A DNA stretch of 64,000 nucleotides from Planctomycetota bacterium. Its GTDB lineage: Bacteria; Planctomycetota; UBA1135; UBA2386. The translations under genes were made by a program, and so were the position numbers. Positions 1 to 64,000 of this stretch are shown here, piece after piece (the stretch's first letter is position 1; each line of letters opens with the position of its first letter). The notes under the pieces are model-generated. The model did no database searches. It saw only the letters and a program-made list of their open reading frames with translations, and was not told the DNA's origin. The stretch is taken from the NCBI GenBank assembly GCA_965223545.1, contig OZ245006.1:7584001-7648000 (forward strand). The letters are read 5' to 3'.

Positions 1-519
1 CAGGCCTCGGTGCTCGATCAGATGGAGGACTCGGTGTTCCGCGTCGCCGACACCATGAACCTCTGGATCGAGAACGACCGCAGTGACTTGATGGCGCTGC
101 TGCCGCGCGTCGACGGCCTGATCGTCAACGACGAGGAGGTCAAGATGCTCACCGAGGAGACCAACTTGATCCGCGCCGGCCGCAAGCTGCTCGAGCTCGG
201 GCCGAAGCTGGCGATCGTCAAGAAGGGCGAGCACGGCGCGTTCTTGTTCTCGAACTTCTTCCAGCAGGCACTGCCCGCGTACCCGACCGATCGGGTCGTC
301 GACCCCACCGGTGCCGGCGACAGCTTCGCCGGCGGCTTCATGGGCTTTCTCGCCGAGTGCGACAGCTTGAGCCTGTGGAACATGAAGCGCGCGATGGCGT
401 TTGGCACGGTGACCGCGAGCTTCACGGTCGAGGGGTTCGGCGTCGATGCGATCGCCGCCGCCGACCGCGCCACCGTCGAGCGGCGCTACGAAGAGCTGAT
501 CCAGTTCGTCAGCATCTGA
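1..519 (+). CDS. PfkB-family carbohydrate kinase (5' part outside window)
   Basis: Open frame from base 1; motifs KKGEHGA and DPTGAGDSFAGGF (PfkB signature). Confidence 0.9.
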   Translation, partial: QASVLDQMEDSVFRVADTMNLWIENDRSDLMALLPRVDGLIVNDEEVKMLTEETNLIRAGRKLLELGPKLAIVKKGEHGAFLFSNFFQQALPAYPTDRVVDPTGAGDSFAGGFMGFLAECDSLSLWNMKRAMAFGTVTASFTVEGFGVDAIAAADRATVERRYEELIQFVSI

Positions 520-521
520 GC

Positions 522-551
522 CTCAGCGCGGTCGCCGGCGGCCGCGCTGAG
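522..551 (+). terminator. GC-rich hairpin directly after the pfkB stop, possible terminator (no U-tract)
   Basis: CTCAGCGCGGTCG-CCGG-CGGCCGCGCTGAG inverted repeat. Confidence 0.35.
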
Positions 552-725
552 CCGGGGCGCGGGAGCCGGGGCGCGGGGGTTCGCGGGCCTCGGCATGTGA
601 CCGGAAGCGCCGCGCGGGCCACCAAAATGCGGCGGGCTCGCGCAAAAAGCTGGCGAATGTTTGGCTTTTGTAAGGGTCGCCGCTAGTCTGTCTCCTCAAT
701 CTCCCCGGGAGGGACCGAAACGACC

Positions 726-1946
726 ATGGTGACGAACAGCAAGGGCAAGTCGGGCGAACCGCGCCGCGAAGAAGCACTCGAGGACGCGCTGGCCTCGATC
801 GAAAAGTCGTACGGCAAGGGCGCCATCATGCGGATGGGCGACCAGACGGTGCAGCCGGTCGACGGCATTTCCACCGGGTCGCTGGGCCTCGATCTGGCCA
901 TCGGTGGCGCCGGCTTGCCGCGGGGGCGGGTGGTCGAGGTCTACGGGCCGGAGTCGTCCGGCAAGACCACCCTCACCCTGCACGTCGTCGCCAACGCCCA
1001 GCGCGCGGGCGGGACGGCGGCCTTCATCGACGCCGAGCACGCCCTGGACCCGCAGTACGCAAAGCGCCTGGGGGTCGACCTCGACCAGTTGCTGATCTCG
1101 CAGCCGGACCACGGCGAGCAGGCGCTCGACATCTGCGAGACCCTGGTGCGCTCGGGAGCCATCGACGTGATCGTGGTCGACTCGGTCGCGGCTCTGGTGC
1201 CGCGTGCCGAGATCGAGGGCGAGATGGGAGACACGTTCGTCGGTCTGCACGCCCGGCTGATGAGTCAGGCGCTGCGCAAGCTGACCGCGCTGGTGGCCAA
1301 GACGCGCACCTGCTTGATCTTCATCAACCAGATCCGCGAGAAGATCGGCGTCATGTTCGGCAGCCCGGAGACCACGACCGGCGGTCGCGCGCTGAAGTTC
1401 TATTCGTCGGTGCGCATCGACATCCGCCGCATCGGCCAGATCAAGAGCGGGGACGCCCCGGTCGGCGCGCGCACCAAGGCGACGGTCGTGAAGAACAAGA
1501 TCGCGCCGCCGTTCCGCAAGGTCGAGTTCGACATCGTCTTCAACCGCGGCATCGACCAGACCGGCGAGCTGCTCGATTTCGGCGTCGAGCACGGCGTGCT
1601 GCGGCGCAGTGGCACGTGGGTGAGCTACGGGGAGACCCGCCTCGGCCAGGGCCGCGAGCGCGCCCGCGATTTCCTCGACGAGAACGTCGAGATCCGCACC
1701 CAGCTCATGCGCGCGATCTTCGAGGCCAAGGGCTTGCCGGTGCCGGCTGCGGTGGGTGGCGGCAAGGCCGCGGGGTCGGCGGAGGCGGCGGACACCGCTC
1801 CTGACAAGAGTGCGGCCCCAGGCAAGAGTTCCGCCCCGGCCAAGAGCGGTGGCGCTGGCAAGGCCGGTGGGACGAGCAAGACCAACGGCACCTCGGCACA
1901 GACCAATGCCGCTGCCCTGCGCGGTCAGCGCGGCGCCGCCAAGTAG
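726..1946 (+). CDS. recA: Recombinase RecA with a long low-complexity C-terminal tail
   Basis: GPESSGKTT Walker [47 protein letters not shown] upstream. Confidence 0.99.
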
Positions 1947-2145
1947 GGCCGGGTCGCGCCGGCCGACCTCCCGGTCGGGCCCGCTGGTCGCCTCGGCCAG
2001 CTGCGCGCGCAGGGGGCGCCGGTTTGCTTTCTCCCGCGGGCCGGCCTAGTTTCCGCGGCCCGGAACGCCGGCGCCCCGGTCGCCCCGAGCCGTCTCAGGG
2101 CCGTGCGGCGGCGGTCGGCGTTCTGCAGACCCGAATGCCACTGCC

Positions 2146-4803
2146 ATGACGCCGCTCTCCGTCGCCGAGGTTCGCGAGCGCTATCTGCGCTTCTTCGAGG
2201 CCCGAGGCCACCAACGCCTGCCGTCCGACTCGTTGGTCCCCGCCAACGATCCGACGCTGCTGTTCACCGGCGCGGGGATGAACCAGTTCAAGGACATGTT
2301 CTTGGGCAAGGGGGGGCTGCCGTACCAGCGGGTCACCACATCGCAGAAGTGCCTGCGCGTGCCCGACCTCGACAACGTGGGGGCGACTCCGCGCCACCAC
2401 ACGTTCTTCGAGATGCTGGGCAACTTCTCCTTTGGCGACTACTTCAAGGAGGAGTGCATCCAGTGGGAATGGGAGTTCTTCTCCCGTGAGCTCGGCATTC
2501 CCGAGCGCAACATGGTCGTCACCGTCTACGAGGACGACGACGAGGCCTTTCGGATCTGGAACGAGGTCGTCGGGCTCGAGCCCGAGCGGATCTTCCGCTT
2601 TGGCGAGAAGGAGAACTTCTGGCCGGCCGAGGCGCCGAGCAAGGGGCCCAACGGCCCGTGTGGGCCGTGCTCGGAGATCTACTACGACAGTGCGCCCGAC
2701 CGGCCCTATCCCTCGCACGAAGGCCTGGAAGAGCTGCCCGACGATCGGTTCACCGAGATCGGCAACTGCGTGTTCACCCAGTTCGATCGTCAGGCCGACG
2801 GCACGCTGGCGCCCCTGCCGCAGAAGAACATCGACGTCGGCTTGGGACTGGAGCGCATCACGGCGGTGTTGGCCGGTGCGCCGAACAACTTCGAGACCGA
2901 CGCGTTCCAACCGCTGCTGGACGCGGTCGCCGCGCGCTCGGGCCGGCCGTACGAGACCGACACCGCCGACGGGGTGCGCATGCGCCGCATCGCCGACCAC
3001 GCCCGCGCCGTCGTTTTCTGCGTCGCCGACGGCGCGCTGCCTAGCAACGAGGGCCGCGGCTACGTGGTGCGCAAGATCCTGCGGCGCGCCTGCCGCGATG
3101 GCTACGACCTCGGCATCGAGGACCCGTTCCTGTGCGAGCTGGTCGATGTCGTCGGCCAGGTCATGGGCGAGGCCTACCCCGAGGTCCGCGCGCACGCCGG
3201 GCAGTGCCGGTCGGTGATTCGCGGCGAGGAGGAGAGCTTTCGCACGGTCTACACCCAGGGCATGCAGCGCTTGGCCGCGGCGCTCGAGGGCGCGGGCGAT
3301 GGCGGGCTCGAGCACAATGGCGAGCTCGCCTTCCAGCTGCACGACACCTACGGCTTTCCGGTCGACATCACCCGGCAGGTGATGGCTGACCGCGGGGTTG
3401 CCCTGGACGAGGCCGAGTTCGAGGCCGCGATGGAAGCCCAGCGGGCGCGGGCCCGCGCGGCGATGGCGACCGCCGACGCGGTGTTCGCCGACAACGCCGC
3501 CATGCGCTTGCGCGAGGCCGGCGTCCGCCCGACCCGGTTCATCGGTTACGACGCGCTCGAAGCGGACGCGACGCTGGCCGCGGTGATCGGCACGGGCCAC
3601 GTCCTGTGCGACGAGATCGGCGAGGGCGAGGCGATCGCGGTCAGCGATACCACGCCGTTCTACGCCCAGGGCGGTGGCCAGGTGGGGGACACCGGCACCA
3701 TCGAGCAAGACCACGGCCGCGCGACGGTGCTCGGCACGACGGCGCTGGATGGCTACTTCCTGCACCATGTTCGGGTCGAGCAGGGCACGCTGCGCGCGGG
3801 CGCACCGTGCCGGCTGCGCGTCGACGCGGCGGCGCGGCGCGCCACCGAGCGCAACCACACGGCGACCCACCTGCTGCACGCTGCGCTCAAGCGCGTGCTC
3901 GGCGATCACGTCAACCAGGCCGGCTCCGAGGTGGCGCCCGAGCGGTTGCGGTTCGATTACACGCACGGCGAGCGGTTGACCGACGCGCAGATCGAGGAGC
4001 TCGAGGCCATGGTCGCCGGGGTGGTTGGCGAGGCGATCGAGGTCAGCGCCGTGGTCAGGCCGATCGCGGAGGCGAGAGCGTCGGGCTTCGTCGCCCTGTT
4101 TGGCGAGAAGTACGGCGACGAGGTGCGCACGCTGGCGGTCGGCGAGTTCTCCAAGGAGCTGTGCGGCGGCACCCACGTGCGCAACTCCGGCAACATCGGT
4201 GGCTTTCGCATCGTGTCGGACTCGGCGATCAGCGCCGGCACGCGGCGCATCGAGGCGGTGACCGGCGACAGCGCGCGGGCCCTGTCGGCCGCCGACCGCA
4301 GCCAAGTCGGTGCCATCGCCCAGCTGCTCAAGGTGGCGCCGGCAGAGGTGGCCGAGCGGGTGCGCCAGGTCGCCGCCGAGCTCAAGCAGGTCAAGAAGGA
4401 GCTGGCGAAGGCGTTGGCGCCGGACCCGGCGGCGCTGCTGGCCGAGCTCGAGAAGGAGTGCCGCGCGGTCGATGGCGTGCGCTGCGCGATCTACGTCCGC
4501 GCAGGGCTCGACGGCAAGCAGGCGCAGGATCTGCTGAAGCGCGCGGTCAAGAAGTTGGCGCCGTTCGCCGGCGTGGTGCTCGGCACCGGCGCCGCCCAGG
4601 TCGCGGTGGTCGCCGCGGTGTCGCCGGACGTCGCCGACCGCCTGTCGGCCGCCGACCTGGTGGCCGCCGCGACCGGAGCGATGGGCGGCGGCGGTGGCGG
4701 CCGGCCGCAGATGGCCCAGGGCCGCGGCCAGAACGCCGCGGCGCTCGACGACGCGGTGGCGGCCCTGCGGGGCTGCTTCGAGGCGGCTGGACTGCCGGTG
4801 TGA
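2146..4803 (+). CDS. alaS: Alanine--tRNA ligase
   Basis: DPTLLFTGAGMNQFK, HHTFFEMLGNFSFGDYFK, editing motifs HTATHLLH and ELCGGTHV, C-Ala GGGGGRPQMAQG. Confidence 0.99.
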   Translation: MTPLSVAEVRERYLRFFEARGHQRLPSDSLVPANDPTLLFTGAGMNQFKDMFLGKGGLPYQRVTTSQKCLRVPDLDNVGATPRHHTFFEMLGNFSFGDYFKEECIQWEWEFFSRELGIPERNMVVTVYEDDDEAFRIWNEVVGLEPERIFRFGEKENFWPAEAPSKGPNGPCGPCSEIYYDSAPDRPYPSHEGLEELPDDRFTEIGNCVFTQFDRQADGTLAPLPQKNIDVGLGLERITAVLAGAPNNFETDAFQPLLDAVAARSGRPYETDTADGVRMRRIADHARAVVFCVADGALPSNEGRGYVVRKILRRACRDGYDLGIEDPFLCELVDVVGQVMGEAYPEVRAHAGQCRSVIRGEEESFRTVYTQGMQRLAAALEGAGDGGLEHNGELAFQLHDTYGFPVDITRQVMADRGVALDEAEFEAAMEAQRARARAAMATADAVFADNAAMRLREAGVRPTRFIGYDALEADATLAAVIGTGHVLCDEIGEGEAIAVSDTTPFYAQGGGQVGDTGTIEQDHGRATVLGTTALDGYFLHHVRVEQGTLRAGAPCRLRVDAAARRATERNHTATHLLHAALKRVLGDHVNQAGSEVAPERLRFDYTHGERLTDAQIEELEAMVAGVVGEAIEVSAVVRPIAEARASGFVALFGEKYGDEVRTLAVGEFSKELCGGTHVRNSGNIGGFRIVSDSAISAGTRRIEAVTGDSARALSAADRSQVGAIAQLLKVAPAEVAERVRQVAAELKQVKKELAKALAPDPAALLAELEKECRAVDGVRCAIYVRAGLDGKQAQDLLKRAVKKLAPFAGVVLGTGAAQVAVVAAVSPDVADRLSAADLVAAATGAMGGGGGGRPQMAQGRGQNAAALDDAVAALRGCFEAAGLPV

Positions 4804-4966
4804 GCGTTTCCCCCGGCACTCCGCCGGCCCCAGGCGGCGCTGGATTTCGCGAAAGTCCGCCGTAACATTCCCGGGCTCCTCGGGCGCCAGCAGCCCGTAC
4901 CCTCCGGATTCTAACCAGTTCGAACGGTGGACGCCGCGATCCGCGGGCCGAGCCGCCGCCTGACCC

Positions 4967-5149
4967 ATGGCCGTCCCGAAGCGTCGACAAAGTCGTTCCC
5001 GTCGCAACAAGCGCCGCTCGCATGATGCCCTCAAGCCGGCGCAGCTGGTGCGGTGCAGCAACTGCTCGGCGGCGATCCTGCCGCATCACATCTGCGCCAG
5101 CTGTGGGCATTACCGCGGCCGCCAGATGATCCCGGGCAAGATGGCGTGA
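4967..5149 (+). CDS. rpmF: 50S ribosomal protein L32 (Zn-binding form)
   Basis: MAVPKRRQSRSRRNKRRSH...CSNC...HHICASCGHYRGR; position before plsX. Confidence 0.97.
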   Translation: MAVPKRRQSRSRRNKRRSHDALKPAQLVRCSNCSAAILPHHICASCGHYRGRQMIPGKMA

Positions 5150-5189
5150 GCCTCGGCCGGCCACGCCCGTTGCGCCGCGGCGCGGGGCC

Positions 5190-6218
5190 ATGGCCGCCGC
5201 GGTCTCTGTGGAGCATCGTGTGAGCAAGGTAGTGTTGGATGCCATGGGGGGTGACCACGCCCCGGATGCGATCCTCGACGGGGTTGCCCTGTCGCTGGAG
5301 CGCGGCATCTGTACCGGCGAGCAGCTGTTGCTCACCGGCCCGGCGCAGCAGCTGCGCGACGCCCTCGCCCGGCGCGGTCTGCCCGCGGCGATCGAGGTCC
5401 ACGACGCCCCCGATGTCCTCAGCGGCGAGTCGCCGATCGACGGCCTGCGCCGCAAGCCGCGCAACAGCATCGCGGTCGGCATCGGTCTGATCCGCGAGGG
5501 CCGGGCAGATGCCTTCCTCAGCGCCGGGAGCACCGGCACCGTGGTCGCCGCCGCCAAAGTCGGCTTGCCGGGTCTGGAAGGCATTCGCCGGCCGGCGATC
5601 GCGGTGACGATCGAGGCCGAGGCCGGCCCGTTCATCGTCGTCGACGTCGGTGCCAACCCGCAGCCCAAGGCGGTGCATTTGCTGCAGTACGGGCTGATGG
5701 GCGCGGCCTACCACCACGACGCGTTCGGCACCGAGGAGCCGCGCGTCGGTTTGATGAACATCGGCTCGGAGGCGGGCAAGGGCAGTCCGCTGGCGGTCGA
5801 GGCCGGCGCCCTGCTGCGCGCCGCGCCGATCAACTTCGTCGGCAACGTCGAGGGTGTCGATGTGTTTCGCGGAGCCTGTGACGTGATCGTCTGCGATGGC
5901 TTCACCGGCAACGTGCTGCTGAAGACCAGCGAAGGCGTCGCCGAGTGGATGCTGCGCACGGTCAGCGGCCTGCTGCACGAGTACGAAGTCGGCGACGAGA
6001 AGAAACGCCAGATTCTCGCCCGACTCATGGACAAGGTGGACTACTCCGAGTACGGCGGTGCACTGCTGCTCGGCGTCGAGGGCATCGTGACGATCTGCCA
6101 TGGTCGCTCGGGAGCTTCGGCGATCGCCAACGCGGTCAAGGTCGCCCTGCAAGCGGTCGGCGCCAATCTCAACCAACACATCGTTTCGGCGGCACGCGCT
6201 GCGGCCGCCCGCTCCTGA
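5190..6218 (+). CDS. plsX: Phosphate acyltransferase PlsX (start could be GTG at 5220)
   Basis: LDAMGGDHAP, DVGANP, GLMNIGSEAGKG, DVIVCDGFTGNVLLKTSEG, YGGALLLG, HGRS. Confidence 0.97.
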   Translation: MAAAVSVEHRVSKVVLDAMGGDHAPDAILDGVALSLERGICTGEQLLLTGPAQQLRDALARRGLPAAIEVHDAPDVLSGESPIDGLRRKPRNSIAVGIGLIREGRADAFLSAGSTGTVVAAAKVGLPGLEGIRRPAIAVTIEAEAGPFIVVDVGANPQPKAVHLLQYGLMGAAYHHDAFGTEEPRVGLMNIGSEAGKGSPLAVEAGALLRAAPINFVGNVEGVDVFRGACDVIVCDGFTGNVLLKTSEGVAEWMLRTVSGLLHEYEVGDEKKRQILARLMDKVDYSEYGGALLLGVEGIVTICHGRSGASAIANAVKVALQAVGANLNQHIVSAARAAAARS

Positions 6219-6238
6219 GTACGGACACCCGAGTCGCG

Positions 6239-7243
6239 ATGGCCAGCATGTCGACCCCGACGTTGATTCCCGTGGGCATTGCCGGGCTCGGCAAGTCCGT
6301 GCCCGAGCGCGAGCTGCACAACGACGAGCTCGAGCGGATGGTCGATACGTCCGACGAGTGGATCGTGCAGCGCACCGGCATTCGCAGCCGCCGGATCGCG
6401 GCCGACGACGAGTGCACGAGCGACATGGCGACCGAGGCGGCGCGGCGTGCGTTGGACGACGCCGGGATCGCGCCCACCGAAGTCGACGTGATCTTGTGCT
6501 GCACGGTGACCGGCGACATGGTGTTTCCGGCGACGGCCTGCAAGATCGGCGAGAAGCTCGGTGCTCCGCAGGCGGGTGGCTTCGACATCGGCGCGGCCTG
6601 CAGTGGGTTCGTGTTCGGCCTGCACACCGGCGCGCAGTACATCGCCGCCGGGGCGGCCAAGACCGTCCTCGTCGTCGGCGCCGAGAAGCTGAGCACGATC
6701 CTCGACTACCAGGATCGCAACACGTGCGTCCTGTTCGGCGATGGCGCCGGCGCAGTGGTGTTGACCTCGCTGGAGCGGGCCGGTCAGGGCGAGTACATCG
6801 AGGGCTCCCTCGGCATGGAGGGGGGCAACGACGAGGTCTTGTGTGTGCCGGCCGGTGGCGCTCTGCACCCGGCCTCACACGCCACGGTCGACCAGCGCAT
6901 GCACTACATGAAGATGGGGGGCACCAAGGTGTTCCGCTTCGCGGTGCGCGTGTTCGCCGACATGGTGGCGAAGTCGATGCGGCCGTACGGCTACGACCAG
7001 CTCAGTGTCGTGGTGCCGCACCAGGTCAACCAGCGGATCATCGAGGCCGCCGCCGAGCGGCTCGAGTTGCCGCTCGACAAGTTTTTCGTCAACATTGCGC
7101 AGTATGGCAACACTTCCGCGGCCTCGGTGCCGATCGCGCTGGCCGAAGCGCGGGATGCCGGTCGGCTCGAGAAGGGCAAGATCGTCTGCATGGTGGCGTT
7201 CGGCGCGGGTCTGATGTGGGGGCACGTCCTGGTGCGCTGGTAG
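6239..7243 (+). CDS. fabH: 3-oxoacyl-ACP synthase III
   Basis: DTSDEWIVQRTGIRSRR, AACSGF, LFGDGAGA, PHQVNQRII, YGNTSAASVP. Confidence 0.97.
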   Translation: MASMSTPTLIPVGIAGLGKSVPERELHNDELERMVDTSDEWIVQRTGIRSRRIAADDECTSDMATEAARRALDDAGIAPTEVDVILCCTVTGDMVFPATACKIGEKLGAPQAGGFDIGAACSGFVFGLHTGAQYIAAGAAKTVLVVGAEKLSTILDYQDRNTCVLFGDGAGAVVLTSLERAGQGEYIEGSLGMEGGNDEVLCVPAGGALHPASHATVDQRMHYMKMGGTKVFRFAVRVFADMVAKSMRPYGYDQLSVVVPHQVNQRIIEAAAERLELPLDKFFVNIAQYGNTSAASVPIALAEARDAGRLEKGKIVCMVAFGAGLMWGHVLVRW

Positions 7244-7290
7244 AATCGCCCTGGGATCGACAAGCCAAGCTCGATGATGGAGACAAAACA

Positions 7291-8031
7291 GTGACGCTCG
7301 AAGGCAAGGTCGCGGTCGTCACCGGTGCGTCGCGCGGCATCGGTCGCGCCATCGCCGGTGCCCTGGCCGAGCGCGGAGCACGCGTCGTGTGCACGGCGAC
7401 CCGCGACGGCGGTTGCGCGGCCACGGTCGACGAGATCCGCGCCGCCGGCGGCGAGGCCCATGGTTACGCCTTGGAGGTGTCGTCGCTCGAGGCGGTCGAT
7501 GGTTTTGCCAAGGCGGTGACCGACGATGTCGGACCGGTGTCGGTGCTGGTGAACAACGCGGGCATCACCCGAGACGGGTTGTTTCTGCGCATGGCGGCCG
7601 AGGACTTCGACGCCGTGCTCGCGGTCAATCTGCGCGGCGCGTTCGCCACCTGCCGGGCGTTTGCCCGTGGCATGGCGAAGGCCCGTCACGGCCGGATCGT
7701 CAACGTTGGCTCGGTGGTCGGGCTGACGGGCAACGCCGGTCAGGTCAACTACGCCGCGGCGAAGGCCGGCCTGATCGGGATGAGCAAGTCGCTGGCGCGT
7801 GAGCTGGCGGGACGCGGGGTGACCGTAAATGTCGTTGCCCCGGGGTTCATCGAGACCGACATGACCGCCGGGCTGCCCGAGGACGTCCGCACCGAGGCCG
7901 TCAAAAACATTCCGTTGGCCCGTTTCGGCACCCCATCGGATGTTGCAGGCACCGTTTCTTTTCTGTGTAGTGACGCCGCCGCGTACCTCACGGGACAAGT
8001 GCTCGTCGTGGACGGCGGCATGGCCATGTGA
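7291..8031 (+). CDS. fabG: 3-oxoacyl-ACP reductase
   Basis: [39 protein letters not shown] start with GGAG RBS; operon context. Confidence 0.96.
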
Positions 8032-8108
8032 CCGGCCGCAGCCGTGCCGGCGTGAGCGTCGACCCTCATTCCGTATCTGACCCTGGCTCCCCCAAGGGAG
8101 GTTTGAAA

Positions 8109-8354
8109 GTGGCGAAAGTCGAGAACGTCGAGGAACGAGTCCTCAACATCGTTTGCGAGCAGCTCGGGACCAGCCGTGAGAAGATCACGCGGGAGACCTC
8201 GTTCATCAACGACCTTGGTGCCGACTCGCTCGACACCGTCGAGTTGGTGATGGAGTTCGAGGACGAGTTCGAGATCAACATCCCCGACGAGGACGCCGAG
8301 AAGATCCAGACTGTCGGTGACGCGATCACCTACATCGAATCCAAGCTCTCCTGA
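8109..8354 (+). CDS. acpP: Acyl carrier protein
   Basis: [28 protein letters not shown] before GTG. Confidence 0.97.
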
Positions 8355-8369
8355 GCGCGGGTGGTGGCC

Positions 8370-9608
8370 ATGTCGCGTCGCCGAGTGGTGATCACCGGGA
8401 TGGGGGCGATCAGCCCGCTGGGGCTGGACCTCGCCTCGACCTGGGACAAGCTGCTGGAGGGCGTGTCCGGGGCCGGACCGGTCACGCGTTTCGACGCGTC
8501 CAAGCACACCACGCAGTTCGCCTGCGAGGTGAAGGATTTCGACGCGCTCGCCTACTTCACCAAGCTCGAGCTGCGGCGCTTCGATCTGTTCGCTCAGTAC
8601 CAGCTGATCGCGGCGGACGAGGCGATGCGCGACTCGGGCATCGACATGGGGAGCGAGGATCCCACCCGAGCGGGCTGCATCATGGGGTCCGGCATCGGCG
8701 GGATCTTCGAGTTCGAGCAGACCAAAGAAGTGGCGATGGAGAAGGGCATCCACCGGGTGAGCCCGTTCTTCATCCCCAAGCTGATCAGCAACTCGGCGGC
8801 AGGCCACGTCGCGATTCGCCACAACCTGCAGGCGACCTCGTTCGCCACGGTGTCGGCGTGCGCCAGCGCCAGCCACGCGATCGGCATGGCGCTGCGCTCG
8901 ATTCAGTGGGGCGAGTCCGACGTCATGCTGACCGGCGGCGCGGAGGCCGCCACCAGCTACCTCGGCTTGGCCGGCTTCTGCGCGATGAAGGCGCTGTCGA
9001 CGCGCAACGACGATCCGCTGCGCGCGTCGCGACCTTTCGACCGCGAGCGCGATGGTTTCGTCATGGGTGAGGGTGCTGCGGTGCTGGTGCTCGAGGAGCT
9101 CGAGCACGCGCGCGCGCGCGGCGCCAAGATCTACGCCGAGGTGCGGGGCTACGGCTCGACGGACGACGCGCACCACATCACCGCGCCGCGTGAGGACGGC
9201 GATGGCCCGGCGCGGGCGATGACCCTCGCGCTGCAGGATGCCGAGTGCGACCCCGGCGAGGTCGATTACGTCAACGCGCACGGCACCAGCACCGAGCTCA
9301 ACGACAAGACCGAGACGCTGGCGATCAAGCGCGTGTTCGGCGAGCACGCTCAGCGTTTGCAGATCTCGTCGACCAAGTCGATGGTCGGCCATTTGCTTGG
9401 CGCCTCGGGTGCCATCGAGCTGGCGGCATCGGCGTTGACGATTCAACGCGGCGTCATCTCGCCGACCATCAACTACGAGTTTCCCGATCCGGACTGCGAT
9501 CTCGACTACGTGCCGAATGCGGCGCGCGAGAGTGCGGTCAAGGTCGCCATCAGCAACTCCCTGGGTTTTGGCGGCCACAACACTTGCTTGGTGATCGCCC
9601 AACCGTGA
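8370..9608 (+). CDS. fabF: 3-oxoacyl-ACP synthase II
   Basis: RRVVITGMG, SACASASHAIG, SRPFDRERDGFVMGEG, NAHGTST, KSMVGHLLGASG, SNSLGFGGHN. Confidence 0.97.
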   Translation: MSRRRVVITGMGAISPLGLDLASTWDKLLEGVSGAGPVTRFDASKHTTQFACEVKDFDALAYFTKLELRRFDLFAQYQLIAADEAMRDSGIDMGSEDPTRAGCIMGSGIGGIFEFEQTKEVAMEKGIHRVSPFFIPKLISNSAAGHVAIRHNLQATSFATVSACASASHAIGMALRSIQWGESDVMLTGGAEAATSYLGLAGFCAMKALSTRNDDPLRASRPFDRERDGFVMGEGAAVLVLEELEHARARGAKIYAEVRGYGSTDDAHHITAPREDGDGPARAMTLALQDAECDPGEVDYVNAHGTSTELNDKTETLAIKRVFGEHAQRLQISSTKSMVGHLLGASGAIELAASALTIQRGVISPTINYEFPDPDCDLDYVPNAARESAVKVAISNSLGFGGHNTCLVIAQP

Positions 9609-9961
9609 AGCAGCAGTTCAAGCAGCTCCTCCACCACTACAAGGTGGAAGCGTTCAAGATCAGCCACAGCCACGACTCGGTGCAGGAGGCCGCTCGCGAG
9701 ATCTTGAAGTTCTCGGAAGAGGCGCTCAACAACGAGTACCACTACCACTTCCACACCGATCCCGATCCCAAGCGGATCGAGACCTTCAAGATGATCAAGA
9801 ACTACACGCTCGAGGCCCTGCTGCCGCCGGTGCTCGAGAAGCTGGTGTGGCGGATCTCGGTGTTGGAGAAGCAGCACGAGGAGCTCGTCAAGCTGTTCGG
9901 CGAAGTGCTGGAGACGCTGTCGGACGACGATCTGCGCCTCGACCCGCCGCACGACGCTTGA
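9605..9961 (+). CDS. Hypothetical 118-aa helical protein coupled to fabF
   Basis: GTGA overlap with the fabF stop; host-like codon usage (AAG, GAG, TTC, CTG). Confidence 0.8.
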   Translation: MKQQFKQLLHHYKVEAFKISHSHDSVQEAAREILKFSEEALNNEYHYHFHTDPDPKRIETFKMIKNYTLEALLPPVLEKLVWRISVLEKQHEELVKLFGEVLETLSDDDLRLDPPHDA

Positions 9962-9983
9962 GCGAGCGAGGGGCTGACGCGCG

Positions 9984-10916
9984 ATGAGCACGACGGCTCC
10001 CCTGCGCACGGTGCTGGCGGCCGACTTGGGCGGCACCAAGTGTCGGTTTGGCCGGGTCGACGCCGACCTCCAGGTCCGTGCCGTGCGCGAGGTACCCACC
10101 ACGATGGTGCGGGCCGACTTCGACGCGGCGATGCACGAGGCCTTCGACGCGGTGTCGGCGCCGCTCGACGGCTGCCTGCCGGCGGAGGCCATCGGTGTCG
10201 GAGTCGCCGCGGTCGTGCTCGCCGATGGTGACACGCTGACCGGCAGCCCCAACCTGCCGTTGGCCGAGGTGCCGTTGGCAAGCGAGCTGCGTGCCCGCTA
10301 CGGACTGCCGGTGACCCTGCTGAACGACGGTCGCGCCAGCGCTTTCGGCGAGTATCTGACCGGCGAGGCCGCTGGCCGGGATCCGATGTTAGTGTTGTTC
10401 TTCGGCACCGGCATCGGCATCGGCCTGATCATCGGGGGGGCGCCCTATGCCGGCGCCGGCAACGCCGCGGGCGAGGTCGGGCACGCGATCTTCCGGCCGG
10501 ATGGCCGGCAGTGTGTTTGCCGTCGGTACGGCTGCTTCGAGGCGTACTGCGGCGGTGGCCCGATGACCAGCCGCGCGGCCGCCGAGCTGGGCGCGTGTGC
10601 CGATGGCACCCGCTGGACGGTCGGTCGCATCGTGGCGCGCGCCGAGGCGGGCGACGCGGCGGCGGCGGCGATCCTCGGCGACGCCGAGTTGGCGGCCGGT
10701 ACCATGGTCGCCTCGCTCTGTACGGTCCTCAACCCGGCGGTTGTGGTGCTCGGCGGGGGTGTGCTCAAGGGTTGGCCGGAGCTGGCGCCCCGGATCGAGC
10801 GCGCGGCGCGCAGCTGGTGCACCGACAACGTCAACCAGTCGATGACTTTCCTGCCCAGCACCGGGGGCTCGGACGCGATCCTGCGCGGCGTGGCGCGCGC
10901 GACCGGCGTGTGTTGA
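9984..10916 (+). CDS. ROK-family sugar kinase
   Basis: DLGGTK, NDGRASAFGE, GTGIGIG, AGEVGH, CVCRRYGCFEAYC. Confidence 0.93.
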   Translation: MSTTAPLRTVLAADLGGTKCRFGRVDADLQVRAVREVPTTMVRADFDAAMHEAFDAVSAPLDGCLPAEAIGVGVAAVVLADGDTLTGSPNLPLAEVPLASELRARYGLPVTLLNDGRASAFGEYLTGEAAGRDPMLVLFFGTGIGIGLIIGGAPYAGAGNAAGEVGHAIFRPDGRQCVCRRYGCFEAYCGGGPMTSRAAAELGACADGTRWTVGRIVARAEAGDAAAAAILGDAELAAGTMVASLCTVLNPAVVVLGGGVLKGWPELAPRIERAARSWCTDNVNQSMTFLPSTGGSDAILRGVARATGVC

Positions 10917-10981
10917 CTCGTTCGCGGCGCCGGGCCGGAGCCTTGCTATGATGCACGCGGTTCAACGGTGGGGGCCCTTCG

Positions 10982-12136
10982 ATGACCAAGGTGGCGGTAC
11001 TGGCGGGCGGCTGCTCGCCCGAGCATGACGTTTCGCTGCAGTCGGGTGCGCAGGTGCTGCGTCACTTGTCCGCGGCTCATGACGTCTGGCCGGTCTACCT
11101 CGACCGCGAAGGTGCGTGGTGGGCCAGCCCCGAGCCGCTGGCGCCGCCACGCCGGGCGGTGGGGTTCAAGGCCGAGGGCATGCAGTCGCGCTCGCCAGGT
11201 GCCGCGCTGGCTTGGCTGCTCGAAGCCGCGGGGGTCGAGGTGGTGCTGCCCGCGCTGCACGGCGCCTTCGGCGAGGACGGCGCGGTGCAAGGCATGCTGG
11301 AACTCCACGCCGTGCCCTACGTCGGTTGCGGCGTCGCAGCGTCGGCCGTGGCGATGGACAAGATCCGCACGCGCGAAGCGTTGGCATGCGCAGGTGTGCC
11401 GATGCCGAGGGCTTATGTCAGTCCCACGCCGTTGTGGCGTGCCGACCCGAGTCGCGAGGCGGACGCGATCGCGCAGTCGGTGGGCTTTCCGTGCTTTCTC
11501 AAAGTCGACGTCTCGGGCTCGAGCCTCGGCGTGCAGCGCGCCGAGGGCGCCGCGCACGTCGCCGAGTTCTTGGCCCGCGACGGCGGCCTCGGCCAGCGCT
11601 TCTTGGCGGAGGCAGCGGTGGAAGGCGAGGAGATCACGGTTGGCGTGCTCGGCAACAGCGGCCATGCGCTCGAGGCGCTGCCGCCGGTCGGCATCTATCC
11701 GGTGTCGGATGCCTTCTTCACCTACGACGCGAAGTACACCGCGTCGCTGTGCGAAGAGGTGGTTCCGCCGCGCGGCCTCGACGATGTCATGATCGCGTCG
11801 GTGCAGGACTTGGCGGTGCGCTGCCATCAGGCGCTTTGGTGCGACGGGATGTCCAGGGTCGACATGATCGTGGCGGACGACGGTCCGGTCGTGCTCGAGG
11901 TGAACACGATTCCGGGGATGACCGAAGTGAGTCTGCTGCCCCGCGCCGCCGCGGCCGCTGGGCTCGATTTCACCGGTCTGCTCGATCGCTTGCTGCGGCT
12001 GGCGTTGGAGCGCGCCGACGCCGGTGGGCGAACGCAGTCTCCAATCCCGCGCGCGGGCGCTACGCTTTGGCCCCACCCGCCCGCATGCACGCCACGACCG
12101 AGCCGACCGACTCCGTCCCCCGCGCCCAGGGAGTGA
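10982..12136 (+). CDS. ddl: D-alanine--D-alanine ligase
   Basis: GGCSPEHDVSLQSG, ALHGAFGEDGAVQG, MDK, GSSLG, YDAKY, RVD, LEVNTIPGMT. Confidence 0.95.
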   Translation: MTKVAVLAGGCSPEHDVSLQSGAQVLRHLSAAHDVWPVYLDREGAWWASPEPLAPPRRAVGFKAEGMQSRSPGAALAWLLEAAGVEVVLPALHGAFGEDGAVQGMLELHAVPYVGCGVAASAVAMDKIRTREALACAGVPMPRAYVSPTPLWRADPSREADAIAQSVGFPCFLKVDVSGSSLGVQRAEGAAHVAEFLARDGGLGQRFLAEAAVEGEEITVGVLGNSGHALEALPPVGIYPVSDAFFTYDAKYTASLCEEVVPPRGLDDVMIASVQDLAVRCHQALWCDGMSRVDMIVADDGPVVLEVNTIPGMTEVSLLPRAAAAAGLDFTGLLDRLLRLALERADAGGRTQSPIPRAGATLWPHPPACTPRPSRPTPSPAPRE

Positions 12137-14334
12137 CCCCGGCTGGGGACGGCGGTGCATGGCAGTGGCTGCGCGAGCTCGCCGCCGAGCCGGCGTTGCT
12201 CGAAGTGCTGGTCCTCGCCGTCGTCGCCGCCGTGGTGTTCTTGGTCGGAACCCACCTCGTTCGTCGTGTGCGGGAAGCGCGGGCGCGGGGTGCGCTGAGT
12301 GACTACCTGCTCGGCGTCGAGCAGGCGCTGGCGGGCGACGTGCGTGGGGCCGCCAAGCGGTTGCGCAAGGTGTTGGCCGAAGACCCGGAGAACGCGTACG
12401 CACGCCTGCTCTACGGCGAGGTCCTGTGCGAGCTCGGCGAGCCTGGAGCGGCGCACAAAGAGCACCTGTTGTTGCAGCGTTCGTTCGGCATCGATAGCCG
12501 GCGCAACGAGCTCGGTTTGGCGCGGAGTCTGCTCGACAGCGGGCGGGCCGGCGAGGCCGTCGAAGTCGCGGCGCACGCGGTGCAGCGCGTGGAGGATCGC
12601 GCTGGGCTGCGCCTGCTGTTCGCCGCGCAGCTCGCGGCGGGACAGCCTGAAGAAGCGGGGCGCACCGGCTGCAGGCTGGCGCCGATGCTGAGCGACGGCG
12701 GTGAGCGCCGGGCGGTGCGCGCGCGTGCGGCGGCGGCGCTGGCGCTCGCCGGGGCGGTGCGGAGTCGGGGGGGAGACGACGCCGGCGCGGCCGCTCTCTG
12801 CCGCGAGGCCGAGTCGCTGGAGGCCGATGTGCCGGAACTGCGCCAGCTGCGTGCGCGCCAACACATCGAGCGCGGTGACCTGCCGGCGGCGACTGCGCTG
12901 GCAGTCCCGGCACTGGCGGAAGGTGCCACCGGTGCGTTGGCCGTCGAGGCCGGCCGGGCGGCGGTGTTGCCAGCACCATACGTCTGCCCGACCTGTCGCG
13001 GCGCGCTGCCGCGGTGGCAGCTGCGCTGCCCGCACTGCGAGGCCGGTGTGGTGCCGGAGCTCGCCGAGCCGGCGCTCAGCGCACCGATCGAGGACGCGGC
13101 GCAGTGCATGGACGGCATCGACGCCAACCGCGCGCACGTCCGCCGGCAGGTGCGGGCGGCGCTCGCCGGCGACGGAGAGGCGGTGGAAGATCTGGCGGCG
13201 CTCGGCGGAGATGCCGTGGCGGAGCTGTTGGCGGCCGCCGCGCGGCCGTCGGAGCCTCCCGACGTGCTGGTCGGTGTTCTCCGCGGCATGGGACCGCCGG
13301 TCATTCCCGCCCTGTTCGCGGCCCTGCGGCAAGCGACGCGCCGGCCCCTGGGGCGGATCAGCGGGCTGCTCCAACCCAGCCGTGAAGCCGCCGTCGTCGG
13401 TCGCGTGGTGCAGGGCTTTGGTCGTGACGCGTTGCCGTTCTTCGAGGAGCTGGTGGACACCGAAGATCGCGAGCTGCGCAAGGTCGTGCTCGACTTCCTC
13501 ATCGGCCTCGCCGACGAGACCGAGTTGGCGGCCGCGTTGGCCCGCTTCGCCCCGGTCGAGGTGATCCACCGCCTCAACGCCGCCCCGCGGCCGGTCTTGG
13601 TCGCCTTGCTGCGAACGGTGCGCGGCGATGGTTTCGTCGCGAGTGGGCTGCTCGTGCAGTCCAGCTTTCGCCGCGAAGCCGAGCTCGTGGAGGCGCTCGC
13701 CGGCGCCCGCGAACCGGCGGCGTTGATCGGCGTGCTCGAGCGGCGTGGCTACACGCCGCAGCTGGGCGAGCTCTTGGTCGACGCGCTCGGTGATGCGGCG
13801 TTGGCGCCAGTGGCTGGTGATGCCCTCGACCGATTTGCCACGCGGGCGCTGGACCAGATGCTGTCGGCGTACGCCGACCAGGATCGGTCGGCCGACGTTC
13901 GGGAGGGTTTGGCCACGCGCATCGCGGCGCTGGGACCGGACGTCGTCGCGCCGGTGTGCGCGCTGTTCGGCCCCTCCGCGTCGGCGCTCGACGACGACCT
14001 GCACCGCCTCTTGGTCGCGGTCGGACCTGTGGCCCGCGGCCCGCTGGCCGAGGCGTACCGCAGCAGCGGGTTGGTGGAGCGGCTGGCCGGGCGTCTGCCC
14101 GGGCGCCGCACCTCGCGGCACAGCCACCGGCGCGTGCGGATCATCCGCGCGCTGTGCGCCCTCCGCGGCGGCGAGGAGTTGCGGTCGCTACGCGCCGACG
14201 AGACCGATGACAACCTGGCCCTGCGCCTGGCGCAGGCATTACACGAGATCGAGGGCGGTGCGGGTGGCATCGAGCCGCCGGCCGCCGAGCGCGCCAACGA
14301 CTTGGCGGGGGATGAGCATGGCGCGCCTGGGTAG
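12133..14334 (+). CDS. LapB-like membrane-anchored TPR protein with rubredoxin-type Zn site and extra helical-repeat C-terminal region (start uncertain, alternative ATG 12085)
   Basis: N-terminal TM helix, DYLLGVEQALAGD then TPR-like helices, YVCPTC...RCPHC; GTGA overlap with the ddl stop. Confidence 0.7.
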   Translation: MTPAGDGGAWQWLRELAAEPALLEVLVLAVVAAVVFLVGTHLVRRVREARARGALSDYLLGVEQALAGDVRGAAKRLRKVLAEDPENAYARLLYGEVLCELGEPGAAHKEHLLLQRSFGIDSRRNELGLARSLLDSGRAGEAVEVAAHAVQRVEDRAGLRLLFAAQLAAGQPEEAGRTGCRLAPMLSDGGERRAVRARAAAALALAGAVRSRGGDDAGAAALCREAESLEADVPELRQLRARQHIERGDLPAATALAVPALAEGATGALAVEAGRAAVLPAPYVCPTCRGALPRWQLRCPHCEAGVVPELAEPALSAPIEDAAQCMDGIDANRAHVRRQVRAALAGDGEAVEDLAALGGDAVAELLAAAARPSEPPDVLVGVLRGMGPPVIPALFAALRQATRRPLGRISGLLQPSREAAVVGRVVQGFGRDALPFFEELVDTEDRELRKVVLDFLIGLADETELAAALARFAPVEVIHRLNAAPRPVLVALLRTVRGDGFVASGLLVQSSFRREAELVEALAGAREPAALIGVLERRGYTPQLGELLVDALGDAALAPVAGDALDRFATRALDQMLSAYADQDRSADVREGLATRIAALGPDVVAPVCALFGPSASALDDDLHRLLVAVGPVARGPLAEAYRSSGLVERLAGRLPGRRTSRHSHRRVRIIRALCALRGGEELRSLRADETDDNLALRLAQALHEIEGGAGGIEPPAAERANDLAGDEHGAPG

Positions 14335-15583
14335 GCTCTTCGGTCGAGTGATCGGCGCGCCGGTGCGCGCGTTACTGCCGTCCAACCCCTGGCTGCGGCT
14401 GTTGGTCATCGCCCTGCCGGTGCTCGTTCTGCTGGCCTTCCTGCAGCCCGTGCTCGGCTTGGTCGGTGGCGCTTTCCAGCTGGTCGCCGGTCTGCTGGCG
14501 CCGCTTCTCGACAACGCTGTCGGTCGGCTCGTGCTGCTCAATGCGATCCTCGCGGTGGTAGCGCTGGTGGCGTGGTTGCTGCTGCGCAACTCGTTCCGCA
14601 GCCTGCGCTCCGGTCTGCTGCTCCGGCACCATCTGGACGGCGTGCAGGCGTTGCTCGGCGACGATCGGCGCCGGCCGGAGGAGGCGTTCCGCCGGGCCGC
14701 GCGCTCGACCGCCGCGCCACCGCGCGAGTACCGCGCCGCGCCGCAGGACGCGCGCATCAAGTTGGCACGGCTCGCGCTCGAACGCGACGAGCCGGCCGAG
14801 GCGATCGCCTGGTTGACCCGGGTGCGCGAGAAGCGTCTGCCGGCCGAGTTGCGGCGCAGCCTCTTGCAGCTGAGGGTCGAGGCGGCCGAGGTGCAGGGCG
14901 AGATGTTGCCGGAGACCGTCGAGCGCGAGGTGGTCGAGGCACTCGAGCGCTTCGCCGACGACGCACACCTGTTGGCGGCGCTGCGGCGCCTGCTCATCGC
15001 GCGCGGCGCCTTGGCCGAGGCCGCCGACGTGCAGGCGCGGCTGTTGGCGGCGGCCGCGCCGCGCGCCGCGGCGGCCGCGCGCCAACAGCTTCTCGACGAC
15101 CTGATCCGCGCCGGGGAGCAGGCTCTGGAGGGCGGCGACCCGCAGGCTGCCGCCGGGTTTGCCCGCCGGGCCCACGCCGTCGAGGCGACCCCTGCGGCTG
15201 GTGTCCTTCTCGGTCGCGCGATGCTGGCCAGTGGCGACGTCACCGCCGCGGTTCGAGAGTGGGGTGCAGTGCGGGCCCCGGAGGGCCTGGCGCGGCTCGC
15301 CGAGCTGTTCGACGAACGGCCCGGTGTCTTGAGTCCGCGCCAACTGCTGCAGGCGTGCCCGACCCAGGGAGCACTCTTGCTGGTGGCCCGCGAGTACGCC
15401 CGCGCCGGCGAGCCGGTCAAGGCCCTGCGGGCGGCACGGCGGGCAGCGCGCGCATTGGGCCCGACGCCGACGGTCACCGCGGTGCTCGGCGAAGTGCTGG
15501 AGCGCTGCGGACAGACGGCCGAGGCCGCCGAGTTGCGGCAATCGGCGTTGCGGTTGGCGGTCGGGGGCGAGGCTCCCGCCTGA
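14312..15583 (+). CDS. Membrane-anchored TPR-like protein
   Basis: N-terminal hydrophobic segments followed by Ala/Leu/Arg-rich helical repeats; overlaps upstream gene end. Confidence 0.7.
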   Translation: MSMARLGRLFGRVIGAPVRALLPSNPWLRLLVIALPVLVLLAFLQPVLGLVGGAFQLVAGLLAPLLDNAVGRLVLLNAILAVVALVAWLLLRNSFRSLRSGLLLRHHLDGVQALLGDDRRRPEEAFRRAARSTAAPPREYRAAPQDARIKLARLALERDEPAEAIAWLTRVREKRLPAELRRSLLQLRVEAAEVQGEMLPETVEREVVEALERFADDAHLLAALRRLLIARGALAEAADVQARLLAAAAPRAAAAARQQLLDDLIRAGEQALEGGDPQAAAGFARRAHAVEATPAAGVLLGRAMLASGDVTAAVREWGAVRAPEGLARLAELFDERPGVLSPRQLLQACPTQGALLLVAREYARAGEPVKALRAARRAARALGPTPTVTAVLGEVLERCGQTAEAAELRQSALRLAVGGEAPA

Positions 15584-15659
15584 CTCGGGCGGTTTGCGGG
15601 TTCCGTTCGAGGCTGGAACACGCTCTGCCCGGCGCTACCCTGTTGCCGTTTCGCGAAAC

Positions 15660-15746
15660 GCCGGAGTGGCGGAATGGCAGACGCGTCGGATTCAAAATCC
15701 GATGCCCGTAAAGGGCGTGTGGGTTCGAGTCCCACCTCCGGTACCA
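15660..15746 (+). tRNA. tRNA-Leu (anticodon CAA)
   Basis: GCCGGAG/CTCCGGT acceptor stem, anticodon arm TCGGA-TTCAAAA-TCCGA, long variable arm GCCC-GTAAA-GGGC, GGTTCGAGTCC T-arm, encoded CCA. Confidence 0.97.
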
Positions 15747-15820
15747 GCGATCTGCGGCAGCGCCGGCAGTCGAGGCCAAGCCGCGTTGCATTCTCTGCTC
15801 TCATCACCTGAGATCTAGAG

Positions 15821-17353
15821 ATGCGCAATCTCTCGAGCTTCGTGTGCGGCCGCTGGCAGGAGGGCCAGGGGACGCTGAGTGAACTCGTCAACCCCGCGAC
15901 CGAGCAGCCGCTCGCGCGCTGTGGAACCGGCGGGGTCGACTTCGGTGCCGCGCTGGCGCACGCGCGGTCGGTGGGTGGGCCGGCGCTGGTGGCGATGTCG
16001 TTCCAAGAGCGCGGTGCCGCGTTGAAGGCGATGTCGCAGGCGGTGCACGAGTGCCGCGAGGAGCTGATCGAGCTGGCGGTGGCCAACGGCGGCTGCACCC
16101 GCGGCGATGCGAAGTTCGACATCGACGGGGCAACGGGCACGCTGGCGGCCTATGCGCACTACGCCAAGGCCCTGCCCGAGCGGCCGTATCTGGTCGATGG
16201 CGACGGCGTGCAGCTCGGGCGGACTGCCCGGTTTTGGGGGCAGCACATCTGGGTGACGCGACCCGGTGCCGCGGTGCACATCAACGCGTTCAACTTCCCG
16301 GCCTGGGGAATGATGGAGAAGTTGGCCTGTGCCGTGCTCGCGGGGATGCCGGTCATCGAGAAGCCGGGCACGCCGACGGCGCTGGTGGCCTGGCGCGTGG
16401 CGCAGATCGGCATCGAGTGCGGCGCGCTGCCCGAGGGCGCCTACCAGTTCCTCTGCGGCAGCGCCGGGGATCTGCTCGACCACCTCGGCCCGCAGGACTG
16501 CTTGGCGTTCACCGGATCCTCCGCGACCGGCGCTCGTTTGCGCGGCCACGAGACGGTGGTGCGCAACAACGTCCGCGTCAACATCGAAGCCGACTCGCTC
16601 AACGCGGCTGTGTTGGCGCCCGACGTCGAGCTCGGTTCCGAGACGTTTGCGCTGTTCGTCCGCAACATCGTCCTCGACATGACGCAGAAGACCGGGCAGA
16701 AGTGCACGGCAGTGCGGCGCATTCTGGTGCCGGAGGGGATGGTTGACGAGGTGCGCGAGGCGGTCGTCGATGGTTTGCAGCGGATTCGGGTCGGTGATCC
16801 CAAAGATGCCGACGTGCGCATGGGGCCTTTGACCAGTGCCTCGCAGCTCGACGAAGTGCTGGCTGGAATCGGGCAGCTGGCCGCGGGCGGGGCGACCGCG
16901 TGTGGTGGGCCTGAGCGTCTCGCCCAGCCCGGCTATTTCGTTGCGCCGACTCTGATCGTCGCGACCGACGCGTCGGCCGATGTGTACCACGCGTTCGAGG
17001 TCTTCGGACCGTGTGCCTCGGTGTTGCCGTACGACGGCAGCGCGGACACGGCTGCCGCCCTCACCGTACGCGGCGGCGGTGGCTTGGTGTGCAGTGTCTA
17101 CTCCAACGACGTCGCCTGGACCGAGCAGTTCGTGCACGCGGTTGCCCCATGGCATGGGCGGGTCTGGATCGGCAGCGAGAAGTCGGCTGAGCAGGCCTTG
17201 CCGCCGGGGATGGTGTTGCCGGCGATGGTGCACGGCGGACCGGGGCGCGCGGGCGGCGGCGAAGAGCTCGGTGCCGAGCGCGGTTTGCACTTCTACATGC
17301 AGCGCACTGCCCTGCAGGGATTCCGCGGCACGCTCGAGAAGAGCTTCGGCTAA
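15821..17353 (+). CDS. Aldehyde dehydrogenase, PaaZ-N / 3,4-dehydroadipyl-CoA semialdehyde dehydrogenase-like
   Basis: HINAFNFPAWGMMEK, FTGS, EADSLN, GQKCTAVRR, EVFGP, HGGPGRAGGGEELG; no MaoC domain. Confidence 0.88.
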   Translation: MRNLSSFVCGRWQEGQGTLSELVNPATEQPLARCGTGGVDFGAALAHARSVGGPALVAMSFQERGAALKAMSQAVHECREELIELAVANGGCTRGDAKFDIDGATGTLAAYAHYAKALPERPYLVDGDGVQLGRTARFWGQHIWVTRPGAAVHINAFNFPAWGMMEKLACAVLAGMPVIEKPGTPTALVAWRVAQIGIECGALPEGAYQFLCGSAGDLLDHLGPQDCLAFTGSSATGARLRGHETVVRNNVRVNIEADSLNAAVLAPDVELGSETFALFVRNIVLDMTQKTGQKCTAVRRILVPEGMVDEVREAVVDGLQRIRVGDPKDADVRMGPLTSASQLDEVLAGIGQLAAGGATACGGPERLAQPGYFVAPTLIVATDASADVYHAFEVFGPCASVLPYDGSADTAAALTVRGGGGLVCSVYSNDVAWTEQFVHAVAPWHGRVWIGSEKSAEQALPPGMVLPAMVHGGPGRAGGGEELGAERGLHFYMQRTALQGFRGTLEKSFG

Positions 17354-17474
17354 GAGGCGCGGCCGGGCTTCGTGTGGGATGCGCGCCACCGCGCCCGGAT
17401 TGACGGTCGACCGGTGACGCTGTAGATCGGGGGCAACTTGAACGCGTCCATCGCGGCGCTAAGGAGTTCACCTC

Positions 17475-19931
17475 GTGCACGGATCGACGATGCGTCTCGC
17501 CACCACAGCGCTTGCCGGTCTCGCGATCGCGGCGAGCGCGGCGGCCTCGGATCTCAAGCTCGACGGACGCGTTTCCGTCGAGAAGCGAATGGGCGGCCAG
17601 GTCGTGGTCACCGTCACTGGCAACCCCAACTCGGCGGTGACCCTGTTCATCGACGTGAGTGCCGGGCCGACGATGTTCCTCGGTCAGAGCCTGCCGCTCG
17701 GCTTCACCGGGGCGCTCGGCACCTTGGTGGCGGGCAACACCGATGCCAGCGGCCAGCTGACCCTGCCGCTGCCGCTGCCGGCGTCGCCGGCGCTGCACGA
17801 GCTGACGATCTACCTGCTCGCGGCAGTGGCGGATCCGTCCGCGCCGGCCGGGCTCGACTTCAGCAACGGCGCCGATCTGACCTTGGTCGACCGCAACGTC
17901 GAGCTCGCCGGCAACAGCCTCGCGGCGTTTCCGTTCTTCGACTACGTGCGCGCGATCAACGCTGGCGCGAGCGTCGAGCTGGCCATCGATCCCGCGCAGC
18001 TCCCCGAGATCGCCGGCCAATCCGCCGACGTCTACGTGGTGGACTCGAAGACCCGCACGCAGTGGATCGCCGACGGCTCGCTCACCGACGTGGCCGGCGG
18101 TCCGCAGACCGTGGCGTTCACCACCACCACGGTGCAGGCCAACACCATCACGCTGGACAGCGGCGCGCTCGCCGGGCCCGACGCCAGCGCGAGCTCGGGC
18201 GACACGCGCATCGGCGTGGGCTACGACGTCGTCATCGACGTCAATCAGAACGGTCGATTCGACGCGGCGGTCGACTTGATCGACGGCTACGACGACGCGG
18301 TCGCGGGCTTCTACGTGGTGCGCGACACCTCGGCCGGCTCCACTCCCGGCAACCCCGCTGCGGGGCCGCTCGCGGTGAGCGAGGCGATCTACACGGGCGG
18401 GGTGTTCTTGGGTCAAGTCACGTTCTGGCCCACCGACATCGCCAACCTTGGGCAGCTGCCGCTGGTCGTGATCAGCCACGGAAACGGCCACAACTACCAG
18501 TGGTATTCCCACCTCGGCTACCACCTCGCGAGCTACGGCTACGTGGTGATGAGCCACGAGAACAACACCGGCCCGGGCAGCGGCACGGCGGCGCAGTCGA
18601 CGCTCGCCAACACCGATTTCCTGCTCGAGTACCAACACGTGATCGGCGGCGGCGCGCTCAACGGCCACCTCGACACCAGCCGGATCATCTGGATCGGCCA
18701 CAGCCGCGGCGGCGACGGCGTCGCGCGGGCCTACGACGATCTGTTCAAGGGCGTGGTGACGCCGACCCACTTCTCGATCGACGACATCGTGCTCGTCGAC
18801 AGCATCGCGCCGGTCGACTTCGGTGGGTTCGAAGGCGCCAGCCCGGTGTTGGCGGGCACGTCGGGCTCCCACCCGCACGACGCCAACTTCCACCTCTGGG
18901 TCGCCCAGGCCGACGCGGACGTCAACGGTTGCGCGTCGTCGGCGACCCTGCAGTGGTACCACCTCCACGACCGCGCGACCGCGCTGCGGTCGTCGACCTC
19001 TCTCTACGGCGTGGGCCACGGCGACTACCACAACGGCAACGCCAGCTCGGTCGCCTCCGGACCGGGCCTGATCGGCCGGTCGACGACGCACCTGATCATG
19101 CTGGGCTACATCCTGCCCCTGCTGAAGCACTACGTCGAAGGCGACGTGCCCTCGCGTGACTTCCTGTGGCGTCAGTACGAGTCGTTCCGGCCGATCGGTG
19201 TGCCGATCATGCCCGGCCTCGTCGCCAACCTGCTGTTCCAGGACGACAAGGCGTCGGGCAAGTTCATCATCGACGACTTCCAGGACATTCTCACCGGCGG
19301 CGCTTCGCCGGCGGTGGCGAGCTCGGGAGCCCCGGTGACGCGCACTACGCCGTCCTACGTCGAAGGCACGATGGACGACAGCGACCGGTTCTTCTCGCGC
19401 AACGCGGCGGATCCGTTCAACGGGTTCACGATGGACGACGATGGCGGCACCGGCCCGTTCCGTTCGGAGAGCTTCGGCAGCGTGTTCAGCGTCGACGGCA
19501 CTGGTGATTTCGACATCACCTACGACGTGTCGGCGACGGTGCCTCGCTTTGCCGACTACGAGTACCTGTCGTTCCGCGCGGCGCAGGGCACCCGGCACCC
19601 GCTGACCGAGGCGTTGCTCGCCGACCTGACGTTCACGGTGACGCTCGAGGACCAGGACGGAGTGCAGAGCTCGATCGACTTCAGCGCCTACGGCGCGGGC
19701 ATCGAGCAGCCCTATCTGCGTCCGGGGTGCACTGCCGGCGGCGCGCCGCCTCCCAACGTCGGTTGGAACTCCGAGTTCGAGACGATCCGCATCCGCATCG
19801 ACGATTTCCTGCAGAACGGCAGTGGCCTGGATCTGACGGCGATCTCGAAGCTGATCTTCAACTTCGGCCCGTCGTGGGGCTCGTCCGTGGGCCGGATCGG
19901 CCTGGACGAGATCGAGCTGACCGCCAAGTGA
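17475..19931 (+). CDS. Secreted multidomain alpha/beta-hydrolase-fold protein
   Basis: AAGGAG RBS, signal peptide, PLVVISHG...HLASYGYVV, nucleophile elbow GHSRGG, candidate Asp (ADADV) and His (GVGHG). Confidence 0.8.
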   Translation: MHGSTMRLATTALAGLAIAASAAASDLKLDGRVSVEKRMGGQVVVTVTGNPNSAVTLFIDVSAGPTMFLGQSLPLGFTGALGTLVAGNTDASGQLTLPLPLPASPALHELTIYLLAAVADPSAPAGLDFSNGADLTLVDRNVELAGNSLAAFPFFDYVRAINAGASVELAIDPAQLPEIAGQSADVYVVDSKTRTQWIADGSLTDVAGGPQTVAFTTTTVQANTITLDSGALAGPDASASSGDTRIGVGYDVVIDVNQNGRFDAAVDLIDGYDDAVAGFYVVRDTSAGSTPGNPAAGPLAVSEAIYTGGVFLGQVTFWPTDIANLGQLPLVVISHGNGHNYQWYSHLGYHLASYGYVVMSHENNTGPGSGTAAQSTLANTDFLLEYQHVIGGGALNGHLDTSRIIWIGHSRGGDGVARAYDDLFKGVVTPTHFSIDDIVLVDSIAPVDFGGFEGASPVLAGTSGSHPHDANFHLWVAQADADVNGCASSATLQWYHLHDRATALRSSTSLYGVGHGDYHNGNASSVASGPGLIGRSTTHLIMLGYILPLLKHYVEGDVPSRDFLWRQYESFRPIGVPIMPGLVANLLFQDDKASGKFIIDDFQDILTGGASPAVASSGAPVTRTTPSYVEGTMDDSDRFFSRNAADPFNGFTMDDDGGTGPFRSESFGSVFSVDGTGDFDITYDVSATVPRFADYEYLSFRAAQGTRHPLTEALLADLTFTVTLEDQDGVQSSIDFSAYGAGIEQPYLRPGCTAGGAPPPNVGWNSEFETIRIRIDDFLQNGSGLDLTAISKLIFNFGPSWGSSVGRIGLDEIELTAK

Positions 19932-19948
19932 GCCAAGGAGCGCACGCC

Positions 19949-20584
19949 ATGAAGACAACCCGTTTGGTTCTCTATGCCGCGCTGGTCAGCACCTCGGTGC
20001 TCGTCGCCGGCTCCTCGCTCTGGTCGCCCCAGCAGGACCCCGAGGTCCGACCGGACATCCCGAGCAATCCGATGGCCGAGGAGGTGCGGCTGGTCGAGGC
20101 GCGCCGCTTCACCGTGGGTGAGAAGATCGTGCACGCCTGGCGGCGCGACGGCCTGCAGTACGACTCCGGCTGGCTGTTGGTGCTCGAGGCCGCGCCCGGC
20201 TTGATCCTGCCGCGGCAGACCTACGAGCCGGTTCTCTACGTCGGCGCCCAGACCGCCGATCGAGTGCACGCGTCGGAGCAGTCCGGTCGCGTGGTCGCGA
20301 TCGTGCCGGGCGACTTCCTGCTGACCGATGTGCCGATCTTCTTCGGTGCGCCGGCTCTGCCCGAGGAGCTGGGCCAGACCGAGATCGATGCCGCGTTGCA
20401 ACGCGCCGTCGACGCCGGCGTGGTGCCGCCGTCGCTGGACGCGGTGGCGCGTGCGGTCGACCCGACGCCGCTGCACGTCGCGGATCATTATCAGCTCCGG
20501 CAGCGTGCGGTCGATTTGGTCGAGAAGCACTCGCCGCAGGCAACCGACTTCATTCGCGGCGCGCGCGCGCCGCTGATTCGTTGA
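19949..20584 (+). CDS. Hypothetical exported protein
   Basis: AAGGAG RBS, N-terminal hydrophobic segment, co-oriented between two secreted-protein genes. Confidence 0.75.
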   Translation: MKTTRLVLYAALVSTSVLVAGSSLWSPQQDPEVRPDIPSNPMAEEVRLVEARRFTVGEKIVHAWRRDGLQYDSGWLLVLEAAPGLILPRQTYEPVLYVGAQTADRVHASEQSGRVVAIVPGDFLLTDVPIFFGAPALPEELGQTEIDAALQRAVDAGVVPPSLDAVARAVDPTPLHVADHYQLRQRAVDLVEKHSPQATDFIRGARAPLIR

Positions 20585-20610
20585 GGCCGTTCATTTCAGG
20601 GATCTCCATC

Positions 20611-22434
20611 ATGCAACTCGCCCTTCGAATCGTTCCCCTGGCGCTGGGCATCGCCGCCGTCGCGCCGGGAGGGCTCACCGCGCAATGCGGCACCACCGTC
20701 AGCAGCTCCATCGGCACCGCCACTTGGACGCCGGCGGGCTCGCCCTACTGCGTCACGGCGCGGATCAACGTGGGCTCACTCACCATCCAGCCCGGCGTGG
20801 TCGTGCGCCTCAACACCGGCGCCTCGCTGAACGTGTCGACCAGCCTGCAGGCGGTCGGCACCGCGCAGCAGCCGATCGTGTTCCAGGCCTCCGCGTCCAA
20901 CCAGCGCTGGCGCGGGATCAGCTTCAGCGGTGCGGCGGCGACGGCGCAGCTGGCGTTCTGTCGTTTCTCCGGCACCGGCGGCACGCCGGCGCTGAACTTC
21001 ACCGACACCGTGCCCTCGATCAGCGACTGCTCGTTCACCGACAACCGCAGTGGCTGTGTGTCCGCGAACTTGGCGGCTGGCGACTTGGTGTTGTCCAACT
21101 GCTTGTTCGACGACACCGGTCCGGTCGGCGGGGCGGTCGCCGCCACCCTGGCGACCGGCAACCTCATCGTGCAGGACTGCACGTTCACCGAGAACGACGG
21201 CAACTCTTCGGGGATGGCGATCGAGGCCGTGCTCGCGCAGGGTGATCTGTCCGTCTCGGACTGCGACTTCAGCGGCAACAGCTCGCGCACTCACGGCGGG
21301 GCGATCTACGCCGATGTCGGCGGAACGGCCACCATCGCGCGGTGCACGTTTACCGGGAACAACGCCGATGCGCTCAATCGCACCGCCGAGCCCGCCGGTG
21401 GCGCTTTGTTCACGATCGGTGATGCGGTGGTGACGCAGTGCCGCTTCGACGGCAACTGGTCGCGCGGCCGGCGGACCGACAACACCGCGCTCGGGCGCGG
21501 CGGCGCGATCTACGCCGCGATCGGCAGCCTCACCTTGGACAACACGCTCTTCAGTGGCAACCGAGCCGAGGCGGCGTACCAGAACGCGACCTTGGCCGGC
21601 AGGGCGCGCGCCTTCGGCGGGGCGGTGTTCGCGAGCTTCGCTTCGCTGACTGCGACGAACTGCCTGTTCACCGGCAACTTCACCACCACGAGCGGGACGA
21701 CGGACACCGATGATCGGGGCGCGGGCATCTTCGCCGAGGCGCTGCCGGTGTCGCTGACCAACTGCACCGTGGTGCGGGGTGCGACGCTCTCCAACCAAGA
21801 CGCCGGCGTCTACTTCGCCGGCGGCGCGCACACGATCGTCAACTCGATCTTGTGGTTCAACGAAGGCGCGCAGATCGGTGGTGGCGGCAGCGTGACCGTC
21901 GACTACAGCAACGTCGAGGGCGCGCAGCCGCCCGCCGGTATCGGCAACCTCAACGTCGACCCGATGTTCGCCAACGGCACCGGCAGCTGCGACATCATCG
22001 TCGCCGGCTCGCCGTGCGTCGACGCGGGCGATCCGGATCCGGTGCACAACGACGTCTGCTTCCCGCCGTCGCTGGGTGGCGCGCGCAACGACATGGGCGC
22101 GCACGGAGGGCCGCAGGCCTGCCAGTGGGCCGGGGTCGGTGGCTTGCAGCTGGCGCCGAACGCGACGCAGCTGTCGACGCCGGCGCCGCTGACGCTGACC
22201 TTGACGAACGGTGTGCCCGGGGCTCCGGCCGCGTTCTTCATCGTCGCGGTCAACGGCACGCCGTTCCTCGCGGGGTTGCCGTTCGTCATCACCCTGTGTC
22301 CCGACCAGAGCGGCAGCCTGACGGTCAACGTGCCGGCGACCACGCCGGGCAACTCACTCGGGTTGCAGGGCTACTCGCTCGACACGAGCGGCGGCATCTC
22401 CGCCTCGAACGTGGTCACCGTGACGTTTCAGTAG
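20611..22434 (+). CDS. Secreted right-handed parallel beta-helix repeat protein
   Basis: Signal peptide; repeated C-x-F-x-x-N and GGAIY motifs; NSILW, YSNVEG, GN..VDPMF, SPCVDAGDP, RNDMGAHGG. Confidence 0.85.
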   Translation: MQLALRIVPLALGIAAVAPGGLTAQCGTTVSSSIGTATWTPAGSPYCVTARINVGSLTIQPGVVVRLNTGASLNVSTSLQAVGTAQQPIVFQASASNQRWRGISFSGAAATAQLAFCRFSGTGGTPALNFTDTVPSISDCSFTDNRSGCVSANLAAGDLVLSNCLFDDTGPVGGAVAATLATGNLIVQDCTFTENDGNSSGMAIEAVLAQGDLSVSDCDFSGNSSRTHGGAIYADVGGTATIARCTFTGNNADALNRTAEPAGGALFTIGDAVVTQCRFDGNWSRGRRTDNTALGRGGAIYAAIGSLTLDNTLFSGNRAEAAYQNATLAGRARAFGGAVFASFASLTATNCLFTGNFTTTSGTTDTDDRGAGIFAEALPVSLTNCTVVRGATLSNQDAGVYFAGGAHTIVNSILWFNEGAQIGGGGSVTVDYSNVEGAQPPAGIGNLNVDPMFANGTGSCDIIVAGSPCVDAGDPDPVHNDVCFPPSLGGARNDMGAHGGPQACQWAGVGGLQLAPNATQLSTPAPLTLTLTNGVPGAPAAFFIVAVNGTPFLAGLPFVITLCPDQSGSLTVNVPATTPGNSLGLQGYSLDTSGGISASNVVTVTFQ

Positions 22435-23215
22435 ATGAGCGCCGCCGCCACCAGGCGGCGGCGACCATGCACGGGAACACGACCAGGTTGTTGGCGTAGC
22501 GGCGCCACAGCCGCCGTGGCTCGCACACCAGGCGCCACAGCCACTCCAGGCCGCAGCGCTGCATCCAGCGCGGCGCGCGCCGCACGGTGCCGGCGACGAA
22601 GCTGAAGGTGACGCCGACCGCCATGATCGCGCGCGCGCGCACCAGAGGGCGCAGCTGCATCATCAGCCGCTCCTGCTTGGGCGAGCCGAGGCCGATGTAG
22701 AGCAGGTCGGGGTCGGCGCGGTTGATGCGTTCGACCATCGCCTCGACGTAGTCCGCGTCGTTCTCGAAGCCGAACGGCGGGCAATCGATTCCGCACAGGC
22801 CGTCGCTACCGGCCTCCGCCGCGATCACCGCGGCGGCGCGCTCGGCGTCGCCCGGCGTGCCGCCGAGAAAGTAGTAGCGCAGGCCCCGTCGTGCGGCTTC
22901 CACCGCACTGCGCGGCATCAGGTCACTGCCGGCGACGCGCTCCGGCAGGTCCTTGCCGAGCAGGCGCGAGGCCCACACGAGCGGCTTGCCGTCGGCGATC
23001 ACCAGGCTGCCCGTGGCGCAGAGCTCGATAAACTCGGAGTCGTGCCTGCCGCGAACGACGTGGTCGACGTTCGGCGTGAACACGAGGTGCGGCGCCCCGT
23101 CCTGCCGTCGTGCCAGAGTGAGGAGGCGTTCGGTTGCCTGCTCGAGTGTGACCGCGTCGAACGAGACGCCGAACAGCTCGACGCACCGGCCTCGGTCGGG
23201 CGGGAGTGGGTTCAT
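22415..23215 (-). CDS. WecB/TagA/CpsF-family glycosyltransferase (start approximate)
   Basis: [59 protein letters not shown]. Confidence 0.92.
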
Positions 23216-23433
23216 GCCGGACGGCGAACCCGGGTCTGGGGCCGCGTCTGCGGGCGGCGACGCCACGGGTGGCGGGGGTTGCGAGTCGGTGGAAGGCACG
23301 GTTTGGCGCACTGGGTGTGCGCCAGGGACATCGGCTGCCGGCGGCCTGTGCCTTGATGTGGCGCAGGTGTGCTCCTGGGCGTCGCGGCCGTGGTGTGCTG
23401 ACGGAGGCATGCGGGTGGACTAGGCTCTGCGGC

Positions 23434-25553
<2,120 letters not shown>

Positions 25554-25563
<10 letters not shown>

Positions 25564-25859
25564 TCGAAGTAGAGATCGACGAAGCGCTGCACTTCGTCCG
25601 CGGTGGCCGTGTCGAGCGCGTGGCGGTCGGTCGCGTCACCGATCGCGGTGCGCAGCTGGCGCAGGGCGGCGGTTTCCAGCAGGAACGCCGGAAACGCCTC
25701 GCCCGGATGTGGGGGCTCGACCATGGCGCGCAGCCGTGGTAGCCAGGCCTGCTGCGCGTGAGAGGAGTTCTGCAAGAGGAGCCGCCGCGCTTCGACGTCG
25801 AGGGCCCAGGGATCGTCGATGGACTCCAGCGACGGCACGGTGGTGGGGGGAACGGTCAT
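25554..25859 (-). CDS. Hypothetical 101-aa protein
   Basis: Protein-like composition at the end of a long ORF; fills the gap convergent with the YyaL gene. Confidence 0.55.
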
Positions 25860-26036
25860 GGGTGGGGGACACCGGTCGAATGGGTCGGTTCCGACCCACC
25901 GCTTGCATCGAGCCCTGAGGGTCGGGGACTTGAGCCTGGCCGGGCGGCGGCGGTGTTTGCGGATCCGCGCGCGATCACCCAAGATCAACGCAGGCTTGGC
26001 CGGCGGGTTGGCCGCCGCCAGCGTTCGCGAAAGCCC

Positions 26037-26870
26037 GTGTCCACGTTCTCCAGCTTCACGTCCCGCTTGCTGTCGCCGGCCGAGCGCGCGGCCGCGGAGG
26101 CGATCGCGGTGCGCGCGGGTGCGCACGGGGTCTACGTCGGCAACCGGTTGGCCGGAGATCGGGTGTCGAGCGAGAGTGGTTGCATCCTCGGGCTGTACTC
26201 GGATGACGCGTTGGCCGGGGTGGCCTTCTTCGGCGAGCGCGGCAACCTGATTCTGTTGCAGGGCGGCGACCTGGATCCGCCCGCGGTTGCCGACGCGGTG
26301 CGCGACAGCGGCTTGGCGTGGCGCATCGTCCTGGGGCCGGAGTCGTGGGTCGGCGCGCTGGCGGCGCGCGAGGCACAGGAGCCCCTCGTGCACCGGCGCC
26401 AGCTGTACTACGCGGTCGACGCCGCGGCCGCGGTGGACTTGCCGGCCTCGGCGGCCGTGCGCGCCGCGGGTCGGCGCGACCAGTCGCGGCTGATGCAGGC
26501 CGCGCTCGACCTCAACCTCGTCGACCTGTGCGTCGACCCGGCGCGGGTACACCGCGCTTGGTTGCGCGACGCGATCCGCCGGCGCGTGCGCGCCGGCCAG
26601 ACTTTCGTCATGGGTGAGCCGGGCCAGCCCACGTGCAAGCTCGACATCGGCAGCGCCGGTTCGTTCGGCGTCGTCATCGAGGGCGTCTACACCTTCCCGG
26701 AGGAACGCGGACGGGGGCTGGCGACCGCGTTGGTCGCCGGGGTGGCGCGCGCCGCGGACTCGCCGCTCGTCTGTCTGCACGTGGCGGAATCCAACCGCGC
26801 GGCACGCCACGCCTACGAGTCGGCCGGCATGCGGTCGCACGGCGTGCTCGGTTTGCTGCTGCGTTGCTGA
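26037..26870 (+). CDS. GNAT-family N-acetyltransferase
   Basis: C-terminal IEGVYTFPEERGRGLA...CLHVAESNRAARHAYESAGM. Confidence 0.85.
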   Translation: MSTFSSFTSRLLSPAERAAAEAIAVRAGAHGVYVGNRLAGDRVSSESGCILGLYSDDALAGVAFFGERGNLILLQGGDLDPPAVADAVRDSGLAWRIVLGPESWVGALAAREAQEPLVHRRQLYYAVDAAAAVDLPASAAVRAAGRRDQSRLMQAALDLNLVDLCVDPARVHRAWLRDAIRRRVRAGQTFVMGEPGQPTCKLDIGSAGSFGVVIEGVYTFPEERGRGLATALVAGVARAADSPLVCLHVAESNRAARHAYESAGMRSHGVLGLLLRC

Positions 26871-26884
26871 GACCGAGGCGCGTG

Positions 26885-27487
26885 TCAGGGGGAGTCCGCG
26901 CCCGGTTCCCGCAGCCGCTCCGCGAGCGTCGCCAGGCCGCGCGCCACGAGCCCTCGCACGGCGGATTCGGTTACATCGAGGCGCCGGGCGACGTCCGCGT
27001 AGCCGAGCCCGAGCAGCTTGACGTAGGCGATCGCGTCGCGCTGGGCATCGGGCAGCTGCGCAACCGTACGTTCGATCCGGTCCAGCTCCTCGCGCGCGCT
27101 GGCGATCTGACTCGGCGTTGCCACGGGTCCGTAGGCCCGGAGGAGAGCCTGCGTGGCGTGGTCGTCGAGCGGCACGCGCTTGGCGACGTCGCGCTGTGCG
27201 CGGCGGTAGTACTTGTTGCGGTCGAGGATCTTGCGCGTCGCGAGGAGGAACAACCAGCTGCGGAGCTGTGCGTCGCCTCGGTAGTCGATCGCGGACAGGT
27301 GGTCGAGGGCTTCGCGGCAGACCGATTGCACCAGGTCGCCGACCGACTCCTGCTCCTGGAGCATGGCCCCGGCGCGAACGCGGACGAACGCTTGCAACGG
27401 CGGCATGTGCTCGGCGACGAGCTTGGCCAGGGCGGCGCGGTCCCCGCGCTGGGCGTCCACTACGGTTTGTCGGAGACGGTCGGCCAT
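26885..27487 (-). CDS. ECF-type RNA polymerase sigma-70 factor
   Basis: AQRGDRAAL, DLVQS, LRSWL...ATRKILD (region 2); TPS linker; LPDAQRDAI...GLGYADVARRLDVTESAVRGLVARG (region 4). Confidence 0.9.
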   Translation of the reverse strand: MADRLRQTVVDAQRGDRAALAKLVAEHMPPLQAFVRVRAGAMLQEQESVGDLVQSVCREALDHLSAIDYRGDAQLRSWLFLLATRKILDRNKYYRRAQRDVAKRVPLDDHATQALLRAYGPVATPSQIASAREELDRIERTVAQLPDAQRDAIAYVKLLGLGYADVARRLDVTESAVRGLVARGLATLAERLREPGADSP

Positions 27488-27556
27488 ACTGTGCCGTCGG
27501 TAGCGCTCCGCGGCCGGGGAAAACGGTATCACAGGCACGGGTAGGTCCGGCCCGGG

Positions 27557-27596
27557 CTGCAGTGGAGAGCGACGCCCCGTGGGACGGCGTTTGCGG
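27557..27596 (-). promoter_or_regulatory. Candidate ECF promoter upstream of the sigma gene
   Basis: Minus strand CCGCAAAC-N14-CGTCGCTCTCC-N3-GCAG; near-identical copy at 31517-31556. Confidence 0.6.
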
Positions 27597-27708
27597 GTTC
27601 TCGACTTTCTCGCAACGCGCTCGCGAGGTTCCGAGTGCATGCCGCGCTCGACCGCGAGCCGGCGTCCCACCGGCGGGTCTTCGCCGCACCCCGCCGCCGG
27701 TGATCGAG

Positions 27709-29937
27709 CTACAGGCCGATCGTCACGCGCAGTCGGTTCGAGCCGGCGATTCCCGGCAGTGATGGGCACGGCGAGCTGCTGCCGCCGAGCGTGATCCACT
27801 GCACGTCGACGCTGGCGCCGAGGGCGTTGTAGAGTGCGCAGGAGATTGGCGACGGAACCTCGGCGCTGCCGCCGACCAGCGGGACGGGGACCGTGATCAG
27901 CTGGATCACGAAGGTGCAGCTGCCGCACGCGTAGGTGAGGTTCGGCAGACCCATGTAGAAGAGCGCGGTGGGCGCGGTTGGGTCGGCGCCGTCGAGTCGG
28001 TAGCGGAAGCTCGGATTGCCGACCGCGACCGGCCCGATCGTACTGGCAGTACCGCCACCCGTGCAGCCACCGCCGAGCGAAACGACCGGGCCACCAGGCC
28101 CGAGTGCCTCGAAACGCTGGGCCTGGAGCGAGGTCGACAGACTCGTGCTGGCGACGCTGGAGAACACCACCAGGGCCTCGTCGCCCTTGCCGCCACCGTG
28201 GAACTCCGAGGCGATCGCGGGGTGCGCGTCGTAGGCGCCGACCGCACTGCCGACCACCGCCTCGTCGCCACAGGCCGCGCACGCCGGGCTGAACGCCCGT
28301 AAACGCAGGTCGTAGTCGAGAAACCCGACTCCTTCGCGAGACCAGGCGATCAGATACTTGGTGCCGAGCCAGGCCACCGCCGGAGTTCGTTCGTCGACCG
28401 TCGGGTTGGCGGCGATCGCCACCGGCGCCGCCGCCAGCAGGCGACTGCCGTTCCAGGACAGCGGCGTGCCGATCACGTCGCCCGACAGAGAGGTCGGTAG
28501 CGACAGCTCGCGGTAGACCAGGACGAAGCTGCGGCCGTCTCCGTCGACCGCGGGGGTCGACGCCAGACCGCTCGTCGTCACCGTCGTGGCTGGTGACAAC
28601 GCGGCGAGGTCGCGGTCGAACAGGCGCGCACCGACATCACCGGCCGACGACCGCCAGGCCACGACAAAGCGCCCGAGAACGCCGCCGGAACGGCTGATGC
28701 ACGCGTCACCGGCGCCCGGGTCGGCGACCAGCAAGCTGTCGCTCAGCACCATCGGCGGCGAGATCACGGTCGGGAAGTTGAGTCGCAGCTGGATCTGCGC
28801 GCCGCGCACGCCTTCACCGGGTCGCGTCCACACCAGCACCACGTCGTCGTCAACCACCGTCACCTCGCTGCCGAGAGCCGGCTCGACGTCCTGCGCGCTC
28901 GCCTGCGTGACCTGCACGATGATCGACCGTTGGCCGTCACCTTCCACGCCCCGCACCCACAGGTCCCAGGGTCCGAACGGGGATGCCGCCTCCTGCCAAA
29001 CGACCGCGAAGCGGCCCGACTGTGCGACGAAGGCGGCGGTGGGCGAAGTCGACAGCGCGGTGTTGTTGGCGTCGATGCGCAGCAGGCCGGTCAGCGGTGC
29101 GCCGCTGGGGTCCACGATCAGGCCGCGAACCTCCGCCGACGTCGCCGCGAGTCGCCGGCTCCAGACGACGAGGTAGCGGCCGGACCGCGCGTTGCACGCA
29201 ATGTCCGGCTCCGTGTCACCGGCTGTCGCGCTGATCGAGAACACGGTCGAGATCAGCGGGTCCAGCTCCAGCGGGAACGCCGCCGCCTCGACCGCGGCGG
29301 CCGGCAGGCGCAGCTCCAGCAGCCCGTCGCGCCACGCCATCGCCATTGGCCAGCGCCGTCCCGTGGCATCGACCGCGACGGCGCGTCCGATGTCGACGCC
29401 CACCCCGGGCCGGGCTCGCAACGCCAGACCGGCGTCGCACCGGCCTGCCGGCGGCGCGGCCAGGGTCGAGCCGACGCGGACCAGGGCCACGAGGTCGCCA
29501 TCCCCCGGGGGCCGGGCTGCCAGCTCGACCGCGTGCTTGAGGCCGTCGCTACGCACTTCGAACGTCTCGGTCACGCGCGCCGTGTGCCGGTAGTGCACGC
29601 GGCGGTCTCCGGCCCGGGCCGGCTTGCTGTCGGAGCCCCAGCTCGCGACCGTCCGCTCGCCGCGGCGCAGCTGCACGAGCCCGACCTCGATGGCGTGCAG
29701 CTCTGCCTCGGCGGGCAACGCCGGCACGAATCTCGCCCCGGACGAGGTGAATTCGACGCTGTAGTCGGGTCCACCTCCGGCAAGGCCCACCTCTTCCGAC
29801 CAGATGCCGCAGGCGTCGGCGATGGCGTCCCGTGCGGCATGCGGCGGCGGCTCGGCGGTGGTGGGCGTGGGTTGTGCGGCCAGGCTCGCCGCCGCGGCGA
29901 GCGAGAGGGCACAGACAAGGAACGTGTCGCGAGTCAT
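27709..29937 (-). CDS. Large secreted hypothetical protein (beta-repeat core, Cys-containing C-terminal domain)
   Basis: Signal peptide ending SLAAQ; repeated P-x-x-A...(Y/F)-L-V-V-W motifs; ATGA overlap with upstream gene. Confidence 0.8.
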   Translation of the reverse strand: MTRDTFLVCALSLAAAASLAAQPTPTTAEPPPHAARDAIADACGIWSEEVGLAGGGPDYSVEFTSSGARFVPALPAEAELHAIEVGLVQLRRGERTVASWGSDSKPARAGDRRVHYRHTARVTETFEVRSDGLKHAVELAARPPGDGDLVALVRVGSTLAAPPAGRCDAGLALRARPGVGVDIGRAVAVDATGRRWPMAMAWRDGLLELRLPAAAVEAAAFPLELDPLISTVFSISATAGDTEPDIACNARSGRYLVVWSRRLAATSAEVRGLIVDPSGAPLTGLLRIDANNTALSTSPTAAFVAQSGRFAVVWQEAASPFGPWDLWVRGVEGDGQRSIIVQVTQASAQDVEPALGSEVTVVDDDVVLVWTRPGEGVRGAQIQLRLNFPTVISPPMVLSDSLLVADPGAGDACISRSGGVLGRFVVAWRSSAGDVGARLFDRDLAALSPATTVTTSGLASTPAVDGDGRSFVLVYRELSLPTSLSGDVIGTPLSWNGSRLLAAAPVAIAANPTVDERTPAVAWLGTKYLIAWSREGVGFLDYDLRLRAFSPACAACGDEAVVGSAVGAYDAHPAIASEFHGGGKGDEALVVFSSVASTSLSTSLQAQRFEALGPGGPVVSLGGGCTGGGTASTIGPVAVGNPSFRYRLDGADPTAPTALFYMGLPNLTYACGSCTFVIQLITVPVPLVGGSAEVPSPISCALYNALGASVDVQWITLGGSSSPCPSLPGIAGSNRLRVTIGL

Positions 29938-31475
29938 TGGATGGTCACCTCCAGCGCGTTGGACAAGTCCGCCCCCAGCGGCGAACACGTGTTGCCGATG
30001 CGCAGCAACGCCCATTGCGTGTAGAACGTCACGCCGCGCAGCGAGGCGAACGGCGGCATCGCGATCGGCACCTCTTTGAAGCTGGTAATGCCGGTCCCCT
30101 TGATCACCGCGATGCCCACCGCCGGGTCTGGTACCAGGACGCAACCGCTGCACGGCGCATCGAGCCGCCGCGGACTCACCAGCAAGACTCCGCGGGTGAA
30201 GATGTCGATGTCGTGTCGCGCGCGGAGGGTGAACGCCGCATGGTCAGCCCGGGCGCACGATGCGAAGGCCTCACCACCCAGACCGCAGCCTCCGCCCAGG
30301 TCGCGCGAGACGCCGTCGGAGACGAACAGCGTGCGGGCCTGAATCGCAGTCGTGTTGTTGTCGCCCTCGGCCCAGACGAACAGTGCCCGGCTGGCGTCAC
30401 CACCGCCGCCATTGGCGGCGGACGACGCGCCGAACACGGTGTCGTTCTGGTCCTGTTCGAGGGCGAATTGGGGCTCGCACAGCTCCACCGTGAAGGGGTC
30501 GGCCGACCGCGCGTACAAGTCTTGTTGGATGGAGAACGGCGGCGAGGACACATCGGCGATCGCAGCCGATCCGCCGAGCCAGCTGGCTGCCTTGGCAAAG
30601 GCGAACGGCGACGACGACAGGCCATTGGCCGTCTGTGCGACCGTACCCGTGCGTGGATCGAAGGTGATCGAGAACGCCGCGGCGCGCGCCGCGACGACCC
30701 AGGTGCGGCCGTCGCCATCGACACTGCCGATGGTGTCGGTCGCGATCGGGAACGGCGATGTCAATGGCGTGAGGTCCATCCCGCACACCATGCCGAACGC
30801 CCCCAGGGTGGTGGTCAGGCGCCGCCACACCACCAGCAGGCGACGGTGTGGCCCGCCGGTGTGCGCCACGCGGACGTCGAGCACGCGTCCGGAGATCGAC
30901 GCCAGCCGCTGCGAAGGGAACGCCGCCAGCGTGCCCGAACGACTGATCACGAGCAGCTTGGCGCGCATGATCGTGGTGCTGGAGCTGAGCTGGTCGGGAT
31001 ACACCGCCACTGCCGCGTCCGGTTGGTCTGCGGCTTCGCCCGCGACGTCGACCAGGTTCGGCGTGATCTGGTTGACGGTGGCGACGCTGACCGTGTTCGA
31101 CAGCGCGCCGTTGGCGAACACCGCCCGCGCCTTGATGATCCCCGGTTGCTCGGTCCAGACGACGACGAAGGCGTCGCGTTCGTTGATGTTGGCGACCACC
31201 GGCTGCACGTAGCCGCTGGTCGCCGCGACCCGAATCGAACCGGCGCCAAAGCCGGTGCCGTCATCGCGCACCAGGCGTGCGTGCACCCCGTCGGCAAACG
31301 ACCAGACCACCAGGTAGCGGTCGGAATCTCGGTCGTATGCGACATCGGGATGGCGCGGCTGGAACGCCGTGCGGCCGAACACGGCGAACTCGGGTCCGGT
31401 CACGGTTTGGGCAGGGGCGGTAGCGGCGACCGGAAGAGACGCGAGGCAGGCCGCGAGCAAGGCTCGATGCGACAT
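29934..31475 (-). CDS. Secreted hypothetical protein, related to the downstream gene
   Basis: AAGGAG RBS, signal peptide ending APAQ, PDVAY...YLVVWS repeats, LGGGC...SNALEVTIQ C-terminus. Confidence 0.8.
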   Translation of the reverse strand: MSHRALLAACLASLPVAATAPAQTVTGPEFAVFGRTAFQPRHPDVAYDRDSDRYLVVWSFADGVHARLVRDDGTGFGAGSIRVAATSGYVQPVVANINERDAFVVVWTEQPGIIKARAVFANGALSNTVSVATVNQITPNLVDVAGEAADQPDAAVAVYPDQLSSSTTIMRAKLLVISRSGTLAAFPSQRLASISGRVLDVRVAHTGGPHRRLLVVWRRLTTTLGAFGMVCGMDLTPLTSPFPIATDTIGSVDGDGRTWVVAARAAAFSITFDPRTGTVAQTANGLSSSPFAFAKAASWLGGSAAIADVSSPPFSIQQDLYARSADPFTVELCEPQFALEQDQNDTVFGASSAANGGGGDASRALFVWAEGDNNTTAIQARTLFVSDGVSRDLGGGCGLGGEAFASCARADHAAFTLRARHDIDIFTRGVLLVSPRRLDAPCSGCVLVPDPAVGIAVIKGTGITSFKEVPIAMPPFASLRGVTFYTQWALLRIGNTCSPLGADLSNALEVTIQ

Positions 31476-31516
31476 GTGGAGAGACTCCTTTGGCAAGGGG
31501 GGGCGTCGAGGCGGCC

Positions 31517-31556
31517 CTGCCAGGGAGAGCGACGGCGGCGGCTCGGGTGTTCGCGG
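31517..31556 (-). promoter_or_regulatory. Candidate ECF promoter upstream of the secreted-protein operon
   Basis: Minus strand CCGCGAAC-N14-CGTCGCTCTCC-N3-GCAG. Confidence 0.6.
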
Positions 31557-31639
31557 TGCGCGCGGGATTTCCGCGGCGACCGGGCCCGACGCCCGCGGGT
31601 CGACGCGGCGAAGTGATGAACGGGAGCCTGACCTGAAAC

Positions 31640-33022
31640 TCACCCAGCCTCGGCGATCGGTATGAGCTTGTACCCGAGGGATTTAGCGTTCTGTCGGAGT
31701 CCGACGATGCGTCGCTGGGTGAAGCGCTCCTCGTAGGCCTTGGCGCCTTCGTCTACGTAGTCCTGGCCGAACTTCAGCATGCGGTAGATGAGCAGGGCCA
31801 GTTTGCGGGCGATGGCAAAGATGGCGACGTTGCCGTCCTTCGCGCGGGCGATCTTGCGGAAGTGTGCGCCGAGAGCTGTCTGAGTACGTTGGAGGGACAG
31901 GGCGGCCATCCGGAGGACCGTGGCGATCCTGCTGACCGCGATGTTGTTGCGGTGCTTCTTGATGCGCTTTCCACCCGAGACGGCTTGACGTGGGCACAGG
32001 CGTAGCCAGGAGACGAAGTGCTTCTCGGTCGGGAAAGCTTCGAGGTCGTAGCCGACCTCGGTGAGCACGATCATGGCCGTGCTCGGGCTGATACCGTCGA
32101 TTCGCGTGAGATCACACCCGACGAGCCGGCAGAGGGCATCGCGAAGCTCCCGGCCGCCCTTCGTTCGGATGCTCCTCTCCTTGCGGGGGTCTGGATGCTC
32201 GGGGACGTCGGCCGTCTTGGCTTCCTCCGGTTGCAGGTCCTCGATCATCGCCATCAATCGCTTCTCGACCGACTCGATCTCGTGGTCGGTGTGCTCGAGC
32301 ATCCGCAAGCCCGAAGCGAGAGTGAAGATGTGCTCCTCGATCCAGGTCCCTTGCAAGTGATCCGCGAGCTCCTTCTCGGAGATCTTGCAGCGCGGATCAC
32401 GCAGTCTGGCGAGCGCTCGAGGGTCGCGTTCACCAGCGAGAATCGCGCGGATGATCGCGAGGCCGGTCTTGCCGGTGATGTCCGTTACCGCGCGATGGAT
32501 CGCCACGTTCATCTGATCCAGTGACCGCTGCATCAACTGCGTGTGGCGCGTGCGCTGCGCGATCAAAGACGCGGCATGGCGTTGCAGGGTCCGCAACGCA
32601 CAGATGTCCTTCGGAGGCCGGAACGAAGCGCGAATGAGGCCATAGGTGTGTAGCTTCTGCAGCCAACTGCAATCGCTGGCATCGGACTTGGAGCGGCCCG
32701 GCACGTTCTTCACCTCGCGGGCATTCGCGAGGATGACCTCGAAGCCTCTCGACTCGAGTAGCTCGTAGACGGGAATCCAGTAGACATAGGTGCTCTCCAT
32801 CGCGACGGATCGCACTCCGAGCTCCTCCAGCCAGTCCGCGAGCGCCTCTAGCTGGGGCGTCGTCGTTCCGAATCGCTTGATCGGACGACTGCCGTCGGGT
32901 GCTGCTGCGCACACCCAGTGCTCGCGGCTGCCGATGTCGATTCCGGCGGCGTTGGGCTTCACGACTGGCAATACTTCCGCTGCGGGCTTCTTGCCCTTCC
33001 TCGTTCTGCTCTTCCCAGCCAT
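31640..33022 (-). CDS. IS110-family transposase (DEDD recombinase)
   Basis: GIDIG, AMESTYVYW, KSDASDC (RuvC-like DEDD); IDGIS...EVG.DL.AFPT.KHFVSWLRLCP...SGGK; AIARKLA. Confidence 0.95.
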   Translation of the reverse strand: MAGKSRTRKGKKPAAEVLPVVKPNAAGIDIGSREHWVCAAAPDGSRPIKRFGTTTPQLEALADWLEELGVRSVAMESTYVYWIPVYELLESRGFEVILANAREVKNVPGRSKSDASDCSWLQKLHTYGLIRASFRPPKDICALRTLQRHAASLIAQRTRHTQLMQRSLDQMNVAIHRAVTDITGKTGLAIIRAILAGERDPRALARLRDPRCKISEKELADHLQGTWIEEHIFTLASGLRMLEHTDHEIESVEKRLMAMIEDLQPEEAKTADVPEHPDPRKERSIRTKGGRELRDALCRLVGCDLTRIDGISPSTAMIVLTEVGYDLEAFPTEKHFVSWLRLCPRQAVSGGKRIKKHRNNIAVSRIATVLRMAALSLQRTQTALGAHFRKIARAKDGNVAIFAIARKLALLIYRMLKFGQDYVDEGAKAYEERFTQRRIVGLRQNAKSLGYKLIPIAEAG

Positions 33023-33044
33023 ACTTCATCCTCATTGTTGTGGT

Positions 33045-33197
33045 GGGCCCGGCCCGAGGCGGCGATCAAACGAATCTGACCTGCGGGAGTGGGCACGGCG
33101 ACGTGCCCCTCACCAGTGAAGGATGGCCAACTCGGACCCAGACTGGCTCTGGGGCAAACGTGCTCCAGTGGCTATTGGGGGCGTAGCTGCCGGGCCC
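33045..33197 (-). ncRNA. Putative IS110 bridge RNA core (ends approximate)
   Basis: Closed by a 9-bp stem GGGCCCGGC/GCCGGGCCC; two CACTGG-hairpin-CCCR-guide-AG modules whose guides match the flank and the right end. Confidence 0.7.
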
Positions 33198-33286
33198 CTC
33201 ACACGTTCCCCTCCCCCTTCCTCAGCGGCTAGTTTCCTGCCCTGAAGGGCCGACAAATCTGCCGGGGCAGGACTGGCTCCGTACGT

Positions 33287-35032
33287 TCAGGTGCCGAGGA
33301 GGGCCAGGGCTGCGGCGGGGCTCATCAGGGGGTGCAGGTGGAGCGCGCGGAGGTCGACCTTGTGCAGGCGGGCGCGCAGCTCCGCGCGCACGGTCTCGGC
33401 TTGGGCGTCGCTGCCCAGTGCGCGCAGGACGCGCGCGAGGGCGGCGCGGGGGAGCGGTGCTTCGGTGCCGACGTAGAGTTGCATGCGCTGGTTGAGCTCG
33501 TCGAGCAGCTCGCCGCGGCGCTGGTGCGCGGCGGCGCGCAGCGCGCCGCGCCAGACCGTGTGGCCGGTGCGCTGCAGGTGGGCTTCGGCGGCGGTCGCCG
33601 GCTGGTCGGTGCGCGCGATTTCACACAGGCCGTTGAGGTAGATCAGCGCGGCGCTGAGCACCGGTGCGCCGTCGTGGAGGGCTTCGAAGGCGGACAGCCG
33701 GACGGCCAAGTCCTCGTGCCGCCCGATCCAGACCAGGACCTCGCCGGCTTCGACCAGCTCCAAGGCGCGCGCGGAAAACTCGGATGGACGCCGGCGCAGC
33801 CACTCGAGGTCGGCGAGCAACGCGTCGGCGGCGCGATCGCCGCGGTCGGTGAGCAGGGCGTGGGCGGCGCGCATGCGGTACAGCTCGTGGCCGCCGGCGC
33901 CGTCGCCGGCGCGCGCCAGCCAGCGGTCGAGCAACCGGTCGAGCTCGTCGTGGCGGCCGGCGGCGTGCAGGGTGAGGGCGGTCGGCACCAGCGACAGATG
34001 CGGCGGGACGGTGCGCGCGGCGTCGCGGGCGGCGTCGACCGCCGCCTCTGCGTCGCCGGCGCAGAGCTCGGCGAAGGCCGCGTGGTAGGCGATCTCCGCG
34101 CTGCGCGGCCAGCGTGCGCGGAGCGTGCGCAGGGCGGGAAGAGACTCTTCGTAGCGTTGCAGCAGGTTGAGCGCGATCGCGCGCGTGCGCATCACGTGTG
34201 GGTCGTGCGGCCGCTCGCGGCTGGCGACGGTACCGAGGGTCAGCAGCTCCTCGTCGGCGGCGCGCGGATCGCCGGTGCGCGATGCGGCGACCAGGGCGGT
34301 GTGCGCCAAGCGGTGGCGGGTGGTGGGCGCGGTGCGGGAGGCGAGCTGTAGCGCCTGGGTCGCGCCGCGGCGCGCCTCTTCGACCGCCGCGCTGTCACCG
34401 CGCTCGCTGCCGCGCGCCAACAGGGCCTGCGCCAGCAGCGCCAGGGTGATGGTGCAGCCCGGGTCGAGCGTGCGCGCGCGGCGCAGGCGTTGGATGGCCG
34501 CCTCGGTGCGGCCGGCGGCGAGCTGACGCCAGCCGTCCTCGGTCTGTCGCACACAGTGGGCGTTGGCGCTGTAGATCGCCGCGCTCGCCAGCGGCAGCGC
34601 GCGCACCTCCTCGCCCAGCGCCTGGCGCGTGGCCAGCGCCAGCGCGTCGATCGCGACCGGGTCGTCGCCCCGCACGCCGGCGAGCGGTAGCGGAGGCTGA
34701 CCGGGGCGCCGCAGCGTCGAGCTCAGCGCCGGCGCCCGTGGGTCGCAGAACAGCTCGATCGTGTGTTCTGCCGCCTCGAGATCTTCGACCCCGCTGGCGA
34801 CGTCGAACCGGGGGCTCTGGCGCAGTGCTTCTCGCCAGAGCCCGTCGAAGAACGCCGCGGGCACCTCGGCTGTGGCCTCCACCGGCGCAAGCCGGAGCAG
34901 GGTACCGGCCGCCAGCGCGATCTGCTGCGGTGCCGGCGCTGGCATCGGCCGTTCGGGAGTCGATGCGGGGCCCGAGCAACCGGCGACGGCCAGCGGCACC
35001 AGGGCGAACGGAGCGCGAAGGACGAATTGCAA
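33287..35032 (-). CDS. TPR-like lipoprotein, hypothetical
   Basis: Lipobox-like LAVAGC; helical repeats. Confidence 0.7.
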   Translation of the reverse strand: MQFVLRAPFALVPLAVAGCSGPASTPERPMPAPAPQQIALAAGTLLRLAPVEATAEVPAAFFDGLWREALRQSPRFDVASGVEDLEAAEHTIELFCDPRAPALSSTLRRPGQPPLPLAGVRGDDPVAIDALALATRQALGEEVRALPLASAAIYSANAHCVRQTEDGWRQLAAGRTEAAIQRLRRARTLDPGCTITLALLAQALLARGSERGDSAAVEEARRGATQALQLASRTAPTTRHRLAHTALVAASRTGDPRAADEELLTLGTVASRERPHDPHVMRTRAIALNLLQRYEESLPALRTLRARWPRSAEIAYHAAFAELCAGDAEAAVDAARDAARTVPPHLSLVPTALTLHAAGRHDELDRLLDRWLARAGDGAGGHELYRMRAAHALLTDRGDRAADALLADLEWLRRRPSEFSARALELVEAGEVLVWIGRHEDLAVRLSAFEALHDGAPVLSAALIYLNGLCEIARTDQPATAAEAHLQRTGHTVWRGALRAAAHQRRGELLDELNQRMQLYVGTEAPLPRAALARVLRALGSDAQAETVRAELRARLHKVDLRALHLHPLMSPAAALALLGT

Positions 35033-35116
35033 AGCGGGGTCAGTCTACGCCCTCTCGTGGCGGTCGCTGAGGATCCGAGGTTGGCGTCTGCAGGGCCAAA
35101 TGTCGAAGGAAGGGAC

Positions 35117-35929
35117 ATGTTGTCGATGCTGATGCTGGGGTTGGCCGCCTGCCCGCAGTCGCCGGTCTCGCCGCCGAACCCACCGGCCGCCGACGCGGCG
35201 CCGTTGAGCGGCGATCGGCTGGGCTCGCCGCTCGCCGACGTGTGGCAGGCGGTGGGCAACCCGTCCAGCCTGCACGATCAGCGTTGCGTCCAGGCGCAGA
35301 TCCTGGTCCAGGTGTTCGGCCACGACGGCCGCGTGCTGGCGACCTTCAATGCGCTGCACCAGGCGGATCTGTCGGAGCCCGACCGCGACCGCCTCGTGCT
35401 CCGTGGCGGCGAGCTGGTGCACGGCCGGGCCGAGCGCAGCGCGCCGTGGACCGAGGTCGACGGCGTGCCCCGCAAGCAGCCCGCACCGGACGCCGTCGCG
35501 CAGCTCGACCTGTTCGGTTTGCTGCTGCGCGCGCCCTGGGTGTTCGCCGAGCCCGGTTTCGCGGTGAGTCCGCCGCGCCGTGTGCGGCGCGAAGAAACCG
35601 ACTACGAGGTCATCGATATCGTCAACGAGCGGCCGGCGGCGGCCGAGGGCGAGGGCGGTGCGCGCGACGTGTTCGAGCTGTGGTGCGAGCCGGAGACCAT
35701 GCTGCCGCTCGAGCTGCGCTACGCGCTCGCCGGCCGCACTTGGCGCCGGGTCCGGTTCTCGCAGTACCAAACCCTCGGCTGGCTGCGGTTCCCGGTGCGG
35801 CGCACCGTGCTCAGTGACAACGGCGTGCCGCTGATCGACCTCGAGGTGAAGCGGATGAGCTGCCAGCAGCAGATCCCGCTGGAGAAGTTCCGCGCCGTCC
35901 AGCTCGACACCCCGGCGGCGCCGCGCTAA
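35117..35929 (+). CDS. Hypothetical exported protein
   Basis: Purine-rich RBS, hydrophobic N-terminus with LAAC, beta-rich C-terminal part. Confidence 0.7.
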   Translation: MLSMLMLGLAACPQSPVSPPNPPAADAAPLSGDRLGSPLADVWQAVGNPSSLHDQRCVQAQILVQVFGHDGRVLATFNALHQADLSEPDRDRLVLRGGELVHGRAERSAPWTEVDGVPRKQPAPDAVAQLDLFGLLLRAPWVFAEPGFAVSPPRRVRREETDYEVIDIVNERPAAAEGEGGARDVFELWCEPETMLPLELRYALAGRTWRRVRFSQYQTLGWLRFPVRRTVLSDNGVPLIDLEVKRMSCQQQIPLEKFRAVQLDTPAAPR

Positions 35930-35939
35930 CGATGGCGCC

Positions 35940-37610
35940 ATGGCGCGCTACTCGGTCGGGTTGGACTTCGGCACGTCCGCGGTCCGCTGTGTCGTCGTCG
36001 ACTTGGACTCGGCCGCCGAGGTCGGGGTCGGGAGCCACGCCTACCGCCGCGGCGAGCACGGCGTGGTGTTGGACGCCGCCGACCCCAACCTCGCCCGGCA
36101 GTGGCCAGGCGACTATCGGCACGGCCTGCGGGCATCGCTGGGCGCGGCGTTGGGCGCCGCGCGGCGCGCGGTCGGGCTGACGCCGGAGCAGGTCGTCGGC
36201 ATCGGCGTGGACACCACCGGCAGCACGCCGTTGCCGGTCGACGCGCACGGCGTGCCGTTGGCGGAGCGCGCGGAGTTCGCGGCGGAGCCAGCGGCGATGG
36301 CTTGGCTGTGGAAGGACCACACCGCGGCGGCCGAGGCCGAGGAGATCACCGCGCTCGCCGGCCGGATGCGGCCGGAGTACCTGGCGCGCTGCGGCGGCAC
36401 CTACAGCTCGGAGTGGTTCTGGGCCAAGGTGCTGCGTTGCGCGCGCACTGCGCCTTCGGTGTTCGAGGCGGCGCATTCGTTCGTCGAGCTCTGCGACCAC
36501 GTGCCGGGGTTGCTGGTCGGCGCGGCCGCACCCGAGCAGCTGCGGCGCAGCGTCTGCGCGGCGGGCCACAAGGCGATGTACGCCGAGGACTGGGGTGGCT
36601 TGCCGGACGAGGAGTTCCTCGCCGCGCTCGACGATCGGTTGGTGGGGCTGCGCCGCCGGCTGTACGAGCGCGCGTTCACCGCCGACCAACGCGCGGGCGG
36701 CCTGGCGGCCGGTCTGGCCGGCGAGCTCGGGCTGGCGCCGGGTACGCCGGTGGCGGTCGGGGCGTTCGACGCCCACCTCGGCGCCGTCGGCGCTGGCATC
36801 CGTCCTGGTGAGCTGGTCAAGGTGATGGGCACCTCGACCTGTGACATGGCGGTGGCGCCCCTGACCGAGCTGCCGCCCATCGACGGGCTGTGTGGCATCG
36901 TGCGGGGCTCGATCTTGCCCGACCACGCCGGCTTCGAGGCCGGCCAGTCGGCGGTCGGTGACATCTTCGAGTGGTGTGCGGCGCACCTCGGCGGGGACCA
37001 TGCGACGCTGAGCCAGGGGGCGGCGGCGCTGCGCGCCGGCGAGAGCGGTCTGCTGGCGCTCGACTGGCACAACGGCAACCGCTGTGTCCTGGTCGACCCC
37101 GCGTTGAGTGGCGCCGTGCTCGGCCTGAGTCTGGCGACGACCGGCGCCGAGCTGTACCGCGCCTACATCGAGGCGACCGCGTTCGGTGCGCGCGTCATCG
37201 CCGACCGCTTGGTCGCGCACGGCGTCGCCGTCGACGCGGTCGTCGCCTGCGGTGGAATCGCCGCCAAGAGCGATCTCGTGCTGCAGATCTACGCCGACGT
37301 CCTGAACCGCCGCGTCGAGGTCTGCGGCTCACAGGAGACCTGTGCGCTGGGTGCTGCGATCATGGCGGCGGTGGCAGGCGGTGCGTTCGCGGACGTCGGT
37401 GCGGCACAGCACGCGTTGGTCCCGAAACGAGACCGCGCGTTCGCGCCGCGCGCGGACGAAGCCGCGGTGTACGACAGACTGTTCGACTGCTATCTGCGCA
37501 TCCACGACGCTTTCGGGGGCGTTGGCCACCCGGACCTGGGTGCAGTGATGAAGCGTTTGCTCGAAGAGCGACGCCGGGCGCGTTGCGGCCGTGGCCGTGC
37601 TGAGACGTGA
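35940..37610 (+). CDS. araB: Ribulokinase (FGGY family)
   Basis: GLDFGT.AVR, GVDTTGSTPLP, LWKDHTA, YSSEWFWAK, CAAGHKA, MGTSTCD, EAGQSAVGDIF, LDWHNGNR. Confidence 0.9.
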   Translation: MARYSVGLDFGTSAVRCVVVDLDSAAEVGVGSHAYRRGEHGVVLDAADPNLARQWPGDYRHGLRASLGAALGAARRAVGLTPEQVVGIGVDTTGSTPLPVDAHGVPLAERAEFAAEPAAMAWLWKDHTAAAEAEEITALAGRMRPEYLARCGGTYSSEWFWAKVLRCARTAPSVFEAAHSFVELCDHVPGLLVGAAAPEQLRRSVCAAGHKAMYAEDWGGLPDEEFLAALDDRLVGLRRRLYERAFTADQRAGGLAAGLAGELGLAPGTPVAVGAFDAHLGAVGAGIRPGELVKVMGTSTCDMAVAPLTELPPIDGLCGIVRGSILPDHAGFEAGQSAVGDIFEWCAAHLGGDHATLSQGAAALRAGESGLLALDWHNGNRCVLVDPALSGAVLGLSLATTGAELYRAYIEATAFGARVIADRLVAHGVAVDAVVACGGIAAKSDLVLQIYADVLNRRVEVCGSQETCALGAAIMAAVAGGAFADVGAAQHALVPKRDRAFAPRADEAAVYDRLFDCYLRIHDAFGGVGHPDLGAVMKRLLEERRRARCGRGRAET

Positions 37611-37976
37611 GGTTTTTCCGAGTTCCGTGGCTCCCTTGCCGGCGGCGTCATGCGCGTGCCTTCAAGTTTGGCCGGGCGGCGCAGCCGATAGAGCGGGTGC
37701 GGGTGACTTCGGTCGTCCGTGGTCGCCGGTCAGCCGCCGTGGGGGGGCGGAGCCGGGGGCCGCGAAGGTCGTGCGGGAGACAGGGGACCTTCGCAACCTG
37801 CTCTTCTCTGTGTGGGGACCGGAGGGGAGGAGGGCCGGAGCCGCGAACCGGTGCCTGGGGGGGGGCCGACGCGGCCGGGCGCCCGCGGTGCCTACTCGCG
37901 CCACCGCGGGATTGCCTTTTAATCCGCACCCAACGCGGTCTTGCCAACGGCGCGCCGAGCACGAAGATCAGCGCCG

Positions 37977-40226
37977 ATGCGTTGGGTGGTTGGGCTCCTG
38001 CTCTTGGCTGGCTGCGGTGCGACCGGCAGCCTGCTCCTGCCGGCGATGCTGCGCGAGCCGTCGGCCCACGATGGCGCGGACGGTGTCTGGATGGCGCGGC
38101 GCTTGTTCGAACGCGGGGAGCCGCGGCGCGCGCTCGCGGCGGTCGGCGAGGTCCTCGAGCGACATCCCGACGCGGTCGACGCCGCGCGGCTGCGGCAGGA
38201 CATCCTGCGGGCGCGGGGTCGGTTCGGGCTGGTGCGTTGGGAGGCCGAGCAACGGCTCGCCGCGGCACCGGCCTCGGCGGCGGCGCACTACCTCTCCGGC
38301 CGGCTGCAGCCGGCGGACTCGGCCAAGCGCGCCGCCTTCGCCCGCGCCACCGCATTGGATCCGCATTCGTTCTGGGGTTGGCTCGGCAGTGCGTACTCCC
38401 TGCGTGGCGAAGATCTGTCGGCGGCGCTGACGACCTATTCGTGGTTGTGGCATCGCTCCGAGCAGCACCCGCTCGCTGCGGTCGCCTTCGCCGCCGCCCT
38501 GCGCGAGGGCAATCAGCTCGACGATGCGGTCGCGGTCTACACCGCGCTCTGCGGCGATGACCGCAACCCCGGCGTCGGCGAGCTCGGCTTGGCCGAGGTC
38601 TACACCGCGCGCGATCAGCTCGACCTGGCTTGGCCGATGCTGTTGTCGGCGATCGAGCTGCGGCCGTTCGACGGCGGCGTCGGTCGCCTGTTGTCGCAGT
38701 ACGTCAGCCGTGGCTTGCCCGAGCACCGGCTCGAAGAGCTGGTCTCCACGGTCCGGCGCGAGCCCGCACGGCAGGCGGCGCTGAGCCGGGGCGGGGGAGC
38801 GTTGCCGGTGGCGCAGCTGTTCGCCGCGGCCGGCGACCCGCCAGCGGCGCTGGAGGTGCTCGGTGGCGATCCGCACAGCCGGTCGGTGCCGGGCGCGCGG
38901 CGGTTGTGGTGGCAGCTGTTGCTGGCGCGCGGCGACGTCGCCGGCTACCTGCAAGACCTGCGCGACTGGTTGCCCTTGTGGTTGATCGACGACGAGCGCA
39001 ACCAGCTGCGCGGTCGCTGGCGGGCGCTGCTCGACGGCGCGTGGATGACGGCGGAGGCACCGCTCGGCGACGCCAGCGAGGCTGCGCGGCTGGTGCGTGC
39101 TCTCCTCGACGTGGGCCTGCTGGAGGCGGCCGAGCGGATCGGCACGCTGGCGATCGCCGCCCACAGCAGCGCTTCGCGCGGCGCGCGGGCGACTCTCGAG
39201 CAGGTTCGCGCCGAAGCCAGCCGCGAACGCGCGTTCGAGGGCGCCGTCCGGCGCACCCTGTACCGCGGCTACGCGGCGGTGGAGCCGCGCGGCCTCGACG
39301 CCGTTCTGCAGGAGCTCCGCCGGCACAGCCAAAAGATCCTCGGCGTCGACGTGGTCGGCCGACCAGAGCGCTTCGAGTTGCCGTTCGTCGGCGAGCTGCT
39401 CGACCCGTTCGCCGAGGGACTGTGCGCGCACTTTGCCAAGTACAACCGTCACCTGGTGCTCGGCGAGCGCCAAGGGCGCTCCGCCGAGGGCTTGATGTTG
39501 GTGCGGTTGTCGATGACCGAGCTGCCGCCGGACTCCGATCTACCGCTCGAGGGCCGCGCGCTCGAAGTCGTCGGCGAAGACCGCCGGATCCGCTCGTTGT
39601 CCGGGGCGTACGGCGGCGATCTCGCTGGCGTCGCGCTGCTCAACCACTACGTGGTCGACATGGACTCGGTCCGCGAATGGGCGGAAGAGCTCCTGGAACG
39701 CCGTCGGATTGCGCGCGCGGATCGCAGCGCCATCGCCGACGACCCGCTGCCCGACAGCGTGGACACGCTCGACCCCGTCGGCGTGCACTGGCGTCTGGGG
39801 CTGCAGTCGCCGGTCGAGGATGAAGGTCTACAGGCCGCCGTCCTCGACGTGATCCGCTGGCACGAGCGCGCGCATCTGGTGGACGTCTTCCACTACCTAC
39901 CGCTGGAGGCCAACCTGGGGCGGATCGCCGGCTTGTTGGTGGAGAACGGCTTCAGCGCGGCCTCGGTCGAGGCGGAGCTCGAGGCGCGGGCGGAGACGGC
40001 GGCGCTCGCCCTCAGCGCCCATCCACGGTTGGTGCTGGCGCACCTGGCCGTCTTCCTCGAGGGACAGTCGACGACACCGCACGGGGTCGGTTTCCGGCGC
40101 GCGTCGCGCCGGCTGGCAGAGGCGATGGCCGCCCGCGGCCTGGATTCGCGCGCCAGCCGATGGCACCGGGCAGACCCCGAGGAGATTCGCCAGATTGCGC
40201 GAGAGCTGCTGGCGCGGCAGTGGTAG
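37977..40226 (+). CDS. TPR-containing lipoprotein with C-terminal HExxH motif
   Basis: Lipobox LLAGC; TPR-like helices; WHERAHLVD followed by ELEARAE. Confidence 0.7.
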   Translation: MRWVVGLLLLAGCGATGSLLLPAMLREPSAHDGADGVWMARRLFERGEPRRALAAVGEVLERHPDAVDAARLRQDILRARGRFGLVRWEAEQRLAAAPASAAAHYLSGRLQPADSAKRAAFARATALDPHSFWGWLGSAYSLRGEDLSAALTTYSWLWHRSEQHPLAAVAFAAALREGNQLDDAVAVYTALCGDDRNPGVGELGLAEVYTARDQLDLAWPMLLSAIELRPFDGGVGRLLSQYVSRGLPEHRLEELVSTVRREPARQAALSRGGGALPVAQLFAAAGDPPAALEVLGGDPHSRSVPGARRLWWQLLLARGDVAGYLQDLRDWLPLWLIDDERNQLRGRWRALLDGAWMTAEAPLGDASEAARLVRALLDVGLLEAAERIGTLAIAAHSSASRGARATLEQVRAEASRERAFEGAVRRTLYRGYAAVEPRGLDAVLQELRRHSQKILGVDVVGRPERFELPFVGELLDPFAEGLCAHFAKYNRHLVLGERQGRSAEGLMLVRLSMTELPPDSDLPLEGRALEVVGEDRRIRSLSGAYGGDLAGVALLNHYVVDMDSVREWAEELLERRRIARADRSAIADDPLPDSVDTLDPVGVHWRLGLQSPVEDEGLQAAVLDVIRWHERAHLVDVFHYLPLEANLGRIAGLLVENGFSAASVEAELEARAETAALALSAHPRLVLAHLAVFLEGQSTTPHGVGFRRASRRLAEAMAARGLDSRASRWHRADPEEIRQIARELLARQW

Positions 40227-40465
40227 GGCCGTGTGCCGGGCGCCGAGCTGCCAATGCTGTCGTGCGGTCGGGCGGCGGCGGCGGTACGATGGCGCGCGCA
40301 ACGCCGGATGTCCGGCGGAGCGGAACGGAAGTTGTAGCCGATAGGTGCAATGAAGTTCCGATCGACGGGCAGAATCGCGCCGGTCGCGGCGTCCGACGAC
40401 CCGATGGCACTTTGGTCCGGGTCGGCCGCGTCGCGCATTCGCCCTTGAGCCCACGGGATCGCGCC

Positions 40466-41254
40466 ATGAAACAACACCATCTCACCGCTGCTTCACTCGT
40501 CTGTTGGCTGACCGTTGCCGTCGCGCCGGCACAGGACAAGAAGCCCGATCCCGATCCCGATCTGCCCGGCCAGCTGAAGGAGTTCAAGGCTGCTGCCGAG
40601 GATCGCGATCGCGACAAGGACTCCGTGGCGACCGAGTTCATCGATCGCTTCCTGATCGCCTACCCCGGCATGCACAGCAAGGATCAGAAGGCCGTGCGCG
40701 GGGCACTGAAGGCGACGCTCGAGTCGGCCCGCGTGCGCCGGGATCCGGAGCAGAAGGGCATCTTCGTCGCCGCTGCCTACGCGCTGGGGCAGATGGGGGC
40801 CGACGGCGCCAAGATCCTGGCGCGCGCCTACGACCACAAGAAGTTCAAGCCGGAGCGCGACTGGGTCGAGCTGCGGGCGGTGTTCCTCAAGAACATCGGC
40901 AAGACCAAGGACCCCAAGCAGGTCGACTTCCTGCTCGAACGCGCGCTGCGCGATCACTCCGATCACATCCTGCGCGCCGCCGGCGAGGCGCTGGGCAACT
41001 ACCACGAGGCCAACGAGCGCGTCCGCAAGGAGATCGCCAAGGAGCTGATCAAGAAATACAACGAGGTGCACGGTCAGTCGCTCGCCAGCCTCGACCCCGG
41101 CGACCCGCAGGTGAAGCGGGCGAAGGAGACGCTGGCGGCGATCTCACGCGACTGGAACCAGTCGCTCCAGCAGATCACCGGACAGGACATCAAGGCCGCA
41201 GACGAGTGGCTGCACTTCTGGAACAAGAACAAGGGCGAGCGCTGGGACAAGTGA
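40466..41254 (+). CDS. Exported HEAT-repeat protein
   Basis: Signal peptide ending APAQ; AAAYALGQMG, LRAAGEALG; LQQITGQD...W.HFW tail. Confidence 0.8.
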   Translation: MKQHHLTAASLVCWLTVAVAPAQDKKPDPDPDLPGQLKEFKAAAEDRDRDKDSVATEFIDRFLIAYPGMHSKDQKAVRGALKATLESARVRRDPEQKGIFVAAAYALGQMGADGAKILARAYDHKKFKPERDWVELRAVFLKNIGKTKDPKQVDFLLERALRDHSDHILRAAGEALGNYHEANERVRKEIAKELIKKYNEVHGQSLASLDPGDPQVKRAKETLAAISRDWNQSLQQITGQDIKAADEWLHFWNKNKGERWDK

Positions 41255-42282
41255 GCGCCCCGCGCCGCCGCCGCGGAGTCGGCTGGTGGCCTCGCGCAGC
41301 CCTGCTGGTGGCCGCGTGCGGCGCGCTGGTCTGTGCGGTGGTCTACCGCAGCGAGGCGCGCCGGGCGGCGGTGCACCAGCGGTTCCTGGAGGAGCGGCTG
41401 GCGCGCTTGGAGTCGGAGCTCGAGGCCGCGATCCACCAGCGTGAGGCGACCACTGCCCTGCTCGCCAGCACGGCCGACGCGCGCCGCGACCGGGCGGAGG
41501 GCGAAGAGGGCCGCCGCATCCCCCACCTGCCCGAGTCGGTGCGGTTGGTGCTGGCGGCGTTCAACGAGTGCGCGCGGCTGGATGGCTTCGATTGGTTGCG
41601 CGCCCTGCACGGCGTCGAGCTTGCCGATGGCGAGGTGCGCGGCGTGGAGCTGGTCGAGCGCGCCGACGACGGGTTGGCGACCACCGTCTACCTCGCGGAG
41701 CGCATGCGCCTGGTGCTCGATCGCGAGCGGGGAGCCGTGGTCGTCTGGCTGCACGGCGGCCACCTGTGGTCGGGCGGCGAGCGCGTCGCCCTGCCCGCCG
41801 ATGGGCGAGCGATCGAGCTCTTGCCGGTGGACGGCCCGATGTGGGAGGCGCGGCTCGCGCGACTGCTGCAGGTGGAGGGCGAGTATCCGGTGCAGGCGCC
41901 CGTGACCGCGCCCGCGGCCCGCTTGGATCCGGTCGAGCGCCAGACCTGGCTGTCGCGGTTGCGGCAGCTGGTGGAGAGCGCCCGCACCGAGCAGCACTAC
42001 GCGGTGCAGTCCCTCCGCGGCCTGCAGGACGGGGAGTTCACCGAGGTGCTGCTGCTCGGCTACACACCGGAGCGCCGGCTGCAGAGCGCCATCGAATGCG
42101 ACCGCCTGGCGGTCGTCGCCGACCCGAATGCCGAGCGGGTCGAGCTGCTCGTGCGCGGTGGCATCTTGCGCCGAGCGGGGGGGGAGACCACGATTCCCGA
42201 CGGCGGCTACCGCATCGTCCTGCCGGGCGTGAGCAGCGGGGACGCCTCGCGCATCATGCTTGGAATGGTCTCTTCCCAGTGA
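41251..42282 (+). CDS. Membrane-anchored hypothetical protein with coiled coil and two related beta-domains
   Basis: GTGA overlaps on both sides; N-terminal TM; internal similarity between LHGVELADGEVRGVELV...LHGGHL and LRGLQDGEFTEVLLL...VRGGIL. Confidence 0.7.
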   Translation: MSAPRRRRGVGWWPRAALLVAACGALVCAVVYRSEARRAAVHQRFLEERLARLESELEAAIHQREATTALLASTADARRDRAEGEEGRRIPHLPESVRLVLAAFNECARLDGFDWLRALHGVELADGEVRGVELVERADDGLATTVYLAERMRLVLDRERGAVVVWLHGGHLWSGGERVALPADGRAIELLPVDGPMWEARLARLLQVEGEYPVQAPVTAPAARLDPVERQTWLSRLRQLVESARTEQHYAVQSLRGLQDGEFTEVLLLGYTPERRLQSAIECDRLAVVADPNAERVELLVRGGILRRAGGETTIPDGGYRIVLPGVSSGDASRIMLGMVSSQ

Positions 42283-43199
42283 GCTCGAACGGCTCTCCGT
42301 TCGCCGCCTTTGCCGCCGCGCAGCAGCCGCACATCGAGGCGGCGCTGCAGTCGATGCTGCCCGCGGCCGACGCGGTCCCGGCCCAGCTGCACGAGGCGAT
42401 GCGCTACGTGATGTTCCCGGGCGGCAAGCGGCTGCGGCCCCTGCTCGCGCTGCTCGGCTGTCGGGTCACCGGCGGCGCTCTGCAGCGGGCGCTGCGGCCG
42501 GCCGCGGCGCTCGAGTGCGCGCACACGTATTCCCTGGTGCACGACGATCTGCCGTGCATGGACGACGATCCACTGCGGCGCGGCCGGCCGACCTGTCACG
42601 TCGTCTACGGCGAGGCGATGGCGGTGCTGGTCGGAGACGCTCTGCAGGCGCTTGCGCTGGAGGTGGCCGCCGAGGCCGGCGGTCCGGCCGTGCGCGCCTT
42701 TGCACGGGCGTTGGGCAGCCTCGGCATGGTCGGTGGCCAGGTGATGGACTTGGCGGCCGAGGGGGCGCCCGCGGCGAAGCAGACCGTGGACTCGGTCGCG
42801 GCGATCCACGACCGCAAGACCGGAGCGCTGATCGCCGCCAGCCTCGAAGTCGGTGCGCTCGCCGGAAGCGGCCCGGGGTGCACGCCGGAGGCCCTGGCGG
42901 CGCTGCGGCGCTACGGCGAACTCCTGGGGCGGGCGTTCCAGGTCGCGGACGACTGTCTGGACCTCACCGGCACCGCCGAGGAGATCGGCAAGCAGCCGGG
43001 TCAGGACGTCGCCGCGGGCAAGCTCACCTACCCGGCGCTGATCGGCTTGCCGGCCAGTCGCGAGCTGCTGCACGCGCTGGCGTCGGAGGCGGCGGCCCTG
43101 GCCGGCGAGATCGCGGTCGACTCGGCCGGAACAGGGGTGGACGAGCGTCGGGCGCTGCTGGAAGATACGCCGTTCTTTCTCGCTGCCCGCACCCGCTGA
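42279..43199 (+). CDS. ispA: Farnesyl/geranylgeranyl diphosphate synthase
   Basis: GGKRLRP, HTYSLVHDDLPCMDDD..RRGRPT, GQVMD, KTGALI, AFQVADDCLD, GKLTYP. Confidence 0.93.
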   Translation: MSSNGSPFAAFAAAQQPHIEAALQSMLPAADAVPAQLHEAMRYVMFPGGKRLRPLLALLGCRVTGGALQRALRPAAALECAHTYSLVHDDLPCMDDDPLRRGRPTCHVVYGEAMAVLVGDALQALALEVAAEAGGPAVRAFARALGSLGMVGGQVMDLAAEGAPAAKQTVDSVAAIHDRKTGALIAASLEVGALAGSGPGCTPEALAALRRYGELLGRAFQVADDCLDLTGTAEEIGKQPGQDVAAGKLTYPALIGLPASRELLHALASEAAALAGEIAVDSAGTGVDERRALLEDTPFFLAARTR

Positions 43200-43208
43200 G
43201 CAGAGCCT

Positions 43209-45140
43209 TTGAAGTATTCGCAAGCCCCGACCCCGCTGCTGGATAGGATCGACTCTCCGGCGGATCTCAAGCGCCTCGACCGCGCCCAGCTGCCGGCGCT
43301 CGCCGACGAGCTGCGCCAGGTCATTCTCAACACCGTCCAAGTGACGGGGGGCCACCTGGGCTCGGGGATGGGGGTGGTCGACCTGACCATCGCCCTGCAC
43401 TACCTGTTCGACTTCCGCAGCGACCGGCTGGTCTTCGACGTCGGCCACCAGTGCTACCCCCACAAGCTGCTGACCGAGCGCAAGGAGCGGTTCCACACCA
43501 TGCGCCAGCGCGGCGGGCTGTCCGGCTTCAGCAATCGGTTCGAGTCGCCGTACGACGTCTACCTGATGGGGCACGCCGGCACCGCGATGTCGGCGGCGCT
43601 CGGCATCAGCGTGGGCGACCGCATCCGCGGGGTCGACCGGCACAGCGTGGCCTTGGTCGGCGATGCGGCGATGGGCTGTGGGGTGGCGTTCGAGGCGCTC
43701 AACTTCGGCGGTTCGCTGGAGAAGGACCGCCTCTTGGTGATCCTCAACGACAACCGTTGGTCGATCGCGCAGACCGTCGGTGCGCTGTCGCGCTACCTCA
43801 ACCGGGTGCGTACCGGGCCGTTCTACAACCAGGCCAAGAAGAAGCTACACCACCTGATCCAGTCGATTCCGGTGATCGGCCGCGATCTCGACGATCGCAT
43901 CGAGAACAGCGTTCAGATGCTGCGCAGCATCGTGCATCCGGGCCACATCTTCGAGGAGCTGGGCTTCCAGTACTACGGACCGGTGGACGGGCACGACTTC
44001 GAGGCGCTGCTGCCGGTGCTCGAGGGCATCAAGGGTCGCGATGGCGTCGTGCTGCTGCACGTCAAGACGGAGAAGGGCCACGGCGTTCCCGGCTCCGAAG
44101 AGCGCTACGACCGCGCCCACGCCGCCAAGCCCAAGCCGGTCCCGGTGGAGCCGCAGGTGGTGATCCCGGCGGTCAAGGCCGGGCGCAAGGGGCGCAGCTG
44201 GACGCAGTGGTTCTCGGACGGTATCGATGAGCTGGCGGAGAAGGACGACCGCGTGGTCGCGATCACCGCGGCGATGCCGGATGGCACCGGGCTGATGGAG
44301 TTCCGCGACAAGTTCCCCGAGCGGTTCTTCGACGCGGGCATCGCGGAACAGCACGCGGTGGCGTTCGCCTCGGGCTTGGCGACGGCCGGCCTGCGGCCGG
44401 TCGCCGCGATCTACTCGACGTTCTTGCAGCGCGGCTACGACCAGGTGTTCCAGGAGGTGCTGCTGCAGGGTGTGCCGGTGTTGTTCGCCATGGACCGCGC
44501 CGGATTGGTCGGCGAGGACGGGGCTACCCACAATGGGCTCTACGACATCGCCTATTTGCGCACGATGCCCGGCATCGTGCTCATGGCGCCGAAGGACGGC
44601 CCCGAGCTGATCGAGATGATGCACTTGGGCCTGACCTTGGATTGTTCGAGCGGCATCCGTTACGCGCGCGGCACCGCGCCCGAGGCCGAGCAGCTGCCCG
44701 GGTGGGACGGCCGGCGCCAGCCGGTCGCGCTCGGCGAGATGGAGGTGTTGCGCGCCGGCGACGACGGCGCCGTGTTGGCCTACGGCCACATGGTGCAGGT
44801 GGCATTGGAGGCGGCGGCGCTGCTCGACAAGCGCGGGGTGCACATCGAGGTGGTCAACGCGCGGTTCGCCAAGCCGTTGGACGAGCAGGGCATCTTGGGG
44901 TTGGCCGAACGGCACGACCGGGTGGTCACGCTCGAGGACCACGCGGTGATGGGGGGCTTCGGCTCGGCGGTGCTCGAGCTGATCGCGCAGCGCGGTCCGG
45001 TGCGCGCGCACTTCGACATCATGGGGGTGCCCGATCGTTACCTCGAGCACCAGAGTCGGCGCGAGGTGCTGGAAGAGATCGGCCTGGATGCCGGCGCGGT
45101 CGCCGGCCGCTTCCTGTCCAATCAGGCCGCCCCGGTTTGA
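43209..45140 (+). CDS. dxs: 1-deoxy-D-xylulose-5-phosphate synthase
   Basis: GGHLGS, FDVGHQCYPHKLLT, LNDN, YYGPVDGHD, GIAEQHAV, IYSTFLQRGYDQ, DRAGLVGEDGATHNG. Confidence 0.98.
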   Translation: MKYSQAPTPLLDRIDSPADLKRLDRAQLPALADELRQVILNTVQVTGGHLGSGMGVVDLTIALHYLFDFRSDRLVFDVGHQCYPHKLLTERKERFHTMRQRGGLSGFSNRFESPYDVYLMGHAGTAMSAALGISVGDRIRGVDRHSVALVGDAAMGCGVAFEALNFGGSLEKDRLLVILNDNRWSIAQTVGALSRYLNRVRTGPFYNQAKKKLHHLIQSIPVIGRDLDDRIENSVQMLRSIVHPGHIFEELGFQYYGPVDGHDFEALLPVLEGIKGRDGVVLLHVKTEKGHGVPGSEERYDRAHAAKPKPVPVEPQVVIPAVKAGRKGRSWTQWFSDGIDELAEKDDRVVAITAAMPDGTGLMEFRDKFPERFFDAGIAEQHAVAFASGLATAGLRPVAAIYSTFLQRGYDQVFQEVLLQGVPVLFAMDRAGLVGEDGATHNGLYDIAYLRTMPGIVLMAPKDGPELIEMMHLGLTLDCSSGIRYARGTAPEAEQLPGWDGRRQPVALGEMEVLRAGDDGAVLAYGHMVQVALEAAALLDKRGVHIEVVNARFAKPLDEQGILGLAERHDRVVTLEDHAVMGGFGSAVLELIAQRGPVRAHFDIMGVPDRYLEHQSRREVLEEIGLDAGAVAGRFLSNQAAPV

Positions 45141-45173
45141 GCCGCGGGGCGGGCCAGGCGCCAAGCCTATTCG

Positions 45174-46034
45174 ATGCAGCGAGTCCTACTGGTCGGTGAC
45201 GAGCGCAAGGGCAGCACCATGGAGCTGCTCGAACCCTTCGCTACGTGGCTGCGGCAGCGGTTCGCCGAAGTGCAAGTCGTCACCGACCGCGAAGTTCCGC
45301 TATCGGACCGCGACGCGGACCTGGTCGTGGTGTTGGGCGGCGACGGCTCGATCCTCGGCGCCGCGCGGCGCATGGGCGACCACCAGATGCCGACGCTCGG
45401 GATCAACCTCGGACGACTCGGGTTTCTGACCGCGTTCGGCGACGACGAAGCGCGCCACGCCGTCGAGCTTGCCATGCGCGGTGAGCTGGTCGAGGAGCGG
45501 CGGCTGATGCTGCGCGTGAGCCTGCTGCGCGACGGCGCCGAGATCGGCGGCACGTTGTGCCTCAACGACGCGGTCCTGGCGCGCGCACCGACGGCGGGCA
45601 TGGTGACGGTGACCGTGACGCGGGACGGCGCGTCGCTGGCGACGCACACTGGCGATGGTGTGATCGTCGCGACCCCGGTCGGCTCGACCGCTTACTCGCT
45701 GGCGGCGGGCGGCCCCATCGTCGCGCCCTCGATGGATGCGCTGCTGTTGACCCCGCTGGCGTCGCACACCCTGTCGGCGCGCTCGCTGGTGGTCGAGGTC
45801 GACGGCGGCGTCGAGCTGCGATTGTTGCCCGATTCGGGCACCGACAACGGCCAGCTGGTGGTCGACGGCCAGGTCTCTTTCGACGTGGAAGCGTGCGACG
45901 CGGTGCGACTGCAGCGGGCCGAGGTCGAGTTTCGGCACCTGACCCGTGGACCGGCGAGCTTCTTCGGTGTGCTGCGCGACAAGTTCGGCTGGTCGGTGTC
46001 GCCGCGCCACCGGGTGACCGCGTCGGATGCGTGA
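45174..46034 (+). CDS. nadK: NAD(+) kinase
   Basis: LGGDGSIL, GINLGRLGFL, LND, DGVIVATPVGSTAYSLAAGGP. Confidence 0.95.
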   Translation: MQRVLLVGDERKGSTMELLEPFATWLRQRFAEVQVVTDREVPLSDRDADLVVVLGGDGSILGAARRMGDHQMPTLGINLGRLGFLTAFGDDEARHAVELAMRGELVEERRLMLRVSLLRDGAEIGGTLCLNDAVLARAPTAGMVTVTVTRDGASLATHTGDGVIVATPVGSTAYSLAAGGPIVAPSMDALLLTPLASHTLSARSLVVEVDGGVELRLLPDSGTDNGQLVVDGQVSFDVEACDAVRLQRAEVEFRHLTRGPASFFGVLRDKFGWSVSPRHRVTASDA

Positions 46035-46040
46035 CTGCCG

Positions 46041-47411
46041 TCAGCGCTCCGCCGCGGAGCGCAACAGCCCGAGCATGACTTCGCTCAGGGTGGGGTGGTA
46101 CCAGGGCATCTTCAGCAGGGTGTCGACATGGGCGCCGGCTTGCATGGCGGCGGCGACGACGTGGACCAGGTCGTCGGCGCGGGGGCCGAGGATCTGGCTG
46201 CCCAGCAGGCGGCCGCTCGCGTCGGTGACCAAGACCCACGCGCCGTGGGCGACGTCTTGGGTGATGGCGCGGCCGGTCTCGGCGAATCGCGCGTGCGATC
46301 GGCGCGGCGACAGGCCGGCGGCCTCCGCAGCGGCCGCGGTGTAGCCCACGGTCGCGTACGGGGGGTCGGTGAACACCACGGACATCGGCAGCCGGTCGTC
46401 GAGATGATGGTCGCCGGGAACCTGCGCGGCGCCATTGCCGGCGACCTCGCCTTCCCAGTTCGCGGTGTGCAGCAGCAGCTCGACGCCGCGCGCGTCGCCG
46501 GCGACGAAGATGCGGGAATTGGTGGTGCGCAGGTTGCGGTCGGCGACCACCACGCCGCGCGCGGCCTCGACCCCGGCGGCCTCGAGGCCCAGCTCGTCGA
46601 GCGCGGCCCGCCGGCCGGTGGCCAGCAGCAGGATCTCGCCGTGCACGCTGCGCGTCGCGCCGTCCGCGTCGCGCAGCTCGAGGGCGACTCCGGTGTCGTC
46701 GTGCCGCGCCCGCACCGGCGTGCAGGGAGCGTGCAGGGTGAGGTTGGGCTCGGCGCGCAGCGCGGCCTCGATCTCGTCGGCGATGAGGGGATCGCTGTCG
46801 ATCAGCACCCGACGGCGGCTCACCAGTTCGACCCGCGTCCCCGCCCGCGCGAAGAACTGGGCAAGCTCGAGACCGATCGCGCCACTGCCGATGACGACCA
46901 CGCTGGTCGGTTGCGCATGGGCCCGCATCACCGTGTCGCTGGTCCAGAACGGCACCGCGTCGACGCCGTCGATCGGCGGGATCTTCTCCACCGAGCCGGT
47001 GGCGATCACCGCGCCACGGGCGAAGCGATAGGTGGTGCCGCCGGCCTCGACCGTGTTCGGTCCGGTGAAGCGAGCGCGGGCGTCGATGACCTCGTAGCCG
47101 CCGCCCTCGATGCCGCGGATCTTGGCGTTCTTGAAGCGCTGCACCTTGGCGTCCTTGTTGGCCATGACCGCGTCGTAGTCGATCGCCAGCTGCGCGTGGC
47201 CGACGCCCGGCGTGCGGTGGTGTGCCGCTTCGTGCGCCAAGTGTGCCGCGTGCAGAATGGTCTTGGTCGGCATGCAGCCGCGCAGAATGCACAGCCCGCC
47301 GAGCTCGCCGTCGTTGAACATCGCGGTGCGCGCCCCCGCGGCCGCGGCGGTGGCGGCGGCGCGGCTGCCGGCGGTGCCACCGCCCAGCACCAGTACGTCG
47401 TAGGTCTTCAT
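46041..47411 (-). CDS. Class I pyridine nucleotide-disulfide oxidoreductase (dihydrolipoamide dehydrogenase-like)
   Basis: GGGTAG, GGLCILRGCMPTK, GSGAIGLE, AGD, YHPTLSE. Confidence 0.9.
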   Translation of the reverse strand: MKTYDVLVLGGGTAGSRAAATAAAAGARTAMFNDGELGGLCILRGCMPTKTILHAAHLAHEAAHHRTPGVGHAQLAIDYDAVMANKDAKVQRFKNAKIRGIEGGGYEVIDARARFTGPNTVEAGGTTYRFARGAVIATGSVEKIPPIDGVDAVPFWTSDTVMRAHAQPTSVVVIGSGAIGLELAQFFARAGTRVELVSRRRVLIDSDPLIADEIEAALRAEPNLTLHAPCTPVRARHDDTGVALELRDADGATRSVHGEILLLATGRRAALDELGLEAAGVEAARGVVVADRNLRTTNSRIFVAGDARGVELLLHTANWEGEVAGNGAAQVPGDHHLDDRLPMSVVFTDPPYATVGYTAAAAEAAGLSPRRSHARFAETGRAITQDVAHGAWVLVTDASGRLLGSQILGPRADDLVHVVAAAMQAGAHVDTLLKMPWYHPTLSEVMLGLLRSAAER

Positions 47412-47478
47412 GTCGGTCGGCCGACGATAGGTCCGGCCCGGCGCCGGGGCCGCGCAAAAAACGCGAGGAGGAGGCGAC

Positions 47479-48846
47479 TCAGCCGCTGCGCCACGCCCGG
47501 CAGCCGCGCACCGCCGCCGCGACCGCGGCGGCCATCACCCGGGTGCCGGCCGGGCTGGCGTGAATCGGGTCGGGAAGCAGCACCAGCTCGGGCCAGGGGC
47601 AGGCGTTCGGCGCCGCCAGGCGGAGGGCGGGTGTGCTCCGTGGTCCGGGCTGCTGTAGGTGGACGCCGTTGAGGAGCGCGGTCGGGTCGGCCATCTCCGG
47701 GAGCTGGGCGGCGAAGCCGGGGATCCAGACGCCGAATTCGGGCCGGTCCCCGCGGCCGACGTCCCAGCGACACGACCAGACGCCGTCGCCGGCGCGGTCG
47801 TCGCCGGCGGTGCCGGCGTCGTTCATCGGCAGCAGGCGCCAGCGCGGCCGTTGGTCGCTGCTGTCGAGCAGCACGAGGGCGCACGTCGGCTGCCCCGCGG
47901 GAGCTGCCGGGATGGCAATCCCGTGGGTCGGCACCGAGACGGTCAGCGGGCCGCCGTCGGGCCAGGCGCCGCCGGCGCCGATGCCGCGGTGGGCGGCGAA
48001 CGCCGAGCGGAACGCCAGCCACGGCAGGTCGCGTTCGGTAGCGATCGCCTGCACCGCGCCGCGCGCGAAGGTGTGCGGCAACGACGCGTCGATCAAGACC
48101 AGCTCGATGCCGGCGCGCGCGGCGCCGTCGGCCACCGCCGCCAGGTTGGCCCGGACCTCTGCCGCGGGCACGCGCACCGCGGTCGCCGCCGGCGGTGGCC
48201 CACTCCACAGCCAGGCGCAGAACGCGCTGTGCTCGGCGAGCCAGCCGCGGGTTCGACCCAACCAAGTCTCGCGCCGCCGGCGCTCGCTGATGCGCGTCTG
48301 CGCGTCGGTTTGGTCGCGCAGGTAGCCGTCGTTGAAGCCGAAGGCGAAGACCACGATGTGCGGTGCGAACTCGCCGTCGAGCACGCGCCGCTCGAACAAC
48401 AGCCGGCCCTGCGCAGTGCTGTAGCCGGGCACGGCGAGGTTGCGCACCTGGACCGCGCGGCCGTCGGCGGCCAACAGACCCGCCAAGTGGTGCGGCCAGG
48501 TCTCGGCGTCGTCGACGCCGAAGCCGAAGCTGACCGAGTCACCGAGCACCGCGATGCGCACGGCGTCCTCGTCGGCGGGCGCGAAGGCGCCGCCGCGGAA
48601 GCCCTCGGCGTTGGTGGTGACGCGTCCGGCCAAGTCCGGCCGCACCGTGGTGTAGTCGGTGTCCAGGAGCGGGCGCAGCCGGACCACGAGGTCGGGATCG
48701 GGCTCGTAGAACTCGCGGTTGAAGGCCGCCGTGCGCGCTTCCGCGCCGGTGGGGGTGTGGTGCAGGAGGCGGCCAACCCCTTCCAGCGCGGCGAGCAGCG
48801 CGAGGGTCAGGCCCCCGGCGCAGCCGATCTTCGCCGCCCGGCGCAT
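47479..48846 (-). CDS. SGNH/GDSL hydrolase, membrane-anchored, with inserted domain
   Basis: TTNAEGFRG, LGDSVSFG, NLAVPGYST, GFND, DPIHAS. Confidence 0.85.
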   Translation of the reverse strand: MRRAAKIGCAGGLTLALLAALEGVGRLLHHTPTGAEARTAAFNREFYEPDPDLVVRLRPLLDTDYTTVRPDLAGRVTTNAEGFRGGAFAPADEDAVRIAVLGDSVSFGFGVDDAETWPHHLAGLLAADGRAVQVRNLAVPGYSTAQGRLLFERRVLDGEFAPHIVVFAFGFNDGYLRDQTDAQTRISERRRRETWLGRTRGWLAEHSAFCAWLWSGPPPAATAVRVPAAEVRANLAAVADGAARAGIELVLIDASLPHTFARGAVQAIATERDLPWLAFRSAFAAHRGIGAGGAWPDGGPLTVSVPTHGIAIPAAPAGQPTCALVLLDSSDQRPRWRLLPMNDAGTAGDDRAGDGVWSCRWDVGRGDRPEFGVWIPGFAAQLPEMADPTALLNGVHLQQPGPRSTPALRLAAPNACPWPELVLLPDPIHASPAGTRVMAAAVAAAVRGCRAWRSG

Positions 48847-50861
48847 CAGCCAAGCTCGAACTGTCGCTTGGCGTCGACCGCGTCGCGGTTGATGCAGACC
48901 ACCGCCTCGGCGATGCGGTCGGCCAAGGCATAGTCCTCGCTGAGCGCGCCTCGCAGCTGGCGCAGCATCTGGATCGCCATGCGCATCGTGCGCACCAGAT
49001 CACCGCCGTCGTTGCCGGCACGCTTTTGGATCTCGTGCAGGTCGGCTCCCCGACTCCACGCGTCGACCAGCGGCACGATGTCGTAGCACGGCAGCTTGAT
49101 CGTGTCGCGGAAGCCGTGCATCAGCTCGACTGCGGCAAAGCGCCGGACGGCCGCGTCGATCTTCGCTGTGTGCTCGCCGAGCAGTCGCTCGCCGGCGGCT
49201 GGCCCGTCGCCACCGCGGCGTTCTTCGTGCACCAGTGCTGCCATCACCGACGACAGCTGGTGGATGTCGAGGTCGTCGAGCGCGCCGTGGAACAAGAGCT
49301 CGGTGACCTGGATCTCGTAGCCGTTGATCTGCTGCGCGATCCGACCGCGCGGCAGGAGCTCGCGCTCGCCCAGGTAGCCGGCGTCTTGCAGCACGCCGAT
49401 CCGCGCCCGCAGCGCGGCCCGTGCCTGCGCGCGCTTGCGCTCGCGCACCCGCTGGCTGCCGGTGCGCGCCTGGAACGCGGCGAACGACTTGTCGTAGGCG
49501 TCGAGCAGGCCGAACCCGAGACGCTCGTACAGATTGAGAATCGTCGAGTACGACAGGTTGAAGCGGGACACGATCGGCTCGACCTTGCCGCCGAACAGAC
49601 CGGCCAAGGGGGCGTCTTGCAGGTCGTCGTCGTCGAGGATCGAGATCACCAGGCCTTCGCGGTCGATGCCCTGGCGGCCGGCGCGGCCGGCCATCTGCAT
49701 GTAGTCGCGCGCCCGCATGTAGTCGAAGGAGACGCCGTCGAACTTGCGCAGTGAATCGAACACCACGGTGCGCGCCGGCATGTTGATGCCGAGCGCGAAG
49801 GTCTCGGTGGTGAACAGGAGCTTGAGCAGACCCGAGGTGAACAGCCGCTCGACCACTTCCTTGTGGATCGGCAGCATGCCGGCGTGGTGGTAGCCGACCC
49901 CGCGCAGCGCGCGTTCCCGAATGCCGCGCAGGCCCGCGTCGCTGTCCGGCTCGAGCTCGAACGCGGCGCAGATGTCGGCAAACAACGCTGCGCACGCCTT
50001 GCGGTCGCGGGGCGAGAGCAGGCGCCGGTGCTGGTTGCGGTCGGCCTTGACCTCGCACTCGCGGCGGCTGAAGCAGAAGAACAGCACCGGCGTCAGGCGG
50101 TCGCGCTGGAGTTCGTCGAGCACCATCGGTGCGGCGCGAAACGGCGGCGCACTGCGGCCCCGGCCGCCCCGGCCGCGCGGGTTGCGGTCGCCGCGATCGC
50201 GCCGCGAGCCGCGGTGCCGCCGAGCCGTCTGGATCGCCCGCTTGCGCTGCGCCAGGTTGAAGGGGCCGGTGGCGGCGTGGAACAGCTGATGGCGGAGTGG
50301 GACCGGGCGCTTCTCGCTGCGGATCACCACCAGATCCTGGCTGCGGATCGAGCGCAGCCAGCGGCCGAACTGCTCGAGGTTGGCGATCGTCGCCGACAGG
50401 CCGACGAAGCGGACGTGCGGCGGCGCGAAGATCAAGCTCTCCTCCCACACCGTGCCGCGCTCGGGATCGTCGAGGTAGTGGATCTCGTCGAAGATGGCGA
50501 AGTCGACGTCGTCGAAGCGCTCGGGGTCTTCGAATACCGCGTTGCGAAAGATCTCGGTGGTCATGATGACCACCGGTGCGCCCGGGTTCAGGGTGAGGTC
50601 GCCGGTCATCAAGCCGACATCGACGCCGTCCGCCTTGAAGTCGCGGAACTTCTGGTTGCTGAGCGCCTTGATCGGACTGGTGTAGATCGCGCGCCGGCGC
50701 TCGGCGAACGCCGCTTCGATCGCCAGCTCGGCGACCAGCGTCTTGCCCGCACCGGTCGGAGCCGACAACAACACGTTGTGGCCCGCGTCGATCGCGTGCG
50801 CCGCCCGGACCTGAAACGCGTTGAGCTCGAGGCCCTTGAAGTGCGTTGGCGACTGCACCAT
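48846..50861 (-). CDS. Ski2/HelY-like DEAH-box RNA helicase
   Basis: APTGAGKT, YTSPIKALSNQK, DEIH, LSAT, HHAG, TTETFALGINMPA, QMAGRAGRQG, C-terminal GDLVR. Confidence 0.92.
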   Translation of the reverse strand: MVQSPTHFKGLELNAFQVRAAHAIDAGHNVLLSAPTGAGKTLVAELAIEAAFAERRRAIYTSPIKALSNQKFRDFKADGVDVGLMTGDLTLNPGAPVVIMTTEIFRNAVFEDPERFDDVDFAIFDEIHYLDDPERGTVWEESLIFAPPHVRFVGLSATIANLEQFGRWLRSIRSQDLVVIRSEKRPVPLRHQLFHAATGPFNLAQRKRAIQTARRHRGSRRDRGDRNPRGRGGRGRSAPPFRAAPMVLDELQRDRLTPVLFFCFSRRECEVKADRNQHRRLLSPRDRKACAALFADICAAFELEPDSDAGLRGIRERALRGVGYHHAGMLPIHKEVVERLFTSGLLKLLFTTETFALGINMPARTVVFDSLRKFDGVSFDYMRARDYMQMAGRAGRQGIDREGLVISILDDDDLQDAPLAGLFGGKVEPIVSRFNLSYSTILNLYERLGFGLLDAYDKSFAAFQARTGSQRVRERKRAQARAALRARIGVLQDAGYLGERELLPRGRIAQQINGYEIQVTELLFHGALDDLDIHQLSSVMAALVHEERRGGDGPAAGERLLGEHTAKIDAAVRRFAAVELMHGFRDTIKLPCYDIVPLVDAWSRGADLHEIQKRAGNDGGDLVRTMRMAIQMLRQLRGALSEDYALADRIAEAVVCINRDAVDAKRQFELG

Positions 50862-50960
50862 CGCGGGGATCTTAGGTGCTCGCCGACAAACTTCTGCCCC
50901 GCTGTGTCGGCTGCCGTGGAAAGATGCGGTCAACTACCACAGGTTGTGTTTTGCGAATCA

Positions 50961-50988
50961 TTGCATCCCATGGGATGGGTGCTATGCT
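50961..50988 (+). promoter_or_regulatory. Candidate sigma70 promoter overlapped by a perfect 14-bp palindrome
   Basis: TTGCAT-N16-TATGCT; CATCCCATGGGATG at 50964-50977. Confidence 0.45.
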
Positions 50989-51113
50989 CCCGAACTCGCC
51001 CTCTCCCAAGGCTCGCGCAACGGTGTCGCGGGCGGGGTTGGGGCCCAGATTCGGTCGTTCACACCCCACGGGCGCGACGGTGCCCCAAACCCAACCCGAA
51101 ACGGGAGGTGGTC

Positions 51114-51377
51114 ATGAGAAGGCAGGCGGAACAGGGTTCGGATTCGTACATCCAGCGGCATCTCTCACAGCTCAAGGTGATGGCTCGCCTGATGGAGTAC
51201 GAGCTGGCCGCAGCAAAGCAGGGCCCGACCCTGACGTTCGATCGCGAGCTGGTGGAGAACTGGCTCGACCTGATCGAGATCTTCGTCGACGACCTCGACG
51301 AGGCTCCGGCGCCGCGCAAGGAGCGCGAGGTGAAGTCGACGGCCGACGGCAAGCCCACCGTCACCCGTCTCAACTGA
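51114..51377 (+). CDS. Small hypothetical protein (87 aa)
   Basis: GGAGGT RBS, host-like codon usage. Confidence 0.8.
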   Translation: MRRQAEQGSDSYIQRHLSQLKVMARLMEYELAAAKQGPTLTFDRELVENWLDLIEIFVDDLDEAPAPRKEREVKSTADGKPTVTRLN

Positions 51378-51442
51378 GCCTGAACGCCGTTGGCTGAGAG
51401 GCACCCGGTGATCCGGGTGTCGCTCTCGGCGCGGCGCCCGCG

Positions 51443-52333
51443 GTGGCCCAGCGCATGACGAAAGCCCAAGTGTGGATCCTCCGTGCTGGCGTGCTCGGTG
51501 CCTTTGCCGCCACGCTTTGGTTGGCCGGTCCGCGCGCTTGGCGCGTCGTCGGCGGTCAGCTGCAGAAGCCGGTGCACGCGTCGGCCGCGGTCGAGCTCGG
51601 CCGCGTCGGTTTTCTCCGCAAGCCGGAGTGGGCCGTGGGCGCGCTGTTCCTCTCGATGCTACGCGACCTGCAGCCGCGGCTCGAAGGCAGACTCGACCTG
51701 CTCGACAACGATGCCGCGCAGCGGCTGGCCGAGCAGCTGCGCGCCTCGCCGTGGGTTGCCGCAGTCGACCTGCAGCGCGCGTTCCCCGACAAGCTCGGAC
51801 TCGAGCTCTCGCTGCGGCGCCCGGTGCTCGAGGTGTTGGCCCCCGACGGTGGCAGTGCCGAGTCGTTGGTCGATGCCACCGGCATCTGTTTGCCCTGGGT
51901 CGCGGGCACCGGCCTGCCCGTCACCGAGCGGGTGGTCGGGACCGAGGCCGGCCGCGCCGGCGAGCCGCATCCCGACGAGGTCGTGCGGGCCGCGGCGGGA
52001 GTCGCGGCCGAGTGGGGCACCGTGATCGCCCCACAGGTCGAAGGGGCCCCCGACCTGGTGTTGGTAGATGCGCGCAACCTGCATTACCGCTACACCCGGG
52101 ACCCCTACGCCGCCGAGGTGCGCGTCGGCCTGCGCCGTGGCGATGGCGAGACCGCCTTCTTCGCCTACGGCCGGCCACCGGGTGCCGTCGCTCCGCGCGT
52201 CGACGCCGCGGTCAAGGTCACGGTGCTGCGCTCGATCCTCGCGGAGTTCCCCGGCCTCGCCGGCCTGCAGTCGGGCGAGCTGCGGCTGATCAACCGTTGG
52301 CGCACCTACCTCCAACCCCGCCCCACCAACTAA
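51443..52333 (+). CDS. FtsQ/DivIB-like membrane protein
   Basis: N-terminal TM, POTRA-like LRASPWVAAVDLQRAFPDKLGLELSLRRP, then LVDATGICL. Confidence 0.65.
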   Translation: MAQRMTKAQVWILRAGVLGAFAATLWLAGPRAWRVVGGQLQKPVHASAAVELGRVGFLRKPEWAVGALFLSMLRDLQPRLEGRLDLLDNDAAQRLAEQLRASPWVAAVDLQRAFPDKLGLELSLRRPVLEVLAPDGGSAESLVDATGICLPWVAGTGLPVTERVVGTEAGRAGEPHPDEVVRAAAGVAAEWGTVIAPQVEGAPDLVLVDARNLHYRYTRDPYAAEVRVGLRRGDGETAFFAYGRPPGAVAPRVDAAVKVTVLRSILAEFPGLAGLQSGELRLINRWRTYLQPRPTN

Positions 52334-52387
52334 TACGAGCTGCGGGCGGCGACCCCGGAATCCCGTGTTTCGTCGTGGAGTGGCGCG

Positions 52388-52860
52388 CCCTCGGCCTCTG
52401 GACCGAGAGCTGCGGGCGGCGGTCCTGGTCGTGATGCGTGGATGCGCCGCTTGCGCTGAAGGTCGCGGAATCAAGAGCGCGCGTAGGAGTGCGCGTTTCG
52501 TCACGGAGTGGTGCGCACTCGCCTCAGCTCCGTCACCGTCGGCGGCGGTCGCACCCCGTGCCTCGTCTTGGACCGCTGTCGTCGGTGATGGTGGTGAGGC
52601 GAGCCTTCAGCTCTGGAGCTGGAGGTGGTGGGAGCTCTGGGGGCGCGCCTGCGCGGTCCCTCGGCCTCTGGATCGAGAGCTGCGGGCGGCGGTCCCGGTC
52701 GTGATGCGTGGGTGCGCCGCTTGCGCTGAAGGTCGCCGAATCAAGAGCGCGCGTAGGAGTGCGCGTTTCGTCACGGAGTGGTGCGCACTCGCCTCAGCTC
52801 CGTCACCGTCGGCGGCGGTCGCACCCCGTGCCTCGTCTTGGACCGCTGTCGTCGGTGATG
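52388..52860. repeat. 270-bp tandem repeat array, left part (unit 1 52388-52657; unit 2 52658-52860, interrupted by the intron)
   Basis: Near-identical direct repeats at exactly 270-bp period; each has a GTAG+hairpin and a 33-bp-arm hairpin; degenerate fragments extend back to about 52337. Confidence 0.95.
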
Positions 52861-54893
52861 TTGCGCCTGGCATGGGCGCAGAGTTGAAGATGAAAGTTCT
52901 TTATGGATCCGTACTGGAGGAAACCATGAGTCGAAGGCAGCTGCACGAGGCAGAAAGGGGAGCCGTGTGCCGTCCGAGAGGGCGGTGCGCGGTGTTGATC
53001 CGGGATGCCAGAACAGGACGGACACCGTGCCGTGCTGTTCCCGCGAGGTCGTGTGGGATGGAAGCCCTAGACGCAGCGCAGCACCGAGCGAAAGCGAAGT
53101 TCCGTAAGGCTCTCGAGGTCTGGGTCAGCGTGCCATCCAACGTGACGCCCGATATCCAGTCGCGACCTCGGAGTACTGGAACCGGCGGCGGCGCGAAACT
53201 CTGCGTTCTTACCCAGGGAGATCTCTGTGTGTCCGCTTCGAGCGGTAGGTGGGGAGGAGGCAACGACGACCCACCAAGGCATGCAGCGAAGTCGGATCAC
53301 CCCGTAGTAGTGATGAAGCCGGGTAATGCCGGTGGAGCGAAGGGGGTGACAGGATGAGAAAGCCGAAACCACGGCAACTGCAGTTCGCTTTCGCCGAGAG
53401 CCCGCAAGGGGACGGCGTGGCCGGAAGGGCAGACGAATCTGCCACGAAGTCCACGTCGGTGCCTACGACGGATTGCAGCCATCGATCGGAATCGGCTCCA
53501 CCGCCAGCGGACGGCTACTGCCATCTGCTGGAGCTGGTCGCGGAGCAGGGCAACCTGCGAAGCGCACTGGCACATGTCGTAAGCAAGAAGGGCGCCCCGG
53601 GCGTCGACGGACAGACGGTGTCAGAGGTCAAGCGTCATGCGAAACACCTGCTCCCGAAACTCCGCGATGCTCTGCTCATGGAGACCTACGCGCCCGGCGA
53701 TATTCGTCGGGTGTGGATCCCGAAGCCCAGTGGTGGGCAGCGGGGTCTCGGGATTCCAACCGTGATCGACCGCTGGGTCCAACAGGCCGTGCGCCAGATT
53801 CTGGAGCCGATCTACGACCCGACGTTCCACGACAGCAGCCACGGCTTCCGGCCGAGGCGGGGAGCCCACACAGCGATCGCCGAAGCAGCGGGTTACGTGA
53901 AGCAGGGTCGGCGGTACACGGTGGACATCGATTTGGAGAAGTTCTTCGACCGTGTCCATCACCAACGCCTCCTGGACCGGCTGGCTCAGAAGGTGAAGGA
54001 CCGTCGGGTGCTGCGGATCATCCGCCTGATGCTGAAAGCGAACGTGGTTCTTCCAGATGGCACCCGCGTCATCACGGAAGAAGGAACGCCCCAGGGCGGC
54101 CCGCTATCACCTCTGCTGTCCAACATCGTCCTGGACGAACTGGACTGGGAGTTGGAACGACGCGGGTTGCGTTTTGTGCGCTACGCCGACGACTGCAATA
54201 TCTACGTCGGTAGCGAGCGCTCAGGACACCGGGTCATGGCTTCGATTCGCAGGTTCATCGAACGTCGCGTGCGACTGAAAGTGAACGAAGCGAAGAGTTC
54301 CGTCGACCTGGCCCATCGCCGGCACTTCCTCGGGTTTCGCGTAGGCGCAACTCGAAAGGGCTGGCTGACGGTGCAGTTGTCCCGTCGCACTCTGGATCGC
54401 ATCGACGCCCGAATCCGTGAGCTTACGCCGCGGTCCTGGGGTGGTCGGCTGTCCTGGTGCATCGAACGACTGAACCGTTACCTCCGTGGTTGGATCGGCT
54501 ACTTCAAGCTGATCACGAAGGCCGCGTGGCGGACCTTGCGGAATCTCGATGGCCATATTCGACGACGCCTGCGGGCGATCATCATTCGGCAGAAGAAGAG
54601 ACCGCGATACCTCTTCCGAGACCTTGTCGCCCGTGGGTGCAGCTGGCAGTCGGCTGCACGCACCGCGTTTGGCCGGCGTGGCACGTGGTGGCAGAGCAAC
54701 TCGGGAGCGATCAAACGCGCTTATCCCAATCAGTGGTTTGCTGAGCGGCTGGTGTCGCTTTCCAAGCTCTGGGACGAGCGCCGTTACGACTGGCGGCCCC
54801 TTTGGGGGATACCGTCCTGAAGAGCCGGATGTGTGACCCACAAGTCCGGTTCTGTGAGAGCTGCGGGGGGGCAACCCCCCGCGGCTACTCGGC
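52861..54893 (+). mobile_element. Group II intron, IIC-like, full length (2033 nt)
   Basis: 5' TTGCGCCTGGCATGGGCGCA; DV GAGCCGGATGTG-TGACC-CACAAGTCCGGTTC; DVI with bulged A at 54887, 7 nt from the end; removal exactly restores the repeat GTGATG|GTGGTG. Confidence 0.95.
53354..54820 (+). CDS. ltrA: Group II intron reverse transcriptase/maturase without endonuclease domain
   Basis: KGAPGVDG, IPKPSGGQRGLGIPTVIDR, SHGFRP, DIDLEKFFDRV, GTPQGGPLSPLLSNI, RYADD, FLGF, X domain LNRYLRGWIGYF. Confidence 0.97.
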   Translation: MRKPKPRQLQFAFAESPQGDGVAGRADESATKSTSVPTTDCSHRSESAPPPADGYCHLLELVAEQGNLRSALAHVVSKKGAPGVDGQTVSEVKRHAKHLLPKLRDALLMETYAPGDIRRVWIPKPSGGQRGLGIPTVIDRWVQQAVRQILEPIYDPTFHDSSHGFRPRRGAHTAIAEAAGYVKQGRRYTVDIDLEKFFDRVHHQRLLDRLAQKVKDRRVLRIIRLMLKANVVLPDGTRVITEEGTPQGGPLSPLLSNIVLDELDWELERRGLRFVRYADDCNIYVGSERSGHRVMASIRRFIERRVRLKVNEAKSSVDLAHRRHFLGFRVGATRKGWLTVQLSRRTLDRIDARIRELTPRSWGGRLSWCIERLNRYLRGWIGYFKLITKAAWRTLRNLDGHIRRRLRAIIIRQKKRPRYLFRDLVARGCSWQSAARTAFGRRGTWWQSNSGAIKRAYPNQWFAERLVSLSKLWDERRYDWRPLWGIPS

Positions 54894-55198
54894 GTGGTGA
54901 GGCGAGCCTTCAGCTCTGGAGTTGGAGGTGGTGGGAGCTCTGGCGGCACGCCTGCGCGGTCCCTCGGCCTCTGGATCGAGAGCTGCGGGGGCCTCCCGCA
55001 GCTCCATCACCATCAGCGCCGGTCCAAGACGAGGCACAGGGTGCGACCGACGCCGATGGTGACGGAGCTGCGGGCGGCGGTCCCGGTCGTGATGCGTGGA
55101 TGCGCCGCTTGCGCTGAAGGTCGCCGAATCAAGAGCGCGCGTAGGAGTGCGCGTTTCGTCACGGAGTGGTGCGCACTCGCCTCAGCTCCGTCACCGTC
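54894..55198. repeat. Repeat array, right part (end of unit 2 54894-54960; unit 3 54961-55198, truncated, with an 85-bp insert holding an inverted hairpin copy)
   Basis: Direct alignment to unit 1; GAGCTGCGGG duplicated at 54980-54989 and 55065-55074. Confidence 0.93.
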
Positions 55199-55230
55199 AG
55201 CGAGTGCCCAAGATTACTTTGTGCGGGTTC

Positions 55231-55259
55231 TTGCATCTCCACGACCATTCTAGTAAGGT
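55231..55259 (+). promoter_or_regulatory. Candidate sigma70 promoter of the Y1 transposase (very short leader)
   Basis: TTGCAT-N17-TAAGGT in an AT-rich patch, 11 nt before ATG 55271. Confidence 0.55.
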
Positions 55260-55270
55260 CGCTAATTCAA

Positions 55271-55969
55271 ATGACGAGCAAGACGGTTCATGCGCGGCGC
55301 GGGGGACGGCGCCGTGGGGCGGGGCAGGGCGAGCTGCCGTTTCGGCAGTGGGGTGGGGCTCGGGAGGGGGCTGGTCGTCCCAAGGTGAGTGATGAGACGG
55401 TGCCGCACTTGGCGCGGGGGGCGTTGGTGGCGCGGTATCCCTTGCACTTGACGGTGCGGTTGTGCCGGGGGTTGCCCGGTTTGCGCAATGCGCGGACGTA
55501 CTGGATGTTGGTGGAGCGGATCCGGGCGGGGTGTGGGCGGTTCGGGTTTCGGTTGGTGGAGTTCTCGGTGCAGCGCGATCACTTGCACCTCTTGGTGGAG
55601 GCGAAGGACCGGGAGGCGTTGACGCGGGGGATGACCGGGCTGTTGGTGCGGATGGCGCGGGGGTTGAACAAGCTTTGGGGGCGCTCGGGGCGGGTGTTTG
55701 CCGAGCGGTTTCACGAGCGGGTGCTGCGCTCGCCGACGGAGGTGCGGCGGGCGTTGGTGTATGTGCTGCAGAACGCTTGGCATCACCGGCAGCGGCCGCG
55801 GCAGCCGATCGACGTCTACTCGTCGGGGCCGTGGTTTGACGGGTGGCGCGAGGAAGTGGAGCTATCGGAGCCGGTGATGCGGCCGACGGTGCGGCCGCGG
55901 ACGTGGCTGCTGAAGGGGGGGTGGCGGCGGTCGCGGGGGCGGTTGGACTTCCGCGAGCGGCCCGCGTGA
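55271..55969 (+). CDS. HUH/Y1 tyrosine transposase, RAYT/TnpA-REP-like
   Basis: HLTVR, SVQRDHLHLLVEA (HUH), GRVFAERFH, YVLQNA (catalytic Tyr), YSS; no tnpB partner; adjacent hairpin repeats. Confidence 0.88.
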   Translation: MTSKTVHARRGGRRRGAGQGELPFRQWGGAREGAGRPKVSDETVPHLARGALVARYPLHLTVRLCRGLPGLRNARTYWMLVERIRAGCGRFGFRLVEFSVQRDHLHLLVEAKDREALTRGMTGLLVRMARGLNKLWGRSGRVFAERFHERVLRSPTEVRRALVYVLQNAWHHRQRPRQPIDVYSSGPWFDGWREEVELSEPVMRPTVRPRTWLLKGGWRRSRGRLDFRERPA

Positions 55970-56019
55970 GCCGTCGGACCTGGCGGTGGTCGAATGCGAC
56001 GAGATCGCCGGTCGCGGCG

Positions 56020-56050
56020 TCGGATTCTGCCCTCGGATTCTGCCCTCGGA
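56020..56050. repeat. 13-bp tandem duplication downstream of the Y1 transposase
   Basis: TCGGATTCTGCCC twice plus TCGGA. Confidence 0.8.
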
Positions 56051-56201
56051 ATTGCCGAAGACACCGAGTGTCCGCCATTTGGGTCATCTTGGGCGATAAT
56101 CGCGACGGCCGGCTTCGCGCCGTTCCGATGCCTGTCCGCGGCCATCCCATGCGACCCCGACACGCGCCCAACACCCACTCCGCAGCGCGGCTTGCAGCCC
56201 G

Positions 56202-60385
<4,184 letters not shown>

Positions 60386-60389
<4 letters not shown>

Positions 60390-61492
60390 GGACGGCGATG
60401 CTCGGCATGCGTCGTGCGGTCCGCGGGCTCGTCTTGGCGCTCGCCCTGGGCGCGGTCGCGGGCTGCCGCAGCGCGGGGCCGGCGGACCTGGCCGATCTCG
60501 CGGCGCAGCCGCCGCTGCCGTACTCGGTGCTGGTCAGTGGAGGTGCCTTCGTCGATTCGGCCTCGGTGTCGGATCCGGCGCCGTGGCTGGCACGCACCTA
60601 CCGGCCGCAGGGCGAAGGCGACGAGGTGCTCTCGCTGGAGGAGTTGATCGGTGTGCTGCGACGCGGCCGCGTGTTCGTGCAGGCGGACCAGCACCGCGCC
60701 GGCCGCGCCGTGCGCCAGCGGCTGGCCGCGCTCGCCGGACCCGTGCCGCTGCGCGACAGCGAGCTGCAAGCGGTGCTGGAGCAGGCCCGCCGCGCCGGCT
60801 ATGACCTGCTGTTGGTGGTCGAGCGGCTGCGCGACGGACCGGTGGAGGCGCGCGGCGTCAACGGTCAGTGGCCGATCACGCTGTCGGTGTGGCTGCTGAT
60901 CGGGCTCGGCATGGTGATTCCGGACCATACCTATGAGTCCCGCGCCCAGCTGCACGTGACCCTGCGCGAAGTGCAGACCGGACGCCAGCTGTACAGCGGC
61001 TTGGCCGACGGCGGTGCCGTCGACCTGGCGCTGGTCGAGCGCACCGATTGGTTGGGTCTGCTGCAGTCGGTCGTGGTGCCGCCGTTCTGGGTCGGGGACG
61101 ATCCCGCCGCGGTCGAGGCCGAGGTGCGCGCAGCGGCGTCCAGCCGGCTGCTGGAGTCGATGGCGCGCGAGCTCAAGTCCGCCGACGTGCAGACTCGCGT
61201 CGAGCAGCAGCTGCCCGCCCAGGTGCGCTTGTCGCTCGCCGACGGAGGGGTGACCGTGGTCGTCGATTCGCGCGAGCGGCTGGCGGCGGTCCGCTTGCGG
61301 CGCGACTCGGTTCCGCAGGACGACCCGGGTGCCGCGGCGTTCGAGCGGCAGCTGCTCGCTTCCGAAGTCGAGGACGCGGCGGTCTATCGATACCGAGCCT
61401 CGTTGCCGCGGCCGGCCGGCACGCGCTTTCTTCAGGTCCTCGTGCAAACCGTGACCGCGCAAGCCGCATCGGCGACGCTCTCGATGCAATGA
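60386..61492 (+). CDS. Hypothetical lipoprotein
   Basis: ATGA overlap with the kinase; lipobox AVAGC. Confidence 0.75.
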
Positions 61493-61514
61493 AGAAACCC
61501 GAGTCCTGTACGCG

Positions 61515-62405
61515 ATGAGGGTGCCGGCGCGATTCGCGGTGGGGGCGGCGACCCACACCGGGCGGGTGCGTCGCACCAACGAGGACGACTTCATCCTGCT
61601 GATGCCGGTGGAGAGCGACACCGGCATCGCGGCGGTCGCCGATGGAATGGGCGGCAGCACCGGCGGCGCGGAGGCGAGCCGGACGGCGATTCGCGCGCTG
61701 TGCGAAGTCTTCATGGCGGCGCCGAGCAACGGTGCGGCGCTCGGCGATTCGATGCGCCAGGGCTTCGCGGCGGCGTGTCAGCGCGTGTTCCAGACTTCGC
61801 TGGAGAGCCCGTCGCTGCGCGGCATGGGCACGACGTTGACCGCGGTGGCGGTGGCGGGCGACGAGGTCGCGTTGGGACACATTGGAGACTCGCGCTGCTA
61901 CCGCCTGCGCGACGGCGTTCTCGAGCAGCTGACCACCGACCACGTGGTCGCCGGAGACAGCCAACTGACGCGCTGCGTCGGCGGCGGCAAGGGCGTCGAG
62001 CAGGCCGATGTGCGGGTGGTGGCCGTGCGCGCCGGGGACCGCTTCCTGTTGGCCACCGACGGCCTGTGGAGCGCTCTGCACCTCGAGGAGCTGTCGCGCG
62101 CGATCACGGCGCAGGCGCCGCAGCCGGCCGCCGAGGAGCTCGTGGCCACGGCGCATGCTCGTGGCGGTCGCGACAACTGCACCGCGGTGATCGTCTCGGT
62201 CGGCACGCCGACCGCCGCCGTCACCGAGGTGGCGCTGCCCGCCGAGGAGGTCCATTTGTCGCCAGCGCTGGCGGTACGCCGCGGCCTCCGGCGGGTGCGG
62301 TGGCCGTACTGGACGCTGGTGGTCAGCCTGCTGCTACTGGCCCTGGCGGTGGCCAAGGCGCGCTATGGCGTGGATCTACTCCGCGCGCTGTCGGGTGGTG
62401 AGTGA
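61515..62405 (+). CDS. PP2C-family Ser/Thr phosphatase with C-terminal TM helix
   Basis: GRVRRTNED, VADGMGG, GMGTT, HIGDSRCY, LLATDGL, GGRDNCT. Confidence 0.95.
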   Translation: MRVPARFAVGAATHTGRVRRTNEDDFILLMPVESDTGIAAVADGMGGSTGGAEASRTAIRALCEVFMAAPSNGAALGDSMRQGFAAACQRVFQTSLESPSLRGMGTTLTAVAVAGDEVALGHIGDSRCYRLRDGVLEQLTTDHVVAGDSQLTRCVGGGKGVEQADVRVVAVRAGDRFLLATDGLWSALHLEELSRAITAQAPQPAAEELVATAHARGGRDNCTAVIVSVGTPTAAVTEVALPAEEVHLSPALAVRRGLRRVRWPYWTLVVSLLLLALAVAKARYGVDLLRALSGGE

Positions 62406-62432
62406 TCGGACGCTCCCGCTCGTGGGTTCGAT

Positions 62433-63681
62433 CAGAACTGCAGCCCTTCCGTGGGCCTGGCTAGCTGAGAGACGCTGACCGAGACGTAACCGGAGCCCTC
62501 TTCCGAGTCACAGGAAGTGACGCAGGGCCAACTGCGCAAACGGTGCCCTTTTGGTCCCCCCCGCGTTGTGTCTCGGAGGTCGCCGATGTTCGTTCCCCCG
62601 CGTTGCCCCAACTCAGCTTGCCCGCACAACCGCAGCCCGCGGCCCGGCTTCTTCGTATGCCGTGGCTACTACTACCCCAAGTGCCGCGCCCAAGGCGTGC
62701 CGCGCTTCCGCTGCCGCCATTGCCGGCAGGGCTTCTCGCGGCAGACGTTCCGCATGGATTACCGCGACCACAAGCCCGACCGCAACGCCTGGATCGTCAT
62801 GTTGCTCTGCTCTGGCCTGGGCCTGCGACAGACCGCACGCCTGGCCGGGCTCACGGCGCGCAACACCGAGATGAAGTTCCGCAAGATCGGTCGTCACGTC
62901 CGCCGCCTGAACAACAACTTACGAGGCGACCTCCCGGTGGGCTCGAGCTTGCAGTTCGACGAACTCGAGAGCTACGAGGGCCGCCGCAACACGCGGCCCC
63001 TGACGCTGCCTGTCCTGATCGAGCGCGGGAGCCGCTTCATCCTCGCAGCGCGGTCGGCCCCGATCCGCCCCGGTGGCCCCAAACCGGCTGCGCGCCGGCG
63101 AGCGATAGAGGCCGACGCGCGGCGGTTTGGCCGGCGGCCGTCGCGGTCGCGCGCGGCAACGCGCAATGCGCTGTGCCGGGGCGCGCGCGCTTGCACTCGG
63201 TTGACCACCGTGTTGCTCGAAACGGACGAGAAAACGACCTACTCAGGACTCGCGAGGGGCATTTTCGGCGCGCGGCTCGAGCACCGGCGAACACCGAGCA
63301 CGCTGCCGCGCGAGACCTGGAACCCGCTGTTCGCGATCAACCATACCGAGGCAATGGCGCGCGACCTCAACGGTCGTCTGCGGCGCGAGTCCTGGCTGGT
63401 CAGCAAGAAGCGCTGTTTCCTCAACCTGCAGCTGCACATCTACATCGCGTACCGCAACTTCACGCGACCGCGCTTCAACTTCGACCGAGACACGCCGGCG
63501 ATGCTGGTTGGCTGGCTGCCCCAGAAGTTGCGGCTGAACCAGGTGCTATCCTGGCGCCAGGACTGGGGCACGCGCAGCGGCCATCCGCTGGATCGAAACG
63601 CAAGACCGATCGAGAACTTCCTGAAGAGCTCTGCCTGACTTTCTTGCGGCCGTGCCGGACCACGGAAGGGCTGCAGTTCGG
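62433..63681 (+). mobile_element. IS1/IS1595-like insertion sequence, complete (ends +/-2 bp)
   Basis: Perfect 20-bp IR GAACTGCAGCCCTTCCGTGG (62435-62454 / 63660-63679); flanking direct repeat GTTCGAT (62426-62432 / 63682-63688). Confidence 0.85.
62586..63638 (+). CDS. IS1-like transposase (Zn finger, HTH, DD-type catalytic domain)
   Basis: CPNSAC...RFRCRHC; GLGLRQTARLAG; QFDELE, LETDEK, RLRRES..SKK, TPAM; GGAGG RBS. Confidence 0.8.
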   Translation: MFVPPRCPNSACPHNRSPRPGFFVCRGYYYPKCRAQGVPRFRCRHCRQGFSRQTFRMDYRDHKPDRNAWIVMLLCSGLGLRQTARLAGLTARNTEMKFRKIGRHVRRLNNNLRGDLPVGSSLQFDELESYEGRRNTRPLTLPVLIERGSRFILAARSAPIRPGGPKPAARRRAIEADARRFGRRPSRSRAATRNALCRGARACTRLTTVLLETDEKTTYSGLARGIFGARLEHRRTPSTLPRETWNPLFAINHTEAMARDLNGRLRRESWLVSKKRCFLNLQLHIYIAYRNFTRPRFNFDRDTPAMLVGWLPQKLRLNQVLSWRQDWGTRSGHPLDRNARPIENFLKSSA

Positions 63682-63832
63682 GTTCGATGGATTCCTCATC
63701 TGCTGAGCAACTTCGGGCTGGTCGGAGCTAAACGGCATTGCGGGAGGTCCTCCCCCTTGATCCCCATCCGCCGACCCGGTTCGCTCTGCGCTCCGGCCGT
63801 CCCCCGCCTGGCGCGCTGCCTCGAGATCACTC

Positions 63833-64000
63833 ATGCCAAAGAAGCTCCAACGCCAAGTCAGCGTTGCCAAGGCCAAGCCCGCGGCAAAGGCGCGCGGTGG
63901 CCCCGGCGAAGGCTCCACGCTGCGCTCGATCGGCGCGATCGGCGGCCGCCGTGTCACGCCCAAGGTGCTGACCGAGTTCACCTCGCAGCTGGCGGTGTTG
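63833..64000 (+). CDS. Type II secretion / type IV pilus platform protein (GspF/PilC family), N-terminus only
   Basis: Open frame ending RVTPKVLTEFTSQLAVL at the window edge, resembling the family's K.L..FTRQLA.L start. Confidence 0.6.
   Translation, partial: MPKKLQRQVSVAKAKPAAKARGGPGEGSTLRSIGAIGGRRVTPKVLTEFTSQLAVL

Follow-up and report, generated by a model that had tools for sequence, protein, structure and literature searches.

Background

The closest described system is the bridge RNA and recombinase of the IS110-family element IS621 (Durrant 2024, PMC11208160; Hiraizumi 2024, PMC11208158; PDB 8wt6-8wt9), in which the CT-core strand, equivalent to the antisense strand of the element described here, is termed 'top' and is cut first (Hiraizumi 2024, PMC11208158). 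CazIS110-1 and IS621 are reported to form a single-stranded circle of the exchanged strand, with top-strand insertion dominating (bioRxiv 10.1101/2025.10.25.684509; 10.64898/2026.08.31.748434), and current preprints call the choice between a single- and a double-stranded circle in IS110 elements open (bioRxiv 10.64898/2026.08.31.748434). The Evo-PIN preprint covers 32,190 bridge RNA loci; its available text describes donors rebuilt from 25 nt on each side, with runs kept within 10 nt of the core and two donor guides required on opposite strands.

The element, its copies and its target

An IS110-family element occupies positions 31628..33272 (minus strand; 1645 bp counting one AG core) of the window, that is, of the whole 64,000-nucleotide stretch of DNA that was analysed. 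Its extent was established by blastn and tblastn searches of its own genome and by comparison of flanks. The genome encodes 23 full copies that are more than 99% identical, along with one truncated piece. The same left end follows directly after GAGCCAG in all 23 full copies, each with half of a REP to its left, and in 22 of the 23 the right side runs into the other arm of the same palindrome, of which 89 empty copies are found elsewhere in the genome. On these grounds the GAGCCAG flank is host DNA; a reading of it as part of the element is ruled out by the copy comparison and the empty repeats. In the window, the left half of the host palindrome (33273..33289, minus strand) ends in the AG core, and the right half (31613..31627, minus strand) was placed by flank comparison and the empty repeats. 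The REP is entered at its loop, in one polarity. A Y1-transposase (RAYT-like) gene of family PF01797 sits between two element copies, each in a palindromic repeat, and this arrangement, together with the palindrome shared by the copies and the 89 empty repeats, points to a dispersed short palindrome of the REP type as the target. A structure gate at the REP target was considered, and the data do not call for one (23 of 112 REP sites are occupied versus 0 of 15 other 10-nt matches, p 0.07).

The element has the precise ends, short shared core and site-specific insertion of the IS110 family in the broad sense, lacks terminal inverted repeats, and carries noncoding stretches of 250 nt upstream and 12 nt downstream of its recombinase gene. 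Homologs have an AG core in 50 of 59 clusters and an AA core in the other 9. No ends-joined circle junction was found over 31450-33450 in the contigs of four sequencing runs, in which rare forms are dropped, and viral contigs gave no match.

A tandem element pair with a 172-bp host duplication between its members is located at about 4826230-4829690 of G000:C1 (L001, L233); the right end of the first copy is joined to a site sharing little beyond the AG core, which is what a one-ended or half-match event would leave. A 129-bp remnant (G000:C1:988112-988240), in which the start of the coding region is fused to the right end, has no left end and lies outside a REP. At about 3914530-3915520 of G000:C1 (L165), a RAYT-like gene has an element copy in a repeat on both sides, potentially forming a composite unit with them; the genome also encodes 12 weaker PF01797 matches of similar length and one other strong match. 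Two long open frames neighbouring the element in the window (29934-31643 and 27709-30153, both minus strand) share a C-terminal motif recognized by eye, and the former, from the ATG at 31475, has no Pfam or NCBIfam match.

Recombinase

The recombinase (31640..33022, minus strand, 460 aa) combines PF01548 and PF02371, with D29, E76, D114, D117 and S349-G350, and scores 248 bits against NF033542 (cut-off 140). D29, E76, D114, D117 and S/T349 are kept across 86 aligned homologs, as expected of a DEDD RuvC-like domain and a Tnp domain with a catalytic serine. A structure model of the protein (pLDDT 90.9) is closest to IS621 and ISCro4, the best match being IS621 (TM 0.76 by target), with weak matches to TasR and Nop proteins. 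The protein is longer than that of IS621 and has a conserved C-terminal helix at about residues 420-455. Several positions of this helix (window about 31655-31765, minus strand) are basic, and in the model it is a candidate for gripping the donor hairpin or repeats described below. The nearest named protein seen is that of ISArsp3 (30% identity), the leader of which did not parse; the searches gave no ISfinder name for the clade, and four 12-nt motifs were without a match in the searchable Durrant supplements. Family members with 43% identity are present on many Citrobacter, Enterobacter and Klebsiella plasmids in a plasmid collection.

Predicted bridge RNA

Homologs were collected as 234 loci, of which 224 had a match, 177 were full length and 166 remained after removal of the genome's own copies; 138 of these matched an iterated RNA profile and 135 passed four anchor checks, forming 88 clusters at 90% protein identity. 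The left end was placed, by means of the 3' target guide, in 73 clusters and the right end in 81; 71 of the 73 have the repeat motif (L031 and L066 were dropped). The ends were assigned by an automatic procedure that may have misplaced a few of them, and no placement of any kind relied on the 5' donor guide. Most distant Bacteroidota loci failed the anchors and were inspected by eye only.

The predicted bridge RNA (33045..33197, minus strand) consists of a closing stem (33189-33197 with 33045-33053) around a target branch and a donor branch. The leader region folds with a z of -3.92, none of 200 shuffles being as stable. In 40 close homologs the closing stem likewise holds the two branches, and the 37 proposed pairs give 92.1% paired cells, 23 of the pairs showing changes on both sides. 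Neither the paired-cell value nor the double-change count was reached in any of 500 shuffles; shuffles can be exceeded through relatedness by itself, but the values of slid controls were far lower too. The pair at columns 92-176 failed, and three adjoining pairs are conserved without compensation. Prediction and covariation agree on a two-loop structured RNA in the noncoding end of the element. RNA model R1 matches 33033-33213 in the window and exactly 23 places in the genome, every one an element and none a solo RNA copy (150 of 2377 candidates scored); the 23 copies show no differences in the stretch that the two arms of the closing stem enclose.

The CACTGG modules noted in the original prediction are present, although in homologs CA(C/T)TGG is a constant box and not a guide, as is CCC(C/G), the two resembling the UG and CCA boxes known from Nop-fold guides (Faure 2025, PMC12045711); both CACTGG and GGAGC were rejected as guides because of their constancy. 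A scan of 31000-34000 against Rfam returned two chance-level matches, none at gathering score, and a Sigma-70 scan of 32950-33400 returned neither promoter nor terminator; -10-like hexamers lie at variable positions between the repeat and the RNA in homologs, as judged by eye.

The leader was originally predicted to encode a bridge RNA of a long (460 aa) IS110 subtype, and this is borne out by the protein family, the IS621-like fold, the RNA covariation and the tracking of flanks and ends by guides: it very probably encodes an RNA of the bridge type.

Guides for the target and the right end

The long 3' guide of the target loop (GAGCCAG, 33143..33149, minus strand) is identical to the left host flank plus core at 33273-33279 and is equivalent to the right target guide of IS621, in the register R5-CC-HH of the IS621 template in the supplement of Durrant 2024. 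This identity had been noted over seven letters; the match runs to 9 nt, the two further letters, TC, at the handshake position (33141..33142, minus strand) being the first two of the element (+1,+2). The guide is found exactly upstream of the element in 51 of 71 homolog clusters (permuted 1.9). Handshake position 1 equals the first base of the element in 53 of 59 clusters versus 30.8 permuted; position 2 does so weakly (20/59 versus 14.0), and the corresponding positions of the donor loop give no clear signal (20/71 and 25/71 versus 17.9 and 17.2).

The short 5' guide of the target loop (AGCC, 33170..33173, minus strand) complements the core G together with bases +1..+3 of the right flank, giving four pairs at 22 of the 23 sites in this genome. 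In homologs, positions +1..+4 are complementary in 32, 33, 34 and 32 of 71 clusters, compared with about 17 permuted. The target loop has two guides that track the flanks on opposite strands around the core, the 5' guide being short and complementary in fewer than half of the clusters at each position; a top-strand match comes first and a bottom-strand match second. No distant same-strand site for the 5' target guide was detected within 30 nt (z 0.3 and -0.4).

The 3' guide of the donor loop (CAGGTCAG, 33076..33083, minus strand) is identical to the right end of the element plus core at 31628-31635 and has its match near the stop codon in 74 of 84 clusters (permuted 8.4). The covariation between guides and flanks across homologs that had been proposed as a check is seen in the 51 exact matches of the target guide, and the 74 matches of the donor guide track the right end likewise. 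The layout of five bases, two of core and two of handshake identifies the AG core with a CT core on the antisense strand, and the long 3' guides fit the right guides of IS621 if the site is read on the other strand.

In seven of 69 clusters (left flanks of L113, L179, L091, L012, L119, L205 and L138; eight were flagged, and L207 looks like a chance match), the letters of the target guide are those of a related element's right end instead of its own, and at L243:2075-2340 a second family member lies at the right end of a first. The AA-core subclade (L135, L139, L002, L128, L207, L145; L236-L239, L241, L242, L245) targets a run of A6 within apparent frameshift sites of other insertion sequences.

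The 5' donor guide and its internal site

The 5' guide of the donor loop (ATCCTTC, 33118..33124, minus strand) matches, in the same sense, an internal site of the left end and not the bases adjacent to the core. This internal donor site (site B; 33244..33250, minus strand, left end +23..+29) was read from the sequence and from covariation in the family. In this element it is identical to the guide at five of seven positions, and a sixth would form a U-G wobble with the antisense strand. Over 71 clusters, the best same-strand match of the guide 7-mer within left end +9..+45 scores 5.70 versus 4.36 +- 0.09 permuted (z 15.6, 0 of 2000 permutations as high), while the same test in reverse-complement and IS621-like registers gives z 1.4-1.6 and with the 5' target guide as a control z 0.3. 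The signal is found both in the close clade (n 34, z 11.6) and in the distant set (n 37, z 10.8), and in 35 disjoint nearest pairs with different guides each guide's own site was the better match in 30, tied in 5 and worse in none. With the gap to the repeat fixed at 6 nt, seven adjacent positions exceed the background, unlike those on either side. The guide matches at 7/7 positions in 22 clusters, at six in 18, at five in 17 and at four or fewer in 14; mismatches favour wobble with the antisense strand (23 versus 9, p 0.02). In 69 of 71 clusters the site begins 20-31 nt in from the left end, and its gap to the repeat has a mode of 6 nt (43 of 71). In a held-out set of plasmid elements (11 parsed of 14 fetched), the summed match is 48 versus 30.0 +- 2.8, a set in which seven of the 11 belong to one subclade with nearly the same guide, matching at only four of seven positions, and three of 14 were unparsed.

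With its 7 nt and a final C followed by A, the 5' donor guide agrees in length and end with the left donor guide of the IS621 template. A canonical core-adjacent 5' donor guide was rejected, its three registers giving z -0.7 to 2.1 overall and no signal within either clade. Instead of two opposite-strand guides both adjacent to the core, the donor loop has a 3' guide that is core-adjacent and a 5' guide that matches a distant site on the same strand.

The original prediction was exact in all its coordinates (GAGCCAG 33143-33149/33273-33279; CAGGTCAG 33076-33083/31628-31635; stem 33189-33197/33045-33053) and right in placing one long guide on each loop's 3' side, but it lacked the second, 5' guide that each loop has, the REP target and the opposite-strand reading of the long guides. 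Its suggestion that the layout may differ from that of IS621 has been confirmed, in that the 5' donor guide matches an internal site and the long guides are IS621 right guides on the opposite strand.

Predicted folding of the donor ends

Site B lies between an inner DNA hairpin (33250..33265, minus strand; left end +8..+23, 6-bp stem) and the left copy of an inverted repeat of the right end. The single non-Watson-Crick pair of the hairpin is a full pair in six of the 23 copies. The left subterminal repeat (GAAACT, 33231..33236, minus strand) is the exact inverse of the right one (AGTTTC, 31635..31640, minus strand), which overlaps the stop codon and is 7 nt from the element end. Across the family, GTTTC is located seven bases from the right end and its inverse 32-46 nt inside the left end in 65 of 66 clusters; the two are exact inverses in 61 of 66 versus 39.5 permuted, with four compensated variants (GTTCC/GGAAC, GTTAC/GTAAC, GTTGC/GCAAC and GTTAG/CTAAC). 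Three positions flanking the repeats covary too, making eight covarying positions in the family compared with a 6-bp repeat here.

The hairpin is centred within 1 nt of the midpoint between the repeats in 41 of 69 clusters versus 21.7 permuted (two clusters were dropped for a weak stem), and its z is below -1.5 in 41 of 66. The predicted unpaired fraction is 0.10 for the repeats, as against 0.54 and 0.64 for the guide sites, and the arms between hairpin and repeats do not pair with each other. The 6-nt gap is as long as one core base and the 5 nt of the right end together, so that the last C of the site would stand opposite the core C in the folded form. Wobble counts in the DNA stems point both ways as to strand.

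In this element, a competing pairing between left end +1..8 and +31..38 prevails in the fold prediction and uses up part of the left repeat. It is a perfect inverse (33235-33242 with 33265-33272) seen in this element only, by which the left repeat could be masked as long as the element is linear. A conserved pairing of left end +1..7 with the spacer was considered and is not kept in the family.

Proposed reading of the donor

These features suggest, with a probability of roughly 0.6, that the donor loop reads the element ends on one folded antisense strand and not on duplex DNA. The leader would encode the bridge RNA of an active IS110 element, in which the antisense strand carries the CT core and, judging from the guide register, would be the strand cut and exchanged, so that, with respect to the gene, the recombination site would have the opposite reading direction to that of IS621. 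The target loop would read ordinary duplex DNA with its 7-nt guide on one strand and its 4-nt guide on the other, in this genome picking the loop of the REP palindrome in one polarity. Both donor guides would have the antisense strand as their partner, the 3' guide at the right end and the 5' guide at the site 23-30 nt inside the left end. This strand would fold back at the inner hairpin and be closed by the two inverted repeats once the ends join. Internal site and cut site would then face each other in an unpaired loop measuring about 14 by 13 nt, which would mimic a melted duplex. In the most likely cycle, copying out would release the antisense strand as a single-stranded circle, or the strand would be extruded as a cruciform arm; the donor loop would bind it once folded, a single strand exchange would join it to the target, and replication would resolve the exchange. 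Integron attC sites likewise undergo a single exchange that is resolved by replication, and in box C/D systems the two guides can read a single folded strand of RNA. Computation shows the copies and ends of the element, its target, the fold of the RNA, the correspondence of four guides with DNA, the covariation of the repeats and the position of the hairpin. Expression of the RNA, its pairing with DNA at site B, the fold in the complex, the moving strand and the restriction to a single exchange are all parts of the cycle that we infer.

Several observations count against such a fold-back donor: the hairpin calls are off-centre in 28 of 69 clusters; the folding energy of the antisense strand is lower in 24 of 66 and that of the sense strand in 40 of 66 (p 0.17); rejoined empty sites have been detected for IS621 (Hiraizumi 2026); and CazIS110-1 prefers duplex donors about 20-fold at one junction (bioRxiv 10.1101/2025.10.25.684509). 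The competing pairing predicted in this element, the wobble counts in the stems, the weak guide matches in 14 of 71 clusters and in the held-out subclade, and the unclear handshake signal of the donor loop count against it as well.

The internal site may instead be an accessory anchor, paired at another step, either to hold the left end at excision or to loop a duplex; cutting would then need the right-end guide only, as a half-match, and the repeats would be protein-binding sites on duplex DNA. This explains the covariation and the wobble bias equally well, and it agrees with the often imperfect matches between guide and site, with the copy whose right end is joined to a site sharing little beyond the AG core, and with the partial-guide reactions reported for IS621. 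It predicts neither a hairpin midway between the repeats nor the 6-nt gap that sets the site opposite the core; the accessory anchor is considered the less likely of the two, though the most serious competitor. That the partner of the guide is itself an RNA, namely an antisense transcript over the left end or the circle junction that pairs with the donor loop in regulation, is improbable: it would likewise account for the covariation and the wobble bias, the hairpin might form in RNA, and the strand tests of the hairpin favour neither strand clearly, but the donor loop would be left with one DNA guide, the pairing of the repeats needs the right end, which is 1.6 kb away until the ends join, and the leader offers no sense-strand partner for the guide (a candidate rejected at z at most 0.6 in three segments). 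An identity of guide and site as a by-product of shared ancestry, of local duplication or of a shared protein or promoter motif, which might be imagined from the relatedness of the clusters and the common consensus at both places in the close clade, is very improbable given 48 different guide 7-mers among 71 clusters, the 30 to 0 outcome of the nearest pairs, the sharp end of the signal on both sides of the guide and a match kept from about 37% to 100% protein identity.

Implications of the proposed fold-back donor

If the fold-back donor is extended to the whole clade, a large IS110 clade (at least thousands of protein clusters) would be RNA-guided integrases of single-stranded DNA, with an attC-like donor of which both arms are read by guides on one strand, with one exchange only, and with a short folded oligonucleotide end sufficing to make any single-stranded circle a donor; we put this broader proposal at slightly below even odds. 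The sequence of the clade appears to encode an answer to the question of single- versus double-stranded circles. Only one of 71 clusters has its internal site entirely inside the first 23 nt, and the windows and opposite-strand rule given in the available text of Evo-PIN would exclude the present donor layout by design. Orthologs of the clade would appear inactive in a screen that uses minimal duplex donors. If true, the fold-back donor would provide a programmable recombinase for single-stranded donors.

Comparison with known systems

In the literature searched, from which figures, bioRxiv supplements and most subscription papers were outside the scope, neither a distant same-strand donor guide nor a folded donor was found; as far as searched, the bridge RNA is a further member of a known system with an undescribed donor read-out.

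Similar to IS621, the element encodes a DEDD and serine recombinase of the same fold and an RNA located upstream, with a target loop followed by a donor loop, a CT core, a 3' guide composed of five bases followed by two of core and two of handshake, and a 5' donor guide ending at the first core C (Durrant 2024, PMC11208160; Hiraizumi 2024, PMC11208158); REP targeting is shared as well (bioRxiv 10.64898/2026.03.19.712850). Unlike that of IS621, the 5' donor guide matches an internal same-strand site and not the opposite strand beside the core. In having the top-strand match first in the target loop, the element resembles ISEc11, ISKpn4 and ISPa11 of the IS1111 group (Siddiquee 2024, PMC11187229), with which it also shares subterminal inverted repeats and some members of which target REPs or attC sites (PMC11187229). 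IS1111 elements have a downstream RNA and a protein of 330-350 aa, in contrast to the upstream RNA and 460 aa here, and their repeats usually span 11-13 bp and leave 7 and 3 bp beyond them (PMC11187229), whereas those described here measure 6-8 bp, the sequence outside them being 7 nt at the right end and mostly 33-39 nt at the left. The element thus has neither the repeat geometry nor the RNA position and protein length of the IS1111 group; it has the upstream noncoding region of the IS110 group in the sense of Siddiquee, but the reverse of its bottom-before-top guide order, so that the order of IS1111 is found in an element with an upstream RNA.

The cycle proposed here is the copy-out cycle of CazIS110-1 and IS621, of which the donor guides bind two strands beside the core, no folded donor being described in the available text of those reports (bioRxiv 10.1101/2025.10.25.684509; 10.64898/2026.08.31.748434). 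ISPpu10 also combines a DNA stem-loop in recognition with a REP target (bioRxiv 10.64898/2026.03.19.712850), but there the stem-loop belongs to the target and no guide reads it, whereas the one proposed here is in the donor and would reposition a guide site. The tigRNAs of TIGR systems (Faure 2025, PMC12045711) likewise have tandem guides framed by UG and CCA-like boxes and a Nop-fold dimer; their spacers read opposite DNA strands (PMC12045711), whereas both donor guides here would read the same strand. Integron attC provides a recombination site formed when one specific strand folds (Larouche and Roy 2011, PMC3053210), which is read by protein, a tyrosine integrase, without RNA. By analogy, the system would work like IS621 at its target and like integron attC at its donor.
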